Shown here: piece after piece, positions 1 to 64,000 of the stretch
How the letters are laid out: every line of letters begins with the position of its first letter
Numbering within the stretch: the first letter of the stretch is position 1
Assembly: GCF_964204645.1 (NCBI RefSeq)
Contig: NC_134031.1
Coordinates: 19,227,910-19,291,909 of the forward strand
Reading direction: 5' to 3'
Origin: Tubulanus polymorphus
Lineage: Eukaryota > Animalia > Nemertea
DNA length: 64,000 nucleotides
The notes under the pieces: generated by a model
The model's input: the letters and a program-made list of their open reading frames with translations, nothing else
Databases searched by the model: none
What the model was told of the DNA's origin: nothing
Program-made: the position numbers and the translations under genes

Positions 1-849
1 TTATCGTACAGTCGTTATTTTCTATCACTAGCTCTATCGGACGCGACGTTTCTATCGGTTGTAATGTGTAAGTATATTAATTTAGCATGTGTCTATTTTT
101 TCGGATTTATTCTGATTCGCGTTGATTCGACCGCGTTGTGCAGAGCAGCCGAATTCGTCGTGAATCTATCGATAACGTTCAGCGCCTGGTTACTGGTACT
201 CATAGCCGTTGAAAGACTCGCCGTCATAAGTTCCCCTTTTAAAGCTCGGCGGTTCTGGACCCCGCGAACAACTTCGCTGTTAAGTTCCTTCCTTTTTACG
301 TCATGTTGCATTCTATATCTGTTCAATTTATGGGATATTTTCTACGTTCCGAAAATTGGTTGCTTTTATACGGAATTCGGTTATGAAATTCGCGCCATTT
401 TAACGTCAGTTTTCTGTTCATATTTACCCACTGTTCTGTTGACTATTTTCTCGTCTGTGATGGTCGTCTGTTTACGTAAGAACAACCGAAGATTACAGCG
501 AAGTAAATTTTCCGGCAACTCATTTCATAAATCGTCACAGGCGTCTGCTTGGAAACAAAGCTCTCGCAATTTCTCATCGTCGGGTAGCAACCAAGTTACC
601 CGGATATTTTTTGCCGTTTGTGTATTCTTCTTGGTTACTACGACTCCCGTTTACGTCATCGTCGCATTGTTGCAGAATCCAGCGTTAACCGACGCGTTAT
701 TTCTTCCGTTCTCCGTAAGCGTTGACGTTCTGACGCTGAATTATTCGGCTAATTTTTATCTGTACGTGGTGACGGGAAAAGAAATTCGTAACGCCGTCAA
801 ACAATTGTTTTGTCCACCTAGAAAATTCTCGTCATATAAAAGAAAATAA
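1..849 (+). CDS. Class A (rhodopsin-like) GPCR, FMRFamide/peptide-receptor-like; 5'-truncated by window edge
   Basis: Frame is open from base 1 (LSYSRYFLSLALSD, TM2 LAxxD). Also TM3 Cys and AVERLAVISSP (DRY equivalent), TM5 YLP, TM6 FFLVTTTP, TM7 NYSANFYLY and helix 8 GKEIR. No introns in this part. AATAAA near 1046. Confidence 0.9.
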   Translation, partial: LSYSRYFLSLALSDATFLSVVMCKYINLACVYFFGFILIRVDSTALCRAAEFVVNLSITFSAWLLVLIAVERLAVISSPFKARRFWTPRTTSLLSSFLFTSCCILYLFNLWDIFYVPKIGCFYTEFGYEIRAILTSVFCSYLPTVLLTIFSSVMVVCLRKNNRRLQRSKFSGNSFHKSSQASAWKQSSRNFSSSGSNQVTRIFFAVCVFFLVTTTPVYVIVALLQNPALTDALFLPFSVSVDVLTLNYSANFYLYVVTGKEIRNAVKQLFCPPRKFSSYKRK

Positions 850-1799
850 TCAACACAAGAATTAACCATTTTTATACGGTTGGTTTTTATTCTATGGGAA
901 TCCATTGGGCTTAAGATTATGAACCCAGCTCCGCAGCTTTCGCTTCAGATTTGACAAATTGCTGACACGTTCTTGAACTCTCGGGGAGGGAAATCCTGGC
1001 TGAAAACTCATTGCACATCTACAAATTTGATGATTGGTTGGTAAAAATAAAAGAGAGAGAGAGAGATCCATTATGTACTGTAGGCCTAATCACACTATAA
1101 TCGTATTGATTTAGAAATCAGGTAACATTTACAACTCAAACTACATAACATTCAGCTTGAAGATACATGAAAATGATTCCAACATTTCCTATGGATTTAA
1201 CCATTTTTTTGTCGATGGATTTTTGCAGAAACTGTGATCATTATTATTCGGAAAAACGTAGGGAACAAATTAACAACGAATTCACGTATATCATAATTAC
1301 GATAAATAGCATATCATCCCGGCTATCAAGGAATCCTTACGCGCTAAATCAGTTTTTTGTTGCTCCATGATTAACAAATCTATAAGGTGCTAAAATGCCG
1401 ATTGCCATCGAACGATGGTCGAATTAATTCTAGGAAAAAATTCATAATTCGTTTCTGCCCTAGGAATCTATTGACGCTACGTTTTCGTGGTTCTCAAATT
1501 AGAATCGACGTTTCGCCTGTTTAGATTCTAACTTAGACTGGTTACCGGTCTCTATCTTCATATTGAATGGGACAGGCAACCAGTCTATACCGTTGCAATC
1601 TCGATGCCATCAGGTTCGAATCCCTCCCTGGGGGAGGATGGGCAAAAATCCTCTACCTTTCAACATCAAGTGAAGAGCTCGTGGTGATCCAACAAACGAT
1701 ACATCAATGAAGCACAACATCTTATATTTTGTTCATAACCAGATTCATCAAATGAACGTATTCTGAGCTTAGGAGAGCAAAATTTGCAGGTCAGGGGCG

Positions 1800-2210
1800 A
1801 CTGGCAGGGTCGGGCTATGGGTGATTTACTGGTAGGGTCGGGCTATGGGTGATTAACTGGAAGGTCGGGATCATGGGTGATTTACTGCTGAATAGAGGAT
1901 GTACAGGGGTGTCACGGGTTTGAAACCTAGTAATTACTGACACTGATAAAGAGTGGTCCTGATGCTGAATAGAGGATGTACAGGGTTGTCCCGGGTTCGA
2001 ACCCAGTAATTACTGATACTGATTCAGAGTGGTCCAGATGCTGAATAGAGGATGTACAGGGGTGTCCCGGGTTTGAAACCCAGTAATTACTGACACTGAT
2101 TCAGAGTGGTCCAGATGCTGAATAAAGGATGTACGGGGGTGTCCCGGGCTTGAACCCAGTAAGTACTGATAATGATTCAGAGTGGTCCAGATGGTGAATA
2201 AAGGATGTAC
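1800..2210. repeat. Compound tandem repeat: ~3 x 28-bp units followed by ~4.3 x 76-77-bp units
   Basis: Unit TGGyAGGGTCGGGCTATGGGTGATTTAC at ~1800-1885. Unit GCTGAATAGAGGATGTACAGGGGTGTCCCGGGTT(T/C)GAA(A)CCCAGTAATTACTGAyACTGATTCAGAGTGGTCCAGAT restarts at ~1887, 1964, 2040, 2117 and 2193. Confidence 0.85.
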
Positions 2211-4680
2211 CGTGGATTAGCGGATTTTTCATACACTAATGTGAATTGTCTCTGGCAACCAAGAGTCTACTGCCAGAGTCAGTTCGTGTTAGTTTATGCA
2301 AATCCAAGCATAGTGAATCTTAAAAATCGGCAGAACATAGCATCACAACCACTGACTGGTGAACTAATTAAGTTCAGAGTAGCTAATTAACTAAACAAAC
2401 AAAGAGTTTCTAACAATTATATTTACTCTCATACAACAATTATACAAAATGCCAGGTGTGCTCGAGAAATTATAACTTAAGTTCCTCAAACACGTGGACT
2501 GTATTTCAAAAACAGTCCAACCATGGACGTATAAACTATAAACTAGAGTTTATACGTCCATGGTCCAAGCATAGACTCTAAAAGAGAAACGTCTATAGCA
2601 CACAACCATGGACTCTAAACTGTGAGAGTGCATGGCTCCCCGCACTAAAACCAGAGATAAACCTGGCCGAATACCCTGGAAAGCGTAAGATTTAATGAAT
2701 CGTTTAATTTGCAGTTTAAATTTAGCGCCATTCTCGCGAGATTATCAACAACCCGGAAGTAAAATCCAAGCCAGTTAACAAGCCCCTGTGGGTCATCGCG
2801 CATAGTGAATTATATGGAAGACCTGGGAGGGACATGCCAGTTGCTAGTTGCCAAATACGGCATTTGATAGTTGTTCTCCGCCCGCTAGCGCCACCTCGGT
2901 ATATACCTTTTGTTATTCATTGCCGCGAAATTGCATGATCAAAAGTATGATCATGAACCCTATAAAACCAAAGTTGGCATAATACATCGATAAAATGCAA
3001 AAATATCTCATTCAATCAGAATCATATTTTTAATGATTATTTTTGGATGACACCTGGACCGGACCAGGCCAAGAGCACTGTTGATCGACCAGACTGAGGC
3101 GCGTCGTATCCATGACGACTCGGAGCTGTCGCCCGCCCAGCGGCAGTGCTCGTTTCAATTTCATTGATTTCTTAAACTGAAGAAAATGTTGAAATTTGGC
3201 CGATACGGTCTCACACGTTCACTGAAGTCAGACTCGAGCTGCGCAGTTTTCGTATAACTAGTGCGCATGCCGCGTTTCGGCGACCGCCCGGTCCATATTT
3301 GACTTAAATCATATTCGTTCCTGTTTTGAGAAAAGGGGTCAGTCAATTAATACGTTGAATGACTCAAACGTAATTTGCGACTGCGCCCGAGTGACGCGTG
3401 TGTGCCCGAGTAAAACTCCATGACTATTTAATCAATGATTATGGGTACTACCATCCAACGGTGTTAGATGTCTAAAATCATAGTCTTAACCATGCCCCAC
3501 TTTCATCTCTGAGTCAAGGGTCCGCCTATAAAGAATTTCATGCATTCTCAGTCCGCAGATCGAGACACGACCCGAGAGAGCTGCGCTATGCCAGAATCCC
3601 ACCTTGTAGTACCGGACCATGTGACGATGTGTCACACCAGGGCTAGGTGGGGAGTTTTACAGAACCTAGTGGATGACTTCAATAAAATCACGACCACCGT
3701 TGATACAATGCTGGACTGCCACAATTTGTCACAATTAATTTTGATGGAGGATGGATGATAGGCCAATATCCCTATATAAACAAGAATCTTTTTTATATAG
3801 GGATACTGGTATCATCCACTTACACCTATTGTCAGTCATGCTCCGTGTCACATGGAAGCGAATGCGTTCACGGCTTTAAACTGATTAAAATCTTTATTTG
3901 CCGAAAAAATGTCTAGCGTGTGGGAATTACAAGTGGAAGGAAAAGGCTACTTCATGTATTTCTAGTCAATGGAGCAAAGCCATTAGGTTAGTATTGACAA
4001 GAAGCTCCAATCCGGAGCGCTTCCCTGTTCCCTACATTATGTAGACTGCTGGTTACCGGTCTCTATCTTCAATTAGATTCAATATTCTTCGATATTCCAT
4101 ATTGAATGGGACAGGCAACCAGTCTAGATTAGATGAACGATGGTTGTCTGTCAAATTTTGACTGGTTGCCTGTCTTATTCTACGAAACAATTTCTCGGAT
4201 TTTGACTTATTCGAAGGTTCACATTTCTTTACACAGAAAAAAAATCTTATGACTTCCCCTCAGCAGGGATTTTTGTTTATGGAGACCTCGTCAAAACTCA
4301 ATGGATATATGATTAAAGCTCTAAATTGATGTAGATGTTGGTCGAATTCCGGGGCTGCCTAACACGAACGGCCCCGGGCTAGCTAAGTTCGGCACCAACG
4401 AACTTTCCATTATTTTCTATCGTAATTTTGTGATATTACAATAGTTGCCGGTACTGCGTAATTCTACGAACAGATCTGCTCATTACACGAATTCAATGAA
4501 AATGACATTCGCGACAATTTCTTTAAAACAACATATTTTCATCGGTCCTGGTGGCGTTATAAAGGACTTTTTTAATGTTAGATTTAATTTATCCATTCCA
4601 TCAACTCCGGGCATCAACTTCGGCGAACGGCAACCAAAAGCCTAGCAGCGAATCAAAAAAAGTGTAGCTATTTAGCTAGG

Positions 4681-8910
<4,230 letters not shown>

Positions 8911-10154
8911 TGATAGTTCGGTCGTTAGTTGTGGATGAAAGATAGTAATAGTTACACGTATAATGAATAGTTGGTGTATGAATGTAGTATCAAACTTCGT
9001 ATATTTTCGTATATTACGGTGACGTCATCAGCGATCTACCGTATTTGGCTAAAGAATATCGACATATTGAACTGAATATTGACAAAATAAAACATTAGAT
9101 CCATTACTTTTATATCTTTATCTAAGTTCTGTAGACTCCTCTTTCTCATCGACACTGATCGATAAATAAAATCCACCGTTTTTTCGATGCAAACATGAAA
9201 TCCTCTAATAACTCAGTGTTCAAGACGACTCAGCTCAACTATTTGATTTTAGGCTAACCATTAATGAAACAGGCTTTCGATGTTGTAACGATGATACAAA
9301 TCCCTTACATTAAAAACTCCCTTGCTTGGTTAGTCTCTTTCTTCTCGATTATCTCATATTTTAATTCAATCATTCATTGTATAAAACGCTCTAATTCGTA
9401 TCAACTGAAGATAAATGACAAAGTCCCACATTGGAATCTTATGCGAAATTCATCAAAATGAAACCACAGCGTGTCGGCTTTTGACGGGTGTTCGTCGACA
9501 GGGAAACCTCGCTTCGTTCTGAACTTGTTCATTTCGTGCAGGTATTCCTGAAGATGACTTTAGAATATAGTCGAAACGTTAATCAAACTTCCAGCTCGCA
9601 GAATCATTTCGTACTAAGTATTTCTCTTAGTGTACAGGTTTCATTGTTTGGCATCAACTATAATCTGTGGTTAACTCAATTCATTTTCAATTGAGTTAAA
9701 CCCCGGGCCTAAGTTGATACCATTGTATAAAACCGGGCCCACGATTTTATATCATAGATTTACCTAGAATCTTACGTATAGTTAGAAGCTCGGCAGAACA
9801 ATTCTAAGAAATATTCCTGCAGAAGCTACCGATTAGAGGAGTAAAAAAACCAGTAAAACCTGAAACGATTGTGATTAGAAAATGCATTGAATCGAAACAT
9901 TTGATTTTAACGCAAAAATAGACAGTTTTAATTACGAATATTTAACATGATACTGAATTGTCTCGAATCGACAAAATCGACGAATTTCGGTCGTAATAAT
10001 TTCTAAACAACAACAACCCGACATCGAGAAGAACATGAGTAGAACAAGTTGAACTGCGTGTTTTTGAGAACTTTCTACGCGCTTTGATGTGTTAGAAAAC
10101 ATGGTGACTGACAGCTGAACCGACGAGGACAATAAATCTGCTGCTGTCCTCGCT

Positions 10155-10412
10155 CACATACACAGGTATTCAATACGACTCGTAAAGAACGCGTGTTCAC
10201 ACACACAGGTATTCAATACGACTCGTAAAGAACGCGTGTTCACATACACAGGTATTCAATACGACTCGTAAAGAACGCGTGTTCACATACACAGGTATTC
10301 AATACGACTCGTAAAGAACGCGTGTTCACATACACAGGTATTCAATACGACTTGTAAAGAACGTGTGTTCACATACACAGGTATTCAATACGACTCGTAA
10401 AGAACGTGTGTT
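10155..10412. repeat. Minisatellite, 6 x 43 bp
   Basis: Unit CACATACACAGGTATTCAATACGACTCGTAAAGAACGCGTGTT starts at 10155, 10198, 10241, 10284, 10327 and 10370, with few substitutions and no spacers. Confidence 0.95.
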
Positions 10413-11958
10413 CTGCCCGCGTCGATAAACGACAAACCGTTGAATCTGGACACGAACACCTGAAACAAAAATTCATTAAAACGTTGATTTCTTTTTATTC
10501 ATAATTTACCATTTTTAGCTTCCATTGAAATTGTAGAATCTATCGCTTTAATATTAGTTATATATATTCTTTCCCTCTTTGAACGATGCATTTCATCATT
10601 CTTTTAGCCAGGGACATATTTTTGTGATTCTATAGTCAATTCAACAACTAAAGCCCAGTTTTGTGATTTTAAGACCATTCATGGACTACTGTCACAACTG
10701 CGCAACTGGGCCCAGAAAATATTTCCAAGAAATTTATATATTTTCTTTTAGTGATTTGATTTTGACATTAATGATTTTTATTTCCGATTTCTTTTTCGAA
10801 AACACACATACATGTACATGTATATTCCCAAGAGATTTCGACGCATTTTATGCGAATAGGTGAAGGTCTACTTACGCCGAATTCACTACCATATCGCAGT
10901 CATCGAAGATTTCTCTTTCGTAATATAGAGGGCGCACCGTCCAGGGACAGACGGCCCACTGGCAAGGCATATTTTTACTGCAGACGAATTTCTCATTATC
11001 AGTATATTGTTTCTTGTGTTTAATCTAAAAACAAGTATATATATGCACTTCAGAACTACATGTACACAGTGTGGGAAATTCGGCCGTAACGCATTTCACA
11101 TTGTCGGCCATCTTGGAACTAGGCCCGAACTACAGCGACCGTGCTCTCAATCCCGTGGTCGAATATTTCCGGGAAAGAGTTCCGACAAACTGACATTCGG
11201 TTTCACTTTAGTTCTCAAATAGTCGACTATCTCCGATGACCGAAACAGTCGAGATAGTCGACTGTTCGCGAACTAAATAAAACCGAATGTCAGTCGGAAC
11301 AATGGTCCCGATATAGTCGGGATTGAACACGGTCGCTGTGTAGTTCGAACCTAGTTTCAAGATGGCCGAAACTGTGTTAAATGCGTGAAGCTCCGACCAC
11401 TATTCAACTAACTCCGATAACAGAAGTTCGCCCGTGATAGATGGTTTCATCATCCTTACATTGCATCATCCCCGTATGATTCACATACTCTTTAAATGAT
11501 AGGAAAATTCTAATTCAAAGAAATCCACAAAAACCTTTAAACGAATAAATTATGTCGGCGTATCTTTGGAACAAGCCAGTTGAAAGTACGAAAAAATCAC
11601 CACCCAAAAAATGTCTAAAATCTATTTTCAAAATGAAGGTAACCCATGATTAGACTTCATGGCATAATTTCGGTGACGTACTACAAAATTAACTCCTACT
11701 CATAGATATTTCAGATTCTTAGCCACAGCAACCACTTGATATTTCTTACATAATTACGAAAAAAATCCCGAACATCTTTGAAAAAAATAGATTCTGAGAA
11801 AATAGTGACCACAAACATACCTGCGACAAACGTAGAGTGCTAAAACTTTCCACCATCGTACAGCAAAGTACAACAGTGAACAATACTAGAACCAATCCGC
11901 GTCTGGAGTTTCCCAGTAACTTTGGGACAGCGAAACACGACTCAAAATGCGAATACAT
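10369..11958 (-). CDS. Small secreted cysteine-rich protein (125 aa, 8 Cys in mature part), unknown family
   Basis: Exons 11958-11821 (phase 0), 11024-10876 (phase 2) and 10459-10369, with canonical sites (CAG|gtatgt, tttttag|, GC|gtaagt, tttcag|). Product: MYSHFESCFAVPKLLGNSRRGLVLVLFTVVLCCTMVESFSTLRLSQIKHKKQYTDNEKFVCSKNMPCQWAVCPWTVRPLYYEREIFDDCDMVVNSACSCPDSTVCRLSTRAEHTFFTSRIEYLCM*. Hydrophobic signal-like segment and upstream TATA box. Confidence 0.8.
11089..11386. mobile_element. ~300-bp foldback/MITE-like imperfect palindrome in intron
   Basis: Arms pair along the length: ACGCATTT/AAATGCGT, GGCCATCTTG/CAAGATGGCC, CAGCGACCGTG/CACGGTCGCTG, GACATTCGGTTT/AAACCGAATGTC, AGTCGACTATCTC/GAGATAGTCGACT. 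Confidence 0.8.
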
Positions 11959-12054
11959 GCTGGTATAATGATGACGGTAGGTTTCCTACAGGTTTGTGAT
12001 ATGTTTCTCGCTTGTTAAGTCGTTGTAGTTGTTATTGCCCGCACGGTTTCGGCT

Positions 12055-12095
12055 ACTGATGTGACCGTCGTATCGTTTTGATCATCGCTTTTATA
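12055..12095 (-). promoter_or_regulatory. TATA box and putative Inr of the Cys-rich secreted gene
   Basis: Minus-strand TATAAAA at 12095-12089, then TCACATCAGT ~30 nt downstream, ~100 nt before ATG 11958. Confidence 0.6.
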
Positions 12096-14608
12096 CGCGC
12101 TAGCAAAACGCGTAGGTGTCTGACTCGGTCGAAAAGCGCGAATGGTAATCGCTAATTGCTACCGGTGGGTGTGTACTTCGCTCTCTCATGCTCCTGTGGT
12201 CACCAGAGCCCGTGTTAGGCAACATTCAACGCGGGATTCGTGACATTTTCGATGGCTGACAAGATTAAAAGATACCAAATTTAACTTTTGAATTTAACGA
12301 GGGGGGTACGATCATTCCCGAGTGAAACGATACTTAAATATAGGGCAATTAGAGCAAATTGAAAGCCAAATGAAAAGGAAATCAGCCATTTATCTAGCTG
12401 AAATAAACGGTTTTTCTAAGTCTCATTTCTAAGTCTAATCGTATAACATCACGGATTATTTACGCGCAAATATAGATGATAAAACGACGAATGCGAAATT
12501 ATTTGATTCGTCTTTCGTCTTAAAAGGCGAATGGGTTTCTCCAGAATAAACCAACAACCGGTTTACAATCATTCGCTAAGTTTTCCTAAGCTGTTGAAAA
12601 ATGTTCATCCACGCAGTAGAAAAGACAAAGTGCATCATTTATCAATTCGCTTGCAATTTTAACTCTTTACAAACATGACTCGGTTTTGCAGTTTTGAGTA
12701 AAATATGAATAAGTTTATTTCAGTATTATGATCGATATGAAGGACCGGAGCTAACGCATTGAGGCCACATTCTTTACTATAGAGGATTGTTGCGGTTAGT
12801 TTCATGGTCAACGGATATTCCCATAAACCACAATAAAAGCGACTTAATCAGGTCTCAGCGATTAGTTACTAACCATGTTCAAACAACTATACATTTCATT
12901 AGCTACATTTCTCCAAATATGGTAACTTTTCGCATTAACGTCCCATCACACTGCTGACCTAATTCCCCATAAAAGGTCACAGAGCGTTCAGGCGTTCGGT
13001 GGAAAAACGGAGAATTCTTCGATACCACGAAACTGCAGACCGCACTCGAGATGTACGCGGTTGAAGTGTATGGGCTTCAGCGTCTAAACAGTTGTTGTTG
13101 TGAATTATTAATTTGTGGGCGGAAGTAATGAACAGAGCCGGAAAAGGGCCCACCTGCTAAATTCCGTCGGCTGCTAATAGACTCTCCTTAAAAATATACG
13201 TGATAATTCATATTCTTGTAATGGGATTGCTAGCGATGTTTTCTAGGGGTTGTTGCATTGGCCCACGTATATGTACATATACGTCTTCATGCAATATCAG
13301 AAAATATTGCGAATTATATCAAGGAAACTGAACCGTTCGTTGATTTCTTACCGGTAATGAGCCATTGGTATTCGTGGGCCGTTGTTTTCATAATTGTAAA
13401 TTGAAAATTCATTTTTGTATCGTTCTCATTGATAACATCGTTCAGACTGGTTGGAAGAGTGTTTTGAGTGAACCGGAACTGAATTTCCCAATTATGTACT
13501 TTGATTTAAACAAAACATTCTGTCAACTCGACTGCTGATCACACAACTACATGACGTATATCTGTACTTCGATTTCCGATTTAAAAATCAAATCCCCTCT
13601 TTCGTTCACGGCAGGCGTGGTGGGTTTGTTGGGGACACCAAATCAAAAAATCAAATGAAATCTCACCAATCAAATAGATAACAGGGTCAATCCCTATTTT
13701 AAGATAACAAAAATAACTCAGGGTCGAAATTTGTTCATGTACGCGACCGTAATAGAATGTTTCTGTCATATATTCGACCCTGGGATTCTTAACAAGTGCT
13801 CTATGACGTCAACCATCTCAATTAAGTTACAGAAATACGAAACGCCGATTCGAAACAACAAATAGCTAAAACTTCCTGCTGAACTATTGCGTTAAGATGA
13901 TATTGTATGTTATTCACTATGAAAATATTAACGAGCGCCAAAATAATACTCGATATTGATAAAAAACGAATGCAAAATCGATTGTTATACAAGTATTTAG
14001 TTATTTTGATGAATAAATATTATCGTTATTATATATTACTCTATCATTGATATTACACGGACGTTAGTATTTCATCAGCGGTTTATCAACGGACGCTATG
14101 TTTCCCTATATGTGAAGTGTAAAAGTCGATTAATCGGTCGATGTTTATTTTCAAGACGATAAGATGTACTGATCGAAAAGAACAGACCGAACATCTCGAA
14201 CTAAACGATTTACAACATCGTAAATTCAACTGATAGAAATAACGACGGTTATATTGAATGTTTCGATTGATATCGATGTATTTTTCTACATTCTATTGTC
14301 ATCGCCTGATAGAAATCTATAAAGCAATAGCGTTAATATTTCTAAACAAATGTTATCATTTCCTTATCGTTTAAGTATCCAATTTACTGCTGGAAAACGA
14401 GGACAATTTTATGATCGGATATATTTGTGCGAATTGTTATAATCCCATTAAATTGTAGCGTAACAGATGTATTTTTTCTCCCATCGCCAACATCCCGTAG
14501 TTCGCAGTAATTTGTTCACGTTTTCTATTGAAATTTCGTTTTTCGAATAGTTAATGATGCATCAACGTTGTTTGTCGATGGATGAAATTGATTTCATCTG
14601 CACGAAGA

Positions 14609-14689
14609 TATAAAGCTCCTCCCGACGAAATTGAAACATCACTGGTTGAAATCGTTCCGCGAGAGGATCGAATAAACCAATTCCGAAAA
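14609..14689 (+). promoter_or_regulatory. TATA box and non-coding first exon of Pro-rich peptide gene
   Basis: TATAAA at 14609-14614, TCACT Inr-like site near 14640, donor GTAAGT at 14690, matching acceptor ttttttaaaatag| at 15358. Confidence 0.65.
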
Positions 14690-15392
14690 GTAAGTAGATT
14701 TCCGTTTCTTTTTCTTTTTATGTAAATAATAACGTGCAAAATGGCAGAAATGATGGTTGAGAATCGTTCGGTCCGTGATGTGATAAGACAAATTTTAATT
14801 CTAATTCTATTTCAATCGTTATTAATTCGTTCCAAGAGCTGAAACTATTGACCAAATCAATCTTGTAATCAGCCGCATATTTTGATAATGTGTAGGTTAT
14901 TAGGTTTCATTTTCACGACGCCTCAGAATCAGACTTGTCACTCTGCACTGTGTTTGGAAGTTGAATCGTGTTACTTTTTAGGGCGTGCCGCCTTGATTAC
15001 GAGAGTTATATATATATATATATATATGTAATACCCTGTGGCTTCAGGTCACATGAGGGCAATAGATGCCGGAAATAGCGAAATCACAGATGGCAGATCC
15101 CGCACTTTTAGACGTTTAAGAAATTGAAGGTTTATTTATTATCATTCTTAGTCTTCAAGTATATATGGGGTTAATCTTAATCGTATTTTTCGCGGGTTAG
15201 AGCGTGTTTGATGAATCTTTCATTACAGATTAAAAATACGTACAATATACGTACGAAGTAAATAGATGGAAAAGAGATTTATTTTCATGGAAATGTTACA
15301 TCATTGGACGTTATTACAAATATGATTTTTTCAAGATTGTCGATTTTTTTTAAAATAGATTTATACGCGTTCGTGGTACGTAAACCGTGGCA

Positions 15393-15678
15393 ATGAAAGC
15401 GTTTATCGTTCTGTTACTGACCGCGACGTTGGTCATCTGTCACAAAAACGTCGGCGGTACAGCAGTAGGTGGGTATCATTTTAAAATCGTAGCCTTGTAA
15501 AGGAATACAAAAAAATCCAATAGCCATTTAGAATTTGCTCTGATATGAAATTTGGTTTTAAATAGATCTGACGGCTGACGCTGAACACGAAGAGTTTGTT
15601 CGAGACACGGCAACACCGCCACCACCTCCTCCAAATACGGATGTCAACTCACCTGCGCCACCACCTGATGGTAGATAG
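15393..15678 (+). CDS. Small secreted proline-rich peptide precursor (62 aa) with C-terminal Gly-Arg amidation signal
   Basis: Exons 15393-15468 (G|gtgggt, phase 1) and 15566-15678 (ttttaaatag|). Product: MKAFIVLLLTATLVICHKNVGGTAVDLTADAEHEEFVRDTATPPPPPPNTDVNSPAPPPDGR*. Classical signal peptide. AATAAA at 15772-15777. Confidence 0.78.
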
Positions 15679-16541
15679 AAAAGCGGCACCAAGAGGCGAC
15701 TAGTGAAATACATTACTGAGTGTTATATCTGTCACAGTGTAGGCCTGCTACTGAATACGAGTATATATGTCAATAAACATCTGATTATCTTTTCGGTCAA
15801 TCTTCTTCTTCCGCTTAAATTCCCTTCGTTTTGAAGATTCTCGGAAACTGTCAGTCTGTTGAAAGAGTTTCTTTCTGAGATCAGTGAATCGGGGAACACG
15901 AGGTCATGTCCTGACCGAATAGGCTGGTTTCACTGGGTTCCGACCTGCCATCTCATTGCCACAAACATCCTATCCAAACAAGCCAAGGACTCACCCAAAC
16001 CTATCCAACAAGCCACGAACACAGAACTCACAAACACTGTTTTCATCAGTGTAATTCATTAGTGAGTCGGGAACCATTGACATGCCCTGCTGGCTGAATA
16101 TAACATTGTTTCACTGGCTGGATTCGGAACTATCAGTTTTGGGTCAAAGCACAGGTAAAAAAACAAATCTATTTTATGCTTTAACAAGTTTTCTTTTTCC
16201 GAGCGAAAACGACACGACGAAGTTAGAAAAGCGAACGTTTTTATTACGCAAATCTTAATTGAAATAACACGAGTTTTACAAACATTAATATATATATAAA
16301 CACATGAAAGTGGCCAACGAACCGGGGATAATGTTTCCTCAATTAACTCGGGCAAGAAACAGAATCTATCACTTCCAATCATTATAGAGGTTAAGGTTAA
16401 ATTGTAGTATACGGAGACCGGTTCCGGTTCTGTAGCCAATGCCTCGATAAATCTCATTATTACATCATTTTAGCACGTCGGAAATCGTGGTATGATATCG
16501 TTCATCAGACCCGTCTATTATACTCATTCTGTAAAACCAAT

Positions 16542-19500
16542 CTAAAACAACGAATGATGCGTAGCGTTCATGAATAACGTCGTAAGTAGTAAGACGAATG
16601 TCGATTGACGCATCCTGTGTGCAGACGATGTGGTTTTTTCGATCCAACTGTTCACAGATGCGTGTAATATATCCAGCGACAACGAACCACCTTTCAACAC
16701 TATATTGTGAAAGTCTTTCACATTGAATTTATCTCCTGCAATATGAAATGAAATCATGATGATGGGCACCGTTAATCGAAAATGCAATCTCTATATCATG
16801 GAAATCCAAATTTTTGTAATGAAGATATTTCAGAATTTCGACATGTTTCCAACTTTTTCCGTCGGGCCAGTAATCTCTTATAAAGAAATTCGTGAAATTT
16901 GGATTACATTTATATCAGGCTGCCATGTGGGATTTTTCCCAAGTCTTGGCAACATGTTGTCCAATATTGCACAAAGCCATTTAATGCGAAATTGGGGTAT
17001 TGAAATGAAAAAATATTGATTTTCAACTATTTACCTAGGGCTTGTTCTGCCCGTCTGCGCATTTTGAGTATTTGTAATTCGCCGACTTTGTACGCGCATG
17101 CCTGACCAGGCCACGTGATGTATCGATCGATTTCGACCTCGATCTGGTGTAGGGGGTCTGTAAGTCTATCCGATAGGTAATTGATAGCCTCCTGTCTCGT
17201 CCAACTGTAACAGATTCAAAGATCAACAATCAATTCAAATAAAAATAATCCACGAAGCAGAGATCTGAAAATGTTTAGCATATTTGAATATTCAAATATG
17301 AAAACATAAGATATTCAAATTTGAATAATTTATGTTTTCATATTGATGGGATCAAATTTCAAATTTTAATGAGATTCAATGTATAAATAAAATACATTTA
17401 ACTCCATAGAGATGAATTAAGCAATAAACATGAAATAAGAGAAACTGATAATTCATTTTTTTTCGAGACAATCATGAATTATATACCATCATTTAACCTT
17501 TAGGACACAGTTCCACAGTTGTGAGTTAGAGTTAACTCTGAGTTAAAGTTTGTTCATTTTCAATGAGTTAACTCAGAGTTAAAACTCGGAACTTTTGGAC
17601 TGGGTCCAGGAGAAAATGTGTTAATTGAGTGAATTAAGTTCAATTATCAAGTTTTTCATATGAGTTCAAAATTCTGTTTGTGCACCAGATAACATGGATA
17701 ATGTTCGCGATTAATTGAAAGGTCCAATAAATGTTTTGTACAGAAGAGTAAATTAGAACGTACTTCTTGTAGTGCAAACCGGTGTCAACGACTAAGCGAC
17801 AAGCTCTAAACATTTCAGACACATAGCGACCAAACCTGAAAAAAAAACAGAACGCAAAATACATGTTCTGTACTTGTGAACGGAAAAATATGAGAGAAAT
17901 CACAATTCAGCCAAAGGCCGTTAGGCTAAAGATAGCCATTAGCAGGCAGTACGCGAAATGATAGTCTTTATCCGAAACGTTGCTCAAAATATACCGTCTT
18001 TCATTCAGGACCTTTATTATCTTTGGCTGAATTATTGTGGGATTTCTCTCGTATAGTCATCTAATACTGATATTGCGTAATCTCTTCTAATAAGACTTAT
18101 CAGTGATGAGATATACTCACAATTCGTACGGATATTCGTAAAGACCTAACTCTTTACCTAGATATTCGGCGTAAAGCCCCCATCCCTGCGGAAACAACGT
18201 TCAAAGATGATATAAAAAACTTTGATATGAAATCCTACACTAAGAATGAAAACATCCAATGAGTCCAAAATGTTTTCTTGAGCTAGCAGTTTATTCAACG
18301 TTTCCATTCAAATGATTACTTAAAGATTGTACGTAATTAAACCTGGCTACAATATTGTGGGAATTGTGTAGCGATTTTGTCCACTTACCTCGGTATAGGA
18401 TGTGCCAAACGGGAATTGAAATGGGACGGCGTAATAGTTTCTGTAGTCGACGAATTTTCTGAATTTCGGTAAATCGGCCAGCAACATGACACTGATCTAT
18501 AATCAATTTGAAGGATGTGAAATGGTAATCAGTTTCATATGCATGTTATTTTCAAATTCGTAGTAAATGAATACCTGCATGTGATGTCCGGGATCAGCCT
18601 CGTGAAGACAGAGCGCCAACATGTCAAAAGTCGGCCTAGAAAATGTTTTAAAAAACGATCAATTATCAGCTCAGAATATTGCTTGCGATATGATTACACG
18701 AGGTTAATCATAATAACGTTTACAGAGGAATTCGATACAAGAAAACGTGCATGAAACAATCGAAGATTTGAGAGAAAGTTTTTGAGTATGATTACACAGG
18801 ATCTAGTAATACATGAAGTGGGTTTAGAACAAACATTTAGAAACTGAAAAAAACCAAAATGCACTAAATGCGTAACAACTACAGAAAAACAGTCGTATAA
18901 TTTATTTTAATATGCTGGTATCATCTGCTGCCTGTAACCATGATCCCCTCATAAAAATCATCATTTGATGGGCAAACCCTAGGTCATGACAATCTGACTT
19001 TCCATGTATGTTGATTGATCGCTATGTCAATGAGTCAGCAATTCATTTTCATATGAAATGTAAAAGATCAGTTTTTGTAGATGGCTGTAGTCAGTCGATT
19101 ATGTGAGAGAGTCTGGGTACAATGCAACAGATTGATATCTGCAGCAATTATCGATTCGATATTTCTAGAGTTAAATCATTCGAGAGAAGATCCGGATGAA
19201 ATTCGGGCAGTTTTATCTTTTCCGAACAACACGGTTTAGTAGTATACCTTTTATCGGGTTGAAATACGTTCGCTACGAATACGCCTGGTACCTTCCCATC
19301 TGCGGATACGTCATAATACATTCCACCGGGTTCATCTGGTGATTCGGATGCTTTGACACTGTTGCCCGATATTCATCAATATATACAATAGATATACACA
19401 GTAAACAAACGATTAGTATTTCAGATGAATCAGTCTCAATCCGTTACAGGGATCGAGAGTAGAAGATAACTTTAGCAGCAATCATCCGCAGAACGAAGGG

Positions 19501-22500
19501 GAGGAAGACACGAAAAGTTTTTATTAGAATGTGTTCATGTTTGGTAGACAAATTCCAACTAGTTTTGAGCCAGAAGATTTTGTAAGTAAACTTTTTAGGT
19601 CTTGGCCCCACATCGAGAAAAGATATTCAAAAATTGGCTAGGAAGATACTAATCATAAGCAATAACCTTGCGTAATGGTGGAATATGTATTTCCGGTTAT
19701 TGTGCGCGCAACCCCCCCTGGCCAACGCCTTGTTAGTGGTCAAACAATCGAACGATAAGCGATACGGCGTTCGCTTAGAGTTCTGTGGTCAAACGCATCA
19801 TCTTATGGCAAGCGTCCAATACTGACGGGTAAACAAACGAACTATTTTATAGGGGGATAGTTAGGAAAACCTAAGGAAAGAAAATAACGTGCGGTTAAAA
19901 AGACTCAAACAATGATGTTACAGATGATACAACATAAACGGATACAAGAAACTATTAACATACGTAATATAGCATCAACACATCACATGCATTGCTTACT
20001 ACATGTAATACCTTTTATGGGGGTCATGAGTATTGATCAATAAATGGGACCGAATTTTGCCATCTGCCGAACCGCGCATGTACATGGCTAACGGGGCATT
20101 CTTGTCACCTGATGTTATACTGTATAAAAGTATTTATGCATTTATATATTCAACGTTTTTCTGTCGACAAAAACTGGTAATCTCCTGGGTCCAGTTCCAC
20201 AGTACCGAGTTTAGATGTAATAACTCTGAGTTAACTCATTGATAATGAACTAACTTTAACTCGGAGTTAACTCTTACTCACAACTGTGGAACTGGGTCCT
20301 GGGATTTAGTTTCAAAATCGAAGTCAAAGCGGAATTTAAAACACGTGACGCTTAAGTTTGGCCAGGCGTCAATATCATTTATGCTCAAATCATCTTATTC
20401 ATATTACTTACATCAATGGTAAATTCGGAATATCTTCTTTATGGAAAACCTTCGGCAATGTTTGTTTTGTTCGGTTGAAAATGATGTTTCTGTATTCGTT
20501 CAAAAGATCTTCCTAAAATGATAGTGGCTATAAACACACCGTGGATTCTGACAATGTATCACATATTTTCTTACTCCAATTCATCGTGATAACGACCTAA
20601 CCCTGCTCCGAGACTGCCCCGGAATTTGTGACCTTTGAAGAGAATTTGTTGGTCTCGGGAATTCAAGGCAAGCAGTCTACCGCATACAATTCTAGTTAAA
20701 AGCTCAATCTTCATTGGTGAATTATTTTACCTTCGTTTTCAGAAAGAATCGAGGCTGTTCCTTTAAATGGTTGATGAATTCTTTGATAGTTCCCTTGAAC
20801 TGAACGCCTTCCATGATCTTGAAAATAAAAGCAGAAAGCACAAAGTTCCCCAATGGTTGGGATATGTCAAAAGGGACCCCGATTTTTTTGAATCTTCCTA
20901 TGCAAATGGTTATTTCTTTGTTTGTATGTTTTTGCTTCGCCTCGTTTGGACCTCAATTCTCGAAGTCTAACTCTAAAGGATTGTGTATATTCAACCTAAG
21001 GCTCTACGGCCTTTGAAGTGTTGCCCGCACCAGGACTCGAACCCACTTGTCACTCAGCATTGATAAAGATTGATAGCATCACACCCTATCACACTCATTG
21101 AGCTACCGGGGTCGCTTTTTTATACATCTGAAATTGTCCCTTTTCCCTGGGATACGTTGACTAGAGGTGTTCAACCAGATTCAGAATAATCCCCTTGGAT
21201 TTCACTCGCGTATCGACGACAACGATAAAAATGAACTGTGATGGCGGAAGCGCACACTTCAACATTAGTCCCATATCACTAATGCCTTCGAAAAGAGAAG
21301 AGAACCATTAGGACTGATTTTCTGTGATCTTCTTAACGAATTCACGCCGGCGTTTCTTTTTCTGAGAAATATCTATCAACGTAAATGCTTCGGCAGAATC
21401 GCGCCGTCAGATTAATTCCGACGGCACCTGTGTCCATGCGTTGTGCCATACTACCCGGCACGCTCGTCTCCATACAACATACGAACTAAACTTAATCCCG
21501 CGCGGATAAAACGGCCAAATGAAACAGCCATTTCAGCCGCGACAGGAGATTTTGTATCGTGTTTGACAAGCGCAAGCACGTGATTGAATTCGACCAATAG
21601 GAGCGAGCAGCGGTGAGAGGAGCGCAGAATCATAGAGGTTTTACAGCCATGTTTTTCGATTTGACTACGTCATATTGGTTGGATAAAGTGATTCACATCA
21701 CAGACTCTCTGTTCGTATATATCTAGGATCCAGTTCCAAAATTGGGTTCACATTCGACTCTAAAGTTAAAAACATTGAAAATGAACAAATCCTAACCCAA
21801 AGTTAACGACTGTGACACTAGATCCTGATTATCTTGTTATGAACGGCAAGTGTCCAGCACAGGTTGGTAAACGAACGATGACGTCACACGCTAGCAGACG
21901 ACATGGAGGATCGAATGATTGCATTGAACTAGAAAATGGCGACGAAACTTCAATCGATAAACATGATCTAATCAAATAATTAAATTAGCGCAGTTATAGA
22001 TCACGCTGTTGCATATGTACCTTGTGCATCTCTGCTGCAATACGGGCGACCTCAGAATGTCCCAGTTCGTGTACTTTATCGGGAGTCATATCCGTAGAGA
22101 GGTGCCATTTCAATGCGGCCTCGTAATATTCAGCGCCCCCTGGTAGGCTCGACACGCCGTATCCGTTCCGTGTGTTTGACAAATATTTCTAGAAAAATGG
22201 AGTACAATTGAGTCGTTACTGTACTGAGTTTCTTAGTTTTTCTTGATAATTGTGGGTTTCTTCTTCAATTTAATCATAGACAATCACTTTTCATAGACCA
22301 AGATCATGTCTATGGGAACCAGTATTTTGCAGATAGCTATTAATGATAGGATGTTAAAAGCTCGATGAACTAAACGGTTACATACACACCTGACTGATGT
22401 ATTCTGAAAGGTTTCTAAAAGCTCCGTAGATTTCATTTCGAATTATTCCCTTAGCCTTCATTCGTAACTGTTCCCTAATGCAAAAAGAAGGTTTTGTACT

Positions 22501-25339
22501 TTTGCGTTATGTCTGTTGTAAAACCTTTTTCATAAAAAGATATGATCATTTCGGAATCAAGATTAACCCTGTAGTGAGGACATACTTGTATGTACTGTTA
22601 ACCATCGTTAACGCATCCAGCGTTTTATTAAACGGGGTGTAGAGATAGAAACTGGTCGGCTGAATGGCCAAAATCTTCTGGATTTGTCCCGGAACCAGTT
22701 TCTGAAAAAAGAACCGTATGCAATAATTGCGTTCAGAAAATCAGATTACAATTCGTCAAAAACCTACTGTGATTATTTCTAAAAAATAACAAACTTTTAT
22801 CACTAGTTTTCCGGTTAAGGATTGATATTTAACCCTCAAAAAGATATTTGAAACCACTGATACAATGTTGATTGATTCACAGTCGAAATTGCACGGCGAG
22901 GAACTAGGTCATCCAATGCATCAACGTCAAATAAATCTATCAATTACTCACAATTGAAACAGCGTGCATTGTCTTTTTAACTTTAACGGCTTCTTCGAGC
23001 AAGTCTTGCGTTTCTTTTATCTAGAATATGTACGTTAAAAGTTATTTTTATGAATTTGGATTCGAACCGCAACGTGGCGGTTTAGTCGGATCCGGAAGCG
23101 TTGCATTGCGCCATCTTGTAACACGCCTGTTTACCTGTTGCGCGATCGCGGACATTCTTTTCAAAAACGTGAGAAAATCGTTCACCGTGTTAAAAGGTGT
23201 AAGAGACAATAGTGAATTGTGCCCCTTTTGTGGTCCCTCTAAAAAGTTGATGGCGTTGTAGGTGAACCTGCAAAATATACACAAAGAGATAGGTATAGAT
23301 TTAAGATTTCCTCGGTGTGGGAAAATGATAATTCCTAACGCTGACTTACTCTTTATATTTGTGACCCTGCGTGTACGTTAACAGTGTGTTCTGAAGCACT
23401 TCGTAGTTCATTTTATCTTTAGGCGCCAATAAATTGGGATCAATTGATTTAATATCCCGTAAAAATGCATCAATTTCCAACTGTATCAAAACAAAAAGAT
23501 CTGAAAAACTATTTTGATAAAATCAAGTCCCCAATTCGCGTATTTCCATGAAGATCTTAGGCAATTTTTATATTTTTCAAGAACTGTAGACTAGACAAGT
23601 TGACATTTAGGATAATATTACGTATACGAGCTTAAAAGATTTATTTTTTGTTTGATGATGTAAAGTAAAGGGCTACCTTCCTTCGATCGAATGTTGCCAA
23701 AGTCAATGACTCAACTCGATCATTGAATTCATGCTCGCCAATACCAGTAGCGAATAACGGGTACTCTTTTATTCTCCATTGCCAGAACCGTTCAATCAAT
23801 TCGTCCACTGCTTGTTTAGCGCTATCTGAAATATCACCATCATGTTCTATTTCAAGATAAAAATTCTGGGAGACAATTTTAGATAAAATCACCCACGTTG
23901 CTGGCGGCGTTCGAGAGCGCTGATGGAAAAAGCGAATCGAAGCCTGTTGAACAAACAATAATTTAAAAAGTGTTCGTAAAACGTTGTTTCAAGTCGGAGC
24001 CTCCCCCGACAAGAACTTCCGAGAATCTGTCTCCTGGTAATGTAGAGATCGGAGACTCATCGGTAATCGAATAGAATCGCCTCTAATGGAACGGATTCAG
24101 GATGAGTGATATTTTGTAATTTTTTCCCCTGGTGAATGTTTTGCCTTATCGGATTAAAAGTATGAAGTATGGGCCTAAAAGCCGGCGCTTTGATCATCGA
24201 CGGTGCATCCGTTATTCGCTTCTGTAACGTCGGATTGACAAGACGCGGAAGTGAAAGTAACGACCGAAGCGCACGCGCGTTGACATGGCCACCATGTCGT
24301 GACGTGACCGACCGGATGCGTGTACGACAGCTTTCAGAATAAAACAATTACGAACGGAGTTGTATTGACACTTGGTGCTGTTTATCCGTGGCGCGCGATT
24401 GAAAGGATGTTCATCTATTTTCGATGCGATGCGAAATAAATCTTCGGAGATTCGATTACAACACGCGAGAGTGGATAAATCAACTACACTTTCCTCGTGC
24501 ATACAACCGACCGACTAAATTATGAATAATATTTCCCCCGAAGCTTTATTGTCACACGTCGCCGCCTGCTGAAATTTATAACCGACAAACGCTTCAAAGT
24601 AACGAAATGATAAGCCACGAAATTGCCGAAATGCGGCACGGAATGAACTAACCTATATGAGGTCGTGGAAACGGTTCAAATAACCATGTTACATTACTAA
24701 ATATCGTTGATTTAAACTCTCGAAAACAAGAATTCAGAGTACAGTTTTACGAGAAATTTAACCTCAAAATTTTGGTTCAATTGTTACTGGTTACTTCATG
24801 TTTTCATTAAGGACAGCCATTCAAACTTAACCATTTAGGCTAAGACCTTTTCATGAAACTGGACCCTGAGCAGATATTCTTCATTACAAATCTATTCCAT
24901 TTTTGTTTATGGTTTCTGGACGGTATTGAATGCTGGCGTACCTCGGGGAAAACGTTAAAAAGGCGACGATACGTTGAACGAATGAAATGAAGAAAGAAAT
25001 TTGTTTTAAAAATTAATCGTTACAAATTAAGAAGTGCCTTATTTAAGTATAGACAATAGACTGACAAGCATCTTATATCTAAGGAATTAGTTTCACAAAA
25101 AGGATTTACTCTTTACAATGGATTTGATATCGATTGAATAAATGAAGAAATTGAGTCAAAACATTGAATCAACTAAACTTTTTTCATCGAAATTCGCGTG
25201 ATCCCGATAGTGTAAAGCGCTAGCGATTCCCCGCGGAGTCACTGAGAAATAAACTTCAATATTTACCTGCTGCGGTTGAGATGGTAACTGCTGTACACAT
25301 CACACACAAAATAAACACGGCCATTTTTTTCGGAAACAT
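16542..25339 (-). CDS. DUF885-family putative zinc metallopeptidase, signal peptide plus GPI-like C-terminus (~630 aa, 17 coding exons per isoform)
   Basis: Phase-consistent exons: 25339-25267 (MFPKKMAVFILCVMCTAVTISTAA), 23825-23677, 23480-23350, 23267-23135, 23020-22952, 22701-22586, 22474-22390, 22188-22021, 20817-20731, 20512-20412, [20119-20012 or 19358-19248], 18635-18575, 18496-18389, 18185-18121, 17835-17764, 17204-17035, 16735-16542. DUF885 motifs: LPGGAEYY, TPDKVHELGHSEVARI, LHEADPGHHMQ, YTEGWGLYAEYLG, RACRLVVDTGLH, EIDRYITWPGQACAYKVG, FNVKDFHNIVLKGG. The exact exon 2 acceptor is uncertain. Confidence 0.92.
17502..17609. mobile_element. ~110-bp palindromic MITE, family A (TIR GGACCCAGTTCCACAG)
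   Basis: Terminal inverted repeats and internal GAGTTAACTC palindromes. Related copies at ~20185-20301, 21724-21827, 54409-54533, 55305-55390 and 58752-58840. Confidence 0.75.
19248..19358 (-). CDS. DUF885 gene alternative exon 11B
   Basis: caacag| ... |gtatac, phase 2-2, 111 nt, encodes VKASESPDEPGGMYYDVSADGKVPGVFVANVFQPDKR. Closer to the DUF885 consensus (Y..S.DG.RPG.F..N). Confidence 0.85.
20012..20119 (-). CDS. DUF885 gene alternative exon 11A
   Basis: ttttatacag| ... |gtatta, phase 2-2, 108 nt, encodes ITSGDKNAPLAMYMRGSADGKIRSHLLINTHDPHKR. Homologous to exon 11B. Confidence 0.75.
20185..20301. mobile_element. MITE family A copy
   Basis: CTGGGTCCAGTTCCACAG...CTGTGGAACTGGGTCCTG; opposite orientation to the 17502 copy. 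Confidence 0.75.
21022..21113 (-). mobile_element. tRNA-derived SINE head or tRNA pseudogene
   Basis: Minus strand GACCCCGGTAGCTCAATG (A box) ... GTGGGTTCGAGTCCTGGTGCGGGCA (B box). The anticodon arm does not form a canonical cloverleaf. Confidence 0.55.
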
Positions 25340-28300
25340 CTTTGACTGACAAAATAAAACAATATATAACTGTAGAAAGAAGAGAAGGCGTTCGGTGAAA
25401 TATTGTACAACATGTTCATAGTGTTTACATAGTTAGAACTTGACTGAAGTTTGACAAGACGTGGCTTCGTTTGGAGTCGTGGAACAGAAAACAATAAATA
25501 GTTGAGAAGTTACTCATAACAGCGGCGGGTATATTGAAATATGTACTAAGCAGTTATTTTTGAATGATAAGGGTGAGGATAACAAGACCCCTTTATTTGA
25601 ACGGTTATCAAACATAAAACGTATCATATTATCCTATCCTCTTACACATGAAAATAACTGAAGCTAGGTTTATAGACTAAGTATTGGCATAGGTTGCGTA
25701 TAGGGGTCCTGTTCATTACATATCAATACCTGCGACATCCCAGTATATGAGATGATAGTTTCAAAAATCAAAAATATATAATATCCACGGATAAGAGCCT
25801 ATACTACCTAACCTTACACGTTAGTGGAGTAGACGTTGATTCAAATTGGAGAACGTTACGATGGTTGCATTCATATTTAAGTCAATCGTTGTTGTTTTTG
25901 TACTTACCCTTCCCGGGACGCGTATATTGTACGAATCACAGGTCAATTTACAATCTAAACCTATCCGTAGACATTGGCGTCGCTATCTTACGGTGAAACC
26001 CGATACTTAGATTTATATGAACAGCTCTTTGTCTCTCGATGTCACGATGTAGATAACTTTACAGACACATATATATGTACATACAGGTACAAGTCGCTCG
26101 TGACGATAACATTAAGTATTTACATTGGCTTCGAAATGTCGTATCGATAACCAGGGATATTTTGATGTTAAACTGTGGGTTATTCAGTGGTTAAAAAAAC
26201 ACGGGTTCTCCGGGGTTAAAGATAGCACACATAGGTACGTTAACTATATATGGCGATATACATTTCACTACGTTATGAATTATCGTTAGTATAATTACAT
26301 TTTTGACCTCGGTCGTTTCTGGGTTACTCGAACATCATCTGAATTTATATATATACGCAAATTTGTCCAGATATACATGTATATACATATATACTAAACA
26401 CTAACATGCATCATCCATTCATGAAACACTCCGAGTCCGCGTCGAAGGATAATACGAAAATCCAAGACTAAGTGTGAAAAAAGGGAGTCGTCATCTTCAG
26501 AAATGCTGCGGTAGAAGGATCTATTCGAAATGCGAATAGAAATTTGCTCGAGGAAACATTTCGAACTGGTTTTTTTTAGTATATTCTTAGTATAGGATTT
26601 CATATAACCAAACTACAGGTTTTCAGACTGATTTTTTTTCCATACAAACACGTGTCATTAATCCACGTCAAATAGATCTTTTGTTCGTAGACGTTTCGTT
26701 TTCTAAAATGACGTAATCTATAGTGATACATAACGCATATCTAGGACACATGTAGATGCAGTGTTTTGACGGCGGTGTCATTAAAACGTTCACACAGTCA
26801 CCGATAGGGGTCTCTGTTTATTTTCCTTTCTCGCAATAGAACGGTTGAAATATTACATCAGCCCACTTTCAATTATTAACACCCCATCAATCATTCCTAA
26901 TCATTTTTTTCCAGTATCAATTCCAATAACGAACATTAAATATTTAACAATAATCAAGACCTCCGCGCAGAAATCGGTTCAATAAGAAGATGTTTGACGA
27001 ATAGGAAATACGCGCTTTCTTAACGTGCGCGTTGTTGCGCCCTGCCGTGCACAGCAACTTGTGATAAGTCAAATCGCTCCTTATTAATTAACACGGAATG
27101 AGCTAATATTCAATACCCTACTAATACTATACAGATATCGGGTGAGATGATATGGTTTCTAGGTCTGGAAATATTTCATCTGTCACGGGAGTTGGCCAGA
27201 TACGTGATCAGGCTGTTAAACGTGGCTATACCCCTCTGGCTAACTACTCACGTATGCGAAGAGGTTGTCAGGATTACACACCACTATATCGTCTTAAGCT
27301 AATTGGAAAATTGGTTGCCATTTCTTGCCGATAAACGAATAGTCGCAACATCCCAGGCTATACTGCAATAGATACCGTTTTCGCGTGACTGACGCCGTTT
27401 TAACGGCCAACCCCGAAGGGGTTTGAATGACCGATTCAAGAAATATACAAATGACTAGAGTATTTTTTGTTGTTATTCACGCTGCATGAGTCCAACACTG
27501 GCGGTAAAACAAACTATAACATCACGTATGTAATCTCTAGTGGTTCCACTTTCACGCGGTCGTTGAGAGTAAAATTCCACTAAATTTGTAAATGAACAAC
27601 ATTTGAAACAGATTTCGGTGTGATACTGGTCCCAGTGGGTCACTAAGGGCTAGGATATAGTTCCACAGTTTCGGGTTGACTGTGGAGTTGGATTTATCAA
27701 TTTTCGACTATAACAACCAAAAACTGCGTGGAACTCATAGACCCTATTTAAACGATGATTGAGTTACCACTTAAAGTTGTTAAGTCTTAAACTGTTTTTA
27801 TGCTGCATCTTTAGTTTGTATCCTTTTACTTGCCTTCCTAAAGATGGCAGGATAAAATCGAATCGTCGAATCAAGCGTTAGCTCAAGGAAACATTTTCCC
27901 ACTCATTTTAGTCTAAGCGTGAGATTGTATATTATCGTTAGTATAACACGGCCAGAGTGTTTCATCATTGGTTATTACCACCGTCACACTTCGACTCATT
28001 TGAATTATTTTAGCATTTTTGATTATTGCGCAACGAAATTGCTACGAATCCGAAATTTGAGCAATTTGTTCTGTTTCTGCCACGGGTTTCACACGGCATT
28101 CGCGATGGAGGTTCGGATGACTCTGTCACATCTGAGAAATTCTTTCCTTCGACGAAAATTGCAGCAACGGAATAATGATCGTGTCCCTAATTTCAGAGCC
28201 TAGAAATCGACTTAACAAGCAGCGTTACAAAGAACCTGTCGAACAAGACAGATTGGTCTAAAATACCAAGTAGTAAGGACTAATTTATACAGAGAAATTG

Positions 28301-31300
28301 TTACTCGGTAGAATGTTCCCTAATGAGGACAAAAAGAGGAGAATCGATGTAAGATGTTTAGAAAAATTTAGTTTGAATCCATTCAGTCTTTGAAATAGAA
28401 AAACGCAGTAAACCTCACCTACCTAGGACAGACTGGCACTGGCAAAATCGGTGCGAGTTAAGCGAACGTCTGCCGAAATGAAGTCAGAAACGATTTAGTC
28501 AAAGGTATCACATTTTCAGATTTACATACGTCACGTTACCATTCGTAAGTTATTCTATACCATACTCTCACACCATCTCTGACTGTTATATGCTTGAAAA
28601 TAGCGAGCGGGAAAGATGTTTGCATTCAATGCAATGAAGCTAGGCAGAAATAACGTCTCATAAGATTCCCGTCGTTACATTCTATCAGCGCTCGTTTTGA
28701 ATGTGATTTATTTTCTAACGTAATGCTTCCAGCGATCATAGCGCGTCATTAAAAATTCATAGAAAACACTTTCGTCGTCTTTTGAGAATTGTCAGCGGAA
28801 AATTTTGTTATTTTTCTTTAAAACGCTCGCATATCATAAGGCCATAGATCACGCCTCGCCTGCAGGTTCCATCACAGTAGAGGCTGGCGTCTGAAAATCA
28901 TGGGTTTATTGTTATTACATCGGTTCAATTTGCGCCAAATGAATTATATCTATTTCGGAGAGTTGATACGACTCACATTGCGAGCTAAATTTAGTAGAAT
29001 TTCAATATTTGATCTCTCCGCAATCGGATCGTAATCCACAACCACAGAACTGTCTCCATCATGTCAGATGATTAGAGAAATTAGATATTGTAATCGTAAC
29101 GAATACCGGGGACCAACAATAATTAGAAAGACTGTTCTTCCTTGTCGTGGAGGCGAACCAGGTAAAAGTAGTGTGATTTTCCCCACTTGACGCTCACGCG
29201 TAATGAAGCAACCTTATACTTATCCCTGACGGAAATTCACGAGCTAGAAATAAAAAAACCCAAGTCAGCAGGTTTTTGATACTATTGCGGAATATTCAGT
29301 TTCATACTCTAAATTTGGAAAAAAATCGATGTTACTACGCAAATATTGTAAGTGACTCGCAACAAATAAATAACTTATTCCTATAAAGTACTATTCGTCT
29401 CTGTATTTCCTGTAACCTCTTGTAAACCCAAACCAACTTGCATTAAATGTAAATTATTCATGGCATTCATAGTCTTATGAGCACGTCTTATAAGATAATC
29501 AGATGGTCATCGTTCAGACAGACAGCTATTTAGACTGGTCAAGAAATTAGCATTTCGATTTTCTAGACAACCAATATATTTTTCAAGGTCTATCTATTCT
29601 CCACAACAAACAACTTTCTAATATCTCAATGAATTCATGAATTTTCGTATGCGAGAATATACATGTACCCAATTCTTTTCGTTGTGATTCGCTGACCCTG
29701 AATATTGAAATATCAAAAATATGAAAATAACATGTAAAATTCTCTTGTAAAATGGTGAGCTGATTCCATGTAATTTTCTGAATTGTGGTCATCTTTTCGA
29801 TCAAGATACAACGCACACTTTTTTAGGCGACCAAGAATTACGAAACCGATATTAAACCGTTGAATATTGGAAAAAAATCTTACCTCGATTCTGTGGTTAT
29901 ATTTCTACGCGTAAAAAATCGTCGGTTTCCGTAACAAAACGTTTTCCATCAGTCTTCAGACTTCAGCTCCGGAGAAAATCAGTCGATACGTTTCCCCATC
30001 CTGTCCGGCACTGCCGCGCTTACCTATTCTACCTATCCAGCGGGGCCACCTGCAGATTTCCAATGATCGCCCGTTCCGATTATTTTAACCGTATCGTAAA
30101 ACTATAAATCGAAGCAGCCGATAACGGGCTACATAATCCCGAAAGATCGCTATTGAAGCGTGCACGCGTGTTTATAAACTCGAAATAGAAAAATACGCAC
30201 ACACGCACCACGAACCCGTAACTGCTTACCTTTTTGTTTAGGGCTGTTCGGATTTCAACGTAACTCGATGCAAAGTTAAAAAGCAAATACAGATGGTAGT
30301 TAAACGATCTCTGAATTAATCATGAAATGGAATTAAATAGAGGTATTCTTAACACCTAGAAAACGATCTTAAATCTCCGCACTGAATGATAATCTCTTCA
30401 ATCAGAATTAGTGCTTTGGTTCATAAACCAGTCAAATCAACCAATACTCACACATATAATTACGTGATTATTGTCGAGGATATTCAGTATTTTCACTATA
30501 AAGTTCAATGCGGCATTTTTGGCTTGAAACGTTCTATCTACAAGGGACAAGTTTGACAGTCATTGCATTTATGACCAGTTATCAAACCCTCTTAGCTTTG
30601 CAGCCGATCTTTCAACTTAAGACTAGTCTTGAGTATGGAGACGACCTTTAGACCTTTAGAAGTCACGACGTCCGTACAATTTACTGGACCCGGCCCGTTA
30701 TATCTTTTGTTAGAAACGACCGTAAATCTAGCGTTTTATTTGCGAAATCTGTTATTTTCACGTCAGATGGCGCATGGTTGAAGACTGTAATATTCAGTAC
30801 GTAAAATTCCCACATTTTCCCGCCATTTTATTCAACCACATACTTGGCAGGGGTGGATCTAGCGTTTTCGATAAAAGGGTTGCGCGGTACTAGCTGCTTG
30901 GGTCTTTCATATTAGGGGTCTGGAGATGCTCCCCCAGAAAAATTCTATAAAAATTAGATTCATCATTTTCTTAACAAATGTCTTGGGGAGAAAATAAGGT
31001 CACTCGGTCGAAAAAGGGGGGTGCACGTGCCCCCACGCACCCCTTGGACCCGCCACTGATTGGTCAGACACCATAGGTAAAGTTATCAATGATGCTTTTT
31101 TATTGAAAGACGTAAATGAAATGATCAAAAGATCACAGACTTAAAGAGGCGGTGAAAATGTATCGAAGATTAATCCGTCAGCAAAAACTGTTGAAAAAAA
31201 TACCAAGAACTCGGTTTCAAATTTATTTGAATGTATTTTCGAATCTGTTTGAACATTGAACTCGACTCCTTCCGTGTGTGTATCTGATATTCTTATCCGC

Positions 31301-31373
31301 CATTGGGCCTGGGTGGGTGTCGGCGTCACTTTCCAGACAGCTCAATGTCGAAAAACCGTCTGTACCGCTAAGG

Positions 31374-32054
31374 TCAAGGACGCTCTGATGATGTCAGAGA
31401 TGACATTATGTCGCTGAAAAGTATAAACTTTAAGATAGCCCAAAGAGCTGCCTTCATAGAAATATGAGCTTCTTGTCCATTATTGGGACTCGTGCCCTGG
31501 TAAAAAGCTAGGACACTTAAAGTTCGTTTCAATTGCAAAATCGGAGTTTGCTCACTTGGAATAAAATTTGCATAAGTAACGAGATTCGAAGGGATAGGAT
31601 AGGTAACCATATGAAAAGGGTACAAATTATTGTGAAATATAGTAGCAATTTTCCAAGCCAGAATGTAATAGAACAGTCTACTTATAGATTTAAGGATCAG
31701 GCTTCGCATTGGCTTAGCAGAGCGGACAAACAACAAGTGATATGAAAAAAATTCAAACCCAGTTGATTTTGTTGGAGCTTGATGATTTGAACATTTAGAT
31801 ACAGTTTGAATGCATTTATCTGCATTCCATAAAAATGCATCATTGGATAGAGTGATCTTCTCATTGCGACCTCGCGTAGGCGTACGTGCAATGCGGAAAA
31901 TCCGCGATTGTTTATTAACCAAAACGTCTGAAAAACACTTCATGGCAATGACCAGTAAACCAACTTTCCAATCAAGATATACACCTGGAAATGTCGATGA
32001 TTTCTGAGAATCTAGGGCATCGGTAACTGAGCGTTTTCTCCTAGGTTCTGTCAT
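31374..32054 (-). other. Orphan 226-codon ORF, coding status unknown
   Basis: By far the longest ORF not assigned to a gene, in AT-rich DNA. Possible acceptor ttcttag| just before the ATG. No recognised motif. Confidence 0.3.
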
Positions 32055-35000
32055 ACTAAGAAAGTACTTTATTTCATATTTGTGTTAAACGTTTCTTTGT
32101 CTCGAGTTTCTTTTTGATGTATTTTTAAAACTAACAATTCTTCGATTGATAATCTATCGGTGCCGCTATCGCCACACTTATAACAGTCTATTGATAAAAC
32201 ACTTGATCTTTAGAGGAAATAATGTTGGAATTAATAAATCGACCTGTATTGTCTTTTTACTTCCGGATTCACATGTTCAAAATAACATCGGAAATCGCCG
32301 ATGCACGTTGAGTAGAGGGGGTGACTTTGTAGAGGTTTTTTAATTCGAGATTAATAAGTTTCATTTAAATCAATCTTTAAAAGAATTAAAAGAATTAAAG
32401 ATCTGCTTGTTTCTAGTGGACGAATCAGAGGAGAATTCAACCAGAAGAATTAAGTGTATTGACAATTGATATAATGATGATAATGATAACGATGATGATG
32501 ATGAAGATGATGATGACCACTCTCCACAGTGTTTCAGAGATGGTCACGTAACACATCATATCCCGTAGCGGGAAGATGTTGTTTAAAGTTTTCACACCGG
32601 ACATGAAAATTGAAAGGCAGGCTGTTTCATGAAATTGGAGCAGCTGAGACAAAAGATGTTTTACCATAGAATACTGTATCAACAGACAGAATAACTTGAT
32701 TTGAAGATCTGAGACATCGACTAGATTTATTGATAGAAAGACAACAGTTCTTTAAAGGCCAGAAAACTGAGGGAAAAAGGCCATTTTATCGTTCGACTTT
32801 TTGTTATCAAATCTATGGCAAATTTTCCGTTTCGTCACGGATCGATTCAGTATCCTCGACGCGTAACAGTTGCTCATCAGAGCCGTCGTCGTTTTTTAGA
32901 AGTTGTTGAATATCATCGGTTGTCTGTAAGTGTGGAACATGTTTATGGATATGGTGGTGTGATCTATCTGTGTTTAATTGACAGTCGTCGATGATAGCTG
33001 ATATTTACTGAGTCAATATTTATATACCAGGGTGACTTCCATTCATAAACACTGACATATCGAGTATATCTCAATTTTACTTCCTTTAGAGACGATACCG
33101 GAGTAAAATGTCATCCGTCTACGAGATATGAACATGAGCCTTGAAATCGAAGCTCATTTTGATTCTTTAGCCAATCTAACAGCTTAGGATCAGCCTCAGT
33201 TAATTCTGTCGCCAATCTTACAACCTTAGACTATAAGCATTCGTCCTCTTATGGTTCCATAGCCCATTAAGACTAAAATACTAGTCTGGAGGCCTCGAGC
33301 TATATTTGGCTATAACCGGTCTATGAGTTAACAAAGATCGGTTATACAAGTAAGATTAGCTATAAGACGGTCGTGTTTTTTAAAACTCTTGCGGAGGATG
33401 ATTCTCAAATCTTAAGCTTCAAATCAATGATTAGGGATCTTGAGTTCTCAGACCAAAATGGATAACGTGTTTGTGTAAACCTGTATTTATTGAATTAAGT
33501 TTTTAAAAACAACGTTGATGAGAAATGCTGAACTTCGTCGTCACACAACATGCTGGCGGGCGACAATACTGCCGTAATAATAGAAACGATAACAAAGAAC
33601 AAATACACGCTATATCTATACTTAATAATATACTGCAATTGTATGGAAATCAAATATCTTTTACTGTTACGTTTTGTGGGTTACCTAAATCGAATAATCT
33701 GGGCCAGCTACCTGACACTAGGTAGGCCTACATACAGAAGTCGGCGCACCTTTATTGGGTGATGTTGATCTCGCGTTTCGTCCTTGATATACTGACACAC
33801 AATCTTCCGCCGTCGAACTGCACTTTTTATGCTATGTTTATTTGTTGTTCTTTTCATTGTTGTTTTTTCCAATGCTAAGGTTTACTTGAAGGCGTCGGTA
33901 GTCTCAGGATCGAGGTCTTGTTAATGGCAACTAAATCCTAACGATCCAAATGTCATAAAAGCGTTGAGTTCCGGAGGCGGATCAAGACGGAAGCACAAGG
34001 GGCACGTGCTCCCGTCACAATTTTCCCGTGCCCTTTGGAAAATACAATGGTAATTTATTCATTATATATTTCCACCCACAATTAATAAGACAGCGGCGCA
34101 TGATTTAGCTTATATTCTCTTTAATGTCCCTCAAGTCCCTAGAAATTGGGTGAAATGCACTGTCTGAAATATGACTGATATATCAATCCTCTGTATCACC
34201 TATCGTGGCCGCATGCTGGATACTTATCTCCCCTTTTATGAGTATATATGCCCTTTCTACTTGCTCCTAGATCCGCCAATGCGTTCATTCGAAAAACAAT
34301 GGAGCCAAAATGTCGAAATTCTTAGTCATAATACTCCAGTCATAATACTTCAGTACAAATATTTGGCCCTTTACTTCGGAATGGTATCAGTGACAATCTA
34401 AAAGATTAGTGTCAATTCAAAATTATTTTTGAGGAATTATAGAAAACAACTTTTACTTATCGAATCGTTATATCATAATATGTATCCTCTTATCAAACTT
34501 TAATACAAAATTTTGAAACACTATACGTATTACGTTAAAAGTGTGCATTTTGTGTGTTTGGCCCCACCCGGTATAATCTACTGTGTTTCATATTCTACAT
34601 TTTGTACACTAAAATAAAGCATTCGCTCATTAACGAGCAATGAATATATTTTTTTTTCATTATCACCGATTTGCCAGATTGTGAAACTTTTTATCGAGTT
34701 TATTACCTGTCCCACCGTATTATGTGGACTGATTCCGATTTAGGACAAACCTATTACGTAGACATTTAGTTCGAAAGTGTAAACATATCTAGATCAGATA
34801 AAAAAAAGTTTGATTAAAATCCACCGAAGAGATCTTATTTTCATACGCGGCGATATTTCTTGCCAATTAATCTGGATTAAAGACCGAATCCCAGAATCCA
34901 CCGAGATAAACAAATCGCACCCACTTCCGATCCGTTATCTGTTTCGTTTCTATTCTAATTGTAGCGTGAGATTGGAAGGATTCCAAAACTGTCGTTTTCA

Positions 35001-37188
35001 ACGTTGAAATGCTCAACATATCTGAGAGTATCGGTCGCGATAGATCACAAATAGTCGTAGATTTCGGGTCGCAATCAGTTCATCTGAGCAGTAAACAGTT
35101 AAAATGGCCAATTATCTGTTTTAGTCTTTCTGATGTTGACGACGTAAACAACACAATTATATCTTAATCGTAATCACTGTCAGGGTTCAGAAGTGTCATT
35201 TTCCTGATTTATCGTGTCCCTTTGACTTTTCATCCTTGAAAATGTTTTGATTCCATTGTGTAAAGACGAACAATTGATAGATCGTGCTCCCAGTGTCTGT
35301 AAAATTCGAATCGAGTCGTTGGTTTTCGTCTTTGCTAATGACTGCTCTGATGGGGTTCGAACCAACAGGACATGCATATATTCGCCGCCTCGAAATGACC
35401 TTGACCTATTGGCAACCATGATAGAACTAGAATACACTCGAAGAAAATTCGAAAATTTATAAATTAACAGCATTTATTCGTACGAATGAAGGAATACATT
35501 CCATAACACTTTTCGTTCTACAAACATCACCTCGCAAATAAACACAGCCGCTATGGCAGCATTTACTGCGTGTGCCGGATTGTGTGCACACGATTACCAC
35601 TTATCGCACACGTACGTTATCAGATATATCACTATTTCCAACTGGTCTCAATCAAGAAAACTAATTTGTGCGTTACAAAATACTACTTAAAAACTGCATG
35701 ATGATACATTCATAAATGGCGCCTTTCTTTCTATACATTTTTTCATAGATTTACACGTTTTCTACTACAAATCATACGCGCTCATATTCTACTCGCTGAT
35801 ATACACAAAATTCGACGATGTTCCGCACGTTATTACCATTGAAATGAGCACACAAAAAGATGCGCCACATCATTCATTTCTTTTTACATTCAGATGACGC
35901 AATAGTTACATATATAGGTGTTAAAAATTCTAAACTAACGCTACCAACATTAAAATGGTATGTTTTGTGTTACAGTAGTATATACGAAACCTAACCCTTA
36001 ATTCAGATGAATACAATTCGTACAAACAGAATTTTAACAATCGTAAGTACAAACAATACAAATATTCCTTCATTCGATCACTCACATACTCGTGTAAGTT
36101 TTTTGAGTGTTTTTCCGCCGCTCAAAGAAAATGGTCGACAACGTCGCCAAATTTCAACGTAAGTCATGTTTGTCTAGTCGTTGTTACAGGTATTTTTGGC
36201 GACTTTCCTTCCAGCGGTACACAAGGCTAGCTTTGTTCGAATGACAACAAAACAACGACGTAACCTCATTCCTTGTTAAGCTAGTTATCAGAAATGCCCT
36301 TCTTTGTTTTAACGCCGAGAAAGTAAAATTCTTGGTATTTTGTTGGATAATGCCCAAAGTTGATAGCAGAATTTCGAGTCTTGTCACGACGGGCTGAGTT
36401 CGACTTGGAGACAGATATTGGGGCGAATTTCAGCCGACTGATCCTATCCTTTCGCGACAACCACGGTATATGGAATAGGCATATATGATAGTCGCAGGGG
36501 CTGCGGGTGTCGTATAGAGACGATCTTAAGCCCGTCACTGAAAGACTAAATATTCTGCTCATACCAAACTCACATACGCACACACGCATTCATACACCAG
36601 ACGAGAAGGGGGAGGGGGCAATCACAGACAAAATAAGTTATAGGTCAGAGAGAGAGAGAGAGAGAGAGACAGATCTTAAAACAAGTGATAAAACAATGAA
36701 TTCCCATCATAAATAACAACATATATCTCCGCACAACAATAGTTATATAATAATGCCCAGCGCATAGCACGTCAAGAAAACCTGATATTTTAGACAAATT
36801 TACGATTTTTTTTTACAACACGCGGACTGGCAGCAATGTATGACATAACTGCAAGTTCGTTGAGTATTAAATGACGGGAGCAGAGTTAACCACAAGTTAC
36901 AAAGACAAATATCCAGATCTTGGCAGTTTCATTTTCAACTTTAATCGAAGGTTCTTTCACGAGTAGTGGTCGGCGTTTATTTATTTATTTCTTTTTTTGA
37001 AACCCGAATTGCAGAGACGCCGGAAACCCGTTGTCGAGTTCCAGGCATCATAATAAATGCTTTCTGTGATAATTTGGGTTTCGAAACCAAACGACGAGCG
37101 CACGACGACTACTCGCGCAAAACATTTGAGAAAAAGTTTTCCGATTTTTTTTCTTTCAGTATTTTCGTTTTTTTTTTGTTGAAAATAT

Positions 37189-39707
37189 CTAGACGCGGGA
37201 GATAGTCGGTCTGTATTTGCTGCCAGGGCGTCGTCTGGGCTTGTTGACTCCGTTCCTGCAGTAACGTGGATACAGTTCGCATAATCGCCTATAACTGACT
37301 GTGATGTACGGTGACCTTTTCGTCCGGATCGGTGCCGCCTCCGGTGTTAGTTCGGGCGATCGTTTGGCTCGGGCGTGAGTGAGTTCCGGCATGAACTCGG
37401 GGAATAATTCGGGCATATCTCTAGCTTCTAGGTCGTTGCTGTTCGCGCTGCGTTCCGGTTGCATGATACTTCGTAATACTCTGAGAAATAGTTCTGGTTC
37501 TGCGTCTACAAGAAGGATAACGAGGCGTTTTATGTACGTGTTAAGTTAGATTCTCGATAAAGCGCCTTTTATCCTCCATTGTACTCCGCCATGTCACTTT
37601 CTCACTACTTTGTTTCTAAAACACACTTATACAAAACACTCGCCAAAAAACTATGCATGAATACATAATGCTATATTTACAAATCGCAACAGTTCCAACC
37701 AAAAGCGTCAACACACGTATGATATGTGTATCACGTGACACGCATTGCGCCGATCAGAGCGACCGTCTGAAGTCTAAATGTCACGTGACCGGCCGCTAGC
37801 CGCTCAACTGCGCCTGCGTCGAAAGCGATGCATGCGACGGCTCCAGCGCCTGCCGCAGCGGTACGGGTAACGCCGGCAAATACGTAAACGACGGAAACTA
37901 TGACTGATGAAGAAACGTTTTACTCGTGGTGCACGATTCAAGTATGGGAGCCGTATTTCGGCCGCGTTTCCGAAATCTAAAATGTTAAAATTTTTTCCGA
38001 TTGAGAAAATTTCAAATGTCGAATATACGCGATGAATTAGTTTCTAAAAACGAAAGTAATTTTTGTTAAGTACGAGTTAAGTATTTTTTTTTAGAAGGAG
38101 AGCTGAATGATAATAGAAGTGAAAGTCGGAAAGTTGAATGCTGATAATGAGACATAAATATGAAGAAAAGCAAAAAGCGAATTCACCACGATGGGTTTCA
38201 TTCAAAAAGCGTCACCAGAGCGTTCAAGCATTTGCCATACCGGGTTACGTTGCGCGGCCACCTAAAATCGCGTTAATTATAGCGAAGGACTTTCCCAAAA
38301 CCTCCGGCGCAGTTAAGTACACAGACATAGTGGTTAACAAGTATAAAAACACACATATGATATAAACAGTTTATTTTCTGACAGTTTCGGGTTTTATCTA
38401 AACCCCTTAAATGAAACTTAAATGTAGTTTCTCTGATGATGAGGTTTAGAGTTTAGATGAACCGTCAGAAAATGAACTTTTCGTATCAACGACGGGTTTT
38501 TACTTATTAAATCTAGATCTTTGAACAATATGAGTTTATCAGTCCAAGCAGTCGAGCAGCTGTAGTTGTTAATATATCTATAAACATATACATAGAAAGT
38601 GCTAAATAGTTTTTTTGACATGGCGGTTATTTATGATCGTTAAATAGTACGATCGATGGAGGAAGAAGCGCGTTTACTGGTTAACCCTTTAACCACCTGA
38701 AACTCAACGTTAACAGATACATATTCACAGACGTCACTTGTATCATTCATATGCGTCATATTGACCGTCAACCGTGACGTTTTACTCCAGTAAGCCGTTT
38801 GGCGGACATTATGACGACCCGTGAAGTCACGTGAATATGAACTGTAGAAACAATAATGTAATAGTAAGTTACAGATGATACGCTTCCGGAAAAGATGGGC
38901 CGATTCTGTGAATATTTCTCTATATACATGACGAATTCAAATTACCATTAGCTAGATAGAATCACAGATGTTTTGTTGAAAATGGGTTGAGAATTGGTTA
39001 TTTCAGGGAGGCTGGGAAAGGCAGCCATGTTTACCGGAAGTGACTATTATTAAAAGCATATACATAAGTAACAATTCATAAATCATTTATAGAATAAAAT
39101 GTTAGTGTTGACAGCTTAACATTGTGAGCTCCAGGGGTAGTCGCGCAGTCATGGCTTAGACTTAAGACTAGTCTAAGTAAGACCTTCTTAGCAGTCTACG
39201 ATTTAAAAAACTTATCTTGGAGTCATGACTGTGACTGGGCGCATATGTGGTTTGAATCCCCTCTTACCGAGAATAAACAGCGAGCAGTTAGCGGCCAGAC
39301 TAATCGCATTTCGAGGTTGGAGTTGACGATCGAAATGCGATATAATAACGGGCGTTAAATTGTTAACCTGGGTAAGTCATAGTTCAGCTCGTTAATTGAT
39401 AACATCGACGATAGTAAGGTGTTGTTGACCCATCTCATCACGGTCAACAACAAAACCAAATCAGCACACGTCACATGTACCCACCACCACCACCACCACC
39501 ACCACCACCACCACCACCACCACCATCACAAACTCGCGGTTATTCATATTTACCGAGATTGTTGTTTTCGCCGGCTTGAAAATCAACTTCGGATCCGCCT
39601 TCGAGTTCAGGCATTCTGCGCTTGCGTGTCGGTTTGGCTACCGAGAGAGCGACCTCTAGTGTCAAGATTGAAATGCAGATGAGCGCGAATATTTTTGTTG
39701 CAGTCAT
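37189..39707 (-). CDS. Secreted prepropeptide (156 aa): PEL-repeat acidic pro-region plus cationic one-disulfide C-terminal peptide
   Basis: Exons 39707-39554 (G|gtaaat, phase 1) and 37505-37189 (ccttcttgtag|). Product: MTATKIFALICISILTLEVALSVAKPTRKRRMPELEGGSEVDFQAGENNNLDAEPELFLRVLRSIMQPERSANSNDLEARDMPELFPEFMPELTHARAKRSPELTPEAAPIRTKRSPYITVSYRRLCELYPRYCRNGVNKPRRRPGSKYRPTISRV*. The PEL motif occurs in both exons, supporting the join. Candidate AATAAA at ~35473-35478. Confidence 0.85.
39481..39527. repeat. (CAC)n microsatellite, intronic
   Basis: Direct read; source of the spurious poly-His ORF 39419-39682. Confidence 0.9.
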
Positions 39708-42700
39708 TTTCGATCTAAAAAAAATATGAAAAGTTCCAAAATTCGGTTATCAAAATTCTCAATTCTAGTAGAAGGCACCGTTTCATGGATAATCTAAACT
39801 TTTATTTAGTCATGATAATGCAATACTGCTTTTGTAAAGTCGTTCAGTGGAAAAGATCCCTGTTTTTCTTTTGGATTGATCCCCTGCGATAAAAAAAAAA
39901 ACTATAACCAAGACCGGGGTTTTCTATTTCTTTTCTAATCAACGCTGGGAGCTGAGCATTTGTTTAATAATCATCTTCATAATGGTTCTAATTAGCAAAA
40001 CCGGCCACACACGACCACCGAGGGGGGCTGCCGAACATCAAACAAAACTTGGCATCGATTTTCGCGGTCGATACGGTGCGCAGACGATACAGACACCGGA
40101 TCGGTAAAAAATAAACCGGTTAGTTTAATAATCAACAGGTGTGAAAACGTTCTAATGGATCAATCCTACATTTTACTGTTACACTGATTGATCTGTTACG
40201 AGGGCAAAAACCACCGCACCGTCGAGAAAAAAAGACGCGCCGACTTCGATAGTCTGGTCGTAATACGTCCAAGGTACGTCTGCAAACTTTACGTCTCGCC
40301 GGTAGGATAAATGTGTTTACTTAAAATGACGCAAATGAGGTGTAGATTTCAGCAAGGTAAAAATGTTAACATTCAGAAAAAACGTAAAAATGGTCATTCG
40401 GTGCATCGTAAAGAATTTAAACTTCACCCCCGCAACTTATATAAACGAACAATTTACAAGTCAGCTAATTTCTTTTGCGGCCGGGATATGAAGCAAGGTG
40501 AAAAATGAAAATCTATGTTTTTCTGCTGTTTAAAATAATAAGCTATTTATCTTTAGTCGGGGAAAAAAGATCATCGTAAAAATCCTATGGATATAGATAT
40601 TTTGCATATGATCGGAAAATATAGTAAACGAAGCTCTAAAAGGAAAAGAAAAACTTACTTGTAAAAAACTGCCTCGCGTCCAATAATCACAATGAATAAA
40701 TACAGTTTATAAATATACCTATATGCACCGTAATAAGTTATAAATTAAATGCTTTGTCTCTAAGACTGGACGAGGTTAGTTACAACACCTCGCTTAACAT
40801 ATAGCAACTCAATACGAATTACTAAACACATTTATATACACAAGGCTGGCTAATTCGGAGGATCCAAAAAATCCAAAATTTTCGGAAATTTTCGTGAATT
40901 TTTGTTTCGAGTCGTAAGAACTGCCCACAGCGACAACGCGTGCCTTCAACACGAATCCACACTCCACACAAAGGCAACCCTGTTTTATATTCGAAAATGG
41001 GAATAGGATCAAAGTCAGATCTGAGATAATAAGCTGTAAACAAGCTTCGCCGAAACTTGATTGGCAGACGAAAGTCGTCCCTGGAACTCTCCCCGATTTC
41101 TCGAGGCCACGGTGTTCGATATAGTCCCGCTCGCGAGCTGCCTGTAATGGTCGAGTAGGGGGTCCGACGGGGATGCGCTACTGACCCACTGCACTAAAAA
41201 TCCCCTCCCCTTAAAACAAAGAACATCGGTGAACTCAATGATAATCGAAGATAGAATAACAGAACCCTATAACAGGAGTTCGGGGAATGAAGCCAATTTC
41301 AGAAACAAGCCATTAAACAATTAGTTCATTCTGAATTTCGTAAGATATCAATCTACATTTAGAATCTAAACGAGGGTCAATTGGTGCAGACGGGTCTTGT
41401 TGCAAAAAGCACATATTTTCTCACCGATCACAATTTCATCGTTTTAGTTTAAAAGATTTGGAAATATTGAAGAAAGAATAGATTTTTCAAAACTCCAGAA
41501 TCAAACGAACACCTCGAATGTGGAACCACGCGGTGCGTACAGTTTATCTAAGTTCTGATGACCTAATAAGCCACAATAGAGATGCTTCTTTCATTCGGAG
41601 ATGAAAAAAATCTATTTTACTTTTAAAAGATGATGTTGCCAGCAATTTCACGCTCCATCAAACCAGTCGATACTATTTCAAGTTCGCCGACGCGATGGCT
41701 GCTCAGTGATAAATCGATTAGCACCGGGGTAATGGAAGGTAATTCGATCGGCCTGGGTGGTAAGCACCCGGTTTAGACTCGCAGGTATTCTCGGGTATAA
41801 CGTTACGCAATATTGTTTTACATAACTCATCGGTATTTTAGCCTAGTTCTAATTAACAACCACCCGTAGTAAACACCGACGCTAGTTAAACCAACACCGG
41901 AACGTGTTTTGGTTTGTTCTTTTTTTTTATTTAGAAGTCTAGAAGTCTACATCGTGCAGTCTACCGCAGCCGAGTGAGACTAGGTTTATCGCTGTATAAT
42001 CGCTCCTCTAATTGCGAGTTATAACCCATTTGTGGCACTAGAGTTTATTGACTGCACTTTTTAAATTTGAACTCTCATGTTTTGTCTTCGGGTGCGAATT
42101 TATTGCTGTTATAAAAATAATAATCAAGTAACGATAACTTTATTTTTGTCTTGAGTCATAAGATAATTGTACAAACAAAAGTCTAAAGCAACTACACGTA
42201 TGATATTCATGTTGCAATTTCATCGAAAAAAAAATGTCCACAAAACCACTTTTCTTGTAAATAAAACCATCTAGATCTCCAGTAAATATTAGCCGTTACG
42301 ATATTCTTAGATTTGAAAATATTTCAAGAAAAAGAGGCACAACAAGACAAAAGACAAAGTTCCTAAGGTCTGGGTTAAAACTTGACTCAAAGATCAAATC
42401 ATCGATAATATGACTTTGATTTGATCCGAATTTGATCTGATTGGCTGCACGATAGCATTTTTTTTCATTTTTCAATTACCGCAGACAAATTTCAACAAGA
42501 AAATCACTGACTGAATGGACTGTGGCTTCCTTAGACTGCTCTATATATTCAAATACTTGTCATTAATCTTAGTAAACTGAATGAGGACTGATAAACCAAC
42601 CGCATTATGTTAGATATGCGGCGGTGCGGAGACCCTGGGATCAGCTGATCAGGCCGCTACCGCCTGTGCGCTGTACGTGCCTGGTCCCGTATTTCAACGA

Positions 42701-45700
42701 CGAATGAATGAATGAATAAAATTATGAATGAAACGGTCGATGCGTCTGCTACTCCTCGTTTTTAATGATTGATTAAGACCGTTTCCGATACTCTGTATAA
42801 AACACAAACGGCGCCAAAACATTTCGACGAAAAGTTCATAGACGCTGACAATGGCAGACGATTAGGTTGTACCCGATGATTCCGAGGATCATTCAGTTCT
42901 CTTTTTTCGGAGATTGTCTCTCAGCCCACTCCCGAACTTTGCGGTTTTACCAACGTTTATTGTAACCGATTTTTCACAAAGGTTGTGTCATCGTTTGTTT
43001 GCCTTGCCAAAATATGAAAGAAGTGAAGTCCTTAAAAAACCACACTAGTATTATATATTCGAAACAAAGATATGTATTCATTTCTATAGATAATAGATTG
43101 ACCGGCAGGGGGTTGGGTACCGGTGCAGTAAAGTTACACAAAATATATATATTTCCAGGGGCGTAGGTATCGCTTTAGGCCGGTACTACACTTTCTTTGC
43201 CAAGTTATCATTTACAAAACGAATGACATTTATCCATAGAATTTCTGGAGTTTAAGAGTTTGATTTTCTATTGATTATTCAATAGATAAGGAATATTTCA
43301 AATACGAGTAAAAATCAAATGCGTAATAGTGAAATTAATCGACTGATAATTATCAGACCGTAAAAATTGAACTGAATATTCGTTTTATTCGTGAAGAATC
43401 AATTGACGATTTATTCTTTCAGTTTCTTTGAAGAAAAAAAGAAGTCTGCACGCGCGTCTTAACAAAGTACTTCATATACACAGAACGTGTAATGTTACGC
43501 GTAAAAAATCATTCGTTCAATTAATTTTCCTTCTATTTTGCTGAAACTCTGCCAAAAATGTGTATGTACGTATTACAATCGTTGATAATGATAAATGTAT
43601 AATGAATGAAAAGGTTTAAACATATATATAGGTTTTTTGTTCAAGTCTCGTGGCCCATTCTTTTGAACGGGAGTGTCTTCTCCCGATTGTCGTCAATGAC
43701 AAACGGTTTTGATTTTCTATTCTGGAACCTGTCTTCGGTCTGCTAGCAAATTATTTGATCTGCAAATAATAGGTTTGCCTTGTCGTATTGTAGTATTTAG
43801 TATTGTCTGGCTAGTCGGACGAACCTGGGCAACTTTTTATGTACAAATATACACATATACCCGAGCGATTATTGAAGAAAACGAGCTTGAAAGGCGATCT
43901 AGGTGTATTCTAGTTTGATTTGATATTGTTTAGTCGGTTGTTTTTTTGGCACAAGACCCAGTACTCACAGCGGGATGTCGGCGGCGTGCGCGGTTCGTCT
44001 GCTTTGAAATCGTGTCAATTGACGAAACTTCTCCTCGTTACAACAAAGGTACAAAGCGCACACAAAAACGAATGCAATACGTGCCCACCATTTCCGGGTA
44101 GGTTGAATAAGAATTGCCAAATTTCGTCATCGAAAACGCGAATGTGAACAAGTTTTTTTTTAATGAAGTCCGCGGAATACAAGGCCAAACCTCCTGCTCC
44201 CTCCAACACCATTCATTGTGCACCGGACGGTTTTCCTCGTATCCGGATCCACACGGACACGCATTCTTGATCGCTGAATGTTAAGGTCATGTAATTGGAC
44301 GATCGGTCTAGTTAAAGCGGGATTTAGAGTGCTGATAATTTGGGTCGAGATATCAACGATGTAAGAAGGCCTTTGATTCCAATTGTTTCACGCGACACGG
44401 TCGTTTTCAAACAGAAAGCGTGCCGCCGATATTATGTGGAAATTCACGATAACCCGACACTTAAACCTTTCTCAGACATAAGAATCGAATTACTTCCGTT
44501 CTCGAAAACATTAAATAACAATTACTGCCGGGGTATCTAAGTATTTCGAGTTATCTAATGTTTTTTCTACGAATTGGAGACTGTGATTTAGAAAAACATT
44601 AGAACAAAATGTCATCGTCATAAAAATGACTGGTGAACGTTATGCAATAGACAAGGTTAAAGTTGAAGTTGTGATGTGAAGCCTTTTTAACATTTTTCAT
44701 TTTGAATTTGATCACGTGTATCAAGAAGAATGGACAAAACCTTGGACGAACGAATTTGTTTCCTTTTCTAGAATGCTAACAACTATAGGCATCTTCTTTG
44801 ATTCAACAGCCGCATTTGAACATCTTATTGACTGGTGAAGAGCTAATGGTCCTAACTAGACGACTGGCTTTGAGCAACGCGTTCAGTTATTTGTATAATA
44901 CAACGAGGAACATCGTTTCCAAAAGAGATCATGAATCAAACACGATTCTCAGTGGTCAATTCATAGCCGGGTTTCACTGACGACAAAAGATCATATTCTC
45001 CAATACGTCGTGTGTGTTCGATACAATATTACTACGACGTTTTTAAGACATTATGAATGAAGGCCAATGCGCGCCCCTTAAAATACGGCTCTCAAAATGC
45101 ATGAATGGCAACAGAAATGATGTCAAGAGACAACAAAACGTCCAAAAACCTATTCACTATCGGGTACCCGATCGTCGTTTTCGTCTAGTCGATTCTTGAA
45201 AAAAATGAATTATGAAAAAAAACGCGGTAGTGTTAGAATTACGAGTGCATATTGAAAAAGCTTGTCGAACAAATTTGCAAACATCGTTATATCGCTTACG
45301 ACCGCACATCACTGGTTTTTTCGAAGTTGTTTTAAGGGACTGTTCTTAGCGCGCGAAGGCTCGGGTGAAATTAGGTTAAGGAGTCTGAGCTGTGAGAACT
45401 ACTTGTTATTGTCCACTCTTGAATAATGATCATCCGCACTTCGCGAAAGCACTGAACACACCTCGTTTCGATAATATGAATTTTCAAAAAAAGATAAGTA
45501 CCGTTCGTACTTGTATCATGACGTCAAACATTTCGAGTATTCGAGTTTCAAGTTTTGAATAATTAGTCATTTTTGCGTCATAACCACTTCGAAGCGATTA
45601 TAGACGTTATATCTACACGTTCGTACACAGAAACAATGAATTTGCACTCCACACGTTGCCGAATGTTAAATCTGACCAAAGGTTGACCACGATAATATCA

Positions 45701-46478
45701 AACGAATGATAAATTTACTGGAAATGTCTGAACAATTATATTGGCCACGAGTTTAGAAGATAAGACCATCGACTTTCTGTGTTAGCTATAGTGTAAATGC
45801 ATTGAAAAGCTACACAAGAAAAACTTGAAACGATAAAATCTAAAACCTTTCTTCACTTAGAGATAGGTTTAACAAATCTAAATCTTAGTCTCGCGTCTTT
45901 CAGACAAATTACTTAGATTGTTTAGTATTATGCTGTGTGCCCCGTATCGAGAATTTGTCAGGCCTAAACAATTTTCTTTGCAAAAATAGACACAAATTCG
46001 CTTGTATCTTAAGTACTCTCAACTCTCGGCAAAATCATGCGAGAGATTTTCGCAATTATTTCTGTTAACGTATAAATGAATGAACAGCAAAAACTTGGCA
46101 CCAGCCGCGGAGGTAGGTTTGCAGCGAACTAGACGATCTCGAAAACCGCTACAGATACGCGAAACCGTGTTTACACCCAGTGGAACAGACTTGTTAAAAT
46201 AAATACACCCTGATTCAGGAATCAGTATCAATCACAAATAGAAATCGGAAAATGAACAACTTCTTTTTTGCATTTGAGTGAAAAAATTAGCACCGGAATG
46301 AAAATACAATTTGTGTGTACATTATGATAAAAATGTAATTGAGAAATTATCTGATATATCATATTTGACCCGAAAATTACAAGCGATAACCTTTCGTTCG
46401 ACATTTAGAACAGCTAGCTAACCGTGCAGAGAAATTCAGAAAATTAGAAGAGAAATAGCTTTAAAAAAATCTTCCTAC

Positions 46479-46662
46479 CTTTTTGCTGCTTGGTAAGTCC
46501 ACTTGGTTTATAGTTGGGGAGCTGTGTAGGTTGGTAGCTCTTTGCAGCGTGAGGTGTCAGCCCTGAAGGGACGTCCATACTATCCGAGCTGCTTTTATAC
46601 GTATACGATAGCCCACCTGATAGCGCATATCCTAGAAATGGGCCGACCTGAACTCTGATTGG
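46479..46662 (-). promoter_or_regulatory. CCAAT plus TATA promoter and non-coding first exon, probably of the prepropeptide gene
   Basis: Minus strand CCAAT at 46662-46658, TATAAAA at 46599-46593, ~85-nt exon ending AAG|gtagga at 46479. The prepropeptide ATG exon has an acceptor at 39715 that needs an upstream exon. Confidence 0.6.
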
Positions 46663-49486
46663 CGTCTTTCGTTTGCGTTCGAGAGTCGGAGTGAATGAGT
46701 TACGTGTGTGTATACACCCGACTTCACGAACGTGTTTTGAACTTTAGCCGTTTTTGCAAAACGTGAATGACAGTGTGTGAACGTCGCCTGTATGTAGCGA
46801 GGTTATTGGTTGCGCCGGTGGGTGTGTTCGACTTATGGTCACCTACATCGACGATATTCAACGATAGCCGTTCATTTAAGAATTCAAAATTCAGTAGAAA
46901 ACGGTCAGTAAATCAAGCCGATTATTTTCTCGAATTGAAACTATGTTCCGCGTTACCACCAGGGATGTATTTAAGCATCAAAATCAGTCGGGGATGTTCT
47001 CGGACGCAGAGTTGGCAGCCAGTGCGCTTTCAAGCCGTTCTCAGCGGAAATGTGCAATGAAAACTGCTCACTTTTTAAAACATCCCCCACCAAAAAGCTA
47101 TGTTTCAGATGTTCCTTTCGGCATATCTTTCTTGTAAAATAGTTCTTTCATCTTTAGTCAATAGCTTCGTATTTCACCTCTTCATACGTATAAGTATTTC
47201 TGTAAGTTTTGGTTTTTTTTGTATCCGAGCCATAATTTGACAAGTCCTACGTCAAACACCCCTAAACCCTGGTCTCATTTATATATGACTTACACTGTAT
47301 GACGTAGTTGTTAGTCAGATATGACTTTGGAACCATGAGAATCAATTGAAAATGAGATAATACCGATTCCACAAAGTAAAATATAAATCAAAACCGTAGA
47401 ATTAATTACGTATATGCTCTGGAACTGTGGGTCCTACCCGCGGGCGGCGTCGTACAAATACTTTAGTCTCGCAAATAACTGCGAAAATACGACCGAGAAA
47501 TCTATGAATAATCATAGTGTAAACAATCGAATCTCATTGATATATATTGAAGCTAGTCAGTTCACGTTTATCACAAATCCCATTCATGAATTCGACCCGT
47601 TCATGAATCGAAGTGTTGAATTACGAAATCAGGAGAGGTTTTGCGCGCAGTTACAAATCACATATATCATATACATGTACAAATACGTATCATTCACGAC
47701 GCGGCGACCTTGATCTGGATATCCAAATTTGTTTAAGGGATACCGGTAATATTATCTCACTAGGCTTATATGTATATCATGCATATACAATGGGTTTCTT
47801 GCTAATGCGTCGATGAAAATGTGTCACACAAAAGTGCGACCTTTAATTTCAGCTCTCGGACCGAACTTCCCAAGTGCTTCATTCATATTCCTCGAAATCT
47901 CCGAAGAGATCCTGTACTCAAAAACAGCATAATGAAGCAGCCGAATTCCGGCTAGGGTGGCCTATATTCGACAATGGCCCAGTTTTTTGGTGCCCCGATT
48001 GATGAAGATGCGTTATATCCATACACGACAATGTCAAAAGAGCATTTTTGTTTGGAACAAATTGTGTCGGCGAAGAGCGGTTTGATGACATGTCAAGAGT
48101 CGCTCTCAATGACATTCTGAACACGATACACCGTACCAGCAGAGTATCACACGAGGACGTTTTGAAATATCATTACAAGTTCTAATAAGTTTCCATATTA
48201 CCCTAATCTATTGCTAATTTAATTCATATCCGGCTCTTTGCACAGCAGTTTCAGCGGGCAATGCGACGAGAGTGGGAATAGAGTGCAGAGGGAAGGTAGT
48301 GAAGAGGGGAAGAGGTAAATAGGAGGGCGTTGTCAGGGCTTTTTAGGCCTAATTTGCTAAACCGTTACAACTTCATTTTTGTAAAGAAGCACCTGTGGGT
48401 GAGCGGTCCACGCAACCCTTGTATAAAATCGCTACATCACTACATTGTTTCATAGAAAAATATTGGATTTATAACGTTTCATTTGATTTATAAATGTGTC
48501 CGAAGAATTTTGTTTTTGCACCTTTTGTTTTCGCATTTTTCAAGCGCCGACGAAAATTTTCGCAAACCTATTTCAAAGTCGGACAAGACGGTCGTAAATC
48601 GTCTGGCAAATACCGAACTGACGCGTGCAGAAATAAACAACCATGAAATCATCATCAACGTATTTTAAAATCACACCTTTATTGAGTAATAAAACCGTGA
48701 ACCGATCATGTCTGTACCGTAGACACTTCCGCGGTGGTCCACGCCCCAGCAGCCGAGCAATTGCCATCGTCTCAGTTTGTCCGCGATCGAACGAATGGAT
48801 TTTAAAAATTCGTTTAGAAAAAATTCTTGACATTTGAATATGAATGCCAACCTACAGGATGGTAGAGCGGGTAAAACGTTTAATTCTACGAAAGTCACTT
48901 TGAAAAGAGTAACGACTTAACAAGTTTAGATATCGCTTTGAAAATGAAGTTTGCACTTATGGTAAAAAGCAAACAGTAAACTCTTAAAAGAATGTACGTG
49001 AATTTTATTTTGATCAAAATATAATCATTTTGATCATTTTTCTTTAACCAGGCCATAAGCATTATCATGTCTGGAAGTAAGGACTAACCCATTAAAGCGC
49101 AGTTCGTTTCAATTCTGGCCTAACGTTTCGACAACACAACAAAAAGGCACAATACCGACACAATCAACTCTGAAAATTGGCCGAAATAAAAAAAAAGGAA
49201 TCGTATGTCATACGAAATTGCATTGAAAACTTTACAGACACGAATCGTTACTGTTAACACAAAGCCGGGCGCGTGTGCCTTCGCTTCAAAGATGATTAAT
49301 TGTCTCGGTGCCTTTTGTATCGGTTCACAGTCATTCAAGTCTAACAGAAAAAATCGGTCTTTATAACATTTTCAGTCTACATACGTAAGTATCAATTTGA
49401 TACTTTTTTTTTATATTTTCATTGTTATATTTTCGTTCTTTTCAATTGGTTTTGAGGTGAACCGTTAGTGCAAAATGAATACATGA

Positions 49487-49489
<3 letters not shown>

Positions 49490-49571
<82 letters not shown>
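49490..49571. repeat. (TA)n microsatellite
   Basis: About 40 uninterrupted TA units. Confidence 0.95.
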
Positions 49572-49573
<2 letters not shown>

Positions 49574-52500
49574 AACAGGGGCTGCGTATTCACATTTTCT
49601 CAATTCCCATTTCGAACTATTTTTTCAACTCGATCCTGTTTACGAAGTATTATACACCTACGCGCAGTGATCGGATTGTCTGTGATGAGAAAATAATTCT
49701 CGGTGCCAAAAAATGTATTTACGAAATTTATATTGGGTTATATGAAAATTCAAATATAAGTTCATATTCTTGTATAAGCTAACTGTTTCTTTAAAGCAGT
49801 CCTTCATTTAATATAATTCCATTTTAATGCATTTGCTTTTTCATTAAATCTGTAAAAATTTTGCTTGAAAATAAACTGTATTATATCATATCATAATATA
49901 TCAAGTAACGTTTTGATTCTCGAGTCGATTTCATTCCTCGTTGGGTAAATCGAAGTTTGAACTCGGGGTCTAATTGTTCACCGGAGCTTTCTTTTACTAA
50001 CTCCAATTTCACTAATTCGGTTCATTTCTTGGGTTTTTGTGAAACTGGTCCTGGTCACGCGGAATAGAAGCGTATATACACGCGTTCTTGTCGAGAGTGT
50101 AAGCAAGTACGAAAATGCTGTAGATCTTTCTTCACCCCGAAGTTCACCGAGGACATTTAGACAATTCATTCTCCCAGTCTTAGAATCCTAAATCACTATC
50201 AGGTTTGACGGAAAAAATATTTCAATTTGAAAGGCAAGTCAAGTTGAACGAGTACGGCGAGGATATGTACTAAAAATTCCGACCCTTGCCTGTTATAGCC
50301 CTGAATTTATTGGCTATGGATATTTCATCGTCTGCCGGCCCTCCCATTTTTTGTCAGTAATTCGAGGCACCCCCCCCCCCTATAATCACTCCTAGTTCTT
50401 GTTGACCTGATTCCATCCACCGACAACTTCCATGAATTCTTCTATGGAAACGTTTTTAAAGAAGGCCTCCTTACGTAACTAGTATTTTTTGATATAAAAT
50501 TTGAGCACCATTTCGAAGAAACTATGAAAAATCTAAACACTTCAAATTCTCATGTGTATATTAAGTCTTGGCTTGGCTTATATGTACATTTTTTACTGCG
50601 CAGTTCTTTTTCGAACGGAGGTACCGTAATTGGTATTTTTAAATTTTCCAGTAACAAAGACCTTACTCAGCGTGCTCCACAGACAACTAGGGCTAGGTCT
50701 AGTTTTTTTTTTGGCGTCAATGGAACTGACTCGATACTTGACCGAGACGCGTGGTAGGAACCGTTGCGCACGGTCGGGTCAACAACTAACACGGTTTCGG
50801 TAAGGACCCGATAGTTTTCTGATTCAAGGACTTCAAGTTTCCCGGTTAAATTATGTATAAGAATGTTTTTTTTCTATCTACGCAATTTGAGTCGTGAGTT
50901 TCGAACGACCGGCCAATTTTCAATCGATTTTCGCGAAAGTTTGCTGACGTAATTTCATATTGCGCTTGCCCGGCGGGGATTTCGTGCCAGATTTGAATAG
51001 TTTTGCGTCACTAACGGTCGACGTATCATTATTCATCGCAGACGATCTTTGGTTATTACACGATCATATCAACTAAAATGCGTCAAGACAAAAAAGGTTA
51101 AATACACTTAGAAACAATAGACACATCTTATGTATGCGCAGTTTAAACTGAACACGACGGCCTTTCCACCTGACCTTCGTGTCCAGTGACGTAGCAGGTC
51201 TACAGCTAAAACGCGTCGGTTTTCATCGAGCAAAACTCAACACCAAAACTCTTGAGCTAATCCATCGAAATCAACGCTTATATCTTTTTACATTTTTCCT
51301 TTATACTCACACTCTTCAACAAACAACATATCAGTTGCTACAAGGTTATTGCAGTTTTTTATTGTTGTTTTGTCGAATTGGTAAAGCTGAAATTTCATTC
51401 ATTTCTAGGCCGTTAGATAAAACAAGCTTTCAGCAGTTGTCCTCAACAACAACTTTTTTCTATTGGGAGAAAGATCCTTTCCATTTTTCTTTAACTAGTT
51501 CTCGTAATGTCTCAGTTCAGAACGTCCTATCTTACCGCTACAAATACAATTATTATACGGATGTTGTCAGTCTCTCCGAGGCATAAATACGAACAAGATA
51601 TCCGTCGTTATTAACTGCTGGTAAAAGGAAATTGTCAAATCATCTCGATTACAGTCATAATCTAGAGTAATTCGTGCCGTCTGCAGCCGAGACTGCGGTT
51701 CAGACGTTCAGAATATTATAAAAGTCCATGGTTTTCAAATCAGATGGCGACTGGTAGATATCAAAGCCCGGTACCATTTTGTGAGCTTGATTCGATAGGG
51801 GAAATCCAGCTCGATACTGTATAGAACTCGGTGCAGAATCGCAAACCAAGAAACTGTGGCACTGGATTCAGAGTCAAATGAGACCCACACAATTGTGGAA
51901 TCAGGTCCATCCAGGCATAGACGAATTAAATTCATAACTGTGGAACAGAGTTCAATCCAAAACAACAACGGGTCCACAAATTCAAGATAAGACCACAAGT
52001 AAAAGTAGTCACAGGGCAGTAACCTGGCTTAGGTATATACACGAGGTTAGACCGTGTCGGAGTTTACTCAATGTATTAAACCATGAAGGATGTAAACAAT
52101 ATAATTGCGGGATTGATAAATATTGGATCATTAAGAGCTAAGATCAAACCGGTAATGACCTACGATTAACACGGAAACTATTTTACTCTCTGTGCACATA
52201 GGAATCTCAGCATTAAATATTGACTATATTCTGGACGTTATTAATCTCTTCCCCAAGGGCAGCGTACTTCAGACATTTCCTGTAGCGAAGGACAGCTCAG
52301 CTAAATGCCGTTGCTCCTTCCCAGGCAGATCCGTCTCAAAAATATGTTCTCTAACAAAAAGTTATCTATTCACTAACAAAACCCATCATCCTTTCATAAC
52401 AAGAGATTCTTTTTTAACGGGGTCCGTCTGCCTAGTTTACGAAGCCCATCGTGGACTCCATTGTGAGGTTGTCTCAATAAGCCAGTTGCACGCGAGTTTA

Positions 52501-52943
52501 ACCCCCTAATATGTCCATTCCAACAGGAAATGAAGGATCCTACGCGAGTTTCAAGCAAACGCCATTCCCTTACTAGATTCCATGTCAGAGCGCGGCCTTG
52601 ATTGGGTTTCTAAGTGACATTTTCGGGACACGGGAACAATTCTCTACGACTTGTCCTCGACTTATAGGTCAACGAAAACCAACACTACTCGCATACGCAA
52701 ACGTGACAAGACTGAACTGAAAACGAAAACTACAATAACAAACCATCTTTTTCAATGATATAATCGTATTTTATAATTTATTCTTTTATTTACGCGTTTG
52801 CATCATCGAACATAATACGTAACATATATTCATGAATCAAGCGACGCAATTGCGACATTGGTTTAGTATTTTAATGTATTTACATGACTAGTTATAGTGT
52901 GTTAATGCAGATTACAGCATGAATCCAGACTTCACATTGTGTT

Positions 52944-53074
52944 CAGGGGCTGGTTCCACAGTCGAGACTTAAGTCCATGAGTTGGCTTAAGTCTTAAGAT
53001 TGGTCTTATGGTGTAAGATTGGCTATAGAACTAACATGGTCTAAGACTAAGCCAAGACTATGGAACCGGCCCCA
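52944..53074. mobile_element. MITE family B (TIR CAGGGGCTGGTTCCAyAGTC, internal TAAGAC/GTCTTA motifs)
   Basis: CAGGGGCTGGTTCCACAGTC...GACTATGGAACCGGCCCCAG. Degenerate relatives near 30590-30695, 33250 and 39133-39240. Confidence 0.6.
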
Positions 53075-53764
53075 GGAGACATTTAATTGTAAATGAACTA
53101 CAAACACCGGACATAAGACATTCAATCACAACAAATTGCGAATGTCTGAGAGGTGGTTCCAAGATGCGGATTATGAAATCCCCTGCAAAAAGTGACGTTT
53201 TCAGAGCTTGTGATTAGAATTAGTAGCAATGAAATTAGAAATAGATGATTCGTTCACAGCACGACTGATACATAGTCATATATAACGCGTATACTGAATC
53301 ACAGGGATATATAAAAATATAGCATTCTTAGAATTTCAATAACAAATGTTTTTATGAATATGGATCCTATTTATACAAACCACTAGAGGCTCGGTAAAAG
53401 TTACAATAGTCCGAGAACGGCCTTAGACTGGTCTAGAGAAAATCGTGAGGCTAATATGATATAAGCTTCGATTGTGTAACAACAAACCCCTGGGTCGGGG
53501 GTAAGCCATTTCAGGACTTCAATCCATAATGTGTAAACAAATATCAATTCTAAACCAATAATTATTGATCAATTTAGAAAATAAAATATGACCAATCATT
53601 TATGACTAGTCAGAAGTTGCTAGGATGACTACAGTGCCAAAATGAGCTATGACCGGTCTTGGTGAATGCAGAACCAAAATGAGCTTAGACTTAAATCTAG
53701 GCACAGGCTATTTACAACTGGGTAATAACAATGTCTTCCAGCACCGCGCGTTTTAATACAAGGG

Positions 53765-54072
53765 CAGGGTCCCTACAGCTCAGTCATTCTCGGATATAAG
53801 TTTTCAAGTTTTAATAATTCTAAATTTGAAGGAAGCGTCTGCATCACTTTCATAAAAACCGCATTACAGTAGACTGCTCCTTAATCGGTACTGTTTAAAC
53901 CATGAATTCGGTGGTTTTGTAAGCAAATCCTGGACTTTACCGATTTAGGCATAGTCTATTTACTGTACAATTTCTAATTGCCAATTTCGCAAAATTAGAC
54001 GAGTTTCTGGAATTTTGCTCAAATTAAAGGAGTTTCAAGCACCTTTCGACATTAATTAGTCGTAGGGACCCT
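53765..54072. mobile_element. MITE family C (TIR CAGGGTCCCTACA)
   Basis: CAGGGTCCCTACAG...GTAGGGACCCT. A second copy with shared internal sequence (AAATCCTGGAC, GATTTAGGCrTAGTCTATT, TTTTGCTCAAAT) lies at ~59713-59952. Confidence 0.7.
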
Positions 54073-54112
54073 AGAGAGTCTCATCACCATCCATTATGGA
54101 GAAACCAGTCGA

Positions 54113-57100
54113 TCATTCATTCATTGGTTCGTCCTCCGGTGCAGGTAATTCACCGGCGTTGAATTTGCGAATGTTCTCAACGACTTTCTGCGCGTAAATT
54201 CGAATGCGCTCGTACGGTTTGTCGTGATTTAAAATAGCGTTCAATAAACTGATGCCGTTCTCTTTCTCCACCAGTTTACAATATTTCTGGGCTGAAAAAG
54301 AAAGGGAGAGAAGTTACATTCTTTCTGGAAGATTCCGTATGAAAACAATGTGAATATTTTCATCTCATTGCACTTATTGGTTACTTCATATTTTCGAAAA
54401 ACCTTAGGGAAACGCTTCCACATTTGTGATTTAGCGTTAACTTTGAGTTAAAATTAGAGTTAAAATCATTTTCAATACCGGTAAATTAACTCTCGAGTCA
54501 AATCTCAGTTCAGAATTGTAGAACTGGTTCCAGGAATTTGAATCTTTATAAGTTTTGAACTTGCGAGTTCGTAAAATCGTGAGCTTGAGTGAAGCACGAC
54601 TTATCACCTAAAACTTATCTACCGGTATGCCCAAAATATCTAGAATTTTTACCGCAATAAGCTGAAGCAATCTGGGGCCAGTTGCTCGAAAGTTGGTCAG
54701 TTGATAGAATTATGGTATTTATCCATCGGTTATCTCCAACCAACTGGCCCCAGCCCTGCAGCAAGCTTTATGTATACCCAATCTTGCAATTTCAGAAACT
54801 TTAGACTTGTCTTGAGATTTGAGGCCTTGTTTCATGTTTTTTTATTTGTTCTATACTAACGGTAAACTGATGTGAGATTACACAGTGCCCACGTAGCCCA
54901 GTGTTGAGACGCAGGTGTGTCGAAACAATTCAATAGACTTAATATTGGCTCGAACGACCTGAAAAATATTCACTTATAAATTCATTTCAAATGATAAGAA
55001 AGCAACGAAAGAGACATAAATGCCATCGAAGGAATTCTCGAATTTCACTTGATGGTCTTGCACCAGTTAATCTAAAAAGTCTTTCACATCAATATGTTCC
55101 TCGTCGACCACTTAGATCCAGCAATGATCCAACAACTCTAGTCAAACGTAATAACACCCGCGTTGCTGGTCACGCTGCTTTTACTTTCATTGCACCTATA
55201 TTACGAAATGCTTTACCCCAAAATATTTGTTAGTTTTGAATCATGTTTAAAAACATTAGTTGAGCTATATAAGCAAATAAATCATTATCATTATGTTCAA
55301 ATACTGTACCCAGTTGCACAGTTGTGAGTTCGAGTTAAAATTTGTTCATTTTCAATGAGTCAAATTATAACTCACAACAGCGGTTCCAGGCACATTTAGG
55401 CAACTCAATGAACTAAATCTTAAATCAATTTCACTTTTCCAGCTTAGTTACCGGTAGTTGATATTTCGTTTTGAGTTGATATCCCAGCGCTCTATAGCGG
55501 CAACCATTTTGTTGAGCGTGTCGTCGAGACTGGGGTCAGCGAGAGTCCACGCGTCTGCGCCGTCGGAAGCCATGTGAGCCAGAACACCAGACGCATTATA
55601 ACTGACTTCTATACCATCGCTATCGCTGTCCAGCAGATGACTATAACAGAACAAAAATACAAAATTTCAACACTTTTAAATCTTATATATTCAGTTTAAT
55701 TTTCTTTTGGAACCCGAGCGAAATTTTCCAAAATCCGCTGTCATATAGGTCATGTCATATCCGCTGTTTGGAAAATTGTAACTTCCTTAAAACGCATGTT
55801 CCATTTTCGGGATCGATTTTAAGTCGCTCGAAAAAACTAGTCCATAATCTGGAGCATAAAACCCCTCCCCGCTCTCTTTAATCATGATATCTACCTGAAA
55901 ACCTGCACGTACTCCTTTTGCATGAGTTTTGGCCGAAGTTCAAAATTTTCAGCCACGTTGCCCTAAAAACAATAATTAAATGTATGAAGTGCGTGCCAAT
56001 TACATGAGAAAAAGTGGACCAGAAAAATGTCTACTTGAAAAGTCTCAACTAACCATCAATCCCATCATATTACGTAACAAATCGTGTTCATCCGGAAATT
56101 GCTGCAAAATAGAAAATACAGCTTGTATTGAAATTATAACGCGCTGTATACAGGACGTCAACGATATTGAATGTCATACAAACATCTAAACATCTGATGA
56201 AATATTTCATGCCGCAACCTTCTAAAAATCGTGAACAGTTTTTCGGGGTTTCATCTGTAAATATGAAACAAGTTTGAACAATATCACTACAGGGGTAGAC
56301 TCCGCCTAAACCGCTCGAGTTGGGAACTTTATTTTTCTACGAACCGGTTATATTCCACATCGTGCTCCACGCCACTTCTAGAATTTCGTCGCAAACTTTC
56401 AAATTCAATTTGTATTCGATAACTTTCAGCATCATCTGAAACGCAGATAGAAACAAATTATATATTAGTGTTTCCTAAGAAAACAATCCTAGTAGTGATA
56501 TGAAGAAATAAAGGCCTCGTCCCCGGGTGAAAATGGCTCTGTAACTTTGTGGGTCTTGGTCGATAGAACAATCATACCAAATTTGGAATTGATCTGGTAA
56601 AAACTGTAGGGCTAGTAGCAATTTTAAAAGTTGACAGACGCTCAGCCCTAACCCATCTTCGGTCACAGTGAAGCTTAAAAGGCATAAAATCATGCAGCAT
56701 ACAATAATTGAGACGATCAGTCTCTACACGAATGCTCCATCTGTTGGACAGTGTCTAGACTTACCGCGACAGCTCCCAGATCGCCGACGAGTTGTTTTTC
56801 TTTGCCGTCGACCTGACACGCGAGACTGTTCAGCAGATAGATTCCGATTCGCTGAACGAAGTCATCGAGATTGTGGTAAATACCGCTGTTTGGATCGATT
56901 ACGTTTAGCAGAATACGAACTGTTCGCTCGTAATGATATAGCTATAAATAAACAGCGAGAAAATTACATTTAAAACCCATTCAACCCATACTACACAGGG
57001 TTCTTATAGATATTCCCTGATATTTCCCTGACCCTTAACAAAAAATTCCCTGATTTGAATTATAAGACAATCTCAGCGGAGGTGTGTTTCTTCTTGAGAG

Positions 57101-60100
57101 GTTCTTTGTGCCAAGACAACAAGACACCGAAAATTCCAATTTCCTGACTTTCCCTGCAGGGCAAAATAAATCCCAGATTCATTGATCAGTAAGAATATCT
57201 GATAAATACTGTGAATTCTAACCAAGAACAAGACACCGAAAATGCGAATTCCCTGATTTTCAAGATCAGAGAAATCCAGAATTCCCCGATCTGTAAGAAT
57301 AACATGAACCCATTCAACCTGAAATAAACTTAACACAAACTCTTTCAAGTAAAACTACTGCTCTTAATTCAAGTTATGAGTTAACCAAACTCACGAAGGG
57401 AAAATACTTGCATTACACTTTTGGTAAATTTTAATTGTAAAATTCAAAACTTTTAATGATCAGCATCAGGTGATGTGTTGAGTCTTGTGTAAGGATAGAT
57501 TTTGTCCCTCAAAGGTTTTGATGTCAAATCAAAAGATACCGATACTTACCAAATCTTGAGGAATACTGAATTGACAGAGAGTTAAACCACAATTTCTGAT
57601 TGTCTGAAAAATGAAAATTCAAATCATTCACTGTCTTCGTAAAAGGGATATAAAAACAACACGATCGAGAGAGGTTAGAAATGTGTTGCTTACCGTGTCT
57701 TCAGAGGGATGATTTTCCATTGCGTCTAATATCAATTTAATTGTTTGCCTATAAACAATAAATAATTTCAATATATCAGTAATTTGATTCAAATATGAGA
57801 CCAACTTGGTTTCATAGTTGATATCTGACTCAGGGGTAAAACATCAAAAACGAATTTTTTTCTTACTCTTAGGGTCAAAGTTAACTGATAACTGGATTAT
57901 CAGTTCTACAGTAGTTTGTTTAAAAGCATTTTTAGGAGTGTTTAATGAACAATGAATCCTCTTTACACTGACCGTTTTTCTTGTAAAGTCATCCACTTCC
58001 GATCGAGTCGAACCAAATAGAAAATTGACGCACTGAAAATGAAAATTTCTCTAGAAAGGTTTTCAACAATTTTCTAAAATTGAATTTCAGGATAAGAAGT
58101 CGAATGAATTCAAGCATTTCTACAAACCTCGTCGATATTTGAATGTGTTTTTCTAACGGATGACGCTTCATCGCCAGCAATAACGCCTGAAATAGTAATT
58201 AATTTCTGGTGACTGTTGATAAAGGCAATTCTTATGAAAAATTGCAATCGGGCTTAGATAGGAATCGACATCCCAGAACCATGCAACATGAAGTTTTAGA
58301 CGAATTTCCGTAAAAAAATTCTGGATAACATTTAATTTCAAATTCGCAAATATTTCCAAAACCGGAATACGTCACATTGAAATACATTATCCGTACCGAT
58401 TTCTCGATGCCATGACGACATGATTCATTTGTAAGGTTCGATTAAAGTGTAAAAGTTCAACGGAGAATTGTGAGAAAGCGAACCGTAAATCAATCGATCC
58501 TAGACGTGTCTTTATCTTTTAATAATGAGTTATAGATTCATGACAATCAGTGACATATGTTCAATTCTACATTGTAACAGCTTGTGCATTCTGATGCCTA
58601 TACATTTCCTAGTAAAGTACATTATTTCACATTTTTGTAGCGATAAAAAATCCTGACTTGTTCTTCGTTGAGCTCGTGCAAATTTTCAAGCTCAGGTCGA
58701 TTTACGAACCTATCAGATCGTAAGGTGATCTGATCAGGTCGTTAAGTCAACCTGGACCCGGTTCCACATTTGTGAGTTAGAGTTAACTCTGAGTTAAAAT
58801 TAGTTCATTTTCAATGAGTTAACTGTGGAACTGGGTCCTGAGCTTATTTTAAGACATCTAAAAATACAGTCCACCGACGAAAATACCCCACCCTCGGTTT
58901 TCCACTTGATGACAAAAATCTAGTTCATCGCCAAGTGATGTGATGATGATAAATATGATGATAATTACCTGAAGTGCGGCTGAAGAATGTTCGCTGTTCA
59001 CGTGACGCAGAATTAAGAACAATCGATCTAAAGCTTTCAGTAGCGGACCTTCGCGATCTACGTACATTTTAACGGATAAAATCAGCTGCTCTTCATTAGC
59101 GTCACCAGTAATCTGAATAAGAAACAAATCACTGACCGCACGAACCGTAGCCAGTCCTACAGTTGTGAATTTTACTCTAATGAGCACCAAATCCAATCAG
59201 CTATCCTGCTAGTAGGCGTGCGTATAAATAAGACAATTCACTCAAATTCTCATTCATTTTCAATTTACTGTCGTCTAAATAATGCACATGAAGCATTAGG
59301 TAAATCTTATTTCTTTCTTTCTTAATAAACTCAGATCTCAAGGGTGCATAAAATAATGGCATAATTCATATTCAATCATTGAACATATCAATCAAGAAAT
59401 CTGAAACTGACCCCGGTTAATCTTTTAAGTAATCAAATACAGACATATTTTCGAATTTTTTCATGGAACTTCCCATCCATGATCGGCACAATTGGGGAAT
59501 CGTTACACACCTGTTTTGCTGGAATATTTTCTCTCTGACACGGGGAATCTACGCATTGAAATAAACCTAAAAAGTCAAAGTATCTGCCTTCTAAACCATC
59601 AATAGGACATTTCGATTCCGACTCTTGCCTGAAATGGGAAAGTGATCAAAAATTAACAGAACGGGGATGAACATACCTCTGGTCATTCCAGAATTTGCGG
59701 ACTACTGTCCATCAGGATCCCTACAGATCAACTCATTTTATAATCTAGTAACCGTCCAGTAAGTAAAACAAATCCTGGACCTAAACTACACTGATTTAGG
59801 CGTAGTCTATTGATGGTGCAACTCTTTCTAAAAATTGAAGGATTTTTTAAGGGGTTTCAGGCATTTTGCTCAAATCAAAGGAGTTTCAAATACCTTTAAA
59901 AAGTATTTTCCACTAAGAACGAGTTCTTAAGGAACCAGTTGTAGGGACCCCGTGCATATGAGTGGAAGCAGGGTTCAGGGTGTGTGGTTAAAACTACCTG
60001 AGGGTCGAATCATCGAGTCTATGAGACGTGGGTTCGTATGGCCGGATTCCGGGCAGGTCTGTTCCCGATAAATCCAGTGACCTCAACTCAGGCAGTCCTC

Positions 60101-60996
60101 TTACCAGATTAGCTACGTGCACGCTGGCATTCGGATATTTCACTGGACTACTGATGTCGCAATCCTGCGATAAGTCTAAATGACGTAAACGTTTCAGCCG
60201 CGTTAGAACGTCGACGGCCGACTGCATCGCGTGATTCAAACGCACGTCGTAAAGAATCAACGAAACGAGATATTTCATATCCGCGAGACGATGCATCGAC
60301 GATATATCGATATCGCACTTCGATAGATCGAGATAACTCAGTTTATCTAACGGGTTTAAAATCACGGCGATCAAATCGTTCGCGGAGGGATACGCCGGTG
60401 GTAAGTCCGTCTGATCGTCCGGCCGTTCATTAACGATCGAATGAAGCGACAACAGCCGCAATTCGCGGCAATCGAAAATGAAATCGCGTCCGAATTTAGC
60501 CGGGGGTGGCGCCATCGTCGTTGGGCGGTGAAATCTCAACCGAGTCGAACAGACGTCGAGGGCTATCGGTTAAACGTAACGCGCGCAGATTCCGACAGTA
60601 TTTGTTAATCAAATGCACGACGCGTTCGGACACGTTCGGGCAGAATGATAAATCAACGTCGAAAAGACCGTGCCTCGCGAGTATCTCAAAACCCTCGTCG
60701 CCGATTTCGCTGTTGCATAAATTTGCGCGATGCAACTTCGTGCGCGTTGTGTCCTCGAACAGACGCACGAACGAGTTGTTTATCACGTAGCCCATATCGA
60801 TGTATTTGTTGAAGAGGCTTTCGCAGATTTCGCCCGGTAGGACGACTCCTTCGCGCAGGCTGTAGTTACCGCAGTCGTCCACGTAGCTGATCGAATCGTC
60901 CAGATGCAGAACGCATTGTTCCAAACACAGGTCCTGCAACGATGCGACGGCGCCATCTTTATTCCGACGATGAAAATCGCTGCAATCGCTCTCCAT
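54113..60996 (-). CDS. ZER1: ZER1/ZYG11-family Cullin-2 E3 ligase substrate receptor (VHL box, LRRs, ARM repeats); frameshift in coding exon 1
   Basis: Exons 60996-59998 (needs a +1 shift near 60500), 59628-59511, 59112-58969, 58186-58128, 58032-57973, 57748-57694, 57603-57550, 56941-56765, 56435-56345, 56254-56184, 56101-56054, 55962-55895, 55640-55452, 54958-54861, 54291-54113. Motifs SLQDLC, LRSLDLSGTDL, ITGDANEEQL, VAWSTMWNITDETPKNC, LLRNMMGLMGNVAE, DGIEVSYNASGVLAHM, RNINYRSFEPIL, WATWALCNL. ~802 aa if the frame is restored. Confidence 0.92.
55040..55292 (+). mobile_element. 5'-truncated LINE (L2/CR1-like) ORF2 C-terminal remnant in ZER1 intron
   Basis: LDGLAPVNLKSLSHQYVPRRPLRSS...AGHAAFTFIAPILRNALPQNI matches the typical L2/CR1 ORF2 tail (GLAP.YL...Y.P.R.LRS...AF...AP.LWN.LP). 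Ends with AATAAA and a (TCATTA)n-like tail. Confidence 0.7.
58752..58840. mobile_element. MITE family A copy (internally deleted)
   Basis: CTGGACCCGGTTCCACA...CTGTGGAACTGGGTCCTG. Confidence 0.7.
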
Positions 60997-63900
60997 ACCG
61001 ACGCACGTTGGAATTTCAGCTGAAACGAAAGAAGTAACTTTAACGTCACCAGAGAGGTCAGGGTAGGGCCTATAGCATGTGGATGACCTTGTTTTTTTTA
61101 AATCCGAGTTCCGCACATTTTCACTTACGAATACTTTTTTTCACATTTCCATATATATCTTAATTATAAAAGGTCCCGAAAACGAGCCTCTCAGCAGCAG
61201 GCTTCGAATTTCAAAAATCAAGTATAAGAACATTCAAGCAAGTGACGCTCCTGGTGCTGACAGATTCATACCCAATATTAATAAAATTTTAGAAAATTCC
61301 ACCGAAGTACGATGTATCTTAGATTAAGAATATTGCTATATCGCTCGTAAACCCCACACAGTGACAGGCAGTGAGCTGCTATCTTTCAGAAAATATTATC
61401 ATGGCATGTGATATTTTGACAATGCGGTATTCCTGTAAGGCCTAGCCCTATTTCGCACTATGATAGTAACACTAATTAAAATCGACTATAGACCACTTTC
61501 AGTTCAGTTCGACGACAAAATTGGGGACTTTTTATACCTCACTCGAGTGGCTTTCAATTATTGGAAATGTCTCGGAGAATTTATCCCCGGGGAATTTATC
61601 TCGAAAACATTAAGTTACAGTCTGATAACATTGATGCAACATTTATAAATCAAAGGACAAGGTAGGATCTTCGAAGTTTTGCTGACATTTTGTCATTTTA
61701 TTTGGGTCATGTTGCGTATCAAGATTCTACATTCTAAGGGTTCGAGTCCCGGTATTTTTGCGCAATTAAATTCAAGCCAATGTAGAATTTATTTTGCAGA
61801 AACGGTAGCAACTTAACGAGTGCTGGAAAAATTCAAATACTTTCGATACAGCTATTCGCAAAGAGAGAAAAGACAACAAGTTGGATTTTATTGTGAATGT
61901 AGTGATACGGGTGTATTGCGACCGGCTATGGTACTCGTGCGGTCTGGCGCGGAAGCGGCGGCGGATGCCAAAATTTGAATCGAAATAGAAACATCGATTG
62001 ATAACTTTCGCTTTATCTCATCAGAAGCCCAAAGGATCAGGTTGAAGTGTCAAAGCGCCTCCAGGAAGATCCTAACTGCAGCAACCGGCGAACCCGAGAC
62101 ACGCGCCCGGCAGCCCGAGTAACGTCGGCAAATTATGATACCTAAACCATTTTACTCAAAGAGACTCATTTGCATATTCAAAAGTCACGAGTTGAGAATG
62201 GAAATGACAATAAAACACGATACTTTTGTAAACACTACGAGGGGTACCCGAGGCAAACCGGCTTGCCCACGCGGAGTCTCGAGTACTTTTCAGGTACTTA
62301 GCCTAGAAAGTAGAAATTCCCTTCGTCGGACAAAAAAGTCACGGAGTGTTTGTCTCGCCACGCTTCTAATCAGTCAAACGGCAATACGATCGCACCCATG
62401 TACTTTTAGAATTTATATCGACATAACTAATGATAAAAAAGTTGGCTTGCCCGGATCCGTGCAATGTATTGAATTTCGGAAAGAGCCATCGAACAAAATA
62501 ATAGGATTTCAACGACAATATTAGTACCACCCCTCAAATCGTAGTTCATGGTAACAGCGAAGGTAAAAAATGATCGGTAGTTCCGCCTTTCGATGTATAG
62601 CTGAATTGCCATCTGCAACCGGACTGCAACTTGCTTGGAAAAAAAGAAACATTGCCTTCATTTGAATTCTTCAGCATAAGAATCATAAAATGACAGTCAC
62701 TGAAGGAAAAACGAAGTAACAGTACATTATTACACAAAACATGAAAAGTACATCTGCACTACAGGCCAGACTTTGTAGACAGTTACTAAAAGTTTACCCC
62801 CGGGCAACAATAGTCTGAGCAAATACGTTTTTACTACTATTGAACTCTAGGGTTAGGAATACTTTAAATATATCTCCATAATAAATACATTTTCATAGAT
62901 CTCCTCATTTTCACATTAAGCCCAAAGGTAGAGTTCGATACCAAGAACACGCCCTAGAATTATTCATGTCAACGTTATAGTAAATTTAAGATCACTACCC
63001 AGCTGCCAAGTTTATCAATATGAGTGAATTAGTTTAAACAGAACCGAATCACATTCTAACCACAGTTTATAGATCACTCATTACCGGTGACGTTGCGATC
63101 AACTTTCCACACTTCTCAAAACCTAAATAGTATTCTAAATATAAAATCTCGGAACAAGAATAGATATTTCGTTTTATAATACAGGCCCGGATCGGGTCAA
63201 AAGGACCCGACACGAGAATTGTATGTATTTCACAGAAAAATGCGTTTGGCGGCTGTGACAGGTTGAAGGACGCGCAGCCAGTTCACCGCATTTTCCGTTT
63301 ACCCTTGAACTGCGGGAAGAGTTTTATGTGCCATCATAAAAAATCGAAGTCATGCTGACTCTTCAGAGTTCACAGACTGTGCGTATAAGTACATCGTAGT
63401 GGAGGTGTCTGGAAAAAAATGAGATTTTCATCGCACTGTGTTCCTCATTTTATGCATGTATAAAGTCTACGAATTTTCATATGCAAATTGCTAATACATA
63501 TTATAATACATTTTCATTTCTTTTCGGTATAAAACGCCTACAGGGCATCTTTTTATAACGTATTTCATTTACTTCGTATTTGTTCCCATCCTGGCCCATT
63601 GCGTAATCGTCACTCCGGGCGACTGGTATATGGTTGGTCTTGAAACTGTCTTGGCAGTGCAATGTTGGCCCGATCCGATATTCCCGTGTGAATGAGATAA
63701 GATTTCGTAAGAACAGATTGCACGTCTTCGGGACAAATCTTCAGATTTATGTGTAAAATAGATAATCATTCATCCAATTTCAAAATTATGTTTGGAAAAA
63801 ATACGAAGGTAATTTTCAGCTATTTCTCAATCATAGACCTGTGCACACCCCCATAATGACCTTGGCGAATACCGCAGACGTGGATGGAACCAGTACGGTT

Positions 63901-64000
63901 GAACTTACTCAAAAACTCAAACCTGTTCAGGCTGTCGTTAGTTCAACATCAGACCAAAGCCATTCAGATATACGTTTATCAATTTATGGCTCTTTTTGTT

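Follow-up and report, generated by a model that had tools for sequence, protein, structure and literature searches.

Mutually exclusive exons that originate by tandem duplication have been defined by Pillmann et al. 2011 (PMC3228551) and Hatje et al. 2017 (PMC5740500), with the myosin heavy chain and Dscam genes among the examples given in PMC3228551. At the RNA level, the criteria used in these studies are that junction reads of each exon bridge the other exon and that no reads join the two. Among 28 human and Drosophila orthologous genes with validated exons, 71% were found to be frame-incompatible, and of the human exons that the corresponding sequence criteria predict, only the smaller part could be validated as mutually exclusive (PMC5740500). 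The protein family considered here, DUF885 (PF05960), is represented by the solved structures 3O0Y, 3IUK and 3U24. Bacterial DUF885 proteins are encoded by a single exon and have no isoforms, whereas the Tubulanus polymorphus gene is divided into many exons. A description of the substrate or activity of any DUF885 protein was not found in the searchable literature.

The window analyzed here is a 64,000-nt stretch of DNA from the nemertean T. polymorphus, and the DUF885 gene that it contains, LOC141908764, carries a diverged and unannotated version of its exon 11 (11A) upstream of the annotated one (11B). We consider it probable that 11A and 11B constitute a two-member alternative exon cluster produced by tandem duplication, with mutually exclusive splicing as the most likely mode of use.

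A second version of exon 11 in the Tubulanus DUF885 gene

Assignment of LOC141908764 to the minus strand and to the DUF885 family is based on exon-by-exon matches to PF05960, which score 73.7 and 52.4 bits (cut-off, 32.4); the same domain is also precomputed for protein P0002. As annotated, the gene has 17 coding exons, to which 11A is an addition (Table 1). The encoded protein has N-terminal signal-like and C-terminal hydrophobic stretches, which suggest that it may be secreted or membrane-tethered.

Table 1. Features of the DUF885 gene around the exon 11 pair, in window coordinates
Feature	Position	Strand	Description
DUF885 coding span, LOC141908764	16545..25345	(-)	PF05960 matches; span located with RefSeq proteins P0002/P0151
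Exon 10	20412..20512	(-)	Constitutive, upstream of 11A/11B; corresponds exactly to P0151 residues 343-375; donor GAT/gtaagt
MITE-like inverted-repeat element	20184..20302	(.)	In the exon 10-11A intron; 27-nt arms, 78% complementary
Exon 11A	20012..20119	(-)	108 nt; unannotated, diverged version of the beta-sheet exon; homologous to 11B
11A-11B intron	19359..20011	(-)	653 nt
Exon 11B	19248..19358	(-)	111 nt; canonical version, in all four RefSeq protein records
Exon 12	18575..18635	(-)	HEADPGHH, end of the catalytic helix; begins at 18635 after AG

Both members of the pair have open frames and intact splice dinucleotides: 11A lies between an AG at 20121-20120 and a GT at 20011-20010, and 11B between those at 19360-19359 and 19247-19246. 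The first base of either exon is the last base of an ATT codon begun in exon 10, and the last two bases (AG) of either complete an AGG codon with exon 12; having the same split codons at both ends, the two exons share the same phase. Their peptides align with 11 identities in 29 positions (E = 7e-7, BLASTP, single comparison). In a comparison of all 18 exon peptides with the gene region (10.5 kb), the only non-self match at E <= 0.01 was that between 11A and 11B, extending over 33 residues; the runner-up covered 10 residues at E = 0.068. No third copy of exon 11 was found in the flanking introns. The coordinates and the BLASTP match confirm what the sequence-only reading had proposed, namely two homologous exons of the same phase with intact GT-AG sites and open frames between exon 10 and the exon that carries HEADPGHH, and the peptides that it listed for 11A and 11B are the translations obtained here. 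As neighboring internal exons of similar length and the same frame, with compatible splice sites and homologous sequences, 11A and 11B show the sequence features by which mutually exclusive exons are predicted (PMC3228551, PMC5740500).

Several properties of the locus bear on how exclusivity could be achieved. The lengths of 11A and 11B are both multiples of three, so that exclusivity is not enforced by the reading frame; joint inclusion (junction codon AGT) and skipping of both exons (ATG) would each leave the frame open. Steric exclusion does not apply either, since at 653 nt the intervening intron leaves room enough for splicing. Scans for inverted repeats in Tubulanus and in the nemertean Lineus found no convincing competing RNA structure of the docking/selector type, only short AT-rich pairs. 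A potential pairing around 11B between 19195-19209 and 19363-19377 (13 of 15 positions), as well as two Lineus sites complementary to the exon 12 acceptor region, were judged unconvincing as such structures. The polypyrimidine tracts of 11A (0.52) and 11B (0.43) are the two weakest of the 16 acceptors checked, that of 11B being the weakest and the remainder falling between 0.61 and 0.83, as expected for regulated exons. The MITE-like element in the upstream intron reaches a contig depth of 10^4-10^5 in the DNA runs, compared with ~30 elsewhere.

The exon 11 sheet and the divergence of 11A

In the AF2 model of the Tubulanus protein (pLDDT 96.2), exon 11 corresponds to the sole beta-sheet, which has three strands (E370-374, E383-386 and E396-400), the rest of this gluzincin-like protein being helical. 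The sheet directly precedes the helix at 410-420 that bears H419 and E420, and the model therefore supports the earlier proposal that the exon pair encodes the strands immediately upstream of the catalytic helix. The placement of 11A as the same sheet element is a prediction from its alignment to 11B. Residues H419, E420, P423, G424, H425 and E464 are invariant in 90 homologues.

The model matches the solved DUF885 structure 3O0Y with a Foldseek E-value of 1.5e-28 and TM scores of 0.79-0.86, which places the protein in the DUF885 fold; 3IUK and 3U24 are matched as well. The 11B motif PGG.Y ... DG..PG ... N can be aligned to 3O0Y, and the GG and PG motifs of exon 11 are conserved from bacteria to animals. 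Matches to oligopeptidase F, thimet oligopeptidase, neurolysin, ACE/ACE2 and the M32 carboxypeptidases, in contrast, are weak (E ~1e-3, TM 0.2-0.36). The metal motif of the Tubulanus protein has the spacing HExxPGH, whereas the Peptidase_MA gluzincins (M3/M2/M32-like) have HExxH and a downstream Glu as zinc ligands.

The family motifs PGG.Y and DG..PG.F..N are both present in exon 11B. Exon 11A retains a strand-like hydrophobic pattern and two of the three near-invariant residues (Y and N). The third, the G of the PG motif, has been lost, as has the GG that precedes the conserved Y. In an alignment for which the two split-codon residues were added to the 11A peptide, the annotated variant exons of Lineus depart from the family consensus to the same extent as 11A, and the divergence of 11A from the consensus is therefore not evidence of decay. 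Comparison of the two Tubulanus exons at the nucleotide level gives identities of 0.54, 0.54 and 0.34 at codon positions 1, 2 and 3, with pS at 0.74 (saturated) and pN at 0.46, an argument for selection that is drawn from 35 codons only; 7 of the 12 identical residues are encoded by different codons. These values point to an old duplication, with 11A still intact as judged from its sequence. A second haplotype has one SNP in 11A (20074, synonymous), none in 11B and 13 in ~1 kb of intron, numbers too small for a test of constraint.

We envision that tandem exon duplication generated 11A and 11B, each of which would encode the whole three-stranded sheet ahead of the HExxPGHH catalytic helix. Exon 11B would then be the default, canonical version, and inclusion of 11A would replace the sheet that lines the active-site cleft, so that this enzyme-like protein would exist in a second isoform. 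Use of 11A is probably restricted to particular tissues, stages or conditions. Splicing of 11A, exclusion of one exon by the other and an altered substrate preference are all steps that we infer for Tubulanus.

Exon 11 variants in Lineus and alternative explanations

The orthologous DUF885 gene of Lineus longissimus (LOC135501568, locus L009), whose product is 49% identical, has three tandem versions of exon 11 at L009 positions 10209-10316, 11744-11851 and 12364-12474 (108, 108 and 111 nt). As in Tubulanus, canonical and diverged copies lie between the same flanking exons and have the same phase. The two genes differ in that Lineus has three versions with the canonical one in the middle, whereas Tubulanus has two with the canonical one last, and in that all three Lineus versions are annotated as isoforms, whereas 11A is unannotated. 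The Lineus RefSeq isoforms X1, X2 and X3 (P0267, P0154 and P0269) differ solely in the exon 11 segment and contain one version each, and in a model of isoform X3 the sheet is retained, with pLDDT values of 94/90/83 in this region. The claim that one gene makes two isoforms by exon switching is thus partly supported: the tandem duplicates, the compatible splice sites and the one-version isoforms of Lineus argue for it, whereas the RefSeq records of Tubulanus contain 11B only. Active-site diversification by exon swapping in the DUF885 family is not mentioned in the searchable literature, and the earlier remark that no description of exon switching was known for animal DUF885 genes stands as far as papers are concerned; RefSeq, however, already lists the Lineus isoforms.

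A phylogenetic tree groups 11A with the first-position Lineus variant (support 82/69 and 84/84), on branches that are long. It is possible that these exons are orthologous, and the grouping may also be the result of long-branch attraction; in AU tests, lineage-specific duplications were not rejected (p = 0.365 and 0.506).

For Tubulanus itself, all four RefSeq protein records (isoforms X1 and X2) use 11B, and the 90%-identity cluster of P0002 contains just the two 11B isoforms. No 11A product was found among the protein collections searched, where each gene is represented in the index by its longest product. When the 11A open frame and P0002:335-470 served as queries in word searches, nothing was returned, a result that the length window of the search makes uninformative. 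Sequencing runs over 16900-22800 comprise four that are DNA-like and one presumed RNA run (X5), which has zero contigs on the gene and says nothing about expression; joints within the runs are derived from repeats only. The Tubulanus annotation probably misses one isoform.

The 11B-only RefSeq records, and the lack of an 11A product in the collections searched, are what would be expected if 11A were a relic, formerly used or never established in use, that is not spliced to any meaningful extent, leaving the 11B isoform as the sole product. Loss of the conserved GG and PG motifs fits such a relic, as does the minority share of sequence-predicted human exons that were validated as mutually exclusive (PMC5740500), and the DUF885 family does contain relics, as seen from a decayed exon copy in the hemichordate Glandiceps. 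We nevertheless regard a relic as unlikely. Exon 11A has kept an open frame and exact AG and GT boundaries without a frameshift in spite of saturated synonymous divergence, whereas a random AT-rich stretch of 36 codons would be open in only ~9% of cases (estimated from 38% GC), and retention of the four splice-site bases in addition would be rarer still. Variants that are equally divergent are annotated as used in Lineus. The sole SNP in 11A is synonymous as well, although one site proves little.

It is less probable still that 11A is a cassette exon, included together with 11B on some occasions or skipped along with it on others, to give longer and shorter in-frame proteins. The reading frame allows both outcomes, the intron between the exons permits them to be joined and the inverted-repeat scans brought no convincing mechanism of exclusion to light. 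However, gain or loss of an entire three-stranded sheet would be expected to disrupt a fold that is compact and confidently modeled, and each annotated Lineus isoform contains a single version despite exon lengths that are likewise divisible by three. The shortness of the exon (36 codons) and its modest identity to 11B (35-38%) could in principle reflect a chance open frame in the intron with fortuitous AG and GT dinucleotides. We consider this explanation very nearly negligible given that the match is the only one of its kind among the exons of the gene, covers the exon from end to end, with the phase shared and the boundaries at corresponding positions, and involves the same exon that is multiplied in the Lineus orthologue. 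An alternative exon cluster, most likely of the mutually exclusive type, is the reading that we favor for 11A and 11B.

Comparison with other DUF885 genes and known exon clusters

Tandem exon copies around the catalytic motif are also present in two other DUF885 genes, and the RefSeq isoforms of both swap the copies. In the chiton Liolophura sinensis (LOC135479048, L010), the exon after the HExxPGHH exon is doubled, with ~57 nt between the copies, and steric exclusion is plausible there. In Glandiceps talaboti (LOC144440994, L011), the HExxPGHH exon itself is present in four copies, one of which is the decayed copy mentioned above (3 stops in 61 codons); 11A, by comparison, has kept its frame open. 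Both genes differ from that of Tubulanus in having a single exon 11. An annelid DUF885 gene probably has a duplicated catalytic exon. Two further candidates for close relatives, P0016 and P0194, were rejected as intronless open reading frames from other organisms.

Whether tandem alternative exons for parts of the active site arose repeatedly among animal DUF885 genes, with 11A as a functional but unannotated member, is a question on which we find ourselves evenly divided. On this reading, nemerteans would have multiplied the beta-sheet exon, the hemichordate the catalytic-helix exon and the chiton the exon that follows, in each case providing several enzymes with distinct clefts from one gene. 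If 11A is used, one gene would give rise to two versions of a conserved, uncharacterized metallopeptidase-like protein that differ in the entire sheet lining the cleft, and the two would make a natural variant pair for finding what DUF885 proteins cut. Taken with the Lineus, chiton and hemichordate genes, the Tubulanus pair would point to recurrent diversification of the active site via exon swapping in marine invertebrates.

With respect to the described systems, the Tubulanus pair differs in one property from most of the human/Drosophila cases compared in PMC5740500, where joint inclusion would lead to a frameshift: 11A and 11B are frame-compatible. Like the clusters defined in PMC3228551 and PMC5740500, they are neighboring homologous exons that are similar in length, share a reading frame and appear to encode the same structural element.

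Two versions of exon 11 in a DUF885 gene

Profile search places PF05960 (DUF885) matches exon after exon on the minus strand, and a profile-free query using a single conserved exon retrieved a 630-aa protein, 98% identical, identified by exact look-up as isoform X2 of LOC141908764 from the nemertean Tubulanus polymorphus. RefSeq isoform X1 differs solely in five N-terminal residues. Both isoforms contain exon 11B, and 11A is thus unannotated. The protein is hydrophobic at both its N- and C-termini.

The sequence-only reading had proposed that two homologous, same-phase exons between exon 10 and the HEADPGHH exon are spliced mutually exclusively, giving isoforms of different specificity. Reading the minus strand base by base across window 18500-20600 bears out the anatomy: both exons are free of stops, share a phase, have AG/GT sites and encode the peptides originally reported. 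Their homology is also upheld, by 11/29 identities in a single-pair comparison (E = 7e-7) and by a search of each exon peptide against the 10.5-kb gene region, where this pair, nearly full exon in extent, was the sole non-self match at E <= 0.01. No third copy of exon 11 was found in the adjacent introns.

Coordinates of exon 11 and related exons (L009, Lineus longissimus LOC135501568; L010, Liolophura sinensis LOC135479048; L011, Glandiceps talaboti LOC144440994)
Feature	Locus	Position	Strand	Remarks
Exon 10	window	3' end at 20412	minus	GAT/gtaagt
Exon 11A	window	20119-20012	minus	108 nt, AG before, GT after
Exon 11B	window	19358-19248	minus	111 nt, AG before, GT after
HEADPGHH exon	window	start 18635	minus	
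Exon-11 version, first	L009	10209-10316		108 nt, AG/GT
Exon-11 version, middle	L009	11744-11851		108 nt, AG/GT
Exon-11 version, last	L009	12364-12474		111 nt, AG/GT
Exon after catalytic exon, two copies	L010	15384-15494, 15552-15662		about 57 nt apart
HExxPGHH exon, four tandem copies	L011	11864-12049, 13418-13591, 14931-15122, 16678-16860		
Later exon, duplicated	L011	18370-18555, 19839-20012		

The chromosome also carries a DUF885 paralogue (G000:C7:437500-443600), at a distance of 18.8 Mb, which has one exon-11 homologue, of the 11B type, separated from its catalytic exon by only ~68 nt. Four sequencing runs span introns and exons of the gene alike and are therefore DNA; one putative RNA run, its RNA status guessed, has no contig on the gene. 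Word searches for 11A-containing products were blank, which is uninformative given the search's length window. An MITE-like inverted-repeat element occupies two introns (window 20184-20302 and 17500-17583); its contig depth in the DNA runs, 10^4-10^5 versus about 30 elsewhere, places it in a very abundant repeat family.

Functional state of 11A and the fold encoded by exon 11

The two copies are old: identity at codon positions 1, 2 and 3 is 54, 54 and 34% (random expectation 25%), synonymous divergence is saturated (pS 0.74, pN 0.46) and 7 of the 12 residues identical between them are coded differently. Despite this age, 11A retains an intact reading frame, its two splice sites and the three-strand hydrophobic pattern. 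Three exon-11 positions are at least 90% conserved in 90 homologues (Y385, G396 and N401), and 11A keeps the Y and N but has lost the G. The annotated Lineus variant exons are as divergent as 11A. In a duplicate DUF885 exon of Glandiceps that has truly decayed, 61 codons include three stops; 11A has none. The polypyrimidine tracts of 11A (0.52) and 11B (0.43) are the two poorest of 16 acceptors checked in this gene (others 0.61-0.83); poor tracts are typical of regulated exons. This evidence favours a functional 11A, although 35 codons are too few for proof. Sequencing run X1 contains a second haplotype with 14 differences over 19018-20252, too few for a constraint test: none falls in 11B and one in 11A, at 20074, a synonymous third position of an Arg codon. 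Among human exons predicted by the same criteria, only a minority were validated (PMC5740500).

The AF2 model computed for the RefSeq protein from an alignment of 90 homologues (pLDDT 96.2, pTM 0.92) is all-helical save for one three-stranded sheet (370-374, 383-386 and 396-400), which coincides with exon 11 (residues 371-408). Helix 410-420, ending in H419-E420, follows directly, agreeing with the earlier placement of exon 11 just upstream of the metal-binding motif. The modelled fold matches 3O0Y, 3IUK and 3U24, all solved DUF885 proteins, and shows weak matches to M3, M2 and M32 peptidases. In the latter folds the wall of the substrate channel includes a small sheet next to the catalytic helix, and the premise that exon 11 would line the cleft is therefore reasonable. 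The Lineus X3 isoform, carrying a variant exon, is modelled with the same sheet (pLDDT 94/90/83), an outcome that its alignment may drive.

Exon-11 versions in Lineus and the proposed choice of one exon

Within the protein collection, LOC135501568 of Lineus longissimus comes closest (49% identity); its 90% cluster holds five RefSeq isoforms. X1, X2 and X3 differ solely in 36-37 residues matching exon 11, encoded by three tandem versions in the Tubulanus phase between the exon-10 and exon-12 homologues. The middle version follows the family consensus and shares 42% identity with 11B; 11A is 35% identical both to the first version and to 11B. Isoform X5 (protein P0268) has a short hydrophilic end in place of the hydrophobic C-terminal tail, which suggests a soluble form alongside a tethered one. 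In a maximum-likelihood tree built from 27 exon-11 segments, 11A pairs with the first Lineus exon (82/69), and the last Lineus exon joins them next (84/84). The three branches are long, and AU tests reject neither a Tubulanus-only (p = 0.365) nor a Lineus-only clade (p = 0.506); the array may thus have been inherited from a nemertean ancestor or have arisen twice.

Since 108 and 111 are both multiples of three, joint inclusion and double skipping both preserve the frame; exclusivity is therefore not enforced by reading frame, and a nonsense-mediated safeguard is excluded. The 653-nt intron between 11A and 11B likewise excludes steric hindrance. Inverted-repeat scans of Tubulanus and Lineus for competing RNA structure gave nothing convincing. 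Two 15-nt segments flanking 11B (window 19195-19209 and 19363-19377) are complementary at 13/15 positions, within scan noise, and one overlaps the weak 11B acceptor region; such arms could loop 11B out. Overall, we regard switching between 11A and 11B, giving two putative isoforms, as likely.

Precedents in other animal DUF885 genes

No paper on DUF885 splicing or activity was found in the searchable literature, where the family is represented in the venom proteome of a spider (PMC7682650), by uncharacterised transcripts from a predatory snail venom study (PMC11359391) and by one protein flagged by a zinc-site predictor (PMC12572635). The earlier statement that such switching was undescribed thus holds for publications, but the Lineus RefSeq isoforms precede it.

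Exon 11 is single-copy in the chiton Liolophura sinensis and the hemichordate Glandiceps talaboti, and other exons are duplicated there. RefSeq isoforms X1/X2 of Liolophura swap two copies of the exon that follows the catalytic one, and the gap between these copies is short enough for steric exclusion. In Glandiceps, X1/X2 use different copies of the catalytic exon; three copies are open and the fourth is decayed, with three stops. In the Owenia fusiformis protein P0178 the motif HEANPGHH occurs twice, at a spacing of 58 residues, probably because the gene model joins both copies of a catalytic exon that was duplicated. Alternative exons duplicated in tandem near the active site therefore recur in animal DUF885 genes. 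As tandem alternative exons, the Tubulanus pair is of a well-known kind, and the databases already contain a comparable case from Lineus.
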